In this document: one piece after another, positions 1 through 64,000 of the stretch
Numbering within the stretch: the first letter of the stretch is position 1
Layout: each line of letters opens with the position of its first letter
Source of the DNA: Euryarchaeota archaeon UBA487
GTDB lineage: Archaea > Thermoplasmatota > Poseidoniia > Poseidoniales > Thalassarchaeaceae
NCBI GenBank assembly: GCA_002505695.1
Contig: DAVU01000014.1
Span: 9,432-73,431 of the forward strand
DNA length: 64,000 nt
Direction: 5' to 3'
Made by a program: the position numbers and the translations under genes
Notes under the pieces: model-generated
Databases searched by the model: none
Told to the model about the DNA's origin: nothing
The model's input: the letters and a program-made list of their open reading frames with translations, nothing else

Positions 1-1
1 C

Positions 2-625
2 ACAAAGAGCCTCGTCTTCCAGGGAATACCACAGTTAGATTTCGCCTCCAGCTCCCCGGGAATGTCCCTATTCATCGAAGCTGAAGGGGAGGCTATCAAC
101 CAAAAGGGCGACATCCTGATGTTGGCCGAGGGCATGGCAGACAGACTCTCAATTAAGCCCACAGAGGACTTCGGGCTTGCAGTGAAGTCTTCAGGTGACG
201 GAGTGAGTGTACTCTACATGAGGATCACCGACGTTCCCGCTACGCCCCCGGTCATTCTGGAGAACATGGAAATTCTAAGTGAGGACATCAAGAGTGCCAC
301 AATAGAGGTACATACTCTAATCTCCCAATTCGGATATTTCGAGATCTCAGATGTTCAGGGAGGCAGAATCGTTGCCTCAGCTCGTGCCTTCGCGGAGTTC
401 AATGAGGGTCAGAGGGTAGACTTGCGCGGGGTTCTATTGGACGCCCAGTTTACCAATGGAGTTCCAACAGGAACGACCTTTGGTGTCAATGGATTGGCAT
501 CCGACCTGTCGATTATCAACAGCATCCCAGGGGTCGAGGGATCTACCACGCACATCGTAATCCCCGAGCCAATGACCTCTGGCCTGACTACAATCGCTAT
601 GACTCTGATTGGAGGCTTACTCTGA
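2..625 (+). CDS. Hypothetical protein, 5'-truncated by window edge
   Basis: The frame of the 62..625 ORF is open back to position 2 (TKSLVFQGIPQLDFASSSPG-M). Its stop TGA overlaps the next ATG (TGATG at 623-627). Hydrophobic C-terminus. Confidence 0.7.
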   Translation, partial: TKSLVFQGIPQLDFASSSPGMSLFIEAEGEAINQKGDILMLAEGMADRLSIKPTEDFGLAVKSSGDGVSVLYMRITDVPATPPVILENMEILSEDIKSATIEVHTLISQFGYFEISDVQGGRIVASARAFAEFNEGQRVDLRGVLLDAQFTNGVPTGTTFGVNGLASDLSIINSIPGVEGSTTHIVIPEPMTSGLTTIAMTLIGGLL

Positions 626-1179
626 TGACTTCATCCAGAGGATTCCGGGAGATCGAACCGACTGCTGCAGACGAGGAGGCAGCGGAAGAAATCCTCGAAT
701 CAATCGAAGAGGTCCTAGAGAGGGTACATCCGGCGAGGGTGATGTTTTCCACGCTGGTAGTTTTGATCATCACGATCCTTCTGCTCGGCGGCTCGTTGTG
801 GGTCGTACCTTATGATGGGGTGACTGCCGATGTCGTTTATCGCCAATCTGGCGGCGGCCACATAGTGCTGGTCGAACTGGACAACAGAGGGTCTAGATCC
901 ATTCAAGAAATTGAAATGTCGATTAGGATGGTGGATGAGGTCGGCATCGAAGTTGGAAGGACTGACTTCAACTGGGACCAACTGGGGCCACACACCTCTA
1001 TCGCCCATGATGACCTAGAACTAGTCATAGATGGCGCCTCGGTTTGGGAGAATTACACTATCGAGATAGACTTACATTACCAATACCACAACGGTGAGAA
1101 GGAGGAAGACTGGTCCATCGATGTAGGTGGGTGGACTTCCGAATACCACATAAAATTCGGAACCTTCACAATCTTCTGA
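625..1179 (+). CDS. Hypothetical single-pass membrane protein with extracellular beta-rich domain
   Basis: Acidic N-terminus, one TM (MFSTLVVLIITILLLGGSLWVV), then an Ig/CARDB-like pattern (VELDNRGSRSI). Translationally coupled to the upstream gene. Confidence 0.75.
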   Translation: MTSSRGFREIEPTAADEEAAEEILESIEEVLERVHPARVMFSTLVVLIITILLLGGSLWVVPYDGVTADVVYRQSGGGHIVLVELDNRGSRSIQEIEMSIRMVDEVGIEVGRTDFNWDQLGPHTSIAHDDLELVIDGASVWENYTIEIDLHYQYHNGEKEEDWSIDVGGWTSEYHIKFGTFTIF

Positions 1180-1233
1180 ATCATGAACTACGCACCCATA
1201 TGCTCATAGAGAGTCAGAAATTCCTTGGCACCA

Positions 1234-4200
1234 ATGAAGAGCAGGGGAGCGCTGCTAATCACGATCCTACTGTCTATGTCTGTATTCGGCGGAGTTGAAA
1301 TCAACGACGAGGACACTCTAGAAACTCCAACCGAACCGAGGCTAGTCGACCTTTCCGGACCTCTGAAAATTCACGATCTCGTCGAACCAGTGAGGTCTAT
1401 TGGCGAAGAGCGGGATCGCACATTGGCAGCATACACGCCCATAGGAACCTTCACACTGGAAACTTTCATTCCGAACCAAGAAATCCAACAATCTCTCGCA
1501 ACAGAACGGCCAGACCTAACTATGCTCATAATCAGCGATCGCTCCACTATGTGGGATGCAAGAGTCGCGATCGATGAGGTACCAGGGGTCCAGATAAGGA
1601 CCGCAGTTCCCCCATCTGGATTCCTCGTACAAGGTGAACCAAATTCGTTGACCCAGGCAGCCTCATTGGACGTTGTCGCTAGCTCCCACAAGGTCCCGGC
1701 TGCGCTTCTGGTCCATCCAACCATAGCTGAGGTAGAAGAGCTGACCATGATTGAGGTTCTAGGATGGAATACTGAGTCTGGGGAGAGGTCCGATCATTCA
1801 GCGCCGTTAGATTTAGGCGACCTTTCAGACATGAACTCACTCGGATTCGAGGATACCGGGTTAGTTGACGATGGTCGAAGATGGGGGTTTGCAAGCGAGG
1901 AAAATATCCCACAGCTTGCAATGAACCCAGCTGTTTCTTGGATTTCACCAATTAACGACATACGCCTATCCAATGATCAAGTCAGAGACCACACTGAATC
2001 CGAAGACGTCACGAACTGGTTCTCATCGACCTTGGATGGATCTGGCCAAATAATCGCCGTCGGGGACTCTGGAATCGACCATGATCACGGGGACTTTGGC
2101 TCAAGGATCATCTCAAGAACATCAGTCACCCCAGGTGACAGCTCCACTGCAGACGGGTCAGGACACGGTACACATGTTGCTTGTACAGCTGTTGGCTCGG
2201 GATACAGGAGCTCGGGTCAGTACGCAGGAGTCGCGCCAGAGGCCGAAATAGTCTTCCAGGCCATGGAAGATGATGATTCAGGAAACCTGTACAGCTACGG
2301 GATAGACACAATGCTTGTTCAGGCCTACAACGAAGCGGCTAGATTTCACACCAACAGTTGGGGCTCCGGCTCTGGATTTGGAAGTTACACCACATCAGCC
2401 GAGGACGCTGACGACAGAATAAGTACGTGGGACCAGTATTGGCAATATGAAGGTATGACAGTCCTTTTTTCAGCCGGGAATGAGGGCAGTAACGGAATAT
2501 CCCCTCCTGCAACCGCAAAGAACGTGATTGCCGTCGGAGCACATCAAAACCGATACAGCGGCGCCCCTGATGCCATGTATCCTTACAGCAGTGAAGGTCC
2601 AACTGACGATGGCCGTATCAAACCTGATGTGATCGCACCTGGGATGTACGTCCGATCATGTCAGGCACAGGAATCCGGTGGTTCGTCAGACCTCGGCCAG
2701 TGGTATGAGGAATCCAGCGGAACTTCTATGGCAACCCCTGCAGCAGCTGGAGCATCAATCCTAATCCGAGAATACCTGATGGAGGTCGCCGAAAGACCTG
2801 CCCCACAGGCCTCCCTGATCAAGGCAATGCTGATATTAGGAGCCGAGGACATCGGAACTCCGAATATCCCCAACAACGCAGAGGGATGGGGAAGAATAGA
2901 CCTAACGAATAGTCTGGTACCTGACTCAGATGTCGGAATATTCGTCGATGATCGTCATAGGCTAAGGAGCGGGGAGTATGACGATTACAGCTTCGATGTG
3001 ACCAGATCCGGCGAACCACTGAAGGTCGTTCTGGCATGGTCCGACTACCCAGGTTCGTCCTCTTCCACAGATCAATTGCGGAACGACCTCAACCTAGAGG
3101 TGATTTCGCCGGACGGATCTACAACATACATCGGAAATGTATTTTCCCAGGGACGCTCAGTGACAGGTGGCCAACCTGACTCGACGAATAACGTAGAAGT
3201 CGCTCTAATCGAGTCCGCGGGAACCGGCGTCTGGACAGTCAGAGTAAGCGACGTCTACCACTCCGGCGCTCGACAGTACCAGCCGTACTCAATTGCAATC
3301 AGAGGTGTTAACGTCAATGATCTGACTCCTGACCCCACTGTCGACCCTGACAGCTTCTCCCTCTCCACACCCATACCCCAGGTTGGAGAGGCCGTCACCG
3401 TCGGTGCCTCCATTGTGAACCTAGGCGCTGGTTCGGTTCCATCCCTGTCGATCACAGCCTCAGCCGCTGGACAACCACTAGGAGTCAGAACAATATCGAT
3501 GGCCCCGGGCGAATCCGTTCCAGTAGAGTGGGACTGGACCCCAACAGCATCTGGGAACATAGAAGTCACGATTGAGGTCGATCCGACAGACCAAGTAGAG
3601 GAGACGGCTGAGGACAATAACCGCTTGTCCTCTTTTGTCTTGGTTAGCGAGCCGGGCATCAGAGTTGACACAATGAACCCAAATCCTGTGATGACTGATC
3701 CAAGAGGCACCACCAGTTTCGACATCCAGTTGACAAATACAGCATTATTTCCAACCAACGCATCAATTTCAGCCTCCAGCGTGATCCGGCTTTCCGATGG
3801 CGCTGTTATGCCATGGTACAGTTCCTTCTCCATAACCCAAGTTCAACTGAATGCCTCAGAGACAGAACAACTGACCTTCGCCCTTACTCACCCAAACCCT
3901 CCAGAACCAGGAATCTACAGGGTTATTGTCACCGGTTTGGATACGGAGAATGACGTCACCAGCGAGCTAATCCTGAAGCTAACAGTGTCATCTTTCCCGG
4001 ACATTGAATTTAGAGTCCCGGGAGGGATTCTGGCGATTGACGCATTCGAACCCACCGAGGCATATTTGCAATTATCAAACGAAGGCAATGGTCCACAGAC
4101 CTATGACCTAGCCCTTGAGTCTCCCGCGGGTTGGAGGGCTACGTTGGATAATCTAGGCACTTTTGTAGACTCAACTCACGGCTCAACCGGCATATTAGGA

Positions 4201-5637
4201 CAAGGCAATACAAGACAAATAGACATCACACTAACCCCTCCATCCGTAGTGGTTTCTGCAGGCACCTTGATCAACGCTGAGCTCACTATATCAGCAAGGA
4301 CCACAAGTGACACATGGGTCCACCAAATCCCACTAATAGTCGCCGCAAAAGACGATGTCAGTTTAACGCCAAGCTCTGGAGGGATCGATTCGCAAGTCAG
4401 GCCAGACGACATACACGAGATCCCGATACAGATTGTAAATCAAGGAAACAGGGACATAACCCTCACTCCTCAAATCCTCTCACTACCTGGTGGTTGGAAT
4501 AGCCTATCCAACACCCAGCCAATCACGATAGAACAAGGGTCAACATCGATATGGTATTTGACCATACAGGGCAATGGCTTGGCAGCAAGCGGTCTCGCAA
4601 AGGTCAGATTTCTGACTCAGGATGGCTCCGCATTTTCGTGGAACAGAACAATAGAGGTGACCTCTGGCGCCGTGCCAATTGTCTCATTCAGGTCGATAGT
4701 GCTCGCTGATGGCTCGACATCACCAAGCCCGTTGGGGCTTGGGCCTTTGCCTGTTGCAACCCCGTTCGACCTATCTTGGACAGTATCCAATCAAGGTCAA
4801 GGATCTTGGTCTCCTGTGGCCAGCTTGGTTTCACAGGGGGATGGATGGAATATATCCTGCACCCCGGTGAGCCCTGTTCAGCCAGCTGCGTCCTCGGTAG
4901 CGTGGTGTTCCGTAATCATCCCTGAGTCTCAAGCCGGAAATGCAGAGGTTCCCTTGACACTGAGGCTTGAATCCGAAGGCCTCCTAGCTATCGATACTGT
5001 CTCAATATTAGTACAACAGACGTCCAAGATCTCATGGACAATGCAGGGTAACGCCCCCATCTTGAAATCAGGGGAAAGCACACTCATAACCCTTCAAGCG
5101 GAGAACCAAGGGAATACTCAGATCAACACTAAAATTATCGTAGAAACTCCTCCCAACGGATGGGATCACCAAGTATCTGGAAGTGAGATCCTCTCCCTGT
5201 CCCCGGGTGAGTCTAGGACCGTTGAGATCTACCTAACCGTCGGAGAATCACGAGGCCCGGTATTCATTGAACTCCAAGGAGGTACGCTAATCGATGGGTC
5301 AACTTTCCAATTGCCTCTACAGGTACGCGCCATTGACTCTCAGGGCATGATTTCGGCCTGGTTCATGCTCGCTGTGTTGATCGTGGTGGGCCTAGCTGGC
5401 AGCCTAGTTGTAGTGCAGTTCAGGAAGAGGAGGGGAGATGTCATGGATCGAACCGGAGTCGAAGAGGAGATACCCTGTTTCCTCTGTGACTCACCCATCG
5501 TCGTCGGGAATGCATTGGCGTGTGGGGAGTGCGGTGCAAGATATCACCGGGTGGGACAATCCGGTAGTTGCAACGTATCCGAGATGGAGGTATGCATCAA
5601 CTGCGGGGCTTCCCGGGACCTCCTAGTAAATGCCTAA
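1234..5637 (+). CDS. Membrane-anchored S8 (subtilisin-like) serine peptidase with CARDB/Ig-like repeats, C-terminal TM and cytoplasmic Cys/His zinc domain
   Basis: Triad motifs IAVGDSGID, GHGTHVA and GTSMATP; oxyanion Asn in FSAGNEG; signal peptide; CARDB-like IEVDPTDQVEETAEDNN; TM followed by RKRR; CFLC..CGECxxxxH..C..CINC. ATG at 1234 preferred over TTG at 1225. Confidence 0.93.
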   Translation: MKSRGALLITILLSMSVFGGVEINDEDTLETPTEPRLVDLSGPLKIHDLVEPVRSIGEERDRTLAAYTPIGTFTLETFIPNQEIQQSLATERPDLTMLIISDRSTMWDARVAIDEVPGVQIRTAVPPSGFLVQGEPNSLTQAASLDVVASSHKVPAALLVHPTIAEVEELTMIEVLGWNTESGERSDHSAPLDLGDLSDMNSLGFEDTGLVDDGRRWGFASEENIPQLAMNPAVSWISPINDIRLSNDQVRDHTESEDVTNWFSSTLDGSGQIIAVGDSGIDHDHGDFGSRIISRTSVTPGDSSTADGSGHGTHVACTAVGSGYRSSGQYAGVAPEAEIVFQAMEDDDSGNLYSYGIDTMLVQAYNEAARFHTNSWGSGSGFGSYTTSAEDADDRISTWDQYWQYEGMTVLFSAGNEGSNGISPPATAKNVIAVGAHQNRYSGAPDAMYPYSSEGPTDDGRIKPDVIAPGMYVRSCQAQESGGSSDLGQWYEESSGTSMATPAAAGASILIREYLMEVAERPAPQASLIKAMLILGAEDIGTPNIPNNAEGWGRIDLTNSLVPDSDVGIFVDDRHRLRSGEYDDYSFDVTRSGEPLKVVLAWSDYPGSSSSTDQLRNDLNLEVISPDGSTTYIGNVFSQGRSVTGGQPDSTNNVEVALIESAGTGVWTVRVSDVYHSGARQYQPYSIAIRGVNVNDLTPDPTVDPDSFSLSTPIPQVGEAVTVGASIVNLGAGSVPSLSITASAAGQPLGVRTISMAPGESVPVEWDWTPTASGNIEVTIEVDPTDQVEETAEDNNRLSSFVLVSEPGIRVDTMNPNPVMTDPRGTTSFDIQLTNTALFPTNASISASSVIRLSDGAVMPWYSSFSITQVQLNASETEQLTFALTHPNPPEPGIYRVIVTGLDTENDVTSELILKLTVSSFPDIEFRVPGGILAIDAFEPTEAYLQLSNEGNGPQTYDLALESPAGWRATLDNLGTFVDSTHGSTGILGQGNTRQIDITLTPPSVVVSAGTLINAELTISARTTSDTWVHQIPLIVAAKDDVSLTPSSGGIDSQVRPDDIHEIPIQIVNQGNRDITLTPQILSLPGGWNSLSNTQPITIEQGSTSIWYLTIQGNGLAASGLAKVRFLTQDGSAFSWNRTIEVTSGAVPIVSFRSIVLADGSTSPSPLGLGPLPVATPFDLSWTVSNQGQGSWSPVASLVSQGDGWNISCTPVSPVQPAASSVAWCSVIIPESQAGNAEVPLTLRLESEGLLAIDTVSILVQQTSKISWTMQGNAPILKSGESTLITLQAENQGNTQINTKIIVETPPNGWDHQVSGSEILSLSPGESRTVEIYLTVGESRGPVFIELQGGTLIDGSTFQLPLQVRAIDSQGMISAWFMLAVLIVVGLAGSLVVVQFRKRRGDVMDRTGVEEEIPCFLCDSPIVVGNALACGECGARYHRVGQSGSCNVSEMEVCINCGASRDLLVNA

Positions 5638-5702
5638 TTCGCTACATGTAGCGTCCCAGCCGCCGAAGCCCTTAGAGAGGTTAAGAGCGGGATAGGTGGT
5701 TT

Positions 5703-8384
5703 GTGAGACCCCGCTCAGTCACACTAGTCACGACTATCTTGCTAGTCGCAGCCCTCGCTCCAACGGTCGCAGCGGACGTTGATCCGCAACTGTCCACACC
5801 CATATCGGAGCTACAGGCCACAACTAGCGATCCCGCCGTTTATGAGATAACGATCCGCAACAATGGGGACGATGACATGACATATACGCTGCAGACACAA
5901 CAAGGAACGGGCTGTGGGGGCTTCACCTCAACAGTCGACTCTCCCTCCGGCAGTGTAAATTCCAATGGCGAGGAGCTGGTAGATTTGACAGTCCAAGTGG
6001 ACGACACAGCCGCTGGTGAATGCGAGACGACTCTGACCATTACAGCGACGGGTGGCACTCCACCAACACCACAATCAGACTCTCTGACAGTGACCACCAC
6101 TGCCGAGGATGGGGGCTTGTACTCAGTCGTCCTCACCACAGATGACCTGACCAAGGAGTATGACCTAGAAGGCGACACAATCGACTGGATCGTCAATGTG
6201 GAAAATAATGGAGATCAACAGGCAACGATACAGTTGGCAGTTGAGAATGACAGTGGCTGTGACTCAGATGACGACTCAGTTTCCGCAACGGTCAACCCTG
6301 CTACTGTAAGCCTAAATTCGGGTGATAACGAGGATGTTGATTTTGTGATCACTCTCGATGATGAGGGTGAAACAGATGCAGGCGATCATTGCTTTATCCT
6401 TAGGGCGACGGTGAACAACGATCCAAGTCCAGACCAGGCAGAGGACAATCTCACGTTGACTGGCATCGTCCCAGAAATAAGATCCTGTGAAGAGACGCTC
6501 GATTGGACATTTGTAAATCTACAGCCCGGACAGACCAGCACAGAGAACAACCTAGAGGTCACAAATACCGGAAACACCGCATGGACAGCATCAGTGCAAG
6601 CACAGAGTTCTGGAGGCGAAGATATATCCGGCTGGGTCTCGTTTGACAGCCCGACAAGCAAACTCCTCGCAGAACCCGGGAACAATGGCGATTCGTTCAC
6701 CTTTGGGTTCGACATCACCCCCGATTCGTCAGTGGAATCCGGTTCCAGCGTAGATATCAGGATCATGGCGAAGGCGGGCTCCTCGGTAGGATGCGAGGCC
6801 ATCGTCACTGTGAAAGTGGGGCAAATACACGCCGGAGATATTTCCCTTAACACTGGGACAATCTCTAACGTTGAGCCTGGTAGCCAGCCCCAGGTGACAA
6901 TATCACTAGAAAATACTGGGAATGGCGCAGACACATTCACATTGAACACTGACCCTCTCCCACCCGGATGGAGCGTTTCCTTCTCACCTCCATCACACAG
7001 CCTAAATGCCGCTCAGACCTCGAACAACGAGGCAACTTCCACTGCAGTCATCACGGTTCCGGATGATGCTCTCGCTGGCTCGACATCAATTAAATTCAAG
7101 ATTTCTGGGGGTGGGGGCCCCGATTCTCTTGATTCCGTAACTTTGACTGTAAACGTCAACCAAAGGCATGAGGTAGAGTTGGAATTCACATCCACCTCGC
7201 AAAACGGCCGCACGGACCAAATAGTCAGGTTCCCCTTCGTAGTGACAAACCACGGGAACGTAGAGGACACAATCAAGCTCCAAGTTTGTGATCCCGGCGA
7301 TCAAACTGGTTGTAATGCGCCTGAATGGGGTGCATCCTACTCGGATTCGAACGGAAATGGAATCAACCAGGTCAGTCTGGAGCCAGGCCAATCAAGAAAC
7401 CTGTATCTGGATGTCAACGTGGAGGGTGAGGAGAATGCCGACTCAGCCAAGATATTGGCTAGGGCGGCGGTGTTCGGAGCCGATGCTGACGCTAAGGAAA
7501 CCGTGACAGTGACGGTCTCGAATTACAATTATTCGTTTGAAATATCGCCATTGGAACCCGGCATGATGCCTGACCAAATAGATCTGACACTTCCACCAGG
7601 AGGTGAAACAACAGTTTCCTTCTATGTTGACAACACAGGGGACTACCCTGCCGGTGACAATCTTGAGATTGAGATCACCGGTCTTGAGGCACTCGTCATC
7701 AGAACAGTCAGTATCCAAGGCAACACCATAACAGCACCAGTACCAGTGGGCGCAGGGGAGAGAATACAAGTTGATGTGAGGCTTGAGGTGGTTCAAGGAT
7801 CAGCCAACGGTTTGAATGGACTAATGCAAATCAGCACTTTCTCGACATTGAATCCAAACGAAGCCTCTGCCATCGACATAGCGGTGGAGATCCGAACAAT
7901 TCACGATCTACGGATAACAATGGAAGAGGCGACTAAGCAAACTACAACATATCCTGACAAGGGCGAATACACCTTCTTTGTGACAAATAACGGCAACGTT
8001 GTTGAGGACGTCGTGGTTATTCCTACCGAGTCCCTGAGAGGGTGGTCTGTTGACATTTTGCCGGACAATTTTGACTTGGAACCAGGTCAAACCATGGAAA
8101 TAAGGGTGAACACCCTCCCACCAGCAGATCTCATTTCTGACGATGAATATCGGTTCACCATTGTCGTGCAACCAAAGGGCCTACCGGCTGCAGGGCAGCC
8201 ACTCGATTTAGTGACGGTGACGAACCTTCCTGCCGGCTTCCTGTCCCTGTCGGATACAGCAGAGCAGATCCTGATCATATCCCTCATCGGAATTGGGGTT
8301 CTGACGATCACGGTTCTAACTTTCAGATCGAGACGAGAAAACCAGCGAATATTAGAGGCGCTGAGCGATGAGCACAAGCTCTGA
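5703..8384 (+). CDS. Large cell-surface protein with tandem Ig-like (NEW3/COG1470-like) domains and C-terminal TM anchor
   Basis: GTG start preceded by AGGTGG; signal peptide; repeated V/I-x-N-x-G-(N)-x-x-D/E motifs (IRNNGDDD, VENNGDQQ, VTNTGNTA, LENTGNGAD, VTNHGNVED, VDNTGD, VTNNGNVVED); TM followed by RSRR. Confidence 0.85.
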   Translation: MRPRSVTLVTTILLVAALAPTVAADVDPQLSTPISELQATTSDPAVYEITIRNNGDDDMTYTLQTQQGTGCGGFTSTVDSPSGSVNSNGEELVDLTVQVDDTAAGECETTLTITATGGTPPTPQSDSLTVTTTAEDGGLYSVVLTTDDLTKEYDLEGDTIDWIVNVENNGDQQATIQLAVENDSGCDSDDDSVSATVNPATVSLNSGDNEDVDFVITLDDEGETDAGDHCFILRATVNNDPSPDQAEDNLTLTGIVPEIRSCEETLDWTFVNLQPGQTSTENNLEVTNTGNTAWTASVQAQSSGGEDISGWVSFDSPTSKLLAEPGNNGDSFTFGFDITPDSSVESGSSVDIRIMAKAGSSVGCEAIVTVKVGQIHAGDISLNTGTISNVEPGSQPQVTISLENTGNGADTFTLNTDPLPPGWSVSFSPPSHSLNAAQTSNNEATSTAVITVPDDALAGSTSIKFKISGGGGPDSLDSVTLTVNVNQRHEVELEFTSTSQNGRTDQIVRFPFVVTNHGNVEDTIKLQVCDPGDQTGCNAPEWGASYSDSNGNGINQVSLEPGQSRNLYLDVNVEGEENADSAKILARAAVFGADADAKETVTVTVSNYNYSFEISPLEPGMMPDQIDLTLPPGGETTVSFYVDNTGDYPAGDNLEIEITGLEALVIRTVSIQGNTITAPVPVGAGERIQVDVRLEVVQGSANGLNGLMQISTFSTLNPNEASAIDIAVEIRTIHDLRITMEEATKQTTTYPDKGEYTFFVTNNGNVVEDVVVIPTESLRGWSVDILPDNFDLEPGQTMEIRVNTLPPADLISDDEYRFTIVVQPKGLPAAGQPLDLVTVTNLPAGFLSLSDTAEQILIISLIGIGVLTITVLTFRSRRENQRILEALSDEHKL

Positions 8385-8452
8385 CCGAGCAGATCTTTTA
8401 GATGGGTTTATGGAGCATTTTCTGGTGCGTAGTCTCGTAGCCCCCTCGGGGG

Positions 8453-8914
8453 TTGGTGGTGGTGCTCATGGATACAGTCACGGAGGCGTATCTTGCATTC
8501 GCTATAATGACCCTCGTAGGCATCGGTTTTCCAGTTGGAGCATTTATCGCCTCCTACTTCCTTAGGCCGATCGAGGACCCCAATGACAGGACCAAAGTTC
8601 GATCAATACTTCTGCCTGGATATGACAGGGACCATACCCTGTACCCCAGGGCCGCCACAACCTACGAGTGCGGCGCAGAACCGCTAGGAGAAGCACACAT
8701 CAACTTCCACTTCCAATATTATTGGTATGCCATTATTTTCCTAGTCTTTGACATCGCATTCATGTTCCTTGCATTCGGCGGCATAGTGGCCATAGATTCA
8801 ACCTTAGATCAGTCTGAGGTTATTTCGGCGTTGGTGACAATGTCAATTTTCATGCTCCTCATGAGCCTGGGTGTTTGGCATGTTTTCAGGAAAAGAGGAA
8901 GAATCTACATTTGA
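8453..8914 (+). CDS. nuoA: Complex I-like oxidoreductase subunit A
   Basis: YECGAEP and YYWYAIIFLVFDI motifs; 3 TM; first gene of the nuo operon. Confidence 0.93.
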   Translation: MVVVLMDTVTEAYLAFAIMTLVGIGFPVGAFIASYFLRPIEDPNDRTKVRSILLPGYDRDHTLYPRAATTYECGAEPLGEAHINFHFQYYWYAIIFLVFDIAFMFLAFGGIVAIDSTLDQSEVISALVTMSIFMLLMSLGVWHVFRKRGRIYI

Positions 8915-8919
8915 GGTGG
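8913..8919 (+). promoter_or_regulatory. Shine-Dalgarno-like site upstream of nuoB (representative of recurring GAGGTG/GGAGG sites in the nuo operon)
   Basis: GAGGTGG before nuoB; similar AGGTGG (nuoC), GAGGTGA (nuoH), GAGGTA (nuoL) and GGAGG (nuoN) a few nt upstream of the starts. Confidence 0.7.
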
Positions 8920-8923
8920 ACCC

Positions 8924-9520
8924 ATGGCGGATGACAATCAGAACTTCTCAGTGTTCAACAGCAGAATTCTAGTCGATACCGTAGGTCACGTCACCGATGA
9001 AGCTCTGAAGGCCTCGAGAATAAAAGACGTAATCGGCGTGTTGGCCGGGAGACTCTTCAACTGGGGCCAGAGGAAATCGTTATTCCCACTCCACCTGGGA
9101 ATAAAGTGCTGCGCTCTGGAGATGGCCGCAGCCGGTGCCAGCCGATTCGATGCGGAGCGATTTGGAGTGTTTTTCAGATCAAGTCCTCGCCAATGCGACG
9201 TCTTGTTGGTTAACGGGCCCGTGAGCAAGAAATTCGCCGACCCCCTCGTTCGATTGTGGGAGCAAATGCCTGAACCCAAATGGTGCATCGCAATGGGGGA
9301 ATGCGCCATCTCAGGAGGGCCGTATTTCCAGTCATACAACATCTTGGAAGGCGTAGACACCGTGATACCGGTTGATGTTTACATTCCCGGCTGTCCCCCC
9401 AGGCCAGAAGCTTTGATAGATGGGTTTGCCAAACTCAGGCAGAAAATAATTAGGATCGGTGCTGTTCCAAGCGAGGACAGATCAGAGGTCGAAGTACCCC
9501 TGATACTAGGCGATGACTGA
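8924..9520 (+). CDS. nuoB: Complex I-like subunit B (N2 Fe-S cluster)
   Basis: GIKCCALEM, RSSPRQCD, EPKWCIAMGECAISGG, PVDVYIPGCPPRPE; SD GAGGTGG upstream. Confidence 0.96.
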   Translation: MADDNQNFSVFNSRILVDTVGHVTDEALKASRIKDVIGVLAGRLFNWGQRKSLFPLHLGIKCCALEMAAAGASRFDAERFGVFFRSSPRQCDVLLVNGPVSKKFADPLVRLWEQMPEPKWCIAMGECAISGGPYFQSYNILEGVDTVIPVDVYIPGCPPRPEALIDGFAKLRQKIIRIGAVPSEDRSEVEVPLILGDD

Positions 9521-9529
9521 CTTAGGTGG

Positions 9530-10198
9530 TTGCACATGGGAAAGAGAGTCAGCGCCGAGGCACAGAAGGAAGCCGTTTCGAAACTTCTGGAAGACGTGTC
9601 GTCCATAGAAGGGGTAGAGGGCGAAGTTCTGACTAGGACAAACGGCACCCAAGACCGAAACATCGCCCACATCACATGCCAACCGTCAGCATGGAGGGAC
9701 CTCGCTGAGACAATGAAATACGACCATCTCGTTGACCATTGCTCAATGATCACAGGGATTCACTGGCCCGACTCAAAAGAAAGAAACTGGGAACTGATCT
9801 ATCATTTCCTGAGAACTGGGGTTTTGGATCCTGAGACTACCGAAAATGGATCCTCGATCATTCCTAACATCACCGATACCAAAAAACTCAGTGGAAACAC
9901 CGTCCCCATAGAGATCCAAGTCAACGTTGCCATCCCCGAGACGAGAACACCATCAATTGCATCGGTCCAAGATATCTGGATTGGAGCAGACTGGAATGAG
10001 AAAGAAACATGGGATCTGGTAGGGATTGACTTTGCGGGTCACGAAGGCATGAGACGAGTACTGAATCCACATGAAACCCCCCCAGGTTATCATCCTCTAC
10101 AGAAACAGCACAAACTTCGATATCATGGATTCGAGGAAATGTACGATGATGCCCAGGGATTCCTGAGGAAAGCTCCAGATTCTGGACGAGTGAAGTGA
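9530..10198 (+). CDS. nuoC: Complex I-like subunit C
   Basis: WIGADWNEKETWDLVGIDFAGHEGMRRVL..GYHPLQK corresponds to the NuoC signature; position in operon. Confidence 0.9.
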   Translation: MHMGKRVSAEAQKEAVSKLLEDVSSIEGVEGEVLTRTNGTQDRNIAHITCQPSAWRDLAETMKYDHLVDHCSMITGIHWPDSKERNWELIYHFLRTGVLDPETTENGSSIIPNITDTKKLSGNTVPIEIQVNVAIPETRTPSIASVQDIWIGADWNEKETWDLVGIDFAGHEGMRRVLNPHETPPGYHPLQKQHKLRYHGFEEMYDDAQGFLRKAPDSGRVK

Positions 10199-10208
10199 GG
10201 GTGTAAAA

Positions 10209-11345
10209 ATGGCAGAGATGTGGATTTCTATGGGACCTCAACACCCAATGACCCATGGTCTATGGACTCTGAAGGTCAAGGTCGATGGTGAGACGGTTGT
10301 CGATACTGAGCCCGACCTGGGATACATCCACAGAGGCGTCGAAAAAATCTGTGAATCTCGTGATTTCACACAAATAACGACCTATTGCGACAGACTGTGC
10401 TATGCTAGCGCAAACACTTGGTCGCATGCCTATATCTATGCCGCAGAGGACCTCCTTGAGGTTGAGGTGCCAGAAAGGGCAGAGTACATCAGACTGATAG
10501 CGGTTGAGCTTCAGAGAATAGCGAGTCATCTGATGTGGTTGGGGGCATATGGCCCGGACATTGGGAATCTATCGATCATGGTATGGTGTCTGAGGGAACG
10601 CGAGATGATGATGGACCTCCTGCAAGAACTCGGAGGCTCGAGAATGCATTACAACTTCCCCAGAATTGGTGGTGTGAAGAGGGACTTGCCATATGGATTT
10701 GCACAGCGAGCCAGAGCAAAGTTGGACTTATTCAAGCAGAGAATACAAGAATATGAGTCACTCTTTGACGAGAGCACAGTATTCCTCGTTAGAACACAAG
10801 GAGTTGGATATACAAAAGCAGAAGAAATGGTGAACCACGGAGTCACTGGCCCCAATGTCAGGGCAGCCGGGGTCGATTACGACGTAAGATGGGCTCACCC
10901 ATATTCGGTATATTCCGAACTTGATTGGGCTCCAGCCGTTGAGAGGTCTTCCGTCAAAGGCGCGGATTGCTACGATCGATACAGAGTGAGGGTCACCGAG
11001 ATGGTCGAGTCTGCCAACATGGTGCTTGAAGCACTTGAAAGAATGCCCGGCGGTGCCGAGACTCACTACGAGCCAGGGGATCCAGCCATCATCGCCAAAG
11101 CGCCATCGAGGGCACCCGAGGGAACATTCGGCTCCCACCATTTTGAGGATAGCCGGGGGGAATCAATGTTCCACATTGTTGGAGGGGGAGACGGACGCGG
11201 CAAGAATCCATACCGTGTGTCCATCCGGTCTCCAATGTTCATAACTATCCCCTACGCGTCAAAATGCATGATCGGCTACAAGGTTGCCGACATACCAGCA
11301 ATTATGGGCTCATTCGATCCTTGCATTGGGGAAACAGACAGGTGA
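10209..11345 (+). CDS. nuoD: Complex I-like subunit D
   Basis: MGPQHPMTHG, GYIHRGVEK, DRLCY, ELQRIASHL, GETDR C-terminus. Confidence 0.96.
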   Translation: MAEMWISMGPQHPMTHGLWTLKVKVDGETVVDTEPDLGYIHRGVEKICESRDFTQITTYCDRLCYASANTWSHAYIYAAEDLLEVEVPERAEYIRLIAVELQRIASHLMWLGAYGPDIGNLSIMVWCLREREMMMDLLQELGGSRMHYNFPRIGGVKRDLPYGFAQRARAKLDLFKQRIQEYESLFDESTVFLVRTQGVGYTKAEEMVNHGVTGPNVRAAGVDYDVRWAHPYSVYSELDWAPAVERSSVKGADCYDRYRVRVTEMVESANMVLEALERMPGGAETHYEPGDPAIIAKAPSRAPEGTFGSHHFEDSRGESMFHIVGGGDGRGKNPYRVSIRSPMFITIPYASKCMIGYKVADIPAIMGSFDPCIGETDR

Positions 11346-11354
11346 GGTGACAAC

Positions 11355-12878
11355 ATGGCAAGCAGCGATTGGCTAGACATCAGAGGCTGGATGGATTCCA
11401 TCATTGGATGGAGTTTGGATAAGACCCATCAAATCCTACCATCATCCGACATAGGTCTTGGACCCCTTGGAACGATCAACATCCAAGATGGGTTCTCCTC
11501 TATACAGAGCGCTCTGCACATATTCATCTTCACCTCGGTGATGTGTACGGTAGTGTTCGCCACCATGATGATAACCCTAATTGTGGTTCCGTACATTGAA
11601 AGAAAATTCATTGGTAGATTAATGGATAGGTTTGGCAACACGATGAGTGCACGAAGCCTATGGGTCGGAGAGGGAGGAGTGACCGCAGGTGAATGGTGGT
11701 CGGGCCTCCCACTCGGATTGGGGGCGCCAATTGGAGCAATAAACAAGGCACTCAACAAGAATTTTGGAAACGACCATCATACAAAATCCGTCACCAGGGT
11801 AGGTGACAGGGGCTACCACGGGATCTGGTTCATGCTGCCAGGGTTCGTGGCCGCTGTCGCTGACTTCGTGAAATTCAACACAAAGGCACACATCGTCCCG
11901 GAAAAGGCCGACCGTCTCGTGTTTGAGGTAGCGCCTGTCATCATAATCTCGACCACCGTTATGGTCTACGCCTTCGTACCATTCGGACCACACATATGGG
12001 CTGCGAATCCCGATCTATCATTGATATTCATGATGGCAATTTTCGGAGTAGCCCCACTTGGCGTTTTCTTCGCAGGTTGGGCCTCCAACAACAAATACAC
12101 GTTAATCGGAGGCATGAGGTCCGCCGCCCAACTCACAGCATACGAAATTCCGTTGCTGGTAACCGTGCTGGGCATAGCCGTTCTGAGCGGCTCTTTCAAC
12201 ATCATCGAAATTGTCGACTTTCAGATTCAATCCTCGGACACATGGAATCTGTTCTTAATGCCACTTGGAGCCGTCTTGTTCATTGTGACAATGATTGCTG
12301 AAGTTGAGAGAATACCTTTCGACATGCCAGAAGCCGAAGCCGAACTCGTAGAGGGATGGTGGACAGAATATGGTGGGATTCGATGGGGTCTAATGTTCGC
12401 AGTAGAAATGATGCGTGCTTATGCCGCATGCATCCTATTCGCCCTGTTTTTCCTCGGAGGATGGGAACTACCTTTCCAGGACACACTCGTGGCACTCCCA
12501 TTAGTCGGAGGCGTCTTTTCAGCACTCGCAGCGGTCACACCAGGCATTGCCATACTTTTGATCAAAGCTTACCTCATGTTTGCACTCTTTGTCTGGGTCA
12601 GGGCCTCTCTCCACAGGATTCGCACTGACCAGATCCTCGAGTTCGGTTGGAGATACCTCCTTCCCCTCTCTATACTCAACCTCGGACTGGCCATGGTCAT
12701 GAGAGTGGCCCTATGGGACGGGTCATGGCCGATATGGCTAGCCCCCTTGATGACTACCGGGAGCATACTAGTATTCGTACTTCTGGCGATAGACGAGGAC
12801 AAGGAGGCCCTGAAGAATTCCAACAGGATTTACCATACACAGACCCTCGAGAAAGCATACCCTGGAAGGAGGGACTAG
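11355..12878 (+). CDS. nuoH: Complex I-like subunit H (extended)
   Basis: GWASNNKYTLIGGMRSAAQLTAYE, ERIPFDMPEAEAELVEG, RIRTDQ; SD GAGGTGA upstream. Confidence 0.95.
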   Translation: MASSDWLDIRGWMDSIIGWSLDKTHQILPSSDIGLGPLGTINIQDGFSSIQSALHIFIFTSVMCTVVFATMMITLIVVPYIERKFIGRLMDRFGNTMSARSLWVGEGGVTAGEWWSGLPLGLGAPIGAINKALNKNFGNDHHTKSVTRVGDRGYHGIWFMLPGFVAAVADFVKFNTKAHIVPEKADRLVFEVAPVIIISTTVMVYAFVPFGPHIWAANPDLSLIFMMAIFGVAPLGVFFAGWASNNKYTLIGGMRSAAQLTAYEIPLLVTVLGIAVLSGSFNIIEIVDFQIQSSDTWNLFLMPLGAVLFIVTMIAEVERIPFDMPEAEAELVEGWWTEYGGIRWGLMFAVEMMRAYAACILFALFFLGGWELPFQDTLVALPLVGGVFSALAAVTPGIAILLIKAYLMFALFVWVRASLHRIRTDQILEFGWRYLLPLSILNLGLAMVMRVALWDGSWPIWLAPLMTTGSILVFVLLAIDEDKEALKNSNRIYHTQTLEKAYPGRRD

Positions 12879-12880
12879 AA

Positions 12881-13885
12881 ATGGAACATTATGACTTCAG
12901 GAGCGGTCACCCCCACGCCCAACCTAATTTCAGAAACCTCGTTATCAGGCCAATGTGGATAACGATGAAAACCGCTCTCAGGACTATTCCATTGATTGGA
13001 CGTTTGCCCATGCTTCACAACGACTACCACAACAAGAGAGTGAGCATGACTGACGGATTCACTGAACAAAGGATAGGGTCGGATCACGTTTCCACGAAAT
13101 GGACAGATTCAGGAGCATACGCGGCGGACAGGGAGGCCAGCGAGGTCATGCCATTCGTTGAGAGGCCTGTGACTGTCATGTATCCGTACGAGAGGCTTGA
13201 AGACCTAGAGCCATGGCTTTTCGTGCCGGGGGAATACAATGGGAGAATTGGAATTATCTGGGAGACCTGCACAGCATGCAAGGCATGCGTCCGAGCCTGT
13301 CCAAACGACTGCCTTCACATGACCTCTGAGACTAGGGTCAACGTGCTGGACACCACCACTGAGGGTGACGAATGGCATGGCTATGGTGGTGAGATCGAGG
13401 TCGGAGGCCTTGCAGCCCTACCAAAGGAGGACCCAACAGAAGCAGAGACGTTTGATCTAGTTCACGCTCACTCAGCACCTCCACAGGAATATGATTTTGG
13501 CGAGATCATCGACCTATCCGGCTCAACAGCAACAGTGAAGTGGAATGATGGGAGTGGGGTCGGAGACGTACTGGTCACCGATCTAAAACCAGCAGAACAG
13601 GACATTGTATCGGGCCGCATAGACATTGGGCGATGCATGTTTTGTGGCCTTTGCGCCGAGGCATGCCCATTCGAGTCCTTCTTCATGACGAACGAATATG
13701 ACGGGATGTCCGGCTACACACGTCAGGATCTCTGGTTTGACGCTGACAGAACTCGCGTCCTACCGTCTGTCCACAAAGAGAGAGTTGACATGGAGCTCGA
13801 AAAGAGGGCAAGGAAAGAGAAAACCAAGAGAGAGAAGAAGGCAGCCAAGGCCAAACAGGCCGCAGAGGCATCTCAGGGAGCATGA
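12881..13885 (+). CDS. nuoI: Complex I-like subunit I (2x[4Fe-4S]) with large internal insertion
   Basis: CTACKACVRACP and CMFCGLCAEACP; VTVMYPYE. The likely start is ATG 12881, just after the nuoH stop, not 12647. Confidence 0.93.
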   Translation: MEHYDFRSGHPHAQPNFRNLVIRPMWITMKTALRTIPLIGRLPMLHNDYHNKRVSMTDGFTEQRIGSDHVSTKWTDSGAYAADREASEVMPFVERPVTVMYPYERLEDLEPWLFVPGEYNGRIGIIWETCTACKACVRACPNDCLHMTSETRVNVLDTTTEGDEWHGYGGEIEVGGLAALPKEDPTEAETFDLVHAHSAPPQEYDFGEIIDLSGSTATVKWNDGSGVGDVLVTDLKPAEQDIVSGRIDIGRCMFCGLCAEACPFESFFMTNEYDGMSGYTRQDLWFDADRTRVLPSVHKERVDMELEKRARKEKTKREKKAAKAKQAAEASQGA

Positions 13886-13889
13886 TTGC

Positions 13890-14156
13890 ATGGTCAACCC
13901 CGAGGAGGCCGCGTTCCTTGTGTTCGCAGCAATCGCCATCGGCGGGGCGATAGGCTGTGTCTATGCCCGAAGAGTAGCCCATTCCCTCCTCTCACTCATG
14001 ATGACCTTCCTAGCGGTTGCTGGGGTGTTTATTCTTGCAGAAGCCGAAATGCTCGCTGCCGTACAGATCCTCGTTTACCTTGGCTCAGTTATGCTGGTAG
14101 TCCAGTTCGGAGTCATGCTCACTCGCCGCCAAATTCAGGAGGGAGACATTGAATGA
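13890..14156 (+). CDS. nuoJ: Complex I-like subunit J, N-terminal half
   Basis: AEMLAAVQILVYLGSVMLVVQFGVML matches the NuoJ TM3 signature. Start ATG 13890, within the longer 13698 ORF. Confidence 0.88.
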   Translation: MVNPEEAAFLVFAAIAIGGAIGCVYARRVAHSLLSLMMTFLAVAGVFILAEAEMLAAVQILVYLGSVMLVVQFGVMLTRRQIQEGDIE

Positions 14157-14500
14157 GGGCATTGGGAATCCTGGCAAGATTAGGGGTTTTCATTCTCGTG
14201 CTTGTTCTACTGACGGAGACCATGGAGTTTTCTGGATGGAATGACACACCAGACCCTCCAACCTCGTCATCCTTCGCAATTGCAATGCTCGATGATTGGA
14301 ATATGATGACCTTGGTACTGGGATTGTTACTTAGCATGGCGATGATCGGGGCTTCCTATCTTGTCAGAGACGAACGTCTGGCCAATCTGACTTGGGATCT
14401 CGGTCAGGATGTAGAGACCCCGGTAATTGGGATGCCCCGTGCTGCCACCAGGACCTCCAATCAAAATCAAATTTCGATCACAGGGGATGAAGAAGAATGA
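14153..14500 (+). CDS. nuoJ: Complex I-like subunit J, C-terminal half
   Basis: TM then MMTLVLGLLLSMAMIGASYL, resembling the NuoJ last helix; ATGA overlap with the N-half and its own SD (GGAGGG). Confidence 0.78.
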   Translation: MRALGILARLGVFILVLVLLTETMEFSGWNDTPDPPTSSSFAIAMLDDWNMMTLVLGLLLSMAMIGASYLVRDERLANLTWDLGQDVETPVIGMPRAATRTSNQNQISITGDEEE

Positions 14501-14799
14501 TCGACCCATCGTGGGTATCTGGTTTAGCAGCCATACTCTTCGGCATCGGCCTCATTGGGACATTCTCAAGGAAAAATGGGATAGTCGTCCTAATGTGCAT
14601 TGAATTGATGTTGAACGCTGCCAATCTGAATTTCGTGGCAGGCGCCCTGAACACCGGTGGAGTCGAGGGTTGGGTGTACACCGCGGTTGCAATTGCAATA
14701 GCAGCCGCCGAAGTCGCCATTGGCCTCGCGATCCTCTTATCACTCTACAGCACCCAAGAGACGATATCTCTGGACGAGGCTGTAATGCTAAAGAACTGA
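14497..14799 (+). CDS. nuoK: Complex I-like subunit K
   Basis: RKNGIVVLMCIELMLNAANLNFV and AAAEVAIGLAI. Confidence 0.96.
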   Translation: MIDPSWVSGLAAILFGIGLIGTFSRKNGIVVLMCIELMLNAANLNFVAGALNTGGVEGWVYTAVAIAIAAAEVAIGLAILLSLYSTQETISLDEAVMLKN

Positions 14800-14808
14800 G
14801 GTAAAGCG

Positions 14809-17112
14809 ATGAACGAGCAAAAGAATCAGGAATGGAACCTGCTTGTTCCACTGGCCCCAGCCATCGCCCTCGTACCCCTATTGGCGGTCATGGGCGTTGA
14901 GCCGATCGATCTTGGATTCGCCGCAATCGCTGCACCCCTGGCTATGTTTCCCGTAGTATTGCTAATAGGCCAGATATGGAATGGGAACGAAACATGGGTC
15001 AGTCGATTCAAGGAGGGAGGAATTCTTGCTCTATCAGCGCTATCAGTATCCCTGATAGCCGGCCTGTGGATGGTTTTGGATTTCTTGGGCGCTGGTGAGA
15101 AGAAAGCGCATGGCGACCCCCTCACATGGCTTGACTTCGATGTCCTACGCTATGATGGAACCCAGTGGAACATAGATGCAGGGTTCACAAACATCTCATT
15201 TGGTATTTGGCTCGACCCAATCAGCGCAATGCTGCTTTTCGTTGCAACATTTCTGTGCTTCCTGATATGCTGGTTTGCGATTGGCTACATGACGACTGAT
15301 GACATCAACTCAAACAGGAACCATCGCTTCTTCGCCGAATTCATCCTATTCAGCATGGGGATGTTTGGAATGGTGCTGGCTGACAGCTTCCTTTGGTTGT
15401 TTATTTTCTGGGAGATCATGGGGCTGTGCTCCTATTTGTTAATTGGATTCTACTACTGGAAGGAAAGCGCTGCAGCCGCTGCCAAGAAGGCATTCATGAC
15501 AACAAGGGTGGGGGACGTTTTCCTCATGGTAGGTCTCTTGATGTTGTATGACATATACGGATCACTCGACTTCGCAGTTGTTTTCGACAATCCCTCCACT
15601 GGGGTGGGGGAGGCCCCCGTCAAAGCGTCGGAGCTCCAACCAGCCCTGCTCATGCTTTTCATCGGTTGCGTCGGGAAATCAGCCCAATTCCCCCTCCATG
15701 TCTGGTTGCCAGATGCCATGGAGGGCCCGACCCCTGTCTCTGCATTGATTCATGCTGCAACTATGGTCAATGCTGGACTTTACCTCGTGGCCAGAATGGT
15801 GCCCTTCGTCGACGTTGATTACTATGGCGTGATGGGAATGGAGGATCTAGGAATCATAATCGCATGGGTTGGCGGAATCACCGCATTCATGGCGGCTTCG
15901 ATTGCCTTCGTACAGAATGACATCAAGAAGGTCCTGGCATATTCCACCATGAGCCAACTGGCCTACATTTTCCTAGGCCTCGGCTCCGCGTTGTACCTAA
16001 TGTCAACTGGACACAGGTACGAGGGACTTTTCGTGTTGGGTGGGGCCCTCTTCCATCTTTTCAATCACGCAATGGCCAAGGGTATGCTATTCATGGCAAG
16101 CGGCTCAGTGATCCATGAAATGCACCATGCTCACCATGAACTCCATCACCACGACGGACACGGCCCACACGATGACCACAATGAGCACTTTGACGCCCAG
16201 GACATGAGAAACATGGGAGGGCTAGCCTCCAAGATGCCAGTGACCTCAATCGCCATGATGCTAGGAAGCATGTCGATTATTGGTATACCCCTAATTGGAG
16301 GCTTTTGGTCCAAGGAAGCAATAATCGCTGAGACATGGCTGGGTGCTCTAGAGTATGAGCCACTTCTTCTTGGCCCCGCTATTCTCGCGGTTCTGACCGC
16401 CGGCATGACTGGATTTTACATGTCCAGGATGTGGATGATGACGTTTGCTGGTGAACCTAAACACAATGCAGCATCGCACGTACATGAGGAGACGCTTTGG
16501 ATAAAGACGCCACTGATCACTCTCTCCATCGTCACTGCGACAACGGGGGCACTACTGGCATTCTTCCATATCGGGGAATTCTTCAGCAGCAAAGACTACT
16601 CAATGGGCTTTGATGACCTTGACGTCACAAAAGCCCTTCAGATTGCCTTCCTCCCAGAGAAGCGGGCCCTAATGGTCGTTGGTTATGTGACGATAGCCCT
16701 CTCCACATTAGTCGGCCCAATCATTGCCATGAAAGTCCACGGAGGCAGCCTCAAAGAAGGCCAAGAAGCCAATGTGGCGGTATCATGGCTCGTCAGCCTA
16801 TCTGCGGCCTTCAAGACCATTGATGTTTCTGGAATGGCGAACAGCAGCCTTTCAGATTCACTTCGAAAGCGCCTTCATTTCGATGACTTATATGACTGGG
16901 GAATTTCAAAAACAATCGCTCCAATGGCAAAATTTTCTGCATGGTTCGACGCCAACGTAATTGACGGGATTGTGAAGCTCGTTGAAAGAACCAGCATACA
17001 GGGGTCCCATTGGATCAGGACATACACGACAGGCAGCACAAGGGACTACATCCTCATGGCCGCAGTAGGAGCCCTCTCGATTTTCATCCTCATTATGGGG
17101 GTGACCATTTGA
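14809..17112 (+). CDS. nuoL: Complex I-like antiporter subunit L
   Basis: FIFWEIMGLCSYLLIGF, GKSAQFPLHVWLPDAMEGPTPVSALIHAATMV, DIKKVLAYSTMSQL; His-rich loop. Confidence 0.97.
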   Translation: MNEQKNQEWNLLVPLAPAIALVPLLAVMGVEPIDLGFAAIAAPLAMFPVVLLIGQIWNGNETWVSRFKEGGILALSALSVSLIAGLWMVLDFLGAGEKKAHGDPLTWLDFDVLRYDGTQWNIDAGFTNISFGIWLDPISAMLLFVATFLCFLICWFAIGYMTTDDINSNRNHRFFAEFILFSMGMFGMVLADSFLWLFIFWEIMGLCSYLLIGFYYWKESAAAAAKKAFMTTRVGDVFLMVGLLMLYDIYGSLDFAVVFDNPSTGVGEAPVKASELQPALLMLFIGCVGKSAQFPLHVWLPDAMEGPTPVSALIHAATMVNAGLYLVARMVPFVDVDYYGVMGMEDLGIIIAWVGGITAFMAASIAFVQNDIKKVLAYSTMSQLAYIFLGLGSALYLMSTGHRYEGLFVLGGALFHLFNHAMAKGMLFMASGSVIHEMHHAHHELHHHDGHGPHDDHNEHFDAQDMRNMGGLASKMPVTSIAMMLGSMSIIGIPLIGGFWSKEAIIAETWLGALEYEPLLLGPAILAVLTAGMTGFYMSRMWMMTFAGEPKHNAASHVHEETLWIKTPLITLSIVTATTGALLAFFHIGEFFSSKDYSMGFDDLDVTKALQIAFLPEKRALMVVGYVTIALSTLVGPIIAMKVHGGSLKEGQEANVAVSWLVSLSAAFKTIDVSGMANSSLSDSLRKRLHFDDLYDWGISKTIAPMAKFSAWFDANVIDGIVKLVERTSIQGSHWIRTYTTGSTRDYILMAAVGALSIFILIMGVTI

Positions 17113-18728
17113 GTTTCACCGGACCCCTCAGCATAATCACCCTCGTACCACTCCTCTCCGGATTGATACTTCTTGTCCTCCCGAATGTCCTCCCCAATGA
17201 TGTCTCAATGAGGATGAAAGCTTCCGTCAGGAACGTAGCGATTGGCCTCTCATCTGCCATATTCCTTCTCACAACTTTAATTTTCATTGGGACCATTGGA
17301 CAAATAGATTGGCTGTCAATTGGCATGGGGGACTACGTCCTTGAGACTGAGGACCCAGTCTGGCTGATCGAGTCGATCGGTGTCACCTGGCACCTCGGCA
17401 CTGATGCGTTGTCCTTCCCGATGATTTGGCTCACTACGCTCCTGATTCCAATTTCCATGTTAGTTCAATGGGATGCCGAAGATGGTCATAGTTTCCATTC
17501 ACTCCTGTTAATCATGGAGGGAGCCCTCATCGGAGTTTTCGTCTCCCTTGACCTCTTTGTTTTCTACATCTTCTGGGAACTCACGTTGGTCCCGATGTTC
17601 TTCCTGATTATGATCTGGGGTGGAGAGGATAGAAAATACGCATCGATGAAGTTCTTCATCTACACATTCACAGCAAGCGTCTTGATGCTCGTTGGAATTC
17701 TCGTGATGTACTTCAACACAGTTGCAGATCCAAACTACGCAGGGACGCTAACCGGCCATCACTTCAACTTAGTATTGATGACCGAACAATCAAGGGTTGA
17801 CGGACTGATAACCAGTGAGGGCCTCAGACACTTTGTCTGGCTCCTATTGCTTATCGGCTTCGCGACAAAGATGCCCAGCGTACCAGTCCACACTTGGCTA
17901 CCCGATGCTCACGTCCAAGCCCCTACGGCGGGCTCCATGCTTCTAGCCGGTGTCATGCTGAAGATGGGTGCATATGGGTTCCTGAGGATCGCAGTTGCCA
18001 TGTTCCCAGAATCCACACTCACATTCGTTCCTCTCCTAGTCTTCCTAGGTATGGCGAGTCTGGTTTACGGGGCGGTCGTGTGTCTCGGGCAAACGAATCT
18101 AAAGAGGATGGTCGCGTATTCATCCGTCTCCCACATGGGCCTGATCTTCCTCGGGATTGCCACAATGCAGCCCCTCGGGTTTGCTGGCGCGCTGTTCATG
18201 ATGTTCGCTCATGGCATCATCAGCCCTCTGCTGTTCGCTGTCGCTGGCTCGTTCAAACACCACTACCACACGCTCGAGATCGGGTCAATGAGAGGGATTG
18301 CCCACCATTCCCCCTTCCTAGCCGGACACATGATGCTTGGTTGGATGGGTAGCCTCGGACTCCCCTTGTTGGCGGGTTTCGTCGCTGAGGTGGCGATTAT
18401 GATCGCCTTCTGGATGACGTTTGGTTGGTGGGTCCTCCTACCGGCACTAACCCTGATCTTCACTGCCCTGTATTACCTTACTTCGATGCAGAAGATGATT
18501 TTCGAGTCCGATGATCCGCACACAGGAAAACTCCCAGACACCATGCATGACGAAGAACCAAGGGACGTCACGTGGCATGAAAATGCCGGTATGTTTGTCC
18601 TCGGCGCTCTGACGATCCTATTCGGTATACTCCCGTTCATATTCTGGGACATGATGTCCGCTTGGAGCACTGAATTCATCCAGACCTACTTAGTACATGC
18701 AATGAACATGCTGGAGGCCTCTCCATGA
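17109..18728 (+). CDS. nuoM: Complex I-like antiporter subunit M
   Basis: FYIFWELTLVPMFF, KMPSVPVHTWLPDAHVQAPT, LKMGAYG, AYSSVSHMG. The likely start is TTG 17109, overlapping the nuoL stop (TTGA). Confidence 0.96.
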   Translation: MSFTGPLSIITLVPLLSGLILLVLPNVLPNDVSMRMKASVRNVAIGLSSAIFLLTTLIFIGTIGQIDWLSIGMGDYVLETEDPVWLIESIGVTWHLGTDALSFPMIWLTTLLIPISMLVQWDAEDGHSFHSLLLIMEGALIGVFVSLDLFVFYIFWELTLVPMFFLIMIWGGEDRKYASMKFFIYTFTASVLMLVGILVMYFNTVADPNYAGTLTGHHFNLVLMTEQSRVDGLITSEGLRHFVWLLLLIGFATKMPSVPVHTWLPDAHVQAPTAGSMLLAGVMLKMGAYGFLRIAVAMFPESTLTFVPLLVFLGMASLVYGAVVCLGQTNLKRMVAYSSVSHMGLIFLGIATMQPLGFAGALFMMFAHGIISPLLFAVAGSFKHHYHTLEIGSMRGIAHHSPFLAGHMMLGWMGSLGLPLLAGFVAEVAIMIAFWMTFGWWVLLPALTLIFTALYYLTSMQKMIFESDDPHTGKLPDTMHDEEPRDVTWHENAGMFVLGALTILFGILPFIFWDMMSAWSTEFIQTYLVHAMNMLEASP

Positions 18729-20392
18729 TACTATCCTCGTCCGAAGCCGCAGCCATGGCTCCAGAGATGGCGATAATGGTTGGAATACTATTTGCTATCC
18801 TTGTGCCAAATCTCGGAGACGCAAAGGCAAGGATCCCACTCACGAGCTTCAAGTTTCCAATTCTGTGGGGCGGAACTCGATTCGAGATTACCTCCGACCC
18901 CAGAGCTCCAGGAATAATCTCGACAGTATCCCTTGCTGTAGCTTGCATCCTGTCACTCTACGCCATTGAGTCTTCGGACGGTAAGGCAATATCCGGAGTC
19001 ATGGAAATCACAGGTTTCGGCAGATTCATGTCTATGGTTTTCACAGCCGCACTGGCAATAACAGCAGCGGCGTCGATTTACAGGATTCCCTCTACAAAGA
19101 TCACTGTTGATGACGCTAAGGATGCCGATGAGAGAACCACACTCAGCCTGATGGACAACAGAAGGCAAGTCGATTTACACATCCTCCTAATGATGGTAGC
19201 GCTGGGAATGAGCCTAATGGCTCTCTCAACCAATCTATTTTTCCTGATTGTATGTCTGGAGTTGGCATCCATGGCATCATACGTTCTTGTTGGCTTCCAC
19301 AAGGAGAGCAGAATCGGTGGTGAGGCGGGTGCCAAGTACTTCATCGTCGGATCAATCGCCTCTGCGACTGGAATTTACGGCATGTCGCTGTTGTACCTCT
19401 GGGCTGGCAGTTTGGACTTCGCCAGCCTTTCAGCAAGTTGGGCGGCGATGGACACACTCGACCCCCTCGCGGGAATTGGCGTCGGCCTCATGCTGGTGGC
19501 ATTCGGCTTCAAAGTCAGCGCCGCACCCTTCCACCTCGCAGCACCTGATGCCTATTCTGGTACCAACGCACCAATCGCAGGCATGCTCGCCACGGCCTCG
19601 AAGGCCATGGGGTTCGTCGCCATGATGCGGGTCCTTGTTGGGTTCGCAGCCCCCAATGAAGCGGTGACAGCATGGGCACCCGCACTGGGCGTCCTCGCCA
19701 TCATAACGATGACTTGGGGGAATCTCGCCGCTTTGTCCTCTGAAAATCCCAAGCGGATGCTAGCCTACTCCAGTGTGGCGCATGCAGGCTACATGTTGGC
19801 AGCATTGGCTGCGCTAGGCTCCGGACTTGCTGATTCCAATACCCAAGATCTGCTTCAAATGGCCATAGTCTTCCATTTATCGGTCTTGGTTCTGTTCAAG
19901 ATGGGGGCATTCCTCGTACTCACACTACTGGAGATAGAGGGCACAGGAAAATCGATATCAGACATGAATGGATTAGCTCGTAGAGACCCCATCGTTGCAA
20001 GTTCGATGTTCGTATTCATGCTGTCACTGGCTGGAATCCCTCCCCTTTCTGGCTTCCTTTCCAAGTTCCTAATGATCAATGGGTTGGTCACCACCACAAC
20101 TGACACTGGTGCTGTCACAGCCACCAACGCCATGAGCTGGCTGCAATCAGTTGATCCATACTTCCTGTTGGCACTCGCGATCGTCCTGAACAGCGCCCTA
20201 TCCCTGTTCTATTACCTCAGAATCGGCCTACTGATGTTCTTCGAAGAACCAATCACGGATTCTCCACTGCCGAAAGCACCACTGCTCAAAGTGGCCATTC
20301 TGGTCTCCATGGTTTTGACGGTGCTGTTCGGACTCGGCCCAGCGAGTGAGTGGCTCTTGTCTCTCGTAGAGACAGCCATCTCAACATTCTAG
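18725..20392 (+). CDS. nuoN: Complex I-like antiporter subunit N
   Basis: EAGAKYFIVGS, FKVSAAPFHLAAPDAY, KRMLAYSSVAHAGY, GIPPLSGFLSK; ATGA overlap with nuoM. Confidence 0.96.
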   Translation: MILSSSEAAAMAPEMAIMVGILFAILVPNLGDAKARIPLTSFKFPILWGGTRFEITSDPRAPGIISTVSLAVACILSLYAIESSDGKAISGVMEITGFGRFMSMVFTAALAITAAASIYRIPSTKITVDDAKDADERTTLSLMDNRRQVDLHILLMMVALGMSLMALSTNLFFLIVCLELASMASYVLVGFHKESRIGGEAGAKYFIVGSIASATGIYGMSLLYLWAGSLDFASLSASWAAMDTLDPLAGIGVGLMLVAFGFKVSAAPFHLAAPDAYSGTNAPIAGMLATASKAMGFVAMMRVLVGFAAPNEAVTAWAPALGVLAIITMTWGNLAALSSENPKRMLAYSSVAHAGYMLAALAALGSGLADSNTQDLLQMAIVFHLSVLVLFKMGAFLVLTLLEIEGTGKSISDMNGLARRDPIVASSMFVFMLSLAGIPPLSGFLSKFLMINGLVTTTTDTGAVTATNAMSWLQSVDPYFLLALAIVLNSALSLFYYLRIGLLMFFEEPITDSPLPKAPLLKVAILVSMVLTVLFGLGPASEWLLSLVETAISTF

Positions 20393-20440
20393 CACCGACA
20401 GTGGTGGTAGGTTCACATAGGGAACCCCCGACGCAAATGC

Positions 20441-20992
20441 ATGGCACGTCGCGCAGAAAGGGTCGACTCCGAACTCCTTGCACGATTGGAGTCAGGTGGG
20501 AGCGACAAGATCAGGGTTCCCTTACCAAACAGGAAGATCAACGAGATGTTTGCGATAGCTGACCAGATTCTTGGTGGGCGGAGGGTGACGGCCGTCTGCG
20601 AGGATGGAGAATCAAGACTTGCCCGAATTCCTGGGAAGATGCGACGCCGACAATGGGTGCGAGAAGGTGATTTGATAGTCGTTCAACCCTGGGATTTCCA
20701 AGACTCGAAGGCAGATGTCAGAAGTAGATACACAAAGACGCAGTCAATCTACCTCTCAAGGAAAGGGGTGCTGCCGGAGATAGTCGATCTCTTCGGATAC
20801 TCAGACGATGACATAACTGCCATGGATGAGGGCGACATGGAATATGACGACCAACCCACAGAGGAAAGGACGAAGTCCGAGGAACCGTTGGAAATCGATC
20901 AGGACAATGAGCCAGACCAGATTACAGAGGAAGCCACAGATACCATGGTCACCAGAAGAGATGAGGACGACATAGATTCATTCTTCGGTTGA
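20441..20992 (+). CDS. eif1a: Translation initiation factor aIF-1A with acidic C-terminal extension
   Basis: OB-fold signature ILGGRRVTAVCEDGESRLARIPGKMRRRQWVREGDLIVVQPWDFQ; synteny with rio1 and KH genes. Confidence 0.95.
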   Translation: MARRAERVDSELLARLESGGSDKIRVPLPNRKINEMFAIADQILGGRRVTAVCEDGESRLARIPGKMRRRQWVREGDLIVVQPWDFQDSKADVRSRYTKTQSIYLSRKGVLPEIVDLFGYSDDDITAMDEGDMEYDDQPTEERTKSEEPLEIDQDNEPDQITEEATDTMVTRRDEDDIDSFFG

Positions 20993-20999
20993 GTTTTCC

Positions 21000-21857
21000 A
21001 TGGCCATCGACATCATCAGCATCCTAATCCCTGCAGTCTTTGCCGGCCTTGTAGCAATCATATCTACCGTCTTTGTCGAACGTGGTGGTGGTGCTATCGG
21101 GGGAATCATAACCCTGCCGACCACAATCGTCCCTGCCAGCCTAGGTATTTGGTCGGAGGTCGGATCAGAGGAGTCTTTCTCCGCGGCCATGTCAATAGTG
21201 CCGGTTGGCATGCTCCTGAATCTGCTCTTTTTGGGGATATGGAGAAACTCTCCCATGTGGTTTGGTGGCCTGTTGAAGGGAAACACCCTACTCGCCGCCG
21301 TCTCCGTGTTATCAGTGGCCCTGTGGGCCATCTTCGCCGGCATTTCAGCGTCCATAGTGGAAATTACATCAAATTCAATCGATCCTCTAATGATTGCGAT
21401 CACGACAACATCGGCTTCCATTGTTTTGGGATTCGTGGCAGTGAAGTCGAACCCCACAGCACCAGCCGGAAAGAATGCAGTTGGCTGGGGCGTCTTGTTG
21501 GTCAGGGGCACAGCTGCTGGCTTGGCGATTGGGGCCTCAGTGTGGATTGCATCGATGGGTTTGCCATTCATTTCTGGAATAATCTCTGTCTTCCCAGCCA
21601 TATTTCTAACCACTATGGTTTCGCTTTGGCTGTCCCAGGGACCTGAAGTCCCCATCGGAGCTGCTGGACCCATGATGTTGGGATCAGCCTCGGTATCCAT
21701 CTATGCTATCCTCACCATCTTCCTGTTCCCTGTGATGAGCCCTTGGATGGGGGCGATAATTTCATGGTTCATTGTCATAGGTACTTTTACAGCCCCAGTT
21801 GGTTATTGGACATGGCGAACTCTTGATGGAGGAGAAGTGCAGGTGAGTAATGGATGA
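21000..21857 (+). CDS. Multi-pass membrane protein with internal duplication (DUF3147-like)
   Basis: About 8-9 hydrophobic segments; two similar halves (GGIITLPTTIV / SGIISVFPAIF). Confidence 0.75.
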   Translation: MAIDIISILIPAVFAGLVAIISTVFVERGGGAIGGIITLPTTIVPASLGIWSEVGSEESFSAAMSIVPVGMLLNLLFLGIWRNSPMWFGGLLKGNTLLAAVSVLSVALWAIFAGISASIVEITSNSIDPLMIAITTTSASIVLGFVAVKSNPTAPAGKNAVGWGVLLVRGTAAGLAIGASVWIASMGLPFISGIISVFPAIFLTTMVSLWLSQGPEVPIGAAGPMMLGSASVSIYAILTIFLFPVMSPWMGAIISWFIVIGTFTAPVGYWTWRTLDGGEVQVSNG

Positions 21858-22741
21858 GGGAGCCAGAGGACGAAGAGTGGGAGGACAATCCCGGCTACGG
21901 GGATGATTCAGTACCTACACGGCATTGGATGGAGGAACCGAGATACAAGCAACTATTCAATGAAATAGAGGACAAGATATCCGGCGTCCTGGGGAAAGGC
22001 GAATTTGAGTGGTCCGATAGAAGGGTCTTCGATAGCGTCTTTGATCAAAGCACACTCCTAGCACTCCACAAATTGATGGAGGGAGGGGAGATCGATACCC
22101 TCGACTTTCCGATAGCAAGAGGAAAAGAGGCACATGTATTCCATGCTACGAGTTCAACTGGGCCAGTGGCCGTGAAGATATTCCATACTACTAACGCCGT
22201 CTTCAAATCGCTCTCCAAATACATAGACGGAGACCCAAGATTCGGCGGGTTGAAAAGGCGACATAGGGAAATTGTCAACGTATGGGTGAGAAAAGAAGTT
22301 AGGAACCTTCGACGTTGCAGAAGACATGGAATTCCTGCTCCTATGCCTAGAGCCAATTACAAGAACGTCCTCGTGATGGACCTAATCGGAAGCCTGAACG
22401 AACCATCGCCTAGACTCAGAGATGTCACAGTTCCAAATGTAGAGAAAGTGTTCAACGAATTGATAAAAATGATATCCGTCATGTGGCAAAGAGCCACGAT
22501 GGTCCACTCTGATTTCAGCGAATACAACATACTCTGGCATGAGGGTGAACCATGGATTATCGACGTTGGACAGGCCGTCGTCGAGCAACACCCTTCAGCT
22601 AGGGAGTTCCTAGTTCGGGACGTAACGAGAATTGTTGAGTGGGCAAATCGTAATGGCATTAAGGTCGATGTTGCGGAGTCGTTGCTGAGAGTTATCGACG
22701 ATCCAGCTCCAGAATTAGAACCTCTGCCTGGATTGGATTGA
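21854..22741 (+). CDS. rio1: RIO1-family atypical protein kinase/ATPase
   Basis: IARGKEAHVF, AVKIF, VHSDFSEYNIL, IIDVGQAV. Confidence 0.95.
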   Translation: MREPEDEEWEDNPGYGDDSVPTRHWMEEPRYKQLFNEIEDKISGVLGKGEFEWSDRRVFDSVFDQSTLLALHKLMEGGEIDTLDFPIARGKEAHVFHATSSTGPVAVKIFHTTNAVFKSLSKYIDGDPRFGGLKRRHREIVNVWVRKEVRNLRRCRRHGIPAPMPRANYKNVLVMDLIGSLNEPSPRLRDVTVPNVEKVFNELIKMISVMWQRATMVHSDFSEYNILWHEGEPWIIDVGQAVVEQHPSAREFLVRDVTRIVEWANRNGIKVDVAESLLRVIDDPAPELEPLPGLD

Positions 22742-22766
22742 ATAAGGACGTTTAGGAGAAAGGGAC

Positions 22767-23480
22767 ATGGAATCACTCACTAGGATACCCAAGGAACGCA
22801 TTGCAGTTCTTATCGGAAAGGGGGGCGAAACAAGGAAATCAATAGAAGAGGCCTCTGGAGTAAAACTCCACATTGATTCCACCACGGGCGAGGTTTCGGT
22901 GGACTGGCCGACCGACGTCGACCCGGTTTTGAGACTGAAACTTCCGGACATAATCCGCGCCATAGGCAGGGGCCTTGCTCCCAACCGGGCCCTTCGGTTG
23001 ATCGGAGATGATGCTTTCCTGCGCATTTACGACATAAGGGAATGGGTCGGGAGGAAAGGGAACCACACCCGTCGTATGCGCAGTAGACTCATTGGCAGGG
23101 ACGGGAGGATTAGATCTCTGATCGAGAGTTTTACTGGCACGGAGATCGCAATTCATGGATCCACAGTGGTAGTCATTGGGGATGAATTGGGCTTAATGAC
23201 AGCCTGCACCGCCATAGAGGGTCTCTTGGATGGCGCTGAGCACAGCACCGTGATCAGGGGCATGGAAAGGGACGTACGCAGAAGGAGGATCGAAGATAGA
23301 AGCCTGGATAGCTATCAAGTCAAGGATGCCACGACAAACACTGCTACAGAGTTCGAGGATCTGGTGCCAGGATTGGCTGAAATTAGAAACAAAAGGAAGA
23401 ACATCGACACCCAAGAACCCACCGAAGATATCGGGACAACCGAAGCAGAACATGATACGGGTGCGCACTCCGAGGAATGA
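22767..23480 (+). CDS. KH-domain small-subunit rRNA processing protein (Dim2/Pno1/Krr1-like)
   Basis: Two KH GxxG loops (IGKGGETRK, IGRDGRIR), IIRAIGRG; conserved position after rio1. Confidence 0.92.
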   Translation: MESLTRIPKERIAVLIGKGGETRKSIEEASGVKLHIDSTTGEVSVDWPTDVDPVLRLKLPDIIRAIGRGLAPNRALRLIGDDAFLRIYDIREWVGRKGNHTRRMRSRLIGRDGRIRSLIESFTGTEIAIHGSTVVVIGDELGLMTACTAIEGLLDGAEHSTVIRGMERDVRRRRIEDRSLDSYQVKDATTNTATEFEDLVPGLAEIRNKRKNIDTQEPTEDIGTTEAEHDTGAHSEE

Positions 23481-23535
23481 CGGATTATGACTGCCTAAAC
23501 GGAGGTTGATACGACCCCCCGCCTTTTCAGACTCG

Positions 23536-25071
23536 ATGCCGGTTAACGTTGTATGGTTCAAGCGTGACCTCAGGATCAGGGACCATGCGCCCCTGTCCGA
23601 AGCCGCAAAGGGAAGCGATCCGCTGATCCTTTTGTATCTCATAGAACCCGAGAGATTGGCTCAGCCCGATACCGATCCAACGCATATCGAGTGGGAGTTG
23701 GATTGTGCAACTGAACTGGATAAAAATTTGAAGGCCAGGGGAGGATCCCTGCATGTCGTATACTCCAATGTAATTGACTGCCTCTCAAAAATCAACTCCG
23801 AATACCGAATAAACAAAATATTCTCCCATCAAGAAACTGGAACATCTTGGTCCTATGAACGAGATCGTAGGGTCAAGGGGTGGTGCAACAAAGAAGGTGT
23901 GTCCTGGGAGGAATTCCCCACAAATGGCGTCGTTCGGGGGTTGATGGACAGGGACCATTGGAAGGGGTTCAGGGACAAGAGAATGTCGAACCCCCCAATC
24001 CCCCCGCCCGTTTCAATAAGATCGATACCCGCAACAGACAGCAAGCCTACCGTTGATTCTATGGGTTTGACTCCCAGAAAGCTAACTCAACGCCCGAACC
24101 CCGGAGAGAATGCAGCGATCGAAACCCTAGACTCGTTTCTGAATTTGAGAGGCGAACCATACAGATGGCGAATGTCCTCACCCGCGGAGGCGAGCTATCA
24201 CTGCTCAAGGCTATCACCATATTTCAGCACTGGTTGTCTCTCAATCAGAAGTGCCCTCTGGAAGACCAACCAAAGAAAAGCCGCGTTAAAAGACTCGAAG
24301 ATCAGCAACAAAAGCAAATCATCGTGGGCCAAGAGCTTGAGCTCATTTCAGAGTAGATTGGCGTGGCACTGTCATTTCATCCAGAAACTCGAACAAGAAC
24401 CCACATTGGACCTCATTGCGATGAACGTAGATTTAGACTCGCGCATGGAAAGGGAATATGACGAGACTACCTTCCGTGCATGGGCATCAGGTAATACCGG
24501 CTGGCCGTTCTTTGATGCCTGCATGAGACAACTGATTTCCACTGGTTGGATCAACTTCAGGATGAGAGCGATGATTATGTCTGTATCATCATACACCCTC
24601 TGGCTGCCTTGGAGGGATTCCGGCTTACACTTGGCGAGGCTTTTCTTGGACTACGAGCCTGGCATACACTGGTCCCAAGTCGGCATGCAATCTGGAACAA
24701 CTGGAATCAACTCAATCCGAGCCTACTCTGTCCATAAACAGGGATTGGATCACGATCCCTACGGCGATTTCATAAAATCATGGATACCTTCGTTGAAAAA
24801 CGTTCCAACAGAATTCATTCATGAGCCATGGAAGATGCCAGTTAGTGTCCAAAACGAGAGTGGTTGTGTAATAGAAAGAGACTACCCGTCGCCAATGCTG
24901 GATGAGTCAAAATCAAGAAGAGAGGGTGTCAAGAGGGCTTACTCAGCGAGAAGGAGTGCAAAGTCTAGAGAAACGAGCAAGAAGGTATACGAAAAACATG
25001 GAAGTAGGAAGAATCGACGCAGAAGGAAGCCGACAAGGACAGACGACCCGCTACAGACGAAGTTATTCTGA
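23536..25071 (+). CDS. DNA photolyase/cryptochrome family protein
   Basis: VWFKRDLRIRDH, SRLSPYFSTG, GNTGWPFFDACMRQL, GWINFRMRAM, FLDYEPGIHWSQ. ATG 23536 preferred. Confidence 0.93.
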   Translation: MPVNVVWFKRDLRIRDHAPLSEAAKGSDPLILLYLIEPERLAQPDTDPTHIEWELDCATELDKNLKARGGSLHVVYSNVIDCLSKINSEYRINKIFSHQETGTSWSYERDRRVKGWCNKEGVSWEEFPTNGVVRGLMDRDHWKGFRDKRMSNPPIPPPVSIRSIPATDSKPTVDSMGLTPRKLTQRPNPGENAAIETLDSFLNLRGEPYRWRMSSPAEASYHCSRLSPYFSTGCLSIRSALWKTNQRKAALKDSKISNKSKSSWAKSLSSFQSRLAWHCHFIQKLEQEPTLDLIAMNVDLDSRMEREYDETTFRAWASGNTGWPFFDACMRQLISTGWINFRMRAMIMSVSSYTLWLPWRDSGLHLARLFLDYEPGIHWSQVGMQSGTTGINSIRAYSVHKQGLDHDPYGDFIKSWIPSLKNVPTEFIHEPWKMPVSVQNESGCVIERDYPSPMLDESKSRREGVKRAYSARRSAKSRETSKKVYEKHGSRKNRRRRKPTRTDDPLQTKLF

Positions 25072-25112
25072 ATATCCGATCAACTCAATACACCCCGCCG
25101 ACTCCAAGGGCT

Positions 25113-26399
25113 GTGAATCCCTTTGAGTCCCTGTATGAATACGAGAAATGGGCCATTCGGATCTTGATTATCACGTTGCTATTTTTCGGCTTCGGAATTA
25201 CAACGCACTCCACTGGATTTGAAAACCCCATCTCGGAGTTGGTGTTCACTTATTTCCTCGACTCGATATTGAACGAGTCGAGTGGGGACAGCGGATATAA
25301 TTACGTCAATACCGCTGGTTACGGCCTCGGACTCGCACTATTCGTGGTATCTCTGGCAGGGCTTCTTAGGATTGCTGGGATAGACGGGTCCGATGCAATG
25401 CTCGTTGCCCTCATTCCATGGGTATTGTGGGCCCCTTTTGGAGAGGTAATTGAGGATGCTGGCTTGTTTGGAAGTACAATGGCTCCATGGTTCGTAAGCC
25501 CAGGGATCCACTTCCAGACCGCAGCATGGGTCGTCCTATCTGGATTCTTGGGCCACCGTGTTTCTGTGGGTCGTTATGGTGGAACCGTAGATGCGGGCCG
25601 ATCCACACGCCATATATCAGCTATGTTAATCGCCGCTCAGGCCTTAATTTACTGCACAAGCACCCTCGAGAACTCATCAAATGGACTCACCAATACTCTC
25701 GATCGAGAGGTAATGGCGATCATATCCATCTTCGGGATTTCATCACCATACTGGCTAGCGGGATCACATGCAGATAAATTCGATGACACACAGAGGGTCG
25801 TCTACACTTCTGGAGTTGGCGGCTCTATCGTATTATTCTCTATCTTAGCCGCCTACGCCGTTGAAGGGGTCAATGGCAATCTGACTATATGGCCGATAAT
25901 TATCGTCTTTGGCGTTCCATATCTGATCTGTATGGGAATTTTTTCCTATGGGAAAGAAGATGCTAGAAGGTCTTTGGAACTAGGTTTCGTACCGGGAGTC
26001 TTACCTCCCGGAATGACGGAAAGCGACTACCTAACTCTGGATACTCCACAGAAGAAAGAAGTTGAGTCTTTATGGAAGCGGGGAGTCCTCGCCAGCCCTG
26101 CGGTCTTACTCCCAGTTGGCGGCCAAATTGGGGATGGAATCGCGACATGGATAGGAATCGACTACTTTGGATACACGGAGAAGCACGTGATTAGCGCGAT
26201 GGTCACGGGAGTATTAGATACTTCAATCACTTTCACCATTCTCAAAATTGGAATTGCTGGTGTAATTTGTTGGTTTTATTCGCAAGCCGTCTTCGAACAC
26301 CGGCAGCAACATCTCAGAATACTAATCGCTCTCTGTTTGATGGTAGTTGGCCTCGCGCCTGCCTTGAGGAACGTGTTCAGGCTCACACTGGGCGTATGA
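25113..26399 (+). CDS. DUF63-like archaeal multi-pass membrane protein
   Basis: GYNYVNTAGYG near the N-terminus; DGIATWIGIDYFGYTEKHV; LMVVGLAPALRNVFR at the C-terminus. Confidence 0.75.
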   Translation: MNPFESLYEYEKWAIRILIITLLFFGFGITTHSTGFENPISELVFTYFLDSILNESSGDSGYNYVNTAGYGLGLALFVVSLAGLLRIAGIDGSDAMLVALIPWVLWAPFGEVIEDAGLFGSTMAPWFVSPGIHFQTAAWVVLSGFLGHRVSVGRYGGTVDAGRSTRHISAMLIAAQALIYCTSTLENSSNGLTNTLDREVMAIISIFGISSPYWLAGSHADKFDDTQRVVYTSGVGGSIVLFSILAAYAVEGVNGNLTIWPIIIVFGVPYLICMGIFSYGKEDARRSLELGFVPGVLPPGMTESDYLTLDTPQKKEVESLWKRGVLASPAVLLPVGGQIGDGIATWIGIDYFGYTEKHVISAMVTGVLDTSITFTILKIGIAGVICWFYSQAVFEHRQQHLRILIALCLMVVGLAPALRNVFRLTLGV

Positions 26400-26441
26400 T
26401 CTCATTCAAACATTCAAACGATACCTCTCACTCGATCTGCC

Positions 26442-27701
26442 ATGTACGATTACCCCGATGAGGATTTGCCGTTTGATACTCAGATGCTGGACCGTCTCGC
26501 AGAGGTTTCGATCCGAGTTGGATTGAATCTACAAAAGGGTCAAAATCTGATAATCACGGCTCCGGTAGAATCCCTCCCGCTTGTTAGGAGGCTCTCTGCG
26601 GAGGCATACAAAAGCGGTGCTGGGGTAGTATCCACATTACTCTCAGACGACCTCTTGTCACTGACTAGGTATGAGCATGCATCTGATGAGAGCTTGGATT
26701 CCGCACCATCTTGGATGTTCAATGGAATGGCTGAAGCTTTCGACAACAATACGGCGAGGCTGGCCGTCTCCGCAGCAAACCCGTTATTATTGAATGGTCA
26801 GGATCCAGTTCGCGTCGCAAGAGCCGGGAAATCGATGTCTTTAGCTTCAAAACCCGCGATGGAAAGAATCACAAATTTCGTGACAAACTGGAACATAATT
26901 TCTTACCCAGGTTCCGCATGGGCAAAGCAAGTCTTCCCTGACCTTGAAGAAAGAGACGCCATCGCTTCCTTGGCACAAGCTATTTTTTCGATCTCAAGAG
27001 TGGATAATCCGGATCCGATCGCAGCATGGGAGAAGCATCAACAGACCCTCACAAGTAGGCAAAAATGGCTCAATGAGAAGAATTTCTCTGCTTTGAGGTA
27101 TAGCGGCCCCGGGACGGATCTGACAATAGGTTTGGCAGAGGGACACGAATGGAAGGGAGGTGCTAGCACTTCCAAAAACGGAATAACATGCACACCCAAC
27201 ATCCCTACTGAGGAAGTATTCACCACTCCGCATTCCCATAGAGTCGATGGCTGCGTCAGGGCTACGAAGCCATTGGTCTATCGTGGAACCTTGATTGACG
27301 GCATCGAGGTTGAGTTCGAGAAGGGAAAAATCACAAAAGCAAGGGCTGACAAAGGCGAGGAGGTCTTCCTCAATCTTCTAGACACAGATGAGGGTGCTCG
27401 ACGCTTGGGGGAGGTCGCCCTCGTCCCGCATTCATCTCCAATAAGCGAATCAGGATTGCTATTCTACAATACACTCTATGATGAAAACGCAAGTTGCCAT
27501 ATCGCACTTGGGCAGTGTTACTCCAAGTGTTTCAGGGACCACATAGGGAACAGTCCTGAGAGCGTGAAAGAGGCTGGTGGCAATACATCGAACATACACG
27601 TAGATTGGATGATTGGCTCAGATAAAATGGACATCGACGGAGTCTCCCAGGATGGGACGATCACACCCGTGATGCGAAACGGTGAGTGGGCGTATAATTG
27701 A
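26442..27701 (+). CDS. Thermophilic metalloprotease family M29 aminopeptidase (AmpS/PepS/AmpT-like)
   Basis: NIPTEEVFTTP, LGEVALV, LFYNTLYDENASCHIALG, HVDWMIG. Confidence 0.95.
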   Translation: MYDYPDEDLPFDTQMLDRLAEVSIRVGLNLQKGQNLIITAPVESLPLVRRLSAEAYKSGAGVVSTLLSDDLLSLTRYEHASDESLDSAPSWMFNGMAEAFDNNTARLAVSAANPLLLNGQDPVRVARAGKSMSLASKPAMERITNFVTNWNIISYPGSAWAKQVFPDLEERDAIASLAQAIFSISRVDNPDPIAAWEKHQQTLTSRQKWLNEKNFSALRYSGPGTDLTIGLAEGHEWKGGASTSKNGITCTPNIPTEEVFTTPHSHRVDGCVRATKPLVYRGTLIDGIEVEFEKGKITKARADKGEEVFLNLLDTDEGARRLGEVALVPHSSPISESGLLFYNTLYDENASCHIALGQCYSKCFRDHIGNSPESVKEAGGNTSNIHVDWMIGSDKMDIDGVSQDGTITPVMRNGEWAYN

Positions 27702-27702
27702 G

Positions 27703-27936
27703 TTAGACCCCGCCCATCGATTCCGCGATCATATCACTCATATTTTCATGCTCGTGGTAAGCCCGGTGCCCTGCTATGAAACCTCCAGCATCTCGCTTAG
27801 TCCCAATAAATTCCTCTGTACAGAGGGGGCAAAAGACCCTAACTATCTCAGCCTCGATATAGGTCCCATCCTGCCTCTTTATGGTTATGCATGTCCCGAT
27901 ATCATCCTCCGTGAAGCCATCTTTCTCGTCTGACAT
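27703..27936 (-). CDS. Small protein with C2H2-like zinc-finger motif
   Basis: CPLC-x15-HRAYH preceded by a beta-rich segment; fits exactly between the aminopeptidase stop and the divergent carboxylase promoter region. Confidence 0.7.
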   Translation of the reverse strand: MSDEKDGFTEDDIGTCITIKRQDGTYIEAEIVRVFCPLCTEEFIGTKRDAGGFIAGHRAYHEHENMSDMIAESMGGV

Positions 27937-28040
27937 GACTGCCGCTGTTATCGAAGAGACGTAATCCTTCGGGCTCTCTAACGATTAAGAAATTCGTTAA
28001 GTCGTGGGATTGAAGTCTGGGGCCCTCTAGGGTAGGCCAT

Positions 28041-29651
28041 ATGGTCAGGCTTCCGACACGCGTGAACAAGACTGATGAGTCTTGGAGAAATCGCCATAAA
28101 TTTAACTCCGAACTAATCAGTGAACTTAGGGACAGGATAAACACCGCGAAGAAAGGAGGAAACGAACGCTCTGTCAAAGTCCACAGGTCCCGTGATAAGT
28201 TGTTGGCGAGGGAAAGAATAGATGAAATCTGCGATCCAGGATCCCCATTCTTGGAACTCTCAACGCTCGCAGGGAATGGGATGTACGATGGGAAGGCTCA
28301 ATCCGCAGGGATTGTGACTGGTATAGGGTTAGTCAACGGACGCGAATGCATGTTTGTGGCAAATGACGCCACTGTAAAAGGCGGATCCTACTACCCAATG
28401 ACTGTAAAAAAGCACATCAGAGCCCAGGAAGTTGCAGAGGCCAACAACCTTCCATGTATCTACTTGGTTGATTCAGGGGGAGCCTTCCTTCCCATGCAGG
28501 ACGAGGTTTTTCCAGACAAAGAACACTTCGGACGAATATTCAGGAATCAAGCCATTCTCTCAAGCAAGGGCATCCCCCAAATATCCGCTGTCTTGGGATC
28601 CTGCACAGCCGGTGGAGCATACATACCCGCAATGAGCGACGAATCGATCATTGTGAAAGGAAATGGAACTATTTTCCTTGCCGGGCCCCCGCTCGTCAAA
28701 GCGGCAACGGGGGAAGAGGTATCATCTGAGGAACTGGGTGGAGCAGATCTTCACACCAGGGAATCAGGTGTGGCAGATCACTATGCAGAAAATGAATTAG
28801 AGGCACTGGGAATGGTGCGTGAGATCGTGAGCCATCTCAATGTGGACCCAAAACAAAGGTTAGATTTCAAGACAGTCTCCCCCCCAGCGCATGATCCAGA
28901 GGATCTTCTAGGGATCATCCCAGAAGATAATCGTACGCCCTTCGACGTTCGTGAGGTCATAGCGAGGATCTTGGATGGTTCGGATTTTCATGAGTTTAAA
29001 CCAAGATATGGAACCACGCTAGTATGTGGTTTCGGCCACCTCCATGGGTATCCCGTGGGTGTCATCGCGAACAATGGGATCCTATTCTCGGAATCATCAC
29101 TGAAAGGGGCTCATTTCGTAGAACTCTGTGGCCAACGCGGGACCCCCCTCATCTTCCTCCAGAATATCTCTGGATTTATGGTTGGAAGGGACGCTGAAGC
29201 AGGCGGGATCGCGAAGGATGGGGCTAAACTAGTCACAGCAGTATCCTGCGTCCCAGTCCCAAAGTTCACAGTAATCATTGGAGGAAGTCATGGAGCCGGA
29301 AATTATGGCATGTGCGGGCGGGCCTATGACCCGAGATTCCTATTCATGTGGCCAAATTCCAGAATTTCTGTGATGGGAGGGCCTCAGGCCGCAGATGTGC
29401 TGACAACCGTGAAACAAGACCAAAGGCATCGCAATGGATCCAGCCCGATGGATCAAGAAGAAGTGCACTCCTTTCGAGCGCCAATCCTACAGAAGTACGA
29501 GGAAGAAGGAAGCCCATATTACTCAACAGCACGATTGTGGGATGATGGGGTTATTGACCCTAGAGACACAAGAGACATACTAGGTCTATGCATATCGGCG
29601 AGCTTGAACTCACCATTCCCAGATCAAAGGTACGGAGTATTTAGGATGTGA
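28041..29651 (+). CDS. Acyl-CoA carboxylase carboxyltransferase subunit (3-methylcrotonyl-CoA carboxylase beta-like)
   Basis: [52 protein letters not shown]. Confidence 0.93.
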
Positions 29652-29655
29652 TGAT

Positions 29656-30474
29656 ATGAATGAACCCAGAACAAATCTCTGCGAACTATCATTGAATGGC
29701 CCCCAAGCAACGATTATGTTGAAACGAGTTGAGGCATACAACGCGCTAAACATTGAATTAATCTCCGAGATCACTACACTTCTTGATTGGACTTCTGACC
29801 ACTCTCAAACAAAAGGCGGCTTTCTTCGAGTACTGCATCTCTGTGCGGAAGGGAGACATTTCTGCGCAGGGGCTGATGTTAACATGATGAGGGATGCAGG
29901 ATCAAAGTCGGAGGAGGAAAACAGGAGAGATTCAGAGCGGCTTGACGGCTTGTTCCATCGTCTTTGGTCACATCCCTGCTTCACTATCGGTCGGGTACAA
30001 GGCGTCGCTCTGGGTGGAGGCGCTGGCCTTGTTGCCTGCCTTGATCATGTCATTGCGGAGCCGAACACTAAGATCGCCCTATCAGAGGTAAAATTAGGTA
30101 TCCTCCCGGCTGTGATTGGACCGTACGTCTATAGAAGGCTAGGAAGCGCTAATTTCCGTAGACTTTCGATGCTGGCCGGCAAGATAGACTCGAAGGAGGC
30201 CCTCAGGGTGGGATTCATCGATCAATTGGTTCACTCCGAATCTTCGTTAGCAACGGCCTCAGTTGAGGTCGCCGAGGAGATTTTGACATCCGCGCCGACC
30301 GCAGTTTCGAGAGTGAAGGACCTCACCGCTCGACTTGACAATTGGGATGGAACCGATGAGGCGCTGAGGAGTTGGACCTTGGACTTGACGAGCGAAATGA
30401 GGGGGTCTGTAGAAGGCCAAGAGGGACTGTCAGCGTTTCTAGAAAAAAGGGATCCGAGCTGGAAAAAACACTGA
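29656..30474 (+). CDS. Enoyl-CoA hydratase/crotonase (methylglutaconyl-CoA hydratase-like)
   Basis: FCAGADVNMM, ALGGGAGL, LSEVKLGILPAVIGPYV, EGQEGLSAFLEKRDPSW. Confidence 0.9.
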   Translation: MNEPRTNLCELSLNGPQATIMLKRVEAYNALNIELISEITTLLDWTSDHSQTKGGFLRVLHLCAEGRHFCAGADVNMMRDAGSKSEEENRRDSERLDGLFHRLWSHPCFTIGRVQGVALGGGAGLVACLDHVIAEPNTKIALSEVKLGILPAVIGPYVYRRLGSANFRRLSMLAGKIDSKEALRVGFIDQLVHSESSLATASVEVAEEILTSAPTAVSRVKDLTARLDNWDGTDEALRSWTLDLTSEMRGSVEGQEGLSAFLEKRDPSWKKH

Positions 30475-30493
30475 AAATCGTAGAGGTTTATCC

Positions 30494-31345
30494 ATGACAG
30501 GAACTCCAACAGCCATAGTTCTGGGAATCGCCCAGGATGGCGGAGTGCCACATGCAGGCTGCTTCTGCAGCACCTGTACTTCATTTCACGCTGAATCCAA
30601 GCAGCTCTTCCCCACGTCGATATTTATCAGGGATGAGGATGAACTGCACATCATAGACGTTTCAAGGCAATTAGATGCCCAATCCAGATCTGTCGGGTTC
30701 AACCCAAGAGACATAACCGACATATGGATCACACACGGACATCTTGGGCATATAGACGGCCTCGGCCTGTTTGGGAAAGAGGTGATGGGCCTCAGGGGGG
30801 TCAGACTCCATGCGAGCAAGTCAATGATGAATTTGATTCGTTCAACACCGCGGTTGCAGGATCTATTGGAAACAGGAGTATTCATCGAATCCATATTTGA
30901 GTCAAATATCGAAATTAGAACACATGGGGGACTTACCTTCCTCCCACTCCCTGTCCCACATCGAGATGAATTATCCGACACTCATGCGTTCGTTATCAGG
31001 GGTCCCAGACGATCGCTGCTACACCTTCCAGATCACGATCAATGGGAACTTACACTCAAGAATCACGGTCATAACTCGATCATGGGCTGGTTGTCGGATT
31101 TGAGAGTGGACGTTGCGCTCTTGGACGGCACCTTTTGGAATGAGGAGGAGTTGCCATCACAGGCCCTTGTCCCGCATCCAACAATTGAGGAATCCGTGCG
31201 GAGACTGGGACTTAGGAAAGCCAACTCCCCTGATATCCGATTTATCCACATCAACCATTCAAACCCCATCCTAATGGAGGAAGAACTCCGGCAGAACATG
31301 TCTGGATGGGGATTAGCAGAACAAGGCGAGGCTTTCATCCTCTAA
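30494..31345 (+). CDS. PqqB-like metallo-beta-lactamase-fold hydrolase
   Basis: LGIAQDGGVPHAGCFC, THGHLGHIDG, VPHRDELSDT, LDGTFW, HINHSNP. Confidence 0.85.
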   Translation: MTGTPTAIVLGIAQDGGVPHAGCFCSTCTSFHAESKQLFPTSIFIRDEDELHIIDVSRQLDAQSRSVGFNPRDITDIWITHGHLGHIDGLGLFGKEVMGLRGVRLHASKSMMNLIRSTPRLQDLLETGVFIESIFESNIEIRTHGGLTFLPLPVPHRDELSDTHAFVIRGPRRSLLHLPDHDQWELTLKNHGHNSIMGWLSDLRVDVALLDGTFWNEEELPSQALVPHPTIEESVRRLGLRKANSPDIRFIHINHSNPILMEEELRQNMSGWGLAEQGEAFIL

Positions 31346-31395
31346 CACGGGTGAGCGAAGGAACCATTGAAGGAACCATCAGGGTGCGGTTATCA

Positions 31396-32947
31396 CATGC
31401 GACCTACTGCGTGGATGACAAACTCTCCCCAACCCTATGAGTCCGTGCTCGTCGCAAATCGTGGTGAAATAGCGGTTCGAATATTGAAAGCAGTGCGAGA
31501 ATGTGGGTTGAGGGGCATAGCAATACACAATGACCTAGATCGGGACGGAATGCATTTGGAGTATGCTGACAGTGTCGACCACCTGAGGGGCGAAGACCTA
31601 AGTTCGACCTACCTTTCTCCAGAGGCAATCATCAACTCGGCTAGGAGAACTGGTGCTGATGCGATACATCCTGGCTACGGTTTCCTCTCCGAGAGGGCAG
31701 ACTTCGCCAAGTCAGTATTGGAATCAGGCTTGGTTTGGATCGGTCCTCCTCCCGAGGCAATCAGGTTGATGGGGGACAAAATAAGAGCTCGAGAATCAAT
31801 GATAAAAGCGCAGGTCCCGGTAATTCCCGGAAGGTCGATCAGCATTTCAGATGGTGAGGATCCACTGCCTCAACTAGCAGCGGCTGCGGCGGAGGTCGGA
31901 TACCCACTTCTTCTCAAAGCCAGCGCAGGCGGGGGTGGGAAAGGTATGAGGGTAGTAAATGAGCCAAAACTGCTCAGAACCGAGTATCAGGCCGCTTCTA
32001 GGGAGGCGACCGCAGCATTTGGGAATGGTACGGTATATGTCGAGAGTCTTTTACGTGGCGCGAGGCACATAGAGATCCAGATTTTCGCAGATAGCCACGG
32101 TAATGTAATTCATTTGAACGAAAGGGACTGCTCACTACAAAGGCGACACCAGAAGGTGATTGAAGAAGCACCATCTCCGGCTGTTGATCCAGAGCTAAGG
32201 GAGAAGATGGGCGATGCAGCAATTCAAGCCGCTCGTGCAGTAAATTACGAGGGTGCTGGAACAGTGGAGTTTCTACTCAGTTCCCAGAATGAATTCTACT
32301 TCCTGGAGATGAACACCAGACTGCAGGTAGAGCACCCAGTCACTGAGCTTGTAACCGGCTTGGACCTCGTTCACATGCAGTTGATGACTGCAGCTGGAAT
32401 CGAGTTGCAACTCAGTCAGGACGAGGTATCCTTGAGTGGCCATGCTATGGAGGCAAGGATATACGCTGAGGATCCCTCCACGGGATTCTTGCCGTCAATT
32501 GGTCCAATAGCCAGATTTGACACGCCAGTTGGACCTGGGGTCAGGGTAGATTCTGGTATCAGGAAAGGTGATGAGGTCACAACATCATTCGATCCCATGC
32601 TGGCAAAGATAATCGTTCATGCCCCAGATAGGAATTCTGCCATCCAAAGACTCGATCACGCACTCTCAGAGACAATACTTCATGGAGTCAAGTCAAACAT
32701 AGAATTCTGCAGAGAGATACTCAACACGGAGACCTTTAGGGGACCAGGAGTCACAACTGACTACCTGGAAGGCAGACCCTCAACTCAATCTCAAAACAAG
32801 ACACCTCCTGGCCTAATCGAGATAATTGCGACTGCTGCCGAGAGATTTGGGTTGAGTAAGTCAACAGGAACTCCTCTCGGCAATCAAGACAAGCACTCAG
32901 GACACGAACATGATCCATTCACCACCCTCACTAAGAGGTTCCCATGA
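31396..32947 (+). CDS. Biotin carboxylase subunit of acyl-CoA carboxylase
   Basis: ANRGEIA, HPGYGFLSE, GGGGKGMR, RDCSLQRRHQKV, EMNTRLQVEHPVTE. Start uncertain (31396 or 31415). Confidence 0.93.
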
Positions 32948-32956
32948 GGCATTTTC

Positions 32957-33454
32957 ATGAAGTGGAAATCAGATAACAGCGACAAGATCTGGTCAGTCAG
33001 GCTATTGATAGAGGGGGAGCGAGCCTCAGTTGCGCATCTGAAGTGTGGTGATGAGACCATACAATCAGACGTCACCATAACTTTTGACAAACAATCGGGC
33101 AGCGTATATGTCAATGATGATGGGAAAAAGCTCAATCCAAAGATTACGAAAGTTGGAGATTCATGGTGGGTCACTGTTTCCGGCCAAACTTTCGTTGTGA
33201 CGGAAGCTCTGCATAACTCCAAGTCTACAACTGAGGATCAGGGAGGGTTGACGGCACCAATGCCTGGGATCGTTAGGCAAGTGAATGTCGATACTGGACA
33301 GAAAGTACGGAAGGGCCAACCTTTGATGGTATTGGAGGCAATGAAGATGGAGCATCAGATAATAGCCCCTCAAGCAGGGAAGATCGAAGCAATCCATTAC
33401 AATGAAGGCGACAGAGTCGAAATGGGATCTGTTCTGATATCAATCTTTGAATGA
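32957..33454 (+). CDS. Biotin carboxyl carrier protein with N-terminal BT-like domain
   Basis: APMPG, EAMKM biotinylation motif, GDRV. Confidence 0.93.
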   Translation: MKWKSDNSDKIWSVRLLIEGERASVAHLKCGDETIQSDVTITFDKQSGSVYVNDDGKKLNPKITKVGDSWWVTVSGQTFVVTEALHNSKSTTEDQGGLTAPMPGIVRQVNVDTGQKVRKGQPLMVLEAMKMEHQIIAPQAGKIEAIHYNEGDRVEMGSVLISIFE

Positions 33455-33456
33455 AA

Positions 33457-33888
33457 TCACAGACCCAAGGACCTCGCCAACTCATCAGATCGCGTATCGG
33501 GTAGCTCACACTCCCAGATCACCAGAACCCTCCAGCCCAGTCTTTGCAACTCCGCGTTTTTCCTGATGTCTCTAACATAATTTTTGTTGAATTTTTCCTT
33601 CCAATAGTCTTGGTTACTTTTCGGCAAAGGCAAGTCGCATTTTGGGCATCGATGCCAAAAACAACCATGGACGAAAATGGCCAGTCTCCTACCGGGGTAC
33701 GAAACATCAGGTCTACAGACGTACCTCCCTTCTTCATCATCTATCCTCCAATGAAGCCTGTATCCTGGGAAACCCGCTTCTCTGAGTGCTGCTCTGACGC
33801 GGATTTCGGGCGCAGTGTCCTTGCTTTTGTTGCCCTGCATTACCTTCCGCACGGCAGGGGTTGATGCTGGAGGCGTCCGGTAGACCAT
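33457..33888 (-). CDS. vsr: Very short patch repair (Vsr) endonuclease
   Basis: MQGNKSKDTAPE, RPD, AIFVHGCFWH, PKSNQDYWKEK, LGWRVLVIWEC. ATG 33888 preferred over the 33981 ORF start. Confidence 0.92.
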   Translation of the reverse strand: MVYRTPPASTPAVRKVMQGNKSKDTAPEIRVRAALREAGFPGYRLHWRIDDEEGRYVCRPDVSYPGRRLAIFVHGCFWHRCPKCDLPLPKSNQDYWKEKFNKNYVRDIRKNAELQRLGWRVLVIWECELPDTRSDELARSLGL

Positions 33889-33952
33889 CACACTCACCAA
33901 ACAGAGGTATTCATCAGGATAGCGAAAGGCTGGAGACTCATACAACTTCACC

Positions 33953-36112
33953 TCATTCTGCCTCATTCTTCTCAACTTCAAAACTCATGAGCATCACCCT
34001 TAACTCGTACCTAACCTCTTCACCTTCGTCACTGTGTGGGCATTGACCGTTCCCACCACTGTTAGCATCGACTCTCAGGGATAGAGCGTAGTCACCGTCT
34101 TGTTCCCCCGACGAACTCAGATTCTCTCGAATCTCCCCCTCGGAAAGCCCTGATATATTCCAGGCTTGGGTTCCATTGCCCAGATCATCACCAAATGATA
34201 CACCCGTTACTGTGACTAACCATGAGAAACCAGACCAAAACTCCTCGCTCACAATTCCTATGCCAGTCATCTCATCTCCCTGTACCGATGAAAAGTAGCC
34301 ATTATGCTCCAATTCTCCGATGGTTGAGTCCATCGCGTCGTTGCCAGGGTTGACTGCACATGCTGCTTGTTCTTGGAATGAATTTGGATCAGCCTCCTCG
34401 TTTGTCTCATCATAGGTCCAAACCATTTGTACTTCTGCGACCTGGAAACCGTCTTCTCGATCGATTTGAGTGAGCAGGTAGTCAAAATCAATCGTCTCTC
34501 CATCTCCAATGAATTCCTCATCTTCGACGAGTACCACATTCTCGAATTGAAGGGTTGCAGTATAATTTCCAACATCCCCCATGGCCCCACTATCGCTGGA
34601 TCGGCTGAGGAAATAGCCAACCTCGGCAGCCGACATCGGGGCAAGAATTATCATTGCAGATATTCCGATAATCCGGCCACTTGGCATCGCATATCGACCA
34701 AGGGGGGAGGAATCAGGTGTCCTTATGCGAGTCATGACGAAATGAGCGGTAAAGGCAGCACCCATCCCCGGAACGGATTCAAAAATATCATTGTTCAGTC
34801 CGACAAGCCTCCAAACAATAACAGCCACCAATGCTGAAACCATCATTACGATTGAGTGGAAGGTGTCAGGCTCATACCCCATCCATCGAATGGTAAGCAT
34901 TGGGATGAATATCCCTCCAAGGCCATAAACTGCCAGAACCACCAGCGCAAACACCGAATCTCCACCGGGAATGTATTGGCCGGCAATTGAAATTGTAGTT
35001 GCTAGTAAGGCCACAAGTAATGTGACTACTTTTGTCATCGCATGATTTTGGCTCCATTTCGGAATTATGTCATCAGTGATGGCCGCAGTGCAAGCCAATA
35101 CCTGGCTGTCTGCAGTAGACATCGTCGCCGCAAAAATGGATGCCAAAATCAAGCCAACCCAGAAAGGCCCCAGGGTCTCCATGGCCATCATCGGCAAGCC
35201 TAACTCCGGATCAAAATCCGATGATGTGAAGGTCACCCGACTTGCAAGCCCGATTATGAGCATGAGTAGAATAAATGGGGTTTGCCAGACGAAAAACCAA
35301 ATCATGGCCTGCTTCCTATCTCTATCGGTCCCGAGCGTCATTACCCTAGAGACAACCTGTGGTTGGCCGGCCACTCCAAGTCCCCCCAGGAAGAACGCGA
35401 AAACCCATAGCGTCACTCCAAGTTTCAAGTCCGGTGGAAACATATCAGTTAGGTTCTCATTCTGAGAATCCAAGCCATCGTGGAGCCCATTGAAGCCACC
35501 GACCTCACCCATTGCAACCCAACAAAGTAGGACAGACCCCACAATCATGACACAGGATTGGGCTGCATCAGTCCAAATCGATGCCCGAATTCCTCCCGCA
35601 TAACAATAAGCAACAACCAGAACAAATCCAATCAAGATGCCAATTAGCTCCGACCATCCCATCATCGCAAATAGCGCCTTTCCTCCGGATGTTAGTTGAG
35701 CCGCGGCGTAAACTGACAGAAATAGAACAGACAGTGCGGCCGCCAGCTTAGCCTCAGGAGCCCCACTAACGCGAGATACGAGGGATGAAAGCGATCGGAC
35801 ACCCCTCTCATTTGCTTGCTCTTGGATAAATTTGTACAACCATATCCATGCCACGATCTGTCCAATTGTGGATGCCAGACCTATCCAAATGACAGAATAG
35901 CCGATGGTATACGTGAATCCAATGAACCCGATGAACATGTATCCACTGTTCCAGGTACTAACAGCTGACAATGCCGCCAAACCTGGATGCATTCCACGCC
36001 CTGCAACTAGGTAATCATCCGTGGTGTTCTCCTTGACTCGAATTGAGGAAAGGCCCACGGCTGCGAAGAAACCCATAAACAGGAGGAATGAGAGGATCAG
36101 GATGATCTCCAT
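33953..36112 (-). CDS. Sodium:solute symporter (PutP-like, SSS family) with large C-terminal extracellular domain
   Basis: DYLVAGR, SGYMFIGFIG, GGIRASIWTDAAQ, GQPQVVSR, FAATMSTADSQVL; about 217 aa acidic extension after the last TM. Confidence 0.92.
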   Translation of the reverse strand: MEIILILSFLLFMGFFAAVGLSSIRVKENTTDDYLVAGRGMHPGLAALSAVSTWNSGYMFIGFIGFTYTIGYSVIWIGLASTIGQIVAWIWLYKFIQEQANERGVRSLSSLVSRVSGAPEAKLAAALSVLFLSVYAAAQLTSGGKALFAMMGWSELIGILIGFVLVVAYCYAGGIRASIWTDAAQSCVMIVGSVLLCWVAMGEVGGFNGLHDGLDSQNENLTDMFPPDLKLGVTLWVFAFFLGGLGVAGQPQVVSRVMTLGTDRDRKQAMIWFFVWQTPFILLMLIIGLASRVTFTSSDFDPELGLPMMAMETLGPFWVGLILASIFAATMSTADSQVLACTAAITDDIIPKWSQNHAMTKVVTLLVALLATTISIAGQYIPGGDSVFALVVLAVYGLGGIFIPMLTIRWMGYEPDTFHSIVMMVSALVAVIVWRLVGLNNDIFESVPGMGAAFTAHFVMTRIRTPDSSPLGRYAMPSGRIIGISAMIILAPMSAAEVGYFLSRSSDSGAMGDVGNYTATLQFENVVLVEDEEFIGDGETIDFDYLLTQIDREDGFQVAEVQMVWTYDETNEEADPNSFQEQAACAVNPGNDAMDSTIGELEHNGYFSSVQGDEMTGIGIVSEEFWSGFSWLVTVTGVSFGDDLGNGTQAWNISGLSEGEIRENLSSSGEQDGDYALSLRVDANSGGNGQCPHSDEGEEVRYELRVMLMSFEVEKNEAE

Positions 36113-36191
36113 TGATCTGTCAGGGGAGCCACCCCATGATCAATACCTTGCATCCGACATGACTTTGAGAAGTGGCTGACCGCTGAAAATC

Positions 36192-36443
36192 GTGCCTCTT
36201 CCTTCTTGGAGTCGGATATCTGCCTCGCCGTGGTTTAGGGGGGTATTGATCTACTCAGTATTCAGGGCGGTTTACGGCGCGTTAATCCTGTTGATTACGC
36301 TAGTGCTTGCAACGAGCGATGATGCCCCATGGTGGACTAGCATAATTTTCTTATTGATTTCCATGGTGGTAAGTAGAATCATTTTCAGGCGGTTCAACTC
36401 ATGGTTTCAGAACAGATCGAAAAGTAAGGTTGATGTAGATTGA
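36192..36443 (+). CDS. Small 2-TM hypothetical membrane protein
   Basis: Two hydrophobic helices separated by DDAP and a basic tail; fills the gap between the symporter and serS. Confidence 0.55.
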   Translation: MPLPSWSRISASPWFRGVLIYSVFRAVYGALILLITLVLATSDDAPWWTSIIFLLISMVVSRIIFRRFNSWFQNRSKSKVDVD

Positions 36444-36466
36444 AAATGGATATCGAAAATCAAATG

Positions 36467-37747
36467 CTATTGTTTCGGAAGCAAGATCTTTTTCCCGCGC
36501 ATCGATGGTACTAGAACATCCGGTACGATCACACTCCCATCGTCAGTCTGATACTGTTCCATGATAGCAACAAGCGCCCGACTGGTCGCAACAGCAGTGG
36601 AGTTTAGTGTATGAACGGCCTCATTACCACCACTCTTCCTATACCTCATTTTGAGTCTATTTGCTTGATAATCGGTACAGTTTGAACAGGAGACCACTTC
36701 TTTGAATTCTCCTGCACCAGGCAACCACGCCTCTAAGTCATATTTTCGTGATGCAACAGTACCCATGTCCCCTGTGCAAATATCGACAACGCGATAGTGG
36801 AGTCCCAAACTGTCCCATAGGTCCTTCGCGTTGTTCAACAATTCAGTATGAAAGCCCCACGATTCTTCCGGCTTGCAGATGATTACCTGTTCAACTTTGG
36901 TAAACTGATGAACCCTCCAAATTCCTCTGTCTGACATTCCGTGGGCCCCGACCTCTCTACGAAAGCATGGACTCACTCCCACCAACTTGATTGGCAAATT
37001 GTTTTGTTCAATTACCTCATCCATCATCATTGCAGTAAGAGGATGTTCACTCGTAGCTATGAGATAATATCCATCGGGTTCTACCCCATACATCACGTTC
37101 TCGAAGTCAGATAGGTCTGTGACACCTTCGTATGCCTTCCTATTCATCATCAGTGGTGGTTGTACCAGGGTATATCCTCTGTCGATGAGGAAGTCTGCAG
37201 AGTACTGTTGAAGAGCCATTTCAAGCCTAGCGAGATCCCCCATCAGAAAATACTGTCTTGACCCGGTAATTTTACCTGCTCTGGGGAGGTCAACCCACCC
37301 GTTTTTTTCTATGATTTCATTATGGGTCCTTGGTTTGAAATCAAAACTTGGAGGTTCACCATGCCTGCTGATCTCAACGTTTTTTTGATCATTCTCTCCT
37401 GTTGGCACGTCCTCATGTAATAGATTGGGTATCTGCATCCTTATTGAGTCCCTTTTGAAAATCAACTGTTCTGCTTCCTCCTCGAGGTCTTCAATTTTGG
37501 AACCCAAATTGCTTACCTTACCAAGTATTGCATCGACCTCTTCCTCATCCCCTTTCTTCTTAGCCTCAGAAATCAATCTCGCGGCTGAGTTCCGGGACTT
37601 TCTGAGTTGATCTACCTCAAATCTAACCTCCCTCCATCTACTATCCAAGAGAAGAACTTCATCAATGATGGAGCCGTTGATACCTCGTTTGAAAAAATCA
37701 GCCCTGATTCTATCAGGATCATCTCGGAATATCTGCATGTCCAGCAT
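36467..37747 (-). CDS. serS: Seryl-tRNA synthetase (standard type)
   Basis: MLDMQIFR start, N-terminal coiled coil, YLIATSE, CFRREVGAHG, RVHQFTKVEQ, EVVSCSNCTDYQA, HTLNSTAVA. Confidence 0.97.
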   Translation of the reverse strand: MLDMQIFRDDPDRIRADFFKRGINGSIIDEVLLLDSRWREVRFEVDQLRKSRNSAARLISEAKKKGDEEEVDAILGKVSNLGSKIEDLEEEAEQLIFKRDSIRMQIPNLLHEDVPTGENDQKNVEISRHGEPPSFDFKPRTHNEIIEKNGWVDLPRAGKITGSRQYFLMGDLARLEMALQQYSADFLIDRGYTLVQPPLMMNRKAYEGVTDLSDFENVMYGVEPDGYYLIATSEHPLTAMMMDEVIEQNNLPIKLVGVSPCFRREVGAHGMSDRGIWRVHQFTKVEQVIICKPEESWGFHTELLNNAKDLWDSLGLHYRVVDICTGDMGTVASRKYDLEAWLPGAGEFKEVVSCSNCTDYQANRLKMRYRKSGGNEAVHTLNSTAVATSRALVAIMEQYQTDDGSVIVPDVLVPSMRGKKILLPKQ

Positions 37748-37802
37748 TGGTCCCGACGTTGGGTGATAACCGGCTTTCTTGAGGGATTCGGCGATTGCCA
37801 AG

Positions 37803-38882
37803 TTAGAACAACGATATATCTTGCCAAAGCGCCGTTGGGCCCACGAATATGATTCCTGAAATTATGTACCCCATGATCGCTCCTCCGTTTAGAAGTGGGA
37901 GACCTGGTTGGGCTTCCCCTTTGGCGACGAATGACATCAATTTTGCGTAACCTACCAAGCCACCCAGAAGGGTCCCTATCGCGACCAAGAGCTGACCGAG
38001 ATACATAGTGCCGAATGGGTTGAAGACCTCTCCTCCCACTTCTGGCATGTAGGTCAGGCTCGAGATTACAAGCATCCCGGGGAATATGACATCTCCTAAT
38101 CCCATAAAAAGGGCGTCTCGACCCTTCCCGCCACTATCTTTGCTATCTGGGCTTGGGGGAATTCCTGATCCATCGGGTTGACCCTGGCTTTCTGCCCCCT
38201 TCCTCGTCTTCATGTCTCCCTTTTGCCCAATGAAGCTGTAGCTTGCGTCCTTTGGTGCGACCAAGACAACTGGGAGTTTCAAATCAATCATGGTGTCGGC
38301 AAGCTCAAGCATGTGCTTAGATCGATGCACTGCCCAATAGTCGTAAATTGCAGCTGCAATCATGAATACACAAATCAGTACTGGGACGAAACTAATCCCT
38401 AGCATCACAATAACGCCAGAGCCTACGACCATTCCAACACCGTTCACGACCCACCATTCGGGATATTTGTACAGTGCGACTATGGATAATAGGGAAACGA
38501 CTGGTGAAGCATAGAAAGCGAAACGCCATGGTTCTTGATCTTCCAAGCCGGAAAGCCCTCCAATCAAGGCGAATATTGGTACTGTGGCGTACAGCATTGA
38601 GACCCATAATGCAAAGAGGATGAAGTATTTTATTGCTGCCTGTAGACCTTTTCTTGCGAGCCATATCACGAGTGCTGTGAATAGAAGGATCATCATCAGT
38701 TCAAATATGATATTTTTAGCCTCCGTTGACCCTTCTTCCCCGAAGGCCTTAGCTTCCTCGAAGTTCCAAGCAGGTTGGATAAATATTCCAATACAAATGG
38801 TTGTTACGAACATTCCTGCCATTCCGATCATCGAAGTCCAGGCCATTCCTCCCATTTTCCCGTCTGCCATGGTGGCCCCCAT
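37803..38882 (-). CDS. Presenilin-family (A22) intramembrane aspartyl protease
   Basis: AAIYD (catalytic Asp1), FMGLGDVIFPG (GxGD) and QPGLP (PAL-like); about 9 TM. Start 38882 or 38870. Confidence 0.92.
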   Translation of the reverse strand: MGATMADGKMGGMAWTSMIGMAGMFVTTICIGIFIQPAWNFEEAKAFGEEGSTEAKNIIFELMMILLFTALVIWLARKGLQAAIKYFILFALWVSMLYATVPIFALIGGLSGLEDQEPWRFAFYASPVVSLLSIVALYKYPEWWVVNGVGMVVGSGVIVMLGISFVPVLICVFMIAAAIYDYWAVHRSKHMLELADTMIDLKLPVVLVAPKDASYSFIGQKGDMKTRKGAESQGQPDGSGIPPSPDSKDSGGKGRDALFMGLGDVIFPGMLVISSLTYMPEVGGEVFNPFGTMYLGQLLVAIGTLLGGLVGYAKLMSFVAKGEAQPGLPLLNGGAIMGYIISGIIFVGPTALWQDISLF

Positions 38883-38919
38883 AGTCTAGGATCATATCAG
38901 GGTGACCCGTCGTCGATAC

Positions 38920-40158
38920 ATGGCAAAGTGGTCTCACGATGAACTTCGTGACTGGCTGGCTCCTACCCCTAGCAAGAAGCGGATGCGACTGGGCCTCGAA
39001 CATGTCAAGGATATTTTGAGCCGATTATCAAACCCTGAGTCCTCGTTCCCTTCAATACACGTAGCGGGTACGAACGGAAAGGGATCACTTTGTGCACATC
39101 TTTCGGCAAGAGGTGCGGCAAATGGCGTTCTGATGGGAATGTTCAGCTCTCCTCATCTAGTATCTGTTGAGGAGAGAGTGAGGATCGATGGGAGGCCAAT
39201 TAGCTCAGATGAATTCGACCTAGCCCTTTCCGAGGTAAGGCTAGCATCAGAGAAGGAGCCCGAGATCGAGGTCACATATTTTGAGAAAACGATGCTCGTA
39301 GCCATGCTCGCATTTCGAAGAGCCAAGATAGGTAGGGCAGTTATAGAAACAGGGTTGGGAGGAAGGCTGGACGCGACGAGATGCGTTCATGCAGACCTAT
39401 GCGCCATAACAACCATCTCTGAAGACCACATGGAGATTCTTGGCCCCACTCTGATTCACATTTTGAGGGAAAAGGCAGGGATTCATCGTGAGGGCGCGCC
39501 CTTGGTGATGCTCAATCCAGAACATTCCGATCTTGTGGATGAGGCACGAAGGATCATCGGCGGCGATCTGATAATGCATAGTCCTGAGAATCTAGACTCT
39601 CCTTGGGTAATCAGCAGGTCCATGGCAGTCGCGATAGGGGAAATGCTGGGCTGGGATATTGATCATGAGGATCCTTTGTGGCCAGGTAGGGATTCTAACA
39701 CATATCGACTTGGAAATAACGAGATATTCCTCAGTGCTGCCCACAACTACGAAAGTATACTTTCGGAGATGACTAGGCTCAAGGAACCCAACACTCTCAT
39801 CATTGGATTGACAAAGAAACAAGATCTTCACAGGGTACTGGCTCCGGTTAAAGCTGCAATTGAACGCAAAATGATTGAGCATGTTCTGATCCTAGAACCA
39901 AAACATGGCAGGCTCCCTCCTGAAAATCAACAAGATATCATAGAAGCACTGGGAACGGGGGCTACGGTATCTGTGCCTATCGATATGAAAGAGGCAATTG
40001 AATTAGCAAGCAGTATCTCCAGAGATAAGGGGACTAGGATAATGGTAATGGGAAGCATACACTTGGTTGGAGATTGTATTGATATTATACACACAGGGAA
40101 TGGGGATCTTGACCCAATCCTTCAGATACATGCCAGTCACCATTCACCATGCTTCTAA
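38920..40158 (+). CDS. folC: Folylpolyglutamate synthase/dihydrofolate synthase
   Basis: HVAGTNGKGS, FSSPHL, ETGLGGRLDAT, EKAGI, WPGR, AAHN. Confidence 0.92.
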   Translation: MAKWSHDELRDWLAPTPSKKRMRLGLEHVKDILSRLSNPESSFPSIHVAGTNGKGSLCAHLSARGAANGVLMGMFSSPHLVSVEERVRIDGRPISSDEFDLALSEVRLASEKEPEIEVTYFEKTMLVAMLAFRRAKIGRAVIETGLGGRLDATRCVHADLCAITTISEDHMEILGPTLIHILREKAGIHREGAPLVMLNPEHSDLVDEARRIIGGDLIMHSPENLDSPWVISRSMAVAIGEMLGWDIDHEDPLWPGRDSNTYRLGNNEIFLSAAHNYESILSEMTRLKEPNTLIIGLTKKQDLHRVLAPVKAAIERKMIEHVLILEPKHGRLPPENQQDIIEALGTGATVSVPIDMKEAIELASSISRDKGTRIMVMGSIHLVGDCIDIIHTGNGDLDPILQIHASHHSPCF

Positions 40159-40182
40159 AAGGAGATTATACGCGGTGATAAC

Positions 40183-40620
40183 ATGAGCGCTAAGTGGGAC
40201 ATACGATTCTTGAAACTTGCAACTCATATATCGGAGTGGAGCAAAGACCCATCGACGAAGGTTGGGTGCGTGGTTGTCGGTCCAGATCGAGAAATTAGGT
40301 CAACGGGTTTCAATGGATTCCCCCGAGGCATACAAGATTCGGATGAGAGACTTACAAACAGGGATCTGAAGTATCCCTTGATATGCCATGCAGAGGAAAA
40401 TGCGATAATGCACGCAGCAAGGATCGGTCTTGCTTTGAAGGGATGTACGGCATATGTAACATGGCCCCCGTGCACTAGATGTGCACGCAGCCTCATCCAA
40501 GCTGGAGTATCAGAGATAGTAATCCCATCAGGTCTCGAGATACCAGACCGATGGAGGGATGATTTTGAGATGTCTATGGGGCTACTAAGAGAAGCAGAGG
40601 TCACGATCCGATCGGCTTAA
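40183..40620 (+). CDS. dCMP deaminase family protein
   Basis: SKDPSTKVGC, GFNGFPRG, HAEENA and PPCTRC zinc motifs. Confidence 0.93.
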   Translation: MSAKWDIRFLKLATHISEWSKDPSTKVGCVVVGPDREIRSTGFNGFPRGIQDSDERLTNRDLKYPLICHAEENAIMHAARIGLALKGCTAYVTWPPCTRCARSLIQAGVSEIVIPSGLEIPDRWRDDFEMSMGLLREAEVTIRSA

Positions 40621-40624
40621 GTTG

Positions 40625-41182
40625 CTAAATCTCTGGAAAAAGATCTCCTAAATGCCTTTCCAAGGCAGCTAGGTCACCGTTGTTCTCAACCGTATGGTCC
40701 GCCAAGGCGGATGTCGCGATCAAAGATTGGCCCGTTGCATCTTTAGACACGAGCTCCAATCTCTCAACCTCCAGAAAAGCCTCTCTGGTAACTGGGTCAC
40801 CAGATCTTGCCCTCGTCTGCGCCCTGAGCCACCGGGTTTCAGGATCAGCAGTCACCTCCAATAGAACGAAATCATTTCTTTTCCTTAGGGCGTAAACTTC
40901 GTCCGGCGTCCTTATGGAGTCAATCACTGCATTCTCACCCTCAAAAGCCTCCAGCAGCATTTCCGCTAATATCCCAGGCCCATGCCTTTTTCTTAACTCC
41001 CTCCCACCGTTTATCAGATTCTCCCTAGTGGGCTGAATATTGTTCTCTGATAACCACGATCTAATCGAATCTGAGCATGATCCTGTAAGGAACCCACGTG
41101 TTTGGAACCATTCCAAAACAGTTGTTTTCCCGGCTGCGTTTCGCCCCGTAAGCCCCACAAGCATAATTCGTGGAGAGCCCAC
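40625..41182 (-). CDS. P-loop nucleotide kinase (dephospho-CoA kinase-related)
   Basis: GLTGRNAAGKTT Walker A, IDSIR, ADHTVENNG. Substrate not determinable. Confidence 0.8.
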   Translation of the reverse strand: MGSPRIMLVGLTGRNAAGKTTVLEWFQTRGFLTGSCSDSIRSWLSENNIQPTRENLINGGRELRKRHGPGILAEMLLEAFEGENAVIDSIRTPDEVYALRKRNDFVLLEVTADPETRWLRAQTRARSGDPVTREAFLEVERLELVSKDATGQSLIATSALADHTVENNGDLAALERHLGDLFPEI

Positions 41183-41200
41183 AACTCAATAGCGGTTTTG

Positions 41201-44200
41201 TCAAGACCAATACCGCCTAGTCCTGGCATATTCGATTTCGGAATTGTGGATCGACCTCAGTAACCCAGTCCTAGAATCTGTCCGGAATCCTCTCAGTATC
41301 CTAGTAGCAGTCTCCTCCCCGATTCCTCTTCCCATCAGACAAAGGATTGCTTCAAATCCATGGTTATTGAGCAATTCAGCATTTTTCTGCATCCTCGCCC
41401 TATCCTTGGGATCTCTACTTTTCACCCATCCCAGCATCATTTCCTCCATCCTCTCTGGCCCGCAACATCTCATGCTCCCTCCACAAATTGGACAATCTCC
41501 AACACCCAGTTCAAGCCTATTCACCCGACTTCTTTGCACATCGTGGCAATTCAAGCAGACCAGAATACAGCGTTCTGACAACAATCTTGTTTCCAATCTC
41601 TCTCGCAACTCTTTATCCCCCCAAGCAGGAAGAAGCATGTCTCGTTCAGACCTCGGCGATTGTCCGAGCGGCCCGGGGGGAGTTATGATGATCTCGACGG
41701 AACCAAGTTGTAACTCCGACATGAGTTCCATGGCTCCCGTAATGTCCATTCTTTCATGGAATAACTTTGACAAAGTCTCCTCAACAACCGCCGTCCCTTG
41801 ATAGCGCTTTAGCATCCCTGAAATGTTCACTTTTCTTGGGTCAACGTCCTTTCTCAGTATGCCGAATCTTCGAGCAACCTGCACAAATCTGGCTCTGATG
41901 GCCCTTCCGTTTGGTATGGTCATCCTCAATATTGCTTCCAAGGCAAGTGGCGAGGTTTCACGTAGCCACTTCTCTATGTCGGATGCTTTCACGCCAGGAA
42001 TTCTGAATGATATCCTGTAGGGGTCAACAACAGCAACCCCCATGCTCCCACCAAGGCCTGATCCCATGGCTTGGATGAAATGGGCTAGAGTCTCATTTAT
42101 TCTTGATCCACGACAGCAGTTCAATATGATGGCATGTTCTCTTAGTTCAATCGTCAAAGTCTTGTCATCTGGGACATGGCCGGTAGAATCAAAGTGGTCA
42201 ACTACGGTCTGGATATACAACGAGGCTGCTTCCTCAGAGAGTGGATAGTCATCAAACGAGATTTCATCTTCACTCTCTCTGGTTGTGTTCACAAGGTCCA
42301 GAACACTCCTTCGCATCTGTCCAACTTCAATGGCAACCTCAGGAGGGACTGGCGGCAACTCCCCTGACCAAACCGGAGCGCTCCCTACTTGAGAAACTGG
42401 TGCTACCACTAACTCATTGTGCTCAGGATCAGCATCCACAATCTGCCAAGTCCTTCCTGCCATTACGAATGTCCTGGGTCTGCCCTCAGCATCCTCGCTG
42501 CCATCTGAGTTCAAGGATAGTACGAATGACTCATCAACCGTTCCTAGGACTCGTCTGCTGACCAGATCACGAATCTTGAACAAAGACTCGTCTGGAATCA
42601 TCGAATAATGGTCCCCCCTCGTAGACATTAGCTTGCCAGCGCCTTGAAACCAACCATCAGACAAAACCTCGGGCAGGCTCCTCACCATTTTCAACCTCAT
42701 CTTTTCCAGTTCCGAGTCAGAATAATCGCCGGGGATTGGACGAGAATCAGGGAAGTCAGCGTCATCAATGAGGGTAGAAAACTCATCCCAAAGCATCGTG
42801 CTCCAAGCAATGATGTCTGAGTTGGGCGGGTCATCAATTAGCCTAAGTAGCCAACGATCATCAAGCACCCTAAGAGTTGCCATGGTATCTTCGAATGACC
42901 AGTCTTTGAACACAGATGCAGATGCAAGTATGCCATGGGCAGTTTGGAGAGGTACAACCTTTCTCTCCATTGCCATTTGCAGCAGTTGATTTGCCGCAAC
43001 GATTGTGGGGTTGAGACGCCACTCGATATCAGGTAATTCCTTGGCGAGAGCCTTTCTTGCAATTACAGCTGATTCGGCGATATCATCATGCTCCCATACG
43101 AGTATCTCACCTCGTCCAGTACCCCCCAATTTGTGTTCGGACCTCCCGATCCGTTGGAGCAGGCTGTCTACACTTCTGGGAGATTGAATCTGATGCACCG
43201 CCTTGATCGATCCAACGTCTATTCCAAGCTCTAGACTAGATGTGCAGATCATCGCATCCAACTTACCATCTTTCAGGTCATTTTCCATTTGCTCTCTGGT
43301 TTCAGCCGCAAGACTTCCATGATGTACCCCGATTCTTACTTCTGGGGAGATCTGAAGCATACGCTGAGCTACAGTCTCAGCATTTGACCTCGAATTCACG
43401 AAGACCAGGGCTGGGGAAGATGTATTGATGAGGCTTGTTAGCCTCCTCAGTGAGGAAATGGCTCGAGGGGAGACATTCCAAGTTACTGACAACGCTTCAT
43501 CCTCGGGAGTTGCGGGCTCAACGTGAACTGAAACCTCGGTTGACCTTGGTGATGGACCTTCCACTACCACTGCGTTTTTCGAAAACCATCTTGCAACCTC
43601 ATTTGCGTTTCCTACCGTGGCTGATAGCCCTACAACCTGTACTTCTCTTCCAGCGAGTGCGCGTATTCTTTGGATCCCAACTAACAATTGTGAGCCACGC
43701 TCTGAACTTGCGAGGTCATGAACTTCGTCAATGACGATCGTTCGAACCTTCGCTAGGTGTTTTCTCAACCTAGAACCTAGCAGCATGATCTGGAGGGTTT
43801 CCGGCGTGGTAATCAGAATGTCAGGCGGGGTCTTCGATTGTTTTGCCCGCTCTTTTTTTGAAGTATCTCCGTGACGTAGTGATACCGTGAGGCCAAGGGG
43901 TTCCAGAAATGGTCCAAGCCTCTGATCCATGTCCCTGTTCAGGGCCCTGAGAGGCGTGACATAGAGCACGGAAAGTGCCCGCCATTCCCCTGAAAGTACG
44001 TTTGAGGCTATTGGGATTATTGCAGCCTCGGTCTTTCCGCTTCCAGTCGGCGCAACCAACAAGGCATCCTTTCCCAAAAGCAGGGGTTTCAACGACGCCT
44101 CCTGAATAGGGGTGGGGGTCCAACTTAGATTGTCTAGTAGTAGAGATACCTCAGGGACCAGCCCCTCCTCAGGTCGCACGGACCTTGGGGAGACAAGGGC

Positions 44201-44239
44201 ATGCAAAAAGACATGTTCCACAGGACCAACCACCCGCAA
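41201..44239 (-). CDS. lhr: Lhr-like ATP-dependent SF2 helicase
   Basis: PTGSGKTEAA, YVTPLRALNRD, TTPE, DEVHD, SAT, HHGSL, TSSLELGIDVG, QRIGRS; C-terminal CxxC..CxxC. Exact start uncertain. Confidence 0.93.
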   Translation of the reverse strand: MRVVGPVEHVFLHALVSPRSVRPEEGLVPEVSLLLDNLSWTPTPIQEASLKPLLLGKDALLVAPTGSGKTEAAIIPIASNVLSGEWRALSVLYVTPLRALNRDMDQRLGPFLEPLGLTVSLRHGDTSKKERAKQSKTPPDILITTPETLQIMLLGSRLRKHLAKVRTIVIDEVHDLASSERGSQLLVGIQRIRALAGREVQVVGLSATVGNANEVARWFSKNAVVVEGPSPRSTEVSVHVEPATPEDEALSVTWNVSPRAISSLRRLTSLINTSSPALVFVNSRSNAETVAQRMLQISPEVRIGVHHGSLAAETREQMENDLKDGKLDAMICTSSLELGIDVGSIKAVHQIQSPRSVDSLLQRIGRSEHKLGGTGRGEILVWEHDDIAESAVIARKALAKELPDIEWRLNPTIVAANQLLQMAMERKVVPLQTAHGILASASVFKDWSFEDTMATLRVLDDRWLLRLIDDPPNSDIIAWSTMLWDEFSTLIDDADFPDSRPIPGDYSDSELEKMRLKMVRSLPEVLSDGWFQGAGKLMSTRGDHYSMIPDESLFKIRDLVSRRVLGTVDESFVLSLNSDGSEDAEGRPRTFVMAGRTWQIVDADPEHNELVVAPVSQVGSAPVWSGELPPVPPEVAIEVGQMRRSVLDLVNTTRESEDEISFDDYPLSEEAASLYIQTVVDHFDSTGHVPDDKTLTIELREHAIILNCCRGSRINETLAHFIQAMGSGLGGSMGVAVVDPYRISFRIPGVKASDIEKWLRETSPLALEAILRMTIPNGRAIRARFVQVARRFGILRKDVDPRKVNISGMLKRYQGTAVVEETLSKLFHERMDITGAMELMSELQLGSVEIIITPPGPLGQSPRSERDMLLPAWGDKELRERLETRLLSERCILVCLNCHDVQRSRVNRLELGVGDCPICGGSMRCCGPERMEEMMLGWVKSRDPKDRARMQKNAELLNNHGFEAILCLMGRGIGEETATRILRGFRTDSRTGLLRSIHNSEIEYARTRRYWS

Positions 44240-44270
44240 GTGACTAATTCAGATCGCCCCTCCGGGGAAC

Positions 44271-45023
44271 GTGGCCCGATCTGGATCCAGCAGGGTTCTC
44301 AGGAAATGGTGGGCAGATAATCCAGATTTACATTACCCAATGACTGCCTATGCATCGATCATATCTGTCGGATCTACCATGTGGGGCCTTCTCTTCATAA
44401 TGCTAGGTGGTGCGACTGACCCTCAGGCCTCGTCATTGGTTCCGATCAGTTGGGCCTGCCTCATTCTTGGCGGAGTAGGGTGCTTTTTCCTTCTCCCTGA
44501 GTTCTTTCTCTACATCTCACTTCGGTCGACATTTGAGCAAATATGCACACAGGACAACAGGACAGAGATCATAAGAAGAAGGAAAGAATTGGAAGACGCA
44601 GCGGAATCCCTGGGTAGCTCCTACAAATCCCGTGTTCTCGGAATTTATCAACAAATGGAAATCAAGCCTAATCGTAGGTGGAGGGTGGCCCCATCCACGG
44701 CAACTTCACGAACAAAATGGTGGTCAAATACCAACTCAAAACTATCACGAGTACTCCCCAACCTGAAGCCGCTGAAGAACCAGTCTACTCATCAAGCCAT
44801 AATCGTGGTGACGACAATCTCAATTTCAATGCTGATCCTTGAGGCGAGCATTGGGGGCATGGATGGATTGACAACTTCCATCAACGACCTCATTCTTGGA
44901 AGTAGTGAGGCAAATTACCCTCCTCCATACCTAGATCCAATCTCTGGAATATTGTTGACATTCCTGACCATGTTACTATGGCTAACATCACCTGCCCAAC
45001 CAGAAAATGAGGAATTTGATTGA
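44271..45023 (+). CDS. Hypothetical membrane protein
   Basis: Four hydrophobic segments flanking a basic soluble region; overlaps the start of the signal peptidase gene. Confidence 0.65.
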   Translation: MARSGSSRVLRKWWADNPDLHYPMTAYASIISVGSTMWGLLFIMLGGATDPQASSLVPISWACLILGGVGCFFLLPEFFLYISLRSTFEQICTQDNRTEIIRRRKELEDAAESLGSSYKSRVLGIYQQMEIKPNRRWRVAPSTATSRTKWWSNTNSKLSRVLPNLKPLKNQSTHQAIIVVTTISISMLILEASIGGMDGLTTSINDLILGSSEANYPPPYLDPISGILLTFLTMLLWLTSPAQPENEEFD

Positions 45024-45876
45024 TATGAAATCAACCATGCTTAGAGAGGTGGCAATCTCAATCGGGATGGTGATAGCTATCCTTAGTGGCCTGTGGGCAT
45101 ACACTGGCTCATGGCCCCCGCTTGTAGTTGTCGAGAGCAACTCCATGATCCACTCAGAACAAGGAGAGGTTGGGTCGATAGATGCTGGAGATTTGGTATT
45201 GGTAAACTCCCCTCGAAGGACCGATCAAATTGTCACATATGTGGAATCAATGCAAGAAGGCAATCAGTTCTCTGGCCACCAGAGTCATGGCATGCCAGGT
45301 GACGTCATAATCTACCAAAAGAACGGCGGTACTGATACCCCCGTGATACACAGGGCAATTCTCAAGGCAGTGAGGAATGAAACTGGCGGTTGGGATGTTC
45401 CTGGAACTGATATCAGGGCAGTTGAGGAGATCTCATTGATCATCGACTATCCTTGTTATCCGCACGGTGGCAACTTGAGGATTGATAGGTGGGTCCCCGC
45501 CCATGAGGGTTACCTTACAACTGGGGACAATGAAAAATCAAATGGTTGCAGATTGGACCAATTAAGGGCCACAGATAGCAATGCATCGGATCAATATATC
45601 CGAAGTCAGGGTCTTAAGGATCAGGATGGCAACCCCGTTTTGGCAGTGAAAGATGAGTGGGTGATAGGCGTCGCATCCACGGAGATTCCTTGGCTCGGAT
45701 CGATAAAACTGCTCACAACTGGTGCATGGCCAGCTGTTCCCAACCAATCATGGACTAAACTCAGCATGTTGATCGGGGTAATCCTAGTGGCGCCGGTGAT
45801 CTTTGATGCTATCCGAGGAAGATCAAAAGAATCTGGGAAGCAGTATGGGGATAAGGACCAGGGCGAGGACGAATAG
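45007..45876 (+). CDS. Signal peptidase I (S26, archaeal/ER type)
   Basis: VVESNSMIH (catalytic Ser), GDLV, VIHRA (His), TTGDNE; N- and C-terminal TM. Confidence 0.9.
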   Translation: MRNLIDMKSTMLREVAISIGMVIAILSGLWAYTGSWPPLVVVESNSMIHSEQGEVGSIDAGDLVLVNSPRRTDQIVTYVESMQEGNQFSGHQSHGMPGDVIIYQKNGGTDTPVIHRAILKAVRNETGGWDVPGTDIRAVEEISLIIDYPCYPHGGNLRIDRWVPAHEGYLTTGDNEKSNGCRLDQLRATDSNASDQYIRSQGLKDQDGNPVLAVKDEWVIGVASTEIPWLGSIKLLTTGAWPAVPNQSWTKLSMLIGVILVAPVIFDAIRGRSKESGKQYGDKDQGEDE

Positions 45877-47322
45877 CGAACTATAACCGCTTATCTGATC
45901 CGCTATCCTCTCGATTTTCAGGGGGTTTGACTTGGGCAATATTCTTTTGGCAATGATGTGTCCAGCATTTCGGACCATATGACCCCCATCAAACGGTATC
46001 AACGGAATTAGGTTAGCCACCCCCAGAAGAAAACTAATCCACATTATCCAGAACAAAAAATCAAACAGGCCCAAGATGACGTCTATTCCTAGTAGGGATG
46101 GAAGGATGCCGGTACCTGCCCCTAGGAAGGCCCTCTCCTCCAACACCATCGTCTGACCCTGATTTTGGATTGGCACACCACTAAAGAGTAGGGGCGAAAA
46201 TGCCGTTTGGACGAAGCGCTCACTAAAACTCAAATCCTCTGATATTGGAAGGCCATAGACTCTAGCAGCAGAGTCTGCGGATCTTATGCCAATGACACCT
46301 AGAAACGCATCCCCCTCCTCTATCCCTGCTCCATCCACGTTGGATTCACATTGAGAATCCCCATCACATAATTGATAGTAGTAACTTTTTTTGTCAGTCA
46401 GTGTCACATCAACCTCTCTGAACACAACGTCACCATGTATGGGGTTAGAACTGACGAGCATGGTAATCAAATCCCCTGAATCGTGTTGGTTTAGGATTCT
46501 TGTTAGGTCGTCACCAGTTGCGATGGAAACTCCATCAATCTCAGAAATCAACTCATACGGAAGAAGGCCGGCTTCGTCTGCCCCTGAACCCTCAACTATC
46601 CCAACTGCGTACACGCCATCTTGTTTCGCAGTTAATCCAGAAGAAACCACTGCTAGGAGTATGACGACAAAATATGTCATGACAATATTGACTGAAGGCC
46701 CGGCCGCAAACATCCTCAACCGATCCCGTTGCGGGGCAATCCTCATCTCTTCTTGGTCTGGCTCATAAAAAGCCCCGACTGGAATGATCCCTGCCATCAA
46801 TACTCCAAAAGATCGAATCCTCATCCCATGGGCACGTGCCATTAGGCCATGTCCATACTCGTGAACCACAACAGCTACGATTAGTGCGAGAATAGGCCAG
46901 AAAATTGGCACAAAGCTAGTCACCCCTGGGATGAACAAAATATCCGTTGCAGGCAGAACTTCTTGCCGGGCCGGCTCCACTGCTGTGCTTATTGCGCTTG
47001 CAGCTATTCCAAAAATTAAGAAGAGCATGACAGCGAAGCAAAGCCAAATTGAGGCCTCCCCAAAAATCCTCCAAAAACGTCTAGGGCGGGCTATGAAATC
47101 GGCTGCATCCTTTCCTTTGTTCGTTCTAATCATCAATATGATGCCCAAGACTCTCGTACAATTCCACCTTTCCAGATATCCGTTTCTATCCAAGAACAGG
47201 ATTGAGATGTACCACAAAATCAGGAAGGATCCAAGCGGAAGACTGAGCAAACCATTCACAGTCAAGAGCACAAGTCCCGCGATCATTAGGATCTGATTAA
47301 AGCCCAATGAACCCTCTTCCAT
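45823..47322 (-). CDS. Site-2 protease (M50) with PDZ domain
   Basis: HEYGH, FAAGPSVN, PDZ (SGADEAGL), NLIPLIPFDGGH. ATG 47322 preferred over 47589. Confidence 0.93.
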   Translation of the reverse strand: MEEGSLGFNQILMIAGLVLLTVNGLLSLPLGSFLILWYISILFLDRNGYLERWNCTRVLGIILMIRTNKGKDAADFIARPRRFWRIFGEASIWLCFAVMLFLIFGIAASAISTAVEPARQEVLPATDILFIPGVTSFVPIFWPILALIVAVVVHEYGHGLMARAHGMRIRSFGVLMAGIIPVGAFYEPDQEEMRIAPQRDRLRMFAAGPSVNIVMTYFVVILLAVVSSGLTAKQDGVYAVGIVEGSGADEAGLLPYELISEIDGVSIATGDDLTRILNQHDSGDLITMLVSSNPIHGDVVFREVDVTLTDKKSYYYQLCDGDSQCESNVDGAGIEEGDAFLGVIGIRSADSAARVYGLPISEDLSFSERFVQTAFSPLLFSGVPIQNQGQTMVLEERAFLGAGTGILPSLLGIDVILGLFDFLFWIMWISFLLGVANLIPLIPFDGGHMVRNAGHIIAKRILPKSNPLKIERIADQISGYSSLFVLALVLIPILLPRFF

Positions 47323-47400
47323 GGTACGACCGATATGGCGGCCTGCTTCAAATGTCACTATTACGAGAACACTAAAACAGCCTCCTACCACAGAGGTACA

Positions 47401-47565
47401 ATGGCATCGGATGTAAGCAGGGAAAGCCGGGCTGTTATCAGGGTAAAAAAGGAGTATGAGGCCATAAAAGCCCGTCTCGACCGTATCGATTTGGAGATAT
47501 CGAAACGTGAGATTGAAGATATCCGAATTATATTGGACCGGATTGATCGGGAACTTACGAAGTAG
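47401..47565 (+). CDS. Small charged coiled-coil protein (54 aa)
   Basis: ATG 47401, divergent from S2P; heptad-like pattern with LDRID repeated twice; overlaps the hjc stop by 11 nt. Confidence 0.45.
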   Translation: MASDVSRESRAVIRVKKEYEAIKARLDRIDLEISKREIEDIRIILDRIDRELTK

Positions 47566-48100
47566 TTGTGACAGATCCTCTCGAGCCATCTGACCTGCAA
47601 ATCATGGCAATAAATCTGTGCAGTGGCATACCACTTTCCCAGTCCAGATGTGGGGCCCCATTCCTCGTGAGTGGTAAATTAGGAACCCTGTTGGCGATCA
47701 ATCGCATCTTTCCACTCAATCCGTCAACTGGAACTGATAGGATCCTCCAACTATCCCCCCTCACTCCTTTCAGTCTGAATGCATATAGGGGTAATAGACC
47801 GCAACGTTCGCCAGTTTCCTTGAACGCTTCGTATTGAGCCATTGTTCTTCCTGATAGGTAAATTTTACTTGTTTTTGATGATTTTACCTCTATCGGGAAA
47901 CAAACGTCCCCTCTCAAGACAAGAAGATCGCCCGTGCCCTCTGATCCGCTGCCGGGTGCTCTTACAACCAGAAAAGGTCGCTCACAAACTTGCATTGCCC
48001 GAGCTCTCTCTACCTCGTTGCAAGATCTTGTTATCGCCAATACTCCCTTTCTTTCCCCAGCGAGGACGGATCTTAATTCACGCTCATAGGGACCGCTCAT
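47555..48100 (-). CDS. hjc: Archaeal Holliday junction resolvase
   Basis: MSGPYERELR, GD and IEVKS (E..D..ExK PD-(D/E)xK catalytic set). Confidence 0.85.
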   Translation of the reverse strand: MSGPYERELRSVLAGERKGVLAITRSCNEVERARAMQVCERPFLVVRAPGSGSEGTGDLLVLRGDVCFPIEVKSSKTSKIYLSGRTMAQYEAFKETGERCGLLPLYAFRLKGVRGDSWRILSVPVDGLSGKMRLIANRVPNLPLTRNGAPHLDWESGMPLHRFIAMICRSDGSRGSVTTTS

Positions 48101-48238
48101 GACACTGTAGCCTATCGGGTAGGCTAATGACGACACCGGTCTGATTTACCAGAAACTAGCGATTAGCTTTCGAAACAACCATCACGAAGGTCCAAACAAC
48201 AGTAAGACTTGAACACCGGCTGCCACTTTTATCCTACA

Positions 48239-48997
48239 ATGGACATAGCGGGAGTCAAGACTCAGGACTACCAACTCGCATACAGATTGATTCAAGCATT
48301 ACGTACCACAGGCATCAAGCCAGTTCAACTGAGTCCTGACGATCCAGTCCCAGCCTCGATGCCAATTTGGTTCGGAACACCCTCGGAGGTGGAATCTGTG
48401 CGAGATCCACGGGGTATTGGATGCACTATTGAAAATCTTGATGCGGCTATCACAGCTGCGATATTAGGGACATCCGAATCAATAAATCACATAATATTTG
48501 GAGTAGATCCCGGACCCAGACCAGGGTTGGCATGGATATCAAGGACTCGATTATTGGGATCTATGCAACTTGAATCAGTCGATGAGACAGTCAACATGAT
48601 TGATTCTATACTCGCTGATTTGAGGCCAATTGGCCACACTGTCAGAATAGGCGATGGCTCTAAGACAATCTCTTGCAGACTCGTCAACGTCTGTCTGGCC
48701 AGAGGACACATTGTGGAGGTTGTAGACGAGAGGAGAACATCAATGGGATCACGACACAGCCACGCAGCATCAGCTGCTAGAATAGCACAGAAAAAAGGAA
48801 AGCAAGTGGTTAACAAAATACAATTGGATCCTTCTGAGGGCGAAATTAAAGAAATTCAAAGAAGGTCAAGGTCTACGTCGGGAGGGAGGGTTACCATCCC
48901 AAAGTCTCTCGCAAAGGCAGTTGCAGTCGGTCGAATGGACATACACGAAGCAGTTCAGAGACACGGAAACCTAGGCGAGTTCAAGCACGTGAGTTAA
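48239..48997 (+). CDS. Conserved hypothetical protein with RNase H-like (YqgF/RuvC-like) domain
   Basis: IIFGVDPGPRPGLA, VRIGDG, VDERRTS, HAASAARIA; C-terminal helical extension. Confidence 0.7.
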   Translation: MDIAGVKTQDYQLAYRLIQALRTTGIKPVQLSPDDPVPASMPIWFGTPSEVESVRDPRGIGCTIENLDAAITAAILGTSESINHIIFGVDPGPRPGLAWISRTRLLGSMQLESVDETVNMIDSILADLRPIGHTVRIGDGSKTISCRLVNVCLARGHIVEVVDERRTSMGSRHSHAASAARIAQKKGKQVVNKIQLDPSEGEIKEIQRRSRSTSGGRVTIPKSLAKAVAVGRMDIHEAVQRHGNLGEFKHVS

Positions 48998-49641
48998 TCG
49001 ATCAATCCTCTTCTGTACTCTCTCGTTCGGTCCACGCCTGGGAACCTATCTTCCGATTCTCTGTAAACAGTTTTCATATTATTCACAAAATTCGTCTCCT
49101 GAGTAATTATCTTCACTTTCTCCACACCAGGATCAGCCCCAGAGTCCATCCAAGCGAGAACAATTTCCATGGTCATTCTGGCACCTTCCCGGTGCGGGTA
49201 TGCAAAGATGTCCATACTCAGAGGAGGCAACACAATTGTTCCCCTGTTCTCTATCTCCCCGATTCTTTCGAAAAGAGAGGCATATGCAGCCTTCAACAAC
49301 TCCCTTCTGTCGTTGTCTTGGGTCGGCCGTCGACAATCAGGTCCAACTACGTGGATCAAGCTGCTGTGTGGTAATGAGAATGGTGGAGTAATTACCGCCT
49401 CGCCGACACCACACGGAGGGAGATTCTCCTTCCGCCTCTCAACGGCTATTCCATGGGTGTGTTTCCTCAGTTCTGGGCCTGCGGCCTGATGGACGACTTC
49501 ATCCACGCCCTCCCTTCCAGCGAGCCGATTGTTTGCGGGAGTGACCAGAATATCTCCTTCTTCTTTTGTGAGATCCCCGTACATGAATCGAACTTGGCCA
49601 AATTGGCATTCTCTCACAATGATAGTCTCGGCCACAACCAT
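48994..49641 (-). CDS. Macrodomain protein (ADP-ribose binding family), divergent loops
   Basis: GDLT, PANNRL..GVDEVVHQAAG, GEAVIT, IHVVGP, PPLSMDIFAYP. Confidence 0.88.
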   Translation of the reverse strand: MVVAETIIVRECQFGQVRFMYGDLTKEEGDILVTPANNRLAGREGVDEVVHQAAGPELRKHTHGIAVERRKENLPPCGVGEAVITPPFSLPHSSLIHVVGPDCRRPTQDNDRRELLKAAYASLFERIGEIENRGTIVLPPLSMDIFAYPHREGARMTMEIVLAWMDSGADPGVEKVKIITQETNFVNNMKTVYRESEDRFPGVDRTREYRRGLID

Positions 49642-49726
49642 CCGGACAAGCCCCGACGTATATCCTCATCGACTGAATGAGCCTTTTTACGAAGCCTTCA
49701 TCACTCTGAACGTCTCATCACCCATC

Positions 49727-49960
49727 ATGGCGGCGGGCTTTGTGCTGATCAATGTAGAACCGGGATCAGAAATCAGGATCCAACAAGAGGCTGAGAAATT
49801 TGATTTTGTATCAGAGGCCAACGTCCTGTTTGGGGATCATGATTTGATAGTAAAAGTCGAGGCTGGCTCTGTAGGAGATATCGCCAGGTTGGTAGTTGAG
49901 AAACTTAGGTCAATCGATGGGGTCACCACCACCAAAACACTTGCTTGTGCAGAACTGTAA
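49727..49960 (+). CDS. Lrp/AsnC ligand-binding domain-only protein
   Basis: GFVLINVEPG, VLFGDHDLIVKVE, LRSIDGVTTTKT; no HTH. ATG 49727. Confidence 0.9.
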   Translation: MAAGFVLINVEPGSEIRIQQEAEKFDFVSEANVLFGDHDLIVKVEAGSVGDIARLVVEKLRSIDGVTTTKTLACAEL

Positions 49961-49967
49961 GGGGTGA

Positions 49968-49974
49968 TTTTTTT
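49968..49974 (+). terminator. Oligo-T archaeal-type terminator candidate after Lrp gene
   Basis: T7 run 8 nt after the stop codon. Confidence 0.45.
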
Positions 49975-50032
49975 CCCAGAAGACTCCTTTTTGACCGACT
50001 CAGCGCCGCAGTCTATCGAAATCGGGGAAACG

Positions 50033-50068
50033 GATATATATAGAACAGTATTGTACAATGCCGGAGGT
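50033..50068 (+). promoter_or_regulatory. TATA box-like element and SD upstream of MC1 gene
   Basis: GATATATATAG at about 50033-50043, preceded by purine-rich GGGGAAAC; GGAGGT at 50063-50068, 8 nt before ATG. Confidence 0.6.
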
Positions 50069-50076
50069 AATGTACT

Positions 50077-50343
50077 ATGAGTGATAAAAAGTACTTTGTT
50101 TTGCTAAATAGCGATGGAACAGATTCGGACCATGTGTTCGTTTCGAAGCAACCAAGGGGTGCCGCCTTGAAGGCAGCAACTCGCGGTCACACCAGCATTG
50201 AGCTGAGAGAGAGGGGGACCAACAGGGTCCACTGTTTCACAGGATCAGTCTCAATGGTGGACAGACCAGCTTCTGGACCTGCATGGCTCCCTGCGAAGAT
50301 CAAGAAGGCCAACGTAAAGAAGTCGGGTATAAAGCGCCTCTAA
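50077..50343 (+). CDS. Non-histone chromosomal protein MC1
   Basis: FVL..DG..HVFVSKQPRGAALKAATRG, IELRERGTNRVH, PAWLPAKIKKANVKK match the Methanosarcina-type MC1 motifs (KQPRQAALKAANRG, RLRERGTKKVH, PAWMP). Confidence 0.93.
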   Translation: MSDKKYFVLLNSDGTDSDHVFVSKQPRGAALKAATRGHTSIELRERGTNRVHCFTGSVSMVDRPASGPAWLPAKIKKANVKKSGIKRL

Positions 50344-50380
50344 GCGTAAACCCACTTCTTAATGTCTGATACACGCAACA

Positions 50381-50409
50381 CCTCCGAGGGCGTTAAACGC
50401 TCTCGGAGG
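50381..50409. terminator. Inverted repeat between convergent MC1 and sdhB genes
   Basis: CCTCCGAGGGCGT-TAA-ACGCTCTCGGAGG: 13-bp stem with one G-T; T5 run directly after the sdhB stop on the minus strand. Confidence 0.55.
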
Positions 50410-50422
50410 GAACAAAAAGCGA

Positions 50423-51214
50423 CTATTTCCTGAGTCCAATCTTCTTTGCTATCATTGCAATAGGGTCATAGTATTCTGTGACCACTCTTTCTTTCAGCGG
50501 TATGATCGCGTTATCCGTGATATTGATGCCCGCGGGACATACATCGGTGCAGCACCTAGTTATGTTGCAATATCCGATCCCGAAGTCTTCCTTGATTTCT
50601 GGTATGCGACTCTCAGTGTCGAGTGGGTGCATTTCCAACCCTGCGAGCCTGACAAAGAACCTCGGACCAGCGAACTCGTCGAATTTCTCATGTTCACGAA
50701 GAACGTGACAGGTATTCACACAGAGCATGCATTCAATGCATTGTCTGAATTCTTGAATCCTGTCTGCCTCGTCCTGGTTGAATTCCCAATCAAGCTTGTC
50801 AGGACCACTTACTGGAACCATTTTCTTGTTCATCTCGTAAGCCCAACTCGTGTCTGTCACTAGATCTCTTATTAGTGGAAAACCTTGCATGGGCCTAATT
50901 GTGACTGGCTCCTCATCCGGAGTTTCTTCAACTATGTCTGACATCCTTGTCATGCACATTAACCTAGACTTACCATTTACTTCCGCCGAGCAAGATCCAC
51001 ACTTTCCCGCTTTGCAGTTCCAGCGACAGGCAAGATCAGGGGCATGTTCAGCCTGAATTTTGTGAATAACGTCAAGGACGACCATGCCCTCATCGTACTC
51101 GACAGTGTAGTCCTCCATGCTCCCTACGGAGGATTCTGTTCTGGGATGTGTAGCGTACGGCCTTTCACCGGTATGGCTTCTGAATACTCGAAAAGTGACT
51201 TCCTTGTCCATCAA
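50423..51214 (-). CDS. sdhB: Succinate dehydrogenase/fumarate reductase Fe-S subunit
   Basis: CKAGKCGSC..C (2Fe-2S), CIECMLCVNTC, CNITRCCTDVCP; ATGA overlap with sdhA. Confidence 0.95.
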   Translation of the reverse strand: MMDKEVTFRVFRSHTGERPYATHPRTESSVGSMEDYTVEYDEGMVVLDVIHKIQAEHAPDLACRWNCKAGKCGSCSAEVNGKSRLMCMTRMSDIVEETPDEEPVTIRPMQGFPLIRDLVTDTSWAYEMNKKMVPVSGPDKLDWEFNQDEADRIQEFRQCIECMLCVNTCHVLREHEKFDEFAGPRFFVRLAGLEMHPLDTESRIPEIKEDFGIGYCNITRCCTDVCPAGINITDNAIIPLKERVVTEYYDPIAMIAKKIGLRK

Positions 51215-53040
51215 TGTCCACCTTCTAGATCATCTGCATCCAAGAGGGCGATCAAATCCTCTGGGATGGGAGGGTAGCTTCTGTGTTCTATCTGCATTTC
51301 TCCTTGTTCGTTCATGGAAATGACGCTGTTCAGGCTTCCCCATTTATCATGATCTGGCACGGGGTAGTCTTCTCTTGTGTGTCCTCCTCGGCTTTCCTCG
51401 CGCTCCAATGCGGCGAGAGCGCACATCTTACTGACATCTATCATCGCCTCCAATTCAAGTGCTTGATGCCATCCAGGGTTGTAGATTACGCCCCCTCCGG
51501 GTGAGGAGTTCTTCGATCTTGCTCTCAGGGCCTCTAGATCATTCAGAGCCTCCTCCAAGGACTCTTGGTTTCTGATTATGCCCACCTTCTCCTGCATCAT
51601 ATCCCTCAAATCGTTGACGATGAGGGCAGGATTCTCCCCTCCTTTGCGAGACAGTGGGGCCATCATCTTCGCAATCGCGGAATCGACATCATCAGCGGCA
51701 ATCTCCGTCCACGAATCGATTGTCGTGGCGGACTTAGCCGCATGGAGGCCTGCACGCCTCCCAAAGGTTACGAGATCGGAGAGTGAATTCCCGCCTAATC
51801 TGTTGGCACCATGGAGTCCAGTCGCTGCTTCGCCTGCAGCAAAAAGTCCCTTCACAGTCGATTCTTGGGTTTCAGGGTCAACCTTTACCCCACCCATGAC
51901 GTAGTGAGCCGTGGGACCTACCTCCATTGGCTGTTTGGTTATGTCAACCCCTGCGAGTTCTTTGAATTGGTGGTACATGCCGGGGAGCTTCCTCTTTATT
52001 TGGTCCGGGGGTCTCCATGAAATATCTAGATAGGCGCCACCATGTTCACTCGCTCTACCTGCAGCCTTTTCGCTGTTAATGGCCTTGGCAACTACGTCCC
52101 TTGTTAGCAGTTCAGGGGGTCTTCTCTTGGTTGCTTGTTGATCAGATATGACCTCTTGAACCCATGCTAGCGCCTCTTCCTCCGTGTCTGCAAACTCCTC
52201 TTCATACATCTCTGGGACGTAATTAAACATGAATCTCTTGCCTTCTGAGTTCTGGAGCATACCCCCCTCTCCCCTGACACCCTCAGTGACTAAGATCCCC
52301 CTTACACTAGGAGGCCAAATCATCCCGGTGGGGTGGAATTGCACGAACTCCATGTCACCCATCTCCGCCCCAGCCCAGTAGGCAAGTGCATGCCCGTCGC
52401 CCGTATATTCCCATGATCCAGAGCAGACAGACCAACACCGTGTGATGCCTCCCGTGGCCAGAACGATCGATTTTGATTTGAACAAATGAGCCCTTCCTCT
52501 CTGTCTGTCATACGCCAAGCATCCAATTACCCTGTCACCGTCTTTGAATAGTTCACACACTGTAAATTCCATGAAAACATCCATTCCCATGTGGACACCT
52601 TTCTCCTGCAAGGTGCGGATGATCTCCAGCCCCGTAGCGTCTCCGATGTGGGCCAGCCTCGGGTACGTGTGTCCACCGAAATTCCTCTGATTTATCCTGC
52701 CCTTCTTGGTCCGGTCAAACACAGCACCCCACGTTTCTAGCTCTCTTATTCGATCTGGAGCTTCCTTGGCATGGATCTGGGCCATTCGCCAATCATTGAG
52801 GTACTTCCCACCCTTCATGGTATCTCTGAAGTGGGTTTTCCACGAGTCCCGAGCGTCCTTGTTGCCGAGGGCCGCTGCTGCCCCACCCTCGGCCATCACG
52901 GTGTGGGCCTTACCAAGCATCGACTTACAGACCAATGCAACGCTTACGCCCATGGAACTGGCCTCTATTGCTGCTCTGAGGCCAGCTCCCCCAGCCCCAA
53001 TCACGACGACATCGTGCTCATGAGTATCGTATTCCTGCAT
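51211..53040 (-). CDS. sdhA: Succinate dehydrogenase/fumarate reductase flavoprotein
   Basis: GAGGAG, KAHTVMAEGG (flavinylated His), QFHPTG, EGVRGEGG, HYVMGG, HGANRLGGNSL, REESRGGH. Confidence 0.96.
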   Translation of the reverse strand: MQEYDTHEHDVVVIGAGGAGLRAAIEASSMGVSVALVCKSMLGKAHTVMAEGGAAAALGNKDARDSWKTHFRDTMKGGKYLNDWRMAQIHAKEAPDRIRELETWGAVFDRTKKGRINQRNFGGHTYPRLAHIGDATGLEIIRTLQEKGVHMGMDVFMEFTVCELFKDGDRVIGCLAYDRQRGRAHLFKSKSIVLATGGITRCWSVCSGSWEYTGDGHALAYWAGAEMGDMEFVQFHPTGMIWPPSVRGILVTEGVRGEGGMLQNSEGKRFMFNYVPEMYEEEFADTEEEALAWVQEVISDQQATKRRPPELLTRDVVAKAINSEKAAGRASEHGGAYLDISWRPPDQIKRKLPGMYHQFKELAGVDITKQPMEVGPTAHYVMGGVKVDPETQESTVKGLFAAGEAATGLHGANRLGGNSLSDLVTFGRRAGLHAAKSATTIDSWTEIAADDVDSAIAKMMAPLSRKGGENPALIVNDLRDMMQEKVGIIRNQESLEEALNDLEALRARSKNSSPGGGVIYNPGWHQALELEAMIDVSKMCALAALEREESRGGHTREDYPVPDHDKWGSLNSVISMNEQGEMQIEHRSYPPIPEDLIALLDADDLEGGH

Positions 53041-53044
53041 CTTG

Positions 53045-53860
53045 TCACCCCAGTATGAATCTCGGGTCGCTGATTAGGCCCTCAGCGACTGCCATGACAA
53101 ATAGGTCGCCTAGGAAAACCATGGCCAGAGATGTCCAAAACCATAGATTGTGATGAACATTATGACGACTAGAGAATCTGAAAATCCTTCCAGCGATTGA
53201 TGAAGCCCCGCCCCTCCATTGTTTCAGGGAGCCCCCCACGAGATGTCTGAATGCATGACAAGAGATGACATACATCGTCAGCAGGAAAGATTCGATTGCA
53301 AGGACAAAGGTCCCAACAGAAAGCCCCCAAGATCCACTGAATTGCATTGTGTGGACAACGTCATAGTACTTCATCGACAGAATGATGATGGCAAGATATA
53401 GCATGTAGCGATGGAGGTTATTGAAAATGAAAATGCCCCTCTCGCCGGAGTAGCCGAGAGTATGGTTAATGTCGGGTTTGGAGACCATGCACGCTGAGGG
53501 GTTCTGGAAGAAGGATCGGTGGTACACCTTCCGCATGTAGTAGCAGGTACCTCTGAAACCGAAGGGAATCCATAGGATTAACATGGCTGAGTTCATCCAT
53601 CCTGGATGGTTGGTCACATGGAAAATGTGGAGCACGTCTGGTGAGAAGATCGGGGAGGTCACCCGATGGTCCTCGTAGTGTATGCTACCATCCAAGACTG
53701 CTACACGGATGAGGGTGTATAGCAGGGCAAAACCGAGGGCGGCTGCCATGATCAACGGTTGATTCCACCAATTGTCGATCCTCTGAGTTTTTCCGAAACC
53801 CTTCACCAATGGTAGACGCTGGTAGCCCCTCATAGCCTCCACCCCGGATCCCTCAGTCAT
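53045..53860 (-). CDS. Succinate dehydrogenase membrane anchor, actinobacterial Sdh1-like single subunit
   Basis: SPIFSP, WIPFGFRGTCYYMRKVYHRSFF..P..C, NNLHRY, SCHAFRHLVGG, HNLWFWTSL; first gene of the anchor-sdhA-sdhB operon. Confidence 0.8.
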   Translation of the reverse strand: MTEGSGVEAMRGYQRLPLVKGFGKTQRIDNWWNQPLIMAAALGFALLYTLIRVAVLDGSIHYEDHRVTSPIFSPDVLHIFHVTNHPGWMNSAMLILWIPFGFRGTCYYMRKVYHRSFFQNPSACMVSKPDINHTLGYSGERGIFIFNNLHRYMLYLAIIILSMKYYDVVHTMQFSGSWGLSVGTFVLAIESFLLTMYVISCHAFRHLVGGSLKQWRGGASSIAGRIFRFSSRHNVHHNLWFWTSLAMVFLGDLFVMAVAEGLISDPRFILG

Positions 53861-53939
53861 GGGCACTGCATAAGGCTGACCTTTTTCCGATACATCTGAT
53901 CGAGGAAAATTTAATGCATTGTCATAAGAGAAAACTCAC

Positions 53940-54047
53940 ATGACCGATGAGGTCACATCATCGATATGCTTGAAGTGCGGATTCATGCCTGGGGCGTTTC
54001 TTCCCGGACTGCCATGCCCCGAATGTGGTGAGCTGCTATTTCCGTGA
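53940..54047 (+). CDS. 35-aa CPxCG-type zinc-finger micro-protein (not in ORF track)
   Basis: Hand translation: MTDEVTSSICLKCGFMPGAFLPGLPCPECGELLFP*. AT-rich TTTAAT about 30 nt upstream; stop lies 1 nt from the convergent gene's stop. Confidence 0.7.
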   Translation: MTDEVTSSICLKCGFMPGAFLPGLPCPECGELLFP

Positions 54048-54048
54048 G

Positions 54049-54606
54049 TCACCATGGGTATTTCCAAACCCAGAGTACACCATCATTCACAATTACCTGA
54101 ATGCCGAGCATCAATCCGCCGATGAAGGGAAGGATGCCTGTCCCATCAACTCCACTTTGCCATGCAACCCAACCCATCATAATCAGTAGGACATTTCCAC
54201 AAACTACCAACCACAGGTTTCCGATGACGAGCCATTGAGTCACGGCTGTGTCAGTTTCAATGTGGATCCTAGTTAATTCGAGCCAAAGCATCGACGGAAT
54301 TAGAATGAGCAGCATCGCAATGAGTAGCCTTGCATGCCCCCCTGTGTCAACTTCTCCACTCCATGGCCAACCGATTCCTTCCACGACGGAATATTCCCAG
54401 GAAAATAGAAGCTGCCACCATGCAATCAAGAATCCTGCGGCAGCTACGAACATGCAGGCCACGTTCAACGGCCTCCAAGATTCTGGTATACCCCCCCAGA
54501 GAGACATCGGGTCTTCCATCCTTCGCAATCCAATCACGTATGATGCCAGAACCATCGGTCCAAGTATGAATACAACCGTGCGGACTAATTCTCTAGAGAC
54601 TTCCAT
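54049..54606 (-). CDS. Hypothetical 4-5 TM membrane protein
   Basis: Alternating TM segments; LWGGIP and conserved-looking NDG..W C-terminus. Confidence 0.75.
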   Translation of the reverse strand: MEVSRELVRTVVFILGPMVLASYVIGLRRMEDPMSLWGGIPESWRPLNVACMFVAAAGFLIAWWQLLFSWEYSVVEGIGWPWSGEVDTGGHARLLIAMLLILIPSMLWLELTRIHIETDTAVTQWLVIGNLWLVVCGNVLLIMMGWVAWQSGVDGTGILPFIGGLMLGIQVIVNDGVLWVWKYPW

Positions 54607-54737
54607 GGTCTTTTCCAGTTAGGTCAGGTGCTTGAATGTGAGTATCAAAGCGCATCGTTGGACGTCCAATCTCTCGCATAAACACCATATCGGTGCCCCT
54701 GCAGGACCCTATCACCCCCGCATGGCGGGGAGATGAG

Positions 54738-54812
54738 GCGCATGTGATCTAGCGGTTATGATACGAGGTTCCCAACCTCGTTACCCGGGTTCAAGTCCCG
54801 GCGTGCGCACCA
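54738..54812 (+). tRNA. tRNA-Gly (anticodon CCC), intronless, encoded CCA
   Basis: Acceptor GCGCATG/CGTGCGC, anticodon arm CGAGG-TTCCCAA-CCTCG (CCC at 54771-54773), T arm CCGGG-TTCAAGT-CCCGG, discriminator A plus CCA. Confidence 0.97.
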
Positions 54813-54821
54813 TCTTGACGC

Positions 54822-57800
54822 CTAACTCTCCTGCTTTGAACGGATTCCGATTGCTGCAGTGAGTAATGCGACTATGGCTGCATAGAATCCAAAACCAGGT
54901 AGGAGCCCACCATCGTCGGGCTTATCCACACATTCCGTTTGAGACGTCAGTGGTTGATGTTGACCTGAAGGACATGGGGTCTGGTCCACTGAGCCCGGTT
55001 CGGACGAGAAGAAGTCTGTAGATGTGAAGGTGCAGGAGCTCTGCCCTTCCCTCGATTGATATGTGCCGGCAGGGCAAGGCATCTGCTCCGTCGCAGTGGT
55101 AGTATCCACGAAGTATCCCGGGTCCGCAAGTAAACACTCTGATGAGCCGAGGTTCGGTTGGTAGGTTCCCTTTTGGCAGGCCGTCTGGCTCAACTGCGAG
55201 CTGGAGTCGACGAAGTAGCCCTCATCCGCCTGAAGGCATGATGTTGAGGCCGATATTGGCTGGTAAGTCCCCACTACGCATGCTAGGAACTCTGTGGAAG
55301 CACTGTCCGGGACAAAATGGCCAGCTGGGGAATCACGGCAACTTGTGGACTTCGCCATCGGTTGATAGGTACCGGGCTCGCAGGGTATTTGGTTCGAAGA
55401 CCCTGAAGAACTCGTGTAGTGGCCTGCTTCGACATCATTGCAACTAGTCTGGCCAGTCAAGGGCTGGTAGGTCGTCACGGGACATGGAATCTGGTTCTGG
55501 GCACCCTCCCCTATGGCGTAGTGACCGGTATCGACAACCAAGCACTCCGATGAACCGGCATTTGGCTGGAACGTACCCGTAGTGCAGGTGGCATACTCGA
55601 TAGCTGCCTCGTTCGACACGTAGGTGCCGGGTATCGCAGTGAGACACATGTCAGCACCACTGTTGGGTTGGTAAGAGCCGGGTTCGCAGGCAATGGCATC
55701 AACGGATCCGGCACCAGACGTGTAGTAGCCCGGTAGAGTCACCTCGCATTCTGTCGATCCCTCGAGGGGTTGGTACTTCCCGGACAAGCAGGGTTGGAAG
55801 GACGTAGATCCCGCTGATGAGACGTAGAATCCTGCAGGGGCAAGAATGCAGCTTGTGCTTGCCGAGTCTGGCTGGTAGGAACCTGGTTCGCAGGTTTCTG
55901 GATGCGTTGATGCATTGACCGAGGTGTATTGCCCGGGCGAGGTCGACGAGCATGAGACGGATCCTTCGTTGGAACTATATCGTCCCGGTGGACAGGGGGT
56001 TTGCCCCGTGGCTGAGGCGGTATCGACGTAGTATCCGGGGCTTGCCCTCAAGCAAGCGGTCGCCCCGGATGTCGAGGAGTATCTGCCGATGGTACACGCA
56101 GATTGGAAGGTTTTCCCGGGGGTCTCCACCATGTGGCCGGGATCAGCGAGGAGGCAGGCCTGAGAACCAGCGTTGGGCTGGTACGATCCAGCTGGGCATA
56201 TGGTCTGCGACAATGCACCCTCGCTTGGGACATGGTAGCCCGGTATCGAGTCTATGCAGGACGCTTGCCCCCCGTTGGGTTGGTAGGTACCGCTCTCACA
56301 CATGACCAGGTTCCACGGCATGCCCTCCTCGGCATAGTGCCCGGGCGGGGACTCTTGGCACGAATTGGGGGCGTCTTGATACCACCCAGATGGGCAGCCC
56401 TCGGCCCATAGGTCGAATGGGGCATTGATCCCGTCATTGTCCGAATCTAGGTCATCCAACGCTATCTTCGCTGTACCGGGGATCTGCATGAGTTCGGGTA
56501 CGCGGGTCCCCCAGAATACCTGGTGCTGGGTCTGGTTGATGTTGTTCCAAGCATAGGCCCCCCAGCAGTGGATGTCGTTCGAGGAGTCCAAGCCACATGC
56601 GTTCGCGGCACCCATGACCACTGCCGTGTAATTTCCACCTGTGTGAACCTGATGGGGCGTAGAACGGTCCTGACAATTTATGTTGCCACCACCCCCAGCT
56701 CCGTTTTGGTAGTTGCATATCACGTCGTTCGACCCATTGTAGTCCCCTGTGTTGCCAGCCCAGTTGTCACCCCAGCAATGGGCCCCGGTTTGGTCATACA
56801 GTGCGCATGCTTGGGCCGTCGTGGCGGACATGCTCGTCATGCTTTCCCCCGGGGGGCCTTGAATCATGGTCGGCACCACGGCGTAGGGCTCGTTGCTGTT
56901 GTTGCCGATACCTTGCTGACTCTCCGTGTTTGCACCCCAGCAGATCCCGGCACCAGTGTTGGTCATCGCACAGGAGAACACCCAACCGTTGACCGCCTGA
57001 ACGAAGGATAAGTTCGCTACATCTTGGATTGTGACTTCTGGGTTTGACATTGCCAGCTTACGCGGTGTATCTGCTAGCCACCAGTAGCCGCATCCTGGTG
57101 CTTCGGTTATGGGGTCAGCAGGAACGGTGTCTCCGCCGGTGACCCTGCAATTCATGTCGGATCCCCAACAATACAACCCGCCATCAGTGCCTGTGGCACA
57201 CGTGTGCTCGCCTCCCACGCTTACAGAAGTCACAGCAACTCCAGACGGCATACTGATCAATTCAGGAGTTAGTATTCCAAATTGGCCATTGAAGCATGGA
57301 TTGGTGTAAGATACAACAGATCCAGCCCAATCAAAGCAGATCTGTCCATTGCCAACTTGCCCCCTGTTGTTGTAGCCCCAACAATACAGATCGCCATCGG
57401 TGCTAATTATGCAGGTGTGGGAACTGGGCCCCTGCGAGAGTGACTTTGCGACGACGCCCTGTGGCAACAGGACCTGAGTTGGGACGAGCACGTTCCCCCC
57501 GATTTGCCCGTTGCCGATCTGGCCATTTTGGTTACTTCCCCAGCAATAGACGACACCCTGCGAGGTAAGTCCGCATGCGTGGTCAAGGTGTGCCGAGACC
57601 TCCACAATCCCCATCCCATTCAATGCGTCCACATAGGTCATGTTGTGGTAGACTTGGGAGCCCGAGATTCCAATTCCGGTTTGACCAAAATCTGTCCTTC
57701 CCCAGCACACCACGCTGGAGTTCTCAGTGACAGCGCAGGCGAACTGCCTCCCAATCGAAAGTGTGTCATGGGTGTCGATGTGGCCCAGCACTTGGCCAGG

Positions 57801-57956
57801 AGAGTTGCTGGAAATGGACTCCATACGAATCCCATTCGAAGGGAACTCGGTTTCCGTTTGTGATTCTGATTCAACCAACAGAGAATGTGTTGAAAATAAT
57901 ACCATCAATGTCGCAAGAAGTATGCCTGTCCACGGACCCTTCGCCATGTTGGGCAT
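54822..57956 (-). CDS. Secreted surface protein: 7-blade RCC1-like propeller + Asp-rich Ca-binding-like linker + Cys-rich 34-aa repeats + PGF-CTERM anchor
   Basis: Signal peptide; seven (H/F)xC..CWG blades; DDLDSDNDG; 13 full CxxGxYQPxxGxxxCxxxxxGxY repeats; ends LPGFGFYAAIVALLTAAIGIRSKQES. Confidence 0.9.
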   Translation of the reverse strand: MPNMAKGPWTGILLATLMVLFSTHSLLVESESQTETEFPSNGIRMESISSNSPGQVLGHIDTHDTLSIGRQFACAVTENSSVVCWGRTDFGQTGIGISGSQVYHNMTYVDALNGMGIVEVSAHLDHACGLTSQGVVYCWGSNQNGQIGNGQIGGNVLVPTQVLLPQGVVAKSLSQGPSSHTCIISTDGDLYCWGYNNRGQVGNGQICFDWAGSVVSYTNPCFNGQFGILTPELISMPSGVAVTSVSVGGEHTCATGTDGGLYCWGSDMNCRVTGGDTVPADPITEAPGCGYWWLADTPRKLAMSNPEVTIQDVANLSFVQAVNGWVFSCAMTNTGAGICWGANTESQQGIGNNSNEPYAVVPTMIQGPPGESMTSMSATTAQACALYDQTGAHCWGDNWAGNTGDYNGSNDVICNYQNGAGGGGNINCQDRSTPHQVHTGGNYTAVVMGAANACGLDSSNDIHCWGAYAWNNINQTQHQVFWGTRVPELMQIPGTAKIALDDLDSDNDGINAPFDLWAEGCPSGWYQDAPNSCQESPPGHYAEEGMPWNLVMCESGTYQPNGGQASCIDSIPGYHVPSEGALSQTICPAGSYQPNAGSQACLLADPGHMVETPGKTFQSACTIGRYSSTSGATACLRASPGYYVDTASATGQTPCPPGRYSSNEGSVSCSSTSPGQYTSVNASTHPETCEPGSYQPDSASTSCILAPAGFYVSSAGSTSFQPCLSGKYQPLEGSTECEVTLPGYYTSGAGSVDAIACEPGSYQPNSGADMCLTAIPGTYVSNEAAIEYATCTTGTFQPNAGSSECLVVDTGHYAIGEGAQNQIPCPVTTYQPLTGQTSCNDVEAGHYTSSSGSSNQIPCEPGTYQPMAKSTSCRDSPAGHFVPDSASTEFLACVVGTYQPISASTSCLQADEGYFVDSSSQLSQTACQKGTYQPNLGSSECLLADPGYFVDTTTATEQMPCPAGTYQSREGQSSCTFTSTDFFSSEPGSVDQTPCPSGQHQPLTSQTECVDKPDDGGLLPGFGFYAAIVALLTAAIGIRSKQES
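54930..56300 (-). repeat. Coding tandem array of 13 full 102-nt (34-aa) Cys-rich repeats plus a partial terminal unit
   Basis: Units from CESGTYQPNGGQASC.. to CPAGTYQSREGQSSC.., each 34 aa with Cys at positions 1 and 15; one further degenerate unit upstream (CPSGWYQ). Confidence 0.92.
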
Positions 57957-58017
57957 AGCGACCGGGGGAAAATAGAACTTTTCACTGAATCCACAACATC
58001 ATTGCCCTCTGGACCAA

Positions 58018-59613
58018 TCAAGCCAAGGACTCGTAATTCACTTCGGCTTCCTCGATGTGGATTTCATCGACGTCCATCTGGGCGAGCTGGAGCTTCCCCG
58101 ATAGCTCATCGTTCACCGCATGCCAGTAGGAGTAGGATTCGATTACCCAGATCCCAGACTCACGCGTGCCGTTGCCTGACCCCTTGACACCGCCGAACGG
58201 TAGATGCGCCTCTGCTCCTGTTGTGGAGTTGTTTATTCCCGTCATCCCTGCTTTTATGCCCGTTTTGAATCTGTAGGCCTCCAGCCTGTCGTTCGTGTAG
58301 ATAGCACTGGACAACCCGTATGGCGAGGCATTCGCCAAATGTAGGGCATGATCGAAATCTCTGGCTTTGACAATGGTGACGGCAGGGCCGAAAATCTCCT
58401 CATGGAAGCATTCCATGTCTTCAGTCACGCCCGTGTAGACGTGAGGCCACATGTAAACACCTTCTTCGGCATTCGCTGCGAAGCCGACTGGGGCCGAGTC
58501 TTTGGTGATTCGACCCTCCCCGAAGATGAGATCAGCCCCGCTGGCCTTGCACATCTCAAGGCTTTGAAGGAACTCCTCGGCGTATTTCGATGAGAGCATG
58601 GGGCCGTAGAGAACGTCACTGTCCCTCATTGAATCACCGATCTTGGTTTCCCTAACTTTCTCCATGAACAGTCCCATAAAATCGTCGTAGATCTTCTCAT
58701 GGATGATCAGGTTACCTAGGCTAGTGCATCTTTGACCAGCTGTTCCGAATCCAGCCCAGTAGGCACCCTCGACCGCATTTTCAAGGTTCGCTGATGGCAT
58801 GACTACCAAGGGATTTTTTCCACCAAGTTCCAGTGAGCAGGAGACTAGATTTCGTCCGCAGATCTCCCCAATCATCTTCCCAACCGCTGTTGACCCCGTG
58901 AAGGATATTTTGTTCACGAGGCCCTCGTCAACTGCATCCACGAGGTATTGGCCTGCCCCGCTTCCTTTACCGTGAACGAGATTTATCACGCCGTCGGGAA
59001 GCCCAGCCTCGTGCATGATTCTGGCTAGCGCGAAAGACAGGAGTGGGGAATCCTGTGGAGATTTCCAAACGCAGGTGTTTCCGCACATGATTGCGGGAAT
59101 CATCTTCCAGAATGGGACCGCTGATGGGAAGTTGCAAGAGTTGATGATGCCGCAAACTCCCAGCGGCCTTCTGTAGGTGAACAACTCTTTGTCAGGGAGT
59201 TCACTGTTGACCGTCTGGCCGTAGAGCCTCCTCCCCTCGGACTGGAAAAAAAGACAGGTGTCTATGGCTTCTTGAATTTCACCGGCACTCTCTTTCAGGG
59301 TCTTTCCTATTTCCCTTGTTTCCAGCCTTACCAAAGCATCCTTCCTGTCCATCAGCAACCGACCCATGTTTCCGATGATCTGTCCCCTTGTTGGGGCTGG
59401 CGTTCCCGCCCATGAGGGGAATGCTGATCTTGCAGCTTTCAACGCACTGTGAACATCCGCCTTGGTCGACAGGGGGAATTCACCCAAGGTGTCTGACAAC
59501 AACGCAGGGTTGCTGGAAGTGAATGTGGCACCGTCTGAGGAAACTTCCAACTTTCCATCGATTATGTTGTATCCACGAATCATCGGCGAGCCGTTTGGGT
59601 TGTCGTTTTGCAT
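58018..59613 (-). CDS. NAD(P)-dependent aldehyde dehydrogenase
   Basis: FTGSTAVG, LELGGKN, GQRCT (catalytic Cys), EEIFGP, PFGGVKGSG. Start uncertain (59613 preferred). Confidence 0.95.
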   Translation of the reverse strand: MQNDNPNGSPMIRGYNIIDGKLEVSSDGATFTSSNPALLSDTLGEFPLSTKADVHSALKAARSAFPSWAGTPAPTRGQIIGNMGRLLMDRKDALVRLETREIGKTLKESAGEIQEAIDTCLFFQSEGRRLYGQTVNSELPDKELFTYRRPLGVCGIINSCNFPSAVPFWKMIPAIMCGNTCVWKSPQDSPLLSFALARIMHEAGLPDGVINLVHGKGSGAGQYLVDAVDEGLVNKISFTGSTAVGKMIGEICGRNLVSCSLELGGKNPLVVMPSANLENAVEGAYWAGFGTAGQRCTSLGNLIIHEKIYDDFMGLFMEKVRETKIGDSMRDSDVLYGPMLSSKYAEEFLQSLEMCKASGADLIFGEGRITKDSAPVGFAANAEEGVYMWPHVYTGVTEDMECFHEEIFGPAVTIVKARDFDHALHLANASPYGLSSAIYTNDRLEAYRFKTGIKAGMTGINNSTTGAEAHLPFGGVKGSGNGTRESGIWVIESYSYWHAVNDELSGKLQLAQMDVDEIHIEEAEVNYESLA

Positions 59614-59785
59614 GTGTTCAAAATCTGCTGCTAGGACGTGTGTCATGACCCTCGCAGCGATACCCTTCAAATGAATGCTGCTAAGACCGTTTGGCGTAGA
59701 TTACAACAAATTATGAGTCAATATCGAACTTAGTATATGGGGGTTTAAGGGGGGCGGAGTCCATGGGTCACAATGAGGAACGAGC

Positions 59786-62008
59786 ATGTCAGCCGGAGAG
59801 GGAGAACTCACGCTTAGGGTTGCCAAGGCCATACCGAGTGACGTCGGGCATGGGAGAGCTAGGGTACCGTTCGATAACGATCTCAACCTCAAGCCGGGCG
59901 ACGTCATAGAGATTAACGGAGAGAAGTCAACGGCCGCGATCGTATGGCGTTGTAGGCCCGAGGACGCCAATTTAGGAGTCATTCGGATCGATGGTATCAT
60001 ACGAAAAAATGCATCAGTATCCCTTGGAGACAGAGTGAGCATCCGAAAGGTCGAGGTCACCGAATGTGAGAAACTGGTTCTCTCACCGGTAATGGCGAAA
60101 CAACAGAAAGTCAGGTTTGGACCGGGGATCGAGGGTTTCGCAAGAAGGGGACTGAACAAGAGACCCGTCGTGTCAGGGGACAGGATCTTCATCCCAGGAA
60201 TGACCTTGTTTGCAGAAGCCCTGCCCTTCCAGATCGTGAGTACCAAGCCCAAGGGGATTGTACAGGTCCTACCTTCGACGGAGATCGTCATCAAAGAAGA
60301 TCCCGTTGACGAGGAAGATGAGAGCATCATACAATCGATATCGTATGAGGACATAGGCGGGCTTGGGGACCAACTCCAGAAAGTCCGGGAGATGATTGAG
60401 CTACCCCTGAAACACCCAATCCTCTTCCGCAGGCTTGGCATCGATCCACCCAGGGGTGTTCTCCTTCACGGGCCCCCAGGGACAGGAAAAACTCTCATCG
60501 CGAAGGCAGTTGCCGCTGAGACTCAGGCCCACTTCACGTCAATAAACGGGCCAGAGATAATTTCGAAGTACTATGGAGAAAGCGAGAAGCAACTACGCGA
60601 GATTTTCGACGAGGCAACCTCCAACGCCCCGGCTATCATCTTCATCGATGAGCTTGACTCAATTGCACCAAAGAGGGAGGACGTCAGTGGCGAGGTCGAA
60701 AGACGAGTTGTCGCCCAACTCCTCACCCTGCTGGATGGAATGCAGGGCCGGGATAATGTCGTGGTGATCGGGGCTACGAACAGGAGAGATGCCATAGACC
60801 CCGCTCTCAGAAGGCCTGGACGATTTGACAGGGAACTTGAGATCGGCGTCCCAGATAAGAACGGACGTTCCGAAATCATTGACATCCACACACGCGGCAT
60901 GCCGATCAGCGATGATTTCGAAATGGAATGGTTGCTGGAGAACTCCTATGGTTTCGTGGGGGCGGACATTTCTGCACTTGTCAGGGAATCCGCGATGAAG
61001 GCACTTCGTAGGTATCTCCCTGAGATCGATCTGGATCAAGATGAGATACCTGCCGAGGTATTAGAGAAAATGGAAGTAAAGATGGCGGACTTCCGAGAAG
61101 CGATTAAGGAAATTGAGCCAAGCGCACTCAGGGAGATTTACGTCGAAGTCCCAACGGCATCATGGGACGATGTGGGCGGTTTGAGCGAAATCAAGGAGCG
61201 CCTGAAAGAGAGCATTGAGTGGCCTTTGAACCAACCGGAAACTTTCGAACACTTCGGGATCAAACCCCCTCGTGGAATCGTACTCTTTGGGGCCCCCGGC
61301 ACAGGTAAGACCTTGATCGCAAAGGCAATTGCGAATGAAGCAAAAGCCAACTTCATCTCGATCAAAGGCCCAGAGATGATCTCGAAATGGGTCGGAGAGT
61401 CTGAGAGAGCGGTCAGAGAGGTTTTCAAGAAAGCAAAGCAGGCCGCCCCTTCCATTATTTTCCTTGACGAGTTTGAGTCAATAGCGGGGGTTCGTAGGTC
61501 AATGACAGGCGAGGGATCGGACGTCATGAACAGGGTTGTCAACCAAATCCTATCAAGCATGGATGGGGTGGAGTCCATGGAGGGCGTAATTGTCGTCGCA
61601 GCGACAAACAGACCTGAAATGATTGATCCAGCACTCCTTAGGAGTGGGAGATTCGAGAGAGTCCTGCACGTCCCTCCCCCGGACAGACAGTCGAGGTTGG
61701 AGATCCTCAAAATACACTCCTCCGAGATGCCATTAGGCCGGTTCAAGCTCGATGACATCGCTGACGACCTCGAGAACTACACTGGTGCTGACATAGAAGC
61801 AATATGCAGAGAGGCAGCCCTGATAGCGATGAGGGCGGGCAAGAAGACAGTGTCAAAGAGCCATTTCGAAGAAGCGGTCAACAGGGTGAGGCCAACGGTC
61901 AACAAGGACATGCTAGAGTACTACTCCAAGATGGAGGAGACACTTGTCAGTGGCCTTGAGTCTGTCAAGAGGAGCACCAACTCTCTTCAGGGCATTGAGT
62001 CAGTGTGA
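59786..62008 (+). CDS. cdc48: CDC48/VAT (p97-like) double AAA+ ATPase
   Basis: N-domain ([17 protein letters not shown]); D1 [24 protein letters not shown]; D2 [22 protein letters not shown]. Confidence 0.97.
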
Positions 62009-62253
62009 TCACTATGCCATCGGGTTTTGGTCGTGAAATTCTGAATCGTCCGATACTCGATGGAGCAGGTGACACTCTTGGGCATGTATCCGATCTTGTA
62101 CTGGATACGAGGACTGGTGATGTGGTGACCCTGCTAGTTATGATCAGCGAGGAACTCGACCCAGCTCTGCTCCCTTGGCCAACTGTGGATGGGCTGTTGG
62201 AGGTCCCCACCAACGAAGTTGCCGAAGTCTCAAATGCCATACGGTTGAGATAG
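62005..62253 (+). CDS. PRC-barrel domain protein
   Basis: [30 protein letters not shown]; GTGA overlap with the cdc48 stop. Confidence 0.85.
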
Positions 62254-62327
62254 TTGGATCTCACAAAGTCGGACAACCGTCTTATAGCGTTGGATTCGGT
62301 TGCTGCATGCTGCTGGGCGGTGGACTG

Positions 62328-63977
62328 ATGATGAATGGGCCGAGACGATCCTCCAAGATCTTCAATCGGACGAACAGACAAAGGCTCCTGCAATTCTCTT
62401 TTTGGTCTGTTTTGACACTCCTAATCGCGTTCATCGCATCAACCTACATCGTTGATGGAAAGACACAACAATCTGCATATGGGGACGATTGGGATGATCT
62501 TGGCGATTTCAGATCTGAAATTAACTCAATGGGGGTCGATACCACAGCCATGGTTTCAAGCCCACTCCTTCTCTCTGAAATCGACAACCCCGAGGAAACT
62601 GTGTTTGTTGTGTCCGGGGTGGAACGTGACACAATATCCCTACCTCGATTCACAGATGACGAATCCATAGTGGAACTGTCTGACTCCGACGGCTACACTG
62701 GCTCGGAGATCGAGGCAATCGTGGAGTACGTGCAAGCAGGTGGAACACTCCTCTTAATGGATGATTTCGGGTACTCGTCTGCACTGGCCCAAGAATACAA
62801 TATCGTCTTCTCGAATCATCAATTGTATGACGGAGAGGCATGGGCTAGGGAGCTAGATTACAACTACGTGTGGACAAATGTCACCAATGCTTACAATCTG
62901 ACTCAGACCTCTGGATCGACCTCAGTTTACCACCCATGTTTAGCAGACAGGGACGCGGATCTAATTCTAGACTTAATCGACCCTGACCCAGATTCGCAGA
63001 ATGTGGGATTCACCCCAACCGATGACTCATTCGGGATGTGCGGGCACCGTTGGGACTCCGAACAAAAAACATATGATTTCTCTGAGAGTTATGATCTCCT
63101 AACGAGCAAACCATCTGCATTCGACAAAGAGTCCTCGTTCTCCCCTGCGGAGAATCGCTATCCGATAATCACCTCTACGCTGGACTCCTACCTAGACTCA
63201 AATGATGACGGAGATTTGACTCCGGCTTTTGAGGCGGCAGGGATACAAGGGGACGAACAGGGACCATTCGCAGTTTATGCCAGGATCTGCTCTTCCAGAC
63301 TGTGCGCTGAACCTTCCTCGGGACAGGTCCACATCGCCTCGGACGGCTCACTCCTCATCAACGCAATCTACTCATCATCGAACATCGATGGATCTAATGT
63401 CCCGGATAATGATAACAGGATATGGGCATTGGACATAATCGCTGACGCCCTATTGATTGGGAATGACTCATTAAAACCGAGTGAGAATGCCGTGGTGATC
63501 TTCGATGAGAGTCGGCATCAACAAACAAACCCACTTTCCGACACATACAACCTAGCATACTACTTCTTGGTGTATTTCACAAATGATTGGATGGCGATGC
63601 TCATACTGTTCCTTGCGCTCTTCATGATGTTGGAGGTGGTGCTAATTCGCAAAGAGGACCCCGAGGATTGGCGACATGTCTTCAGGATAATTTACTATGG
63701 TTTTGGTGATGCAAAGAGGTATGAGTTTTACCAGCACCCAGACAAAATAAGACAGGTATTCCTGTCAAAGATAAGGAGTACAAACACGATGACAAGGGAG
63801 GAGTTCGACTCGTTGTCATCAGAGGAGCTCCAGACCATAGTGGACGACCAGGTGCTACTTCGATTTATTTATGACAATCGCAAGTACAAAACCCAAGAAC
63901 TGGTTGCTATCGTGAAGAGGATGCGAGAATGGGGCCCGGACGACAATGAGCCCGACGATGATCTGATGGACATGTGA
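62328..63977 (+). CDS. Membrane-anchored DUF4350-like protein
   Basis: N-terminal TM, DDWDDLGDFR, EIEAIVEYVQAGGTLLLMDDFG, VVIFDESRH, second TM. ATG 62328 preferred. Confidence 0.75.
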   Translation: MMNGPRRSSKIFNRTNRQRLLQFSFWSVLTLLIAFIASTYIVDGKTQQSAYGDDWDDLGDFRSEINSMGVDTTAMVSSPLLLSEIDNPEETVFVVSGVERDTISLPRFTDDESIVELSDSDGYTGSEIEAIVEYVQAGGTLLLMDDFGYSSALAQEYNIVFSNHQLYDGEAWARELDYNYVWTNVTNAYNLTQTSGSTSVYHPCLADRDADLILDLIDPDPDSQNVGFTPTDDSFGMCGHRWDSEQKTYDFSESYDLLTSKPSAFDKESSFSPAENRYPIITSTLDSYLDSNDDGDLTPAFEAAGIQGDEQGPFAVYARICSSRLCAEPSSGQVHIASDGSLLINAIYSSSNIDGSNVPDNDNRIWALDIIADALLIGNDSLKPSENAVVIFDESRHQQTNPLSDTYNLAYYFLVYFTNDWMAMLILFLALFMMLEVVLIRKEDPEDWRHVFRIIYYGFGDAKRYEFYQHPDKIRQVFLSKIRSTNTMTREEFDSLSSEELQTIVDDQVLLRFIYDNRKYKTQELVAIVKRMREWGPDDNEPDDDLMDM

Positions 63978-64000
63978 TAGCGATGTGGACAAGAAAGGCA

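Follow-up and report, generated by a model that had tools for sequence, protein, structure and literature searches.

Few archaea of the plankton are as abundant as Marine Group II (Poseidoniales), and the S8 proteases on their surface have been taken as central to a protein-degrading lifestyle (PMC6864105). In the 64,000-nucleotide stretch of the Euryarchaeota archaeon UBA487 genome that we analyzed (hereafter, the window), one such protease is followed, beyond its membrane anchor, by a compact cluster of cysteines and a histidine. What would an enzyme that works outside the cell do with a zinc domain on the inside? An earlier reading, made from the sequence alone, had proposed a transmembrane protease-TM-RING architecture that could couple proteolysis outside the cell to an interaction, signaling, or turnover step within it.

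Layout of the subtilase and its predicted zinc tail

The surface S8 subtilase gene lies on the forward strand at 1234..5637, is delimited by its open reading frame and Pfam matches, and has orthologues in 41/41 related genomes. The reading frame itself opens at TTG 1225 and ends at 5637, which yields a count of 1,470 amino acids. The true start is likely ATG 1234 (MKSRG...), giving 1,467 residues, and a database orthologue (P0003) is also 1,467 residues long. From its N terminus, the product comprises a signal-peptide-like hydrophobic segment (MKSRGALLITILLSMSVFGGVEI; 1234..1302, hydropathy peak at aa 8 to 26), a Peptidase_S8 catalytic domain with D281, H317, N377, and S501 (2038..2892; Pfam E of 1e-43), a CARDB Ig-like domain (3340..3630; Pfam E of 2e-19) within a long Ig-like stalk (aa 557 to 1370), an NPCBM_assoc/NEW3 Ig-like domain as the last ectodomain module ahead of the membrane (5065..5247; Pfam E of 3e-9), a single TM helix (ISAWFMLAVLIVVGLAGSLVVVQF; aa 1376 to 1399, 5350..5421, with the hydropathy maximum of 2.67), and an RKRR positive-inside cluster (5422..5433), all on the + strand. 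The catalytic triad is intact and is conserved at 0.99 to 1.00 in 89 orthologues, and a PA domain is absent from the Pfam matches of the protein.

By Kyte-Doolittle hydropathy the protein has two hydrophobic segments only, namely the N-terminal signal and the TM helix, and the charges flanking the helix are asymmetric, with five Lys or Arg in the 15 residues after it and one before. On these grounds the zinc tail is predicted to be cytoplasmic, as the sequence-only reading had it, and not outside the cell, a placement that would have told against that reading; its account of an S8 protease with a final TM helix, RKRR, and an eight-ligand tail at 5476 to 5604 was confirmed by translation and hydropathy, apart from the count of 1,470 residues.

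The C terminus reads ISAWFMLAVLIVVGLAGSLVVVQF-RKRR-GDVMDRTGVEEEIP-CFLC-DSPIVVGNALA-CGEC-GARY-H-RVGQSGS-C-NVSEMEV-CINC-GASRDLLVNA*, and 7 of the 11 cysteines of the protein fall within its last 63 residues. Alignment, AF2, Foldseek, and hhalign together delimit a putative 57-aa cytoplasmic C4HC3 binuclear zinc-finger domain (5464..5634, +), which we place as a divergent member of the Prok-RING_1 clade. Its eight predicted metal ligands, taken from the translation and the orthologue alignment, are C1418, C1421, C1433, C1436, H1441, C1449, C1457, and C1460 (5476..5604, +), spaced exactly C-x2-C-x11-C-x2-C-x4-H-x7-C-x7-C-x2-C over aa 1418 to 1460 (numbered from TTG 1225). Across the 1.27-Mb genome, whose six-frame translation has 7,475 ORFs, a relaxed regular expression of this pattern matched once. 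Given that single genome-wide match and the retention of the ligands in 89 orthologues, the pattern is not due to chance.

Loss of the cysteines and histidine in orthologues had been named in advance as evidence against the sequence-only reading. Instead, not one of the eight ligands, nor the G-A-R-Y that precedes the His, varies among the 89 distinct full-length orthologues from both large families that the motif matched; a 28-row alignment also holds all eight ligands. By alignment column, seven ligands are conserved at 1.00 and the sixth (C6) at 0.96, the latter because of loop-length shifts in the alignment. The mean consensus fraction is 0.65 for the zinc domain, whereas the linker reaches 0.39 and the TM helix 0.41, and exactly 10 residues follow the eighth ligand (C8) in 81 of the 89 orthologues. 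The spacing from His to C6, correctly noted before as longer than the canonical H-x2-C, varies from 2 to 7 residues (7 in 63 orthologues, 6 in 17, 5 in 6, 4 in 1, and 2 in 2). This loop is expanded to 4 to 7 residues in 87/89 orthologues and the canonical H-x2-C is retained in one MGIIa genus; by the alignment, H-x7-C owes its length to an expansion of the loop specific to the lineage.

Of the genomes sampled in the two large Poseidoniales families, 33/36 and 58/58 have a strong match to a profile of the tail, always at the C terminus of an S8 ORF of ∼1,500 aa. One genus (g10) lacks the orthologue. The window's own genome holds one strong match (E of 1.6e-22), the next having an E of 0.06. In public records these proteins go only by “S8 family serine peptidase,” “CARDB domain-containing protein,” or “hypothetical,” and their precomputed Pfam entries include no zinc domain, so that a strictly conserved cytoplasmic finger is invisible in current annotation.

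Kinship with RING-type fingers

Prok-RING_1 (PF14446) is prokaryotic RING finger family 1 of Burroughs, Iyer & Aravind 2011 (cited via PMC4506424). Against this model the window's tail scores 11.9 bits within the whole protein and 19.4 to 19.9 bits alone, compared to a Pfam gathering cut-off of 29.1 bits, which was reached in 0/61 Poseidoniales genomes (best, 23.4 bits). The tail profile does find domains in Thermoplasmatota, and the three of these that were scanned, from genomes G174 and G180, score 48.8, 32.2, and 28.3 bits against Prok-RING_1. Comparison of the tail alignment with the alignment of the Thermoplasmatota domains by hhalign gave a probability of 98.6% (E of 8e-16), a partly circular result in that hits of the first profile supplied the second alignment. 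A phmmer search of the tail alone against 1.84 billion representatives returned only fragments of its own orthologue family. The C-x2-C-x4-H and Y/F-H pattern of PHD (PF00628) is present in the tail; the PHD model matched 6/28 members below its cut-off, with a best E of 0.015.

The AF2 model of the tail has a pLDDT of 89. Its top PDB matches in Foldseek are RING domains (Rad18, RING1B/BMI1, Bre1, and IDOL), and its top BFVD matches are RING as well (best TM of 0.67, rmsd of 2.5 Å over 58 columns). The Foldseek probability was as high as 1.0, yet every E-value was ≥0.04, so that none of these matches is statistically significant, as we attribute to the shortness of the domain; rubredoxins were also among them. 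The domain would have two zinc sites, presumably with cross-brace ligand pairing. By our reading the tail belongs to the RING/PHD (binuclear treble-clef) class and is a divergent branch of the Prok-RING_1 clade, one whose loop from the His to the sixth ligand is enlarged. It shares with Prok-RING_1 the C4HC3 order, C-x2-C-x4-H, the aromatic before the His, and a RING-like predicted fold, and differs in scoring 19 to 23 bits where the cut-off is 29.1, in its longer H-to-C6 loop, in lacking a Ubl/E2/JAB gene neighborhood, and in sitting on an extracellular subtilase of ∼1,500 aa. The kinship of the C4HC3-like ligand order with prokaryotic RING/PHD domains, as first proposed, is supported by the hhalign result, by Thermoplasmatota domains of which some score above the Pfam cut-off, and by Foldseek matches that are mostly RING; on the other side of the ledger, the tail's own scores stay below the curated thresholds of both Prok-RING_1 and PHD.

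Eukaryotic PA-TM-RING ligases (RNF13, GRAIL/RNF128, and others) have a PA domain without catalytic activity and a finger of the RING-H2 type, and their activity as E2-dependent E3s is proven (PMC4021871). The subtilase resembles them in having a signal peptide, an ectodomain, one TM helix, and a cytoplasmic RING-type finger; unlike them, it has an ectodomain that is an active-looking S8 protease and a finger that is C4HC3 rather than C3H2C3, and no E2 was found. We treat this likeness as analogy only, as nothing points to a shared ancestry of the architecture. With RING-CH/RINGv proteins (MARCH family, KSHV K3; PDB 1vyx) the tail shares the C4HC3 order and a place on a membrane protein, and its profile aligns with K3 nearly end to end (query 3 to 46, chain 7 to 54), a match that is not significant (E of 0.34). 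The MARCH finger, unlike the tail, is N-terminal, has C-x-C and H-x2-C spacings, and works with E2s. The RING finger protein of Caldiarchaeum subterraneum is small and soluble, is encoded beside Ub, E1, E2, and Rpn11, and has demonstrated activity (PMC5654768, PMC3082918). The subtilase finger is likewise described as an archaeal finger of RING type, but it is the tail of a surface protease and has no Ub/E1/E2 operon. Burroughs et al. reportedly described, in 2011, prokaryotic B-box, AN1, and LIM treble-clef domains that partner membrane-associated peptidases acting at or in the membrane, and are said to have proposed a peptide- or protein-binding role for them. The subtilase tail is similar as a small cytoplasmic treble-clef zinc domain linked to a membrane-bound peptidase. 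However, these are different treble-clef clades, the peptidase domain here lies far outside the cell, and surface proteins that are not peptidases carry the finger as well.

Other carriers, replacement tails, and gene neighborhood

A search for the same tail on other surface proteins of the lineage, an idea of the sequence-only reading, was productive. CARDB surface proteins of two other Poseidoniales genera terminate in canonical C4HC3 tails, as does an M14 carboxypeptidase, and a TSP3 surface protein of another Thermoplasmatota genome has a C4HC3 finger in its cytoplasmic tail followed by a JAB domain (genomes with canonical tails: G059, G122, G174, G090, and G180). Because the same kind of finger occurs on CARDB proteins, the M14 carboxypeptidase, and the JAB-domain protein, the finger is, by this distribution, not protease specific. 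A region search with the tail of a CARDB protein (L153) matched itself only.

Nor is the protease tied to the finger. A three-helix tail stands in its place in a sister clade of the same genus (support, 100/100), as does a PGWLWD tail in genome G018, of another genus; both modules also end other surface proteins, and the protease ectodomain stays conserved where the finger was swapped. Within the window's genome, some other surface proteins carry simple C4 zinc ribbons at the C terminus and most are without any folded tail. The occurrence of the finger on non-catalytic CARDB proteins, its replacement while the protease was kept, and the failure to detect an E2 in the five genomes searched leave a specific coupling of outside proteolysis to inside signaling or turnover unsupported. 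Of the original protease-TM-RING proposal, the layout and the RING kinship are supported and the proteolysis-specific coupling is not.

The three-helix replacement tail was considered as a UBA/CUE-like ubiquitin-binding domain and rejected, Pfam, the PDB sequence search, and Foldseek returning nothing. Half-motif matches (CxxC...CPxCGAR) in Poseidoniales ORFs of 400 to 570 aa proved to be ordinary N-terminal zinc ribbons of cytoplasmic proteins and not relatives of the finger. Viral contigs held no finger relatives and hence no phage-borne copies or decoys.

Both genes flanking the subtilase are conserved. Upstream is a 184-aa protein with an acidic N terminus, one TM helix, a beta-rich ectodomain, and no Pfam match (625..1179, +), which tblastn matched in 104/135 orthologous loci. 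Downstream is a surface protein of 893 aa with Ig repeats and a TM anchor at its C terminus (5703..8384, +), found in 113/135 loci and directly after the tail where positions are listed. The subtilase neighborhood consists of surface proteins and the nuo operon, with no Ubl, E2, or JAB genes.

Possible roles of the finger

On balance, we think it probable, by a modest measure, that the tail is a divergent Prok-RING_1-clade finger that serves as a cytoplasmic protein-protein docking handle and is interchangeable among surface proteins. In such a scheme, the subtilase would be exported via its signal peptide, leaving the protease and the Ig-like stalk outside and one helix across the membrane. 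The finger would fold in the cytoplasm and dock to a conserved cytoplasmic or cortical partner, tying the surface enzyme to it for placement, clustering, assembly, or quality control, and would be one of several swappable tail modules on the large type-I surface proteins of these archaea. The existence of a partner, the docking role, and the binding of zinc are what we infer. A point against plain docking is that GARYH, being strictly invariant, might have a catalytic or ligand-binding role.

The tail might instead be a structural cap only, that is, a stable zinc knot (possibly two zinc ribbons) that fixes the type-I topology, stabilizes the C terminus, or drives self-association, with no separate partner. 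Double-zinc-ribbon (DZR; PF12773) matches fit such a cap (25/28 members, all below threshold; window tail, 20.6 bits versus a cut-off of 27.3), as do the rubredoxin-like Foldseek matches, the simple C4 ribbons that end other surface proteins of the same genome, and the fact that unrelated small folded modules can take the tail's place. However, a cap has no need of invariant surface residues (G-A-R-Y, and Trp/Phe after C1) in two families or of a fixed 10-residue C terminus, and most surface proteins of the window's genome manage without a folded tail. The linker from the TM helix to the finger, 20 to 176 aa long among orthologues, suggests a tethered binding module, and the double-ribbon version is further opposed by fold matches that are RINGs and not ribbons. 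We regard a mere cap as fairly unlikely.

We also find it unlikely that the finger is an E3-like component, which would recruit a Ubl modifier system (E1/SAMP, perhaps with an unrecognized E2) and mark the protease or its neighbors for turnover, as eukaryotic ectodomain-TM-RING ligases do. The RING/PHD-like fold and ligand order would suit this role, and E1/E2/RING cascades are known in the archaeon Caldiarchaeum (PMC5654768). A ThiF-type E1 is present in 5/5 Poseidoniales genomes searched, along with a weak Prok-JAB match, and the TSP3 protein joins a related finger to a JAB/MPN isopeptidase domain. Against these, no E2 was found in the window's genome and four genomes 91 to 98% complete with the models UQ_con and Prok-E2_A, -B, and -D, a weak negative in that the control genomes were silent for 3/4 models, and PF01398 JAB was not found in the five genomes. 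Canonical RING-E2 interfaces (c-Cbl/UbcH7 type) have a hydrophobic contact two positions after C1 and a Pro after C7. In the tail the first of these positions is variable (38% consensus; L/I/V in MGIIb, S/T/A in MGIIa) and the second is I/V/L/T, not Pro. The conserved neighborhood lacks Ubl-system genes, and a helical tail whose fold is neither UBA-like nor otherwise recognizable can stand in for the finger, which argues against an indispensable enzymatic step. An E2-dependent ubiquitin-type ligase role is probably not the case. Two observations do point toward Ubl-type systems: the RING and JAB fusion in the other lineage and the family description of Prok-RING_1, which gives genomic association with Ubl, E1, E2, or JAB genes.

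Like C1, FYVE, and some PHD domains, the finger could attach to a lipid head group or to the inner leaflet of the membrane and so clamp the anchor or sense membrane state, but this seems very unlikely. The best PDB sequence match of the tail profile is indeed a C1 domain (ARHGEF2, E of 0.004), C1_1 gave sub-threshold matches in 8/28 members, and the conserved Arg and aromatics would suit interfacial binding. However, all C1-type scores lie under the curated cut-offs, the fold matches RING rather than C1 or FYVE, and the long low-complexity linkers of many orthologues and of the finger-bearing CARDB proteins are a poor fit to an obligatory membrane-proximal clamp. Least credible, to the point that we give it hardly any weight, is a membrane-tethered regulator whose tail, once released by regulated proteolysis, would act on transcription or nucleic acid: zinc fingers are frequently nucleic-acid binders and proteolysis of RNF13, a eukaryotic PA-TM-RING protein, reportedly frees its RING finger into the cytoplasm (a work cited in PMC4021871), but the 57-aa tail has no evident basic surface (3 Arg, no Lys, and 6 Asp/Glu), comparison of the tail with PDB and Pfam profiles gave no likeness above noise to TFIIB-type or other DNA-binding ribbons, and no conserved cleavage motif was seen.

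The finger offers a concrete way to ask how archaea with a light wall or none position, cluster, or recycle very large surface enzymes, and would add an E2-less, membrane-tethered branch to the pre-eukaryotic history of RING-type fingers. If a partner is found, it would amount to a new link between cell surface and cytoplasm in archaea. More speculatively, and with a rather low expectation of being right, we can imagine a Poseidoniales/Thermoplasmatota “tail code,” in which dozens of giant single-pass surface proteins would bear cytoplasmic modules from a small swappable set, each docking to a cortical scaffold or a sorting or turnover machine. In that case the RING-like finger would form the receptor end of an archaeal outside-in or inside-out linkage not described before (compare integrin-type anchoring), or else an E2-independent Ubl/SAMP ligase controlling the surface proteome. 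The tail modules that we saw are the RING-like finger, a three-helix TGWS module, the PGWLWD module, and C4 zinc ribbons.

The zinc-finger tail of the surface subtilase

The S8 subtilase occupies a stop-free frame on the forward strand (1225-5637), in which ATG 1234 is the probable start, giving 1467 aa and matching database orthologues. Pfam placed Peptidase_S8 (aa 272-556; E 1e-43), CARDB (aa 706-802) and NPCBM_assoc (aa 1281-1341) within it, along with a marginal P-domain match, and the catalytic residues D281, H317, N377 and S501 are all there and conserved in the orthologue alignment. Its translated C terminus reads ISAWFMLAVLIVVGLAGSLVVVQF RKRR GDVMDRTGVEEEIP CFLC DSPIVVGNALA CGEC GARY H RVGQSGS C NVSEMEV CINC GASRDLLVNA. 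The eight-ligand pattern C-x2-C-x11-C-x2-C-x4-H-x7-C-x7-C-x2-C, described from the sequence alone, is found in translation exactly as noted at nt 5476-5604, and its relaxed form matched once among the genome's 7,475 six-frame ORFs. Hydropathy revealed only an N-terminal signal-like segment and a single transmembrane (TM) helix (aa 1376-1399), with five K/R in the 15 residues after this helix versus one before. Because of this single helix, the K/R excess after it and the clustering of cysteines at the end (7 of 11 within the last 63 residues), the tail is predicted to be cytoplasmic, in agreement with its earlier placement inside the cell.

The loci nearest to this one belong to the Poseidoniales (Marine Group II [MGII]; Thalassarchaeaceae and Poseidoniaceae), and protease orthologues were present in 41/41 related genomes. 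A profile of the tail, built from a 28-row alignment (A1), was run against genomes sampled from both large families and matched strongly (E below 1e-12) in 33/36 of one and 58/58 of the other. There was one such match in the window's genome, and every match with a complete frame was the end of a ∼1,500-aa S8 ORF. Across 89 distinct full-length orthologues, all eight Cys/His ligands (C1 to C8, His being fifth) and the G-A-R-Y preceding the His are invariant, C1 is followed by W or F (consensus fraction 0.96), and 81 orthologues have exactly 10 residues after C8. Mean consensus fractions were 0.83 for the catalytic domain, 0.65 for the finger, 0.41 for the TM helix and 0.39 for the linker between TM helix and C1, which ranges from 20 to 176 residues. 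The His-to-C6 spacing, already recognized as longer than the canonical H-x2-C, proved to be a variable loop of 7 (63 orthologues), 6 (17), 5 (6), 4 (1) or the canonical 2 residues (2, in one MGIIa genus, g17). Extracellular S8 peptidases have been reported in all MGII metagenome-assembled genomes, and the available part of that report makes no mention of a zinc tail (PMC6864105). The tail is also absent from the public names and precomputed Pfam annotations of the orthologues.

Family and fold of the finger

In single-sequence Pfam searches the tail scored below threshold for Prok-RING_1 (19.4 to 19.9 bits; cutoff, 29.1) and DZR (19.5 to 20.6 bits; cutoff, 27.3), and more weakly still for C1 and PHD. 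The curated Prok-RING_1 model exceeded its cutoff in 0/61 Poseidoniales genomes, the top score (23.4 bits) coming from the genus with H-x2-C. The tail is not a formal Pfam Prok-RING_1 member. A phmmer search of 1.84 billion representatives returned nothing beyond fragments of the same protein family. The A1 profile reached weaker, full-length matches elsewhere in the phylum, with the canonical pattern C-x2-C-x(12-14)-C-x2-C-x4-H-x2-C-x(6-8)-C-x2-C, and two of these exceed the Prok-RING_1 cutoff (48.8 and 32.2 bits). When A1 was compared with an alignment of these fingers, hhalign gave 98.6% probability (E 8e-16), a partly circular test because the second alignment derives from A1 hits; the extra residues of the tail were placed as an insertion between His and C6.

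An AlphaFold2 model from A1 (pLDDT 89) matched mainly RING domains in the PDB by Foldseek (Rad18, RING1B/BMI1, Bre1 and IDOL; TM 0.55 to 0.65) and also RING domains in the viral library, where the best hit had TM 0.67 (rmsd 2.5 Å across 58 columns); all hits were at E ≥ 0.04, with rubredoxins as a second theme. A PDB sequence profile search gave a C1 domain (E 0.004) and, at E 0.34, the K3 RING-CH finger. We conclude that the tail is a divergent branch of the Prok-RING_1/PHD-like binuclear treble-clef fingers, Prok-RING_1 being the closest family. The proposed RING/PHD likeness holds for homology to fingers of which some pass the Prok-RING_1 cutoff and for Foldseek hits that are mostly RING domains, but it is tempered by scores below Pfam cutoffs and by the Foldseek E values. 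We infer that the tail binds zinc with cross-brace ligand pairing. In architecture, eukaryotic PA-TM-RING ligases (PMC4021871) are closest, and RING-CH membrane ligases offer a further analogy.

Interchangeable tails and the role of the finger

In at least five species forming one clade in the window's genus, the ectodomain is 70 to 72% identical and the protein ends in an unrelated three-helix module (AlphaFold2 pLDDT 92). The tail of these orthologues (L004-L006 and L008-L010) reads ...DRxAAIxWAKxAIxxGxSEESVSMQLQSTGWSAxQSKAIIDLSKR. In the ectodomain tree this is a single clade (support 100/100), sister to the window's. Because the RING-like tail occurs in MGIIa as well as in MGIIb, the finger is ancestral and was replaced later. 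The three-helix module, which had no match in Pfam, PDB or fold searches, also ends other TM-anchored surface proteins of MGIIb and MGIIa; three such loci (L159, L160 and L161) include an 846-aa TSP3-like protein and a 2,125-aa MGIIa ORF. In a second replacement, the S8 orthologue of another genome (G018, locus L016) ends in a PGWLWD...W.P module, ...PGWLWD(x5-6)W(I/V)P.... It also ends a 1,439-aa surface protein, unrelated to that orthologue, in the window's genome (contig C14, minus strand, outside the window).

Fingers of the same kind, sought on other surface proteins, were found on CARDB, M14 and TSP3 proteins. Canonical fingers end CARDB/Ig-repeat surface proteins of 1,354 to 1,451 aa in two other Poseidoniales genera, each with a signal peptide, a TM helix and a long Q/P-rich linker. 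Elsewhere in the phylum, one lies at the end of an M14 carboxypeptidase that is secreted and has PKD/Ig repeats plus a TM helix, and soluble proteins carry one or two copies. Two ∼1,600-aa coiled-coil-rich proteins (L136 and L137, in G174 and G090), with no evident TM helix, have a CARDB-like segment and a terminal finger, which in L136 scores 48.8 bits against Prok-RING_1. Since the same kind of finger sits on non-protease proteins and tails are swapped and shared, the finger belongs to a set of several cytoplasmic tail modules that are interchangeable. The sequence-only reading had inferred a possible coupling to outside proteolysis; its occurrence on CARDB/Ig-repeat proteins, and its replacement where the protease ectodomain is kept, say that it is not tied to proteolysis. 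The window's genome has ∼45 ORFs of at least 500 aa with a single C-terminal TM helix and a cytoplasmic tail (for example, on the plus strands of contigs C9, 1,567 aa; C14, 680 aa; and C19, 646 aa). Three carry simple C4 zinc ribbons, one of them two, and further tails are acidic or coiled.

On balance, we favor a role in which the finger docks a conserved cytoplasmic partner. The subtilase would be exported and anchored as a type I membrane protein, and the finger would fold in the cytoplasm around two zinc ions. On its flexible tether it could then present the W/F after C1 and, on the central hairpin, G-A-R-Y as an invariant face to a partner that positions, clusters, assembles or recycles the enzyme. 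We regard a structural cap or self-association as rather unlikely.

An E3-like role, a minority view, seems slightly less likely again. It draws support from a RING-JAB fusion in another lineage: a TSP3/Big_7 surface protein (L142; G122, 1.9-kb contig C445) whose cytoplasmic tail carries a C4HC3 finger and, after it, a JAB/MPN domain in which the HSHPxxxxxxSxxD motif is intact, a direct fusion of RING-like domain and isopeptidase behind a TM helix. Against it, UQ_con and Prok-E2_A, B and D had no match in the window's genome and four others (91 to 98% complete), weak negatives because controls gave no signal with three of these four models. The position after C1 that we take to correspond to the main E2 contact of RINGs is not conserved among the 89 orthologues, and the protease's conserved neighborhood holds no genes of ubiquitin-like systems. 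PF01398 JAB was likewise not found in these five genomes (Haloferax control positive). A ThiF-type E1 was present in 5/5, with a weak Prok-JAB match, as is usual in most archaea. Archaeal E1/E2/RING systems are known in Caldiarchaeum, where the components are soluble and operon encoded (PMC5654768), whereas here the finger is the tail of a surface protease. Lipid binding by the tail is improbable, and a released regulator more so.

Gene neighborhood

The protease is preceded by a small N-in TM protein (625-1179; tblastn in 104/135 orthologous loci) and followed by an 893-aa Ig-repeat anchored protein (5703-8384; 113/135), and the nuo operon comes next in this conserved order (nuoA-B-C-D-H, 8453-12878, directly downstream). 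The first three genes form a conserved surface cassette in both MGII families. nuoA lies near the cassette in 66 loci. A 187-aa ORF at 62-625 has no Pfam match and, of the loci checked, only 19 conserve it; its C terminus, ...VIPEPMTSGLTTIAMTLIGGLL, combines PEP with a hydrophobic stretch and is reminiscent of PEP-CTERM/archaeosortase-type sorting signals.

What the first reader, a model, noticed from the sequence alone, without database searches (positions are those of the whole stretch)
20795..20992. aIF-1A with a eukaryote-like acidic C-terminal tail ending in DDIDSFFG
Seen: about 65 aa of D/E-rich tail after the OB fold, ending EDDIDSFFG-stop. Established: archaeal aIF-1A generally lacks the long acidic tail of eukaryotic eIF1A, whose terminal DIDDI-type motif binds eIF5B domain IV; archaeal stalk protein P1 ends in a similar acidic-LxxLFG motif that recruits translational GTPases. 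Inference: a convergent aIF5B-recruiting peptide. The IxxFF core is also PIP-box-like.
Basis: partly seen in the sequence, partly recalled or inferred. Interest (0 to 1): 0.55.

Follow-up and report, generated by a model that had tools for sequence, protein, structure and literature searches.

The report
Archaeal aIF1A with stalk-like acidic tail
The translation initiation factor aIF1A of this Marine Group II archaeon carries a 67-residue acidic, variable tail that reviews say archaeal aIF1A lacks, and its conserved last six residues copy the key positions of the ribosomal stalk peptide that catches translation factors, so it probably tethers such a factor, most likely aIF5B, to the small ribosomal subunit.

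Summary
Window 20441-20992 (+) encodes a single-copy, 183-residue aIF1A. Residues 1-116 are the normal core. Residues 117-183 form a tail with 26 D/E and 4 K/R, ending RDEDDIDSFFG-stop.

The tail occurs across the order Poseidoniales (Marine Group II). It was not found in the sister group MGIII or in the rest of Thermoplasmatota. Among 120 aIF1A cluster representatives that reach the core end, 88 stop within 5 residues of it.

The linker varies freely, but the tip is nearly invariant. DDIDSFFG marks part of Thalassarchaeaceae (MGIIb). Other genera end in LEALFG, LEDLFG, IDALFA or IDSLFGPA, and MGIIa tails add 2-5 internal poly-D LFG repeats. The shared pattern h-x-x-h-F-[G/A] places residues at the positions of the stalk aP1 contacts L103, L106 and F107.

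In this genome only P0, P1 and aIF1A end in an acidic run plus hxxhFG. The stalk-mimic reading is therefore supported by sequence, but no binding was tested. The eukaryote-like DIDDI reading and the PIP-box reading fit less well.

This scan has already reported the same feature on at least five other MGII genomes. I found no paper describing it.

The parts
20441..20992 (+). aIF1A gene (183 aa plus TGA stop), single copy in the genome
   Evidence: ORF. PF01176 and TIGR00523 score above their cut-offs. There is one match per genome in 104 of 111 genomes of the class.
20441..20788 (+). Conserved core, residues 1-116: N-terminal helix, OB fold and C-terminal helix ending ...GVLPEIVD
   Evidence: NCBIfam models cover residues 18-116. 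Mean column entropy is 0.21 bits for residues 21-116 across 112 homologues.
20783..20797 (+). Boundary motif V115-D-L-F-G119, which corresponds to the natural C-terminus (...DIF, DIY or DVF-stop) of tail-less relatives
   Evidence: D116, F118 and G119 are invariant in alignment A1. MGIII and other Thermoplasmatota aIF1A end ...ILDIY, SIDVF or VVDIF. Eukaryote-type eIF1A has ...ETDSFGQG at the matching place.
20798..20956 (+). Acidic, hypervariable linker, residues 120-172, probably disordered
   Evidence: Residues 117-172 have mean entropy 2.09 bits and a mean top-residue frequency of 0.41, with indels. AF2 pLDDT is below 50 for residues 131-170, though the whole model is poor.
20957..20989 (+). 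Conserved terminal peptide R173-G183 (RDEDDIDSFFG). Its core I178-x-x-F181-F182-G183 (nt 20972-20989) is the stalk-like short linear motif.
   Evidence: Entropy is 0.46 bits. Of 120 homologues, 115 end in IDSFFG. It occurs once per genome in 24 of 36 genomes of the same family. It matches the hxxhFG ends of P0 and P1.

Best explanation
This is the cell's only aIF1A, so it must do the normal job in the A site of the 30S initiation complex. In Poseidoniales a disordered polyacidic tether has been added to it. The tether ends in an amphipathic peptide: an acidic run followed by h-x-x-h-F-G-COOH, here DDIDSFFG.

The peptide works as a short linear docking motif of the same type as the C-terminal peptide of the ribosomal stalk proteins P0 and P1. 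Its three hydrophobic side chains (I178, F181, F182) would insert into the hydrophobic groove of a stalk client. The most likely client is the subunit-joining GTPase aIF5B. Less likely clients are aEF1A, ABCE1 or aEF2.

The result is a 'mini-stalk' on the small subunit. It raises the local concentration of the factor on the 30S complex before the 50S subunit, with its seven stalk peptides, arrives and can take the factor over.

What is shown: the gene, the tail, its distribution, the conservation pattern and the positional match to the stalk peptide. What is inferred: disorder, helix formation on binding, the identity of the partner and the hand-over.
For: - Identity and copy number.
- The tip is conserved while the linker is free to vary, which is the signature of a docking motif. 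Entropy is 0.46 bits for the tip, 2.09 for the linker and 0.21 for the OB core.
- Thirty-six DNA variants encode only two peptides.
- Order-wide consensus. MGIIb genera end in DDIDSFFG, DDIDSLFGPA or DDLFE. MGIIa genera end in EDLE(D/A/S)LFG, DD(I/V)DALFA, EINDLFG, GVDELFG or DLAGMFG. All of these except the DDLFE end of genus g10 fit h-x-x-h-F-[G/A].
- In the stalk, L103, L106 and F107 of aP1 (EALAGLSALFG) are the residues essential for binding aEF1A, aEF2 and aIF5B. The aIF1A residues I178, F181, F182 and G183 sit at exactly these positions counted from the C-terminus.
- The MGIIa terminus LEDLFG differs from the same clade's P0 terminus LGDLFG at a single residue.
- Of 7,443 six-frame ORFs of at least 60 aa in this genome, only P0, P1 and aIF1A end in an acidic run plus hxxhFG.
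- In MGIIa genomes, DDDD[LM]F[G/A] occurs only inside aIF1A.
- A canonical aIF5B is present.
- aIF5B is a documented stalk client that acts together with aIF1A on the 30S subunit.
Against: - No binding test was possible.
- The Gly before the first hydrophobic residue (G102 in aP1) is Asp here, and the G102S mutation abolishes aEF2 binding. The small residues of the stalk peptide are replaced by D/E, so the peptide is not an exact copy.
- Stalk termini are invariant across 26 MGII genomes (12 MGIIb, 14 MGIIa, G000 included), while the aIF1A terminus changes between genera (G, A, GPA, E). There is therefore no covariation to tie both to one pocket.
- One MGIIb genus (g3) has a tail with no terminal motif.
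- The internal LFG repeats of MGIIa have no free carboxylate.
- The AF2 monomer model is too poor to support disorder or a terminal helix strongly (mean pLDDT 50).
Confidence: 0.45

Rival explanations
1. This is a eukaryote-type arrangement. The tail is the functional equivalent (convergent or ancestral) of the eIF1A C-terminal tail, and its tip binds domain IV of aIF5B as DIDDI binds eIF5B-D4.
For: The architecture is the same: core, helix...LPE..D-x-F-G, acidic tail with Phe-Gly motifs, then an acidic-hydrophobic end. Compare the eukaryote-type representative P0254 (...GELPENAKINETDSFGQGEDGEAYFEFGD...VDIDDI) with the MGII sequences. The eIF1A-CTT/eIF5B contact is documented.
Against: No DIDDI-like end occurs in this genome. 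The MGII ends are hxxhF[G/A], not [DE]-I-D-D-I. The MGII aIF5B aligns to the very end with archaeal aIF5B (residues 17-605 against 1G7R), while eukaryotic eIF5B alignments stop at about residues 554-566. It therefore keeps the archaeal C-terminal helices, which reviews say lie at the position expected for the aIF1A-binding site. Even in human complexes the DIDDI contact was not seen on the 40S subunit.
Confidence: 0.15
2. The tail acts in cis or on the ribosome. It folds back on the basic RNA-binding face of aIF1A, or lies in the mRNA/P-site channel, and tunes 30S binding, start-site fidelity or release. This would resemble the eIF1A tail's scanning-enhancer elements or the acidic tip of bacterial SSB, which binds its own OB fold.
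For: The core is basic (23 K/R against 17 D/E) and the tail has a net charge of -22. MGIIa tails carry repeated internal D-run LFG units that need no free C-terminus. The SSB and eIF1A-CTT precedents are cited from my own knowledge.
Against: A purely electrostatic role does not explain an invariant hydrophobic hexapeptide at the extreme C-terminus that matches the stalk peptide position by position.
Confidence: 0.15
3. The I-x-x-F-F end is a PIP-box-like motif that binds PCNA or another partner outside translation.
For: IDSFF fits the h-x-x-a-a half of the PIP consensus Qxx[ILM]xx[FY][FY] (consensus from my own knowledge). It is C-terminal, as many archaeal PIP boxes are.
Against: The Gln position is always D or E. 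Most Poseidoniales lineages have LF or MF in place of two aromatic residues. The protein is the sole, essential aIF1A. No canonical C-terminal PIP box was found in this genome for comparison, though it is only 67% complete.
Confidence: 0.05
4. There is no specific partner. The tail is a solubility or 'entropic bristle' appendage, or low-complexity drift.
For: The linker is low-complexity, varies in length (about 45-120 aa) and is poorly conserved.
Against: The tail has been kept across a whole order. The tip is under strong purifying selection, with synonymous change only.
Confidence: 0.05

Closest known systems
Canonical archaeal aIF1A (TIGR00523 / PF01176; e.g. P. abyssi aIF1A in 30S initiation complexes, Kazan et al. 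2022, PMC9226500)
   Same: Residues 1-116 are a full-length, above-threshold aIF1A. The gene is single copy and sits in the usual aIF1A-RIO1-KH protein gene cluster.
   Different: [quoted passage not shown] This protein goes on for 67 more residues.
C-terminal peptide of the archaeal ribosomal stalk proteins aP1/aP0 (P. horikoshii aP1 E98-G108, EALAGLSALFG; Tanzawa et al. 2018, PMC5887453)
   Same: An acidic run sits on a flexible linker, followed by hydrophobic residues at positions -5, -2 and -1 and a terminal Gly. This genome's own P1 ends in GLGSLFG and its P0 in GLGDLFG, against IDSFFG in aIF1A.
   Different: It sits on a small-subunit initiation factor, not on the 50S stalk, and in one copy where the stalk has seven. 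Asp replaces the Gly at -6 that matters for aEF2 binding. There is Phe at -2, and acidic residues replace the small ones. There is no homology outside the motif.
Eukaryotic eIF1A C-terminal tail (acidic, with Phe-Gly elements and terminal DIDDI that binds eIF5B domain IV)
   Same: Position and general make-up match: the tail starts after ...LPE...D-x-F-G and is acidic, with hydrophobic motifs including one at the very end.
   Different: The terminal motif is of another type (hxxhFG, not DIDDI). There is no lysine-rich N-terminal tail of the eukaryotic kind. The tail is limited to one archaeal order, which favours an independent origin.
Bacterial SSB: OB fold, disordered linker and acidic tip (...DDDIPF), cited from my own knowledge
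   Same: An OB-fold protein with a variable linker and a conserved acidic-hydrophobic C-terminal tip that serves as a partner-docking hub.
   Different: The family and process are unrelated (DNA metabolism), and the tip sequence is different. This is an analogy only.

Membership tests
aIF1A / eIF1A (PF01176, TIGR00523) | S1-like OB-fold domain scoring above the curated cut-offs | tested here: met
   PF01176 scores 68.6 bits against a cut-off of 30.2. TIGR00523 scores 113.1 bits against 102.9, and NF003084 scores 117.3 against 91.
aIF1A / eIF1A (PF01176, TIGR00523) | Sole orthologue in the genome, with no tail-less paralogue doing the core job | tested here: met
   There is one match per genome in all but one (G423, two matches) of the 104 of 111 class genomes with a hit, at E <= 1e-8. 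G000 itself is only 67% complete.
Stalk-type factor-binding peptide (aP1/aP0 C-terminus) | Hydrophobic residues at the positions of L103, L106 and F107, plus a C-terminal Gly | tested here: met
   I178, F181, F182 and G183 occupy these positions. The order-wide consensus is hxxhF[G/A].
Stalk-type factor-binding peptide (aP1/aP0 C-terminus) | An acidic stretch before the peptide, on a flexible linker | tested here: met
   The peptide is preceded by D174-E-D-D177. The linker is hypervariable and has low pLDDT in a poor model.
Stalk-type factor-binding peptide (aP1/aP0 C-terminus) | Gly before the first hydrophobic residue (G102; G102S abolishes aEF2 binding) | tested here: not met
   The residue at -6 is Asp (D177) in MGIIb and D or E in most MGIIa.
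Stalk-type factor-binding peptide (aP1/aP0 C-terminus) | Physical binding to aEF1A, aEF2, aIF5B or ABCE1 | not testable with these tools
   No multimer prediction or experiment is available here.
Ribosomal_60s (PF00428) stalk protein family | Homology to the P1/P2 dimerisation domain and hinge | tested here: not met
   The Pfam scan of the aIF1A finds PF01176 only. PF00428 finds only P1 in this genome. The likeness is confined to the terminal motif.
Eukaryotic eIF1A C-terminal tail | Terminal [DE]-I-D-D-[IL] motif | tested here: not met
   The protein ends in DSFFG, and the genome has no DIDDI-like C-terminus. Eukaryote-type representatives end in DIDDI, DIDDL, DLDDL or VDVDAI.
Eukaryotic eIF1A C-terminal tail | An open docking site on e/aIF5B domain IV, without the archaeal extra helix | tested here: inconclusive
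   This genome's aIF5B aligns to the last residues of archaeal aIF5B, whereas eukaryotic alignments end about 40-50 residues earlier. The helix is inferred from the alignment, not from a structure.
PIP box (PCNA-interacting peptide) | Q-x-x-[ILM]-x-x-[FY]-[FY]: a conserved Gln and two aromatic residues | tested here: not met
   The Gln position is D or E in all sequences. The aromatic pair is FF only in part of MGIIb and is LF or MF elsewhere.

The most novel reading that the evidence does not exclude
Poseidoniales have built a 'stalk on the small subunit'. The aIF1A tail is a factor-recruiting tentacle, multivalent in MGIIa, that loads aIF5B onto the 30S complex through the same groove the 50S stalk later uses. 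This gives a direct hand-over at subunit joining. It would be an independent archaeal solution to the problem that eukaryotes solve with the eIF1A-CTT/eIF5B tether. The shared ...LPE..D-x-F-G start of both tails would hint at how the eukaryotic tail arose from the ancestral ...D-I-F C-terminus.
Probability: 0.35. Interest if true: 0.75.

Novelty: new variant of a known kind. Interest (0 to 1): 0.58.

Why it matters
Reviews and structural papers treat the aIF1A tail and its contact with e/aIF5B as eukaryote-specific. Here, one of the most abundant archaeal groups in the surface ocean has a conserved tail on the same factor, with a tip of the ribosomal-stalk type.

If the tip binds aIF5B, it gives a natural, minimal system of one 11-residue peptide. 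That system could be used to study how a subunit-joining GTPase is recruited before the large subunit arrives, and how the stalk takes over.

It also shows that stalk-like peptides can be used as portable docking motifs outside the stalk. The natural series offers ready-made variants for testing: a single tip in MGIIb, 2-5 extra repeats in MGIIa, and no tip in one genus.

Tried and rejected
- Covariation of the aIF1A terminus (G, A, GPA, E) with the P1/P0 terminus in the same genomes. The stalk ends are invariant (GLGSLFG, GLGDLFG), so the test gives no signal either way.
- AF2 monomer from a 35-sequence MGII alignment. Mean pLDDT was 50 and even the OB fold was poorly modelled. It is usable only as a weak hint that residues 131-170 are disordered. 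No multimer tool is available.
- Search for canonical C-terminal PIP boxes in this genome, to define the local PIP consensus. None was found. The genome is 67% complete, so this is not informative.
- 'Compensation for a lost factor'. aIF1, aIF2-beta and aIF5B are all present. Rejected.
- Remodelled aIF5B domain IV. The protein is canonical from end to end.
- Murakami et al. 2018 (the aIF5B-aP1 complex) is not held in the library. I could not map the stalk-binding groove residues onto the MGII aIF5B.
- Literature searches found no report of a tailed archaeal aIF1A.
My own estimate of the number expected by chance in the whole collection is about 13. Rejected as unrelated.

Full report
**1. The observation**

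The window holds one long ORF at 20441..20992 on the + strand, 183 aa. It is aIF1A. PF01176 matches residues 34-95 at 68.6 bits (cut-off 30.2). TIGR00523 matches residues 21-112 at 113.1 bits (cut-off 102.9). Two NCBIfam aIF-1A subfamily models also score above their cut-offs.

All family models end by residue 116. The remaining 67 residues (117-183, nt 20789-20989) contain 26 D/E and 4 K/R, a net charge of -22, whereas the core is basic with 23 K/R against 17 D/E. The protein ends ...TRRDEDDIDSFFG followed by TGA.

**2. Organism and context**

The closest database proteins are annotated as Marine Group II, Poseidoniia or Thalassarchaeaceae. Genome records with the same terminal motif are titled Thalassarchaeaceae, MGIIb or Thalassarchaeum. 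The window's family (f1) is therefore Thalassarchaeaceae (MGIIb). By elimination, its sister family f2 is Poseidoniaceae (MGIIa); this is an inference.

The gene is followed after 7 nt by a 285-aa membrane protein with no Pfam match (21000-21857). Next comes a RIO1 kinase, overlapping by 4 nt (21854-22741), and then a two-KH-domain protein of the KRR1/PNO1 type (22767-23480). Without the membrane protein, I recognise this from my own knowledge as the usual archaeal aIF1A-Rio1-KH cluster.

aIF1A is single copy in all but one of the 104 of 111 genomes of the class with a hit. This tailed protein must therefore carry out the core aIF1A function. aIF1, aIF2-beta and a canonical aIF5B are all present.

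**3. Is the tail real and selected?**

Of the 120 nearest homologues, 115 end in IDSFFG. The exceptions are fragments, frameshifts or single substitutions (IVSFFG, IESFFG). Conservation across 112 non-identical full-length sequences is as follows:

| Region | Residues | Mean column entropy (bits) |
|---|---|---|
| OB fold plus helix | 21-116 | 0.21 |
| Linker (with indels) | 117-172 | 2.09 |
| Terminal peptide | 173-183 | 0.46 |

A scan of about 185,000 species genomes for the DNA pattern encoding [DE][DE]I[DE]SFFG-stop listed 80 loci. Of these, 64 were MGII aIF1A genes, 58 complete and 6 cut by contig ends. Those genes use 36 different 27-mers that encode only DDIDSFFG or EDIDSFFG, with synonymous variation at every codon. 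The other 16 hits are bacterial, non-acidic and close to the number expected by chance.

**4. Distribution**

I sampled 401 genomes of the phylum for the exact motif:

- It occurs once per genome in 24 of 36 genomes of the window's family (six genera).
- It does not occur in the sister family (0 of 58), in MGIII (0 of 10) or in any other family.
- The reversed-pattern control gave 0 hits.

The tail itself is wider than this motif. In both MGII families the aIF1A reading frame runs 45-120 aa past the core. In MGIII and family f51 the match stops at about residue 119 and the proteins end ...IPEILDIY...ESIDVF or similar.

Among 120 cluster representatives (50% identity) from 1.8 billion proteins that reach the end of the core, 88 end within 5 residues of it. 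The long-tailed ones fall into three groups:

- MGII-type sequences.
- Eukaryote-type sequences, ending DIDDI, DIDDL, DLDDL or VDVDAI.
- A few acidic tails without a hydrophobic end.

This agrees with the literature. Kazan et al. [quoted passage not shown] Schmitt et al. [quoted passage not shown] I found no paper describing the MGII tail.

**5. Anatomy across the order**

| Family | Genera | aIF1A terminus |
|---|---|---|
| MGIIb | g1, g4, g5, g6, g8, g12 | DDIDSFFG |
| MGIIb | g2, g9 | DDIDSLFGPA |
| MGIIb | g10 | (V/L)DDLFE |
| MGIIb | g3 | acidic tail, no terminal motif (no frameshift remnant) |
| MGIIa | g13 | EDLE(D/A/S)LFG |
| MGIIa | g14, g16 | DD(I/V)DALFA |
| MGIIa | g15 | EINDLFG |
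| MGIIa | g17 | GVDELFG |
| MGIIa | g18 | DLAGMFG |

Most MGIIa tails also contain 2-5 internal repeats of a poly-Asp run followed by (L/M/I)F(G/A). In MGIIa genomes that motif occurs only inside aIF1A.

The window's protein is thus the minimal form: a boundary motif V115-D-L-F-G119, a variable linker and one terminal motif. The boundary motif corresponds to the natural ...D-I-F/Y C-terminus of tail-less relatives. The tail was therefore appended to an end that was already acidic-hydrophobic.

**6. What the tip resembles**

The common denominator of the termini (g10 and g3 apart) is an acidic run followed by h-x-x-h-F-[G/A]-COOH. The C-terminal peptide of archaeal stalk protein aP1 (P. horikoshii E98-G108, EALAGLSALFG) binds aEF1A, aEF2 and aIF5B as a helix. 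It does so through L103, L106 and F107, and the mutations F107S, L106S and L103S abolish binding.

Counted from the C-terminus, aIF1A has I178 at -5, F181 at -2, F182 at -1 and G183 at 0. These are the same positions.

In this genome, P1 (G000:C5:41908-42168, PF00428) ends ...EEEEEDDSGFEGLGSLFG and P0 ends ...EEEEEEEEDAGFGGLGDLFG. Of 7,443 six-frame ORFs of at least 60 aa, only five end in hxxh[FWY]G. Only three of those are acidic: P0, P1 and aIF1A. The MGIIa terminus LEDLFG differs from the P0 terminus LGDLFG at one residue.

The resemblance is confined to the motif. The aIF1A has no Ribosomal_60s homology.

The differences matter too. The Gly corresponding to G102, whose G102S mutation abolishes aEF2 binding, is Asp here, and the small residues of the stalk peptide are acidic in aIF1A. 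This may mean selectivity among stalk clients, perhaps against aEF2. That is an inference.

**7. Mechanism proposed**

aIF1A sits in the A site of the 30S initiation complex and acts with aIF5B in the late steps. aIF5B is a documented stalk client.

The most economical reading is that the tail is a flexible tether whose tip docks into the stalk-binding hydrophobic groove of aIF5B. This would concentrate the GTPase on the 30S complex before the 50S subunit arrives. At joining, the seven stalk peptides of the 50S could displace the single aIF1A peptide.

A linker of 35-100 residues is long enough to reach any site on the complex (my estimate), so geometry does not pick out the partner. aEF1A, ABCE1 and aEF2 remain possible. 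I put 0.45 on 'stalk-type docking motif for a stalk client, most likely aIF5B'.

**8. Rivals**

(a) eIF1A-like docking on aIF5B domain IV. The general architecture does resemble eukaryotic eIF1A, down to a D-x-F-G element right after ...LPE.... However, the end motif is of another type. This genome's aIF5B also aligns to the last residues of archaeal aIF5B (residues 17-605 against 1G7R and P. abyssi), whereas eukaryotic alignments stop at about 554-566. It therefore keeps the archaeal C-terminal helix that is thought to lie at that site.

(b) A cis-acting or ribosome-directed role for the polyanion. This is plausible for the linker and the internal repeats, but it does not explain the stalk-like tip.

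(c) PIP box. There is no Gln, and FF is replaced by LF or MF in most lineages.

(d) No specific function. This is contradicted by the conservation of the tip.

**9. Tests that gave nothing**

- The stalk termini are invariant in 26 MGII genomes, so covariation with the aIF1A terminus cannot be assessed.
- The AF2 monomer model is poor (mean pLDDT 50). The lowest confidence is in residues 131-170, and it rises slightly over the last 13 residues.
- The paper with the aIF5B-aP1 complex is not in the library.

**10. Relation to earlier findings of this scan**

My reading was formed and stated first. A word search then showed that the same feature had been reported on at least five other MGII genomes: e1-4951273, e1-1492862, e1-902127, e1-4985531 and e1-3707075. 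The follow-up agents reached the same conclusion of a stalk-like acidic tail that probably tethers aIF5B.

The present window adds these points:

- The minimal MGIIb form with FFG and no internal repeats.
- The genus-by-genus catalogue of termini.
- The tip-less genus g3.
- The negative covariation test.
- The end-to-end canonical aIF5B.
- The genome-wide count showing that P0, P1 and aIF1A are the only such termini.

**11. Verdict**

The feature is real, conserved and order-specific. It contradicts a general statement in the field and appears to be unpublished. It is a new variant of a known factor that carries a motif of a known type. Its function is inferred from sequence only.

Interest is 0.58. 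It would rise to about 0.75 if binding to aIF5B through the stalk groove were shown.

Noticed in passing
window 21000-21857 (+): A 285-aa multi-pass membrane protein with no Pfam match sits between aIF1A (7-nt gap) and the RIO1 kinase (4-nt overlap), inside what is otherwise the usual aIF1A-Rio1-KH protein cluster. It looks co-transcribed and translationally coupled with ribosome and initiation genes.
   Followed up: partly
L001 (G000:C5) and L069-L096, against L076, L084, L085: All 26 MGII genomes examined have stalk ends of the form GF(E/D/G)GLG(S/D)LFG. MGIII and family f51 have AV(S/E)GLGALFG or (M/L)SGLSSLFG. MGII stalk peptides thus gained an extra Phe at -8, recalling the eukaryotic MGFGLFD, in the same lineage that gained the aIF1A tail.
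   Followed up: partly
L037-L068 (MGIIa genomes): MGIIa aIF1A tails are 100-120 aa long. Most carry 2-5 tandem units of a poly-Asp run plus (L/M/I)F(G/A) before the terminal motif. In five MGIIa genomes the DDDD[LM]F[G/A] pattern occurred only inside aIF1A.
   Followed up: yes
L029 (G017, genus g3) and L032, L033 (genus g10): One MGIIb genus has an acidic aIF1A tail ending ...ESDDDGEA, with no hydrophobic tip and no frameshift remnant. Another ends in DDLFE. Both keep an internal D-(S/E)-G-I-W-(E/D) element. These are natural loss or variant cases, useful for testing the function of the tip.
   Followed up: partly
P0232, P0233 (cluster representatives, source organism unknown): These aIF1A homologues have a lysine-rich N-terminal tail (MAKKKKKGGK..., MPPQRRSKGKKKQ...) and an acidic C-terminal tail without DIDDI. 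The arrangement is eukaryote-like, in sequences that score as archaeal-type. Their origin was not determined.
   Followed up: no
P0172 (107 aa, metagenomic): An aIF1A-like protein whose OB fold is cut short and which ends ...APIADDNDDVPF. The tip resembles the bacterial SSB C-terminus (DDDIPF). It may be an assembly artefact.
   Followed up: no
window 20990-20992 and L099-L178: All 58 complete FFG-type aIF1A genes found in the global scan stop with TGA. The pattern would also have allowed TAA or TAG.
   Followed up: no
window 23506-25071, 25113-26399, 26442-27701 (+): Downstream of the KH protein lie a DNA photolyase/cryptochrome (PF00875 plus PF03441), a DUF63 membrane protein and an M29 aminopeptidase. 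These look ordinary.
   Followed up: no
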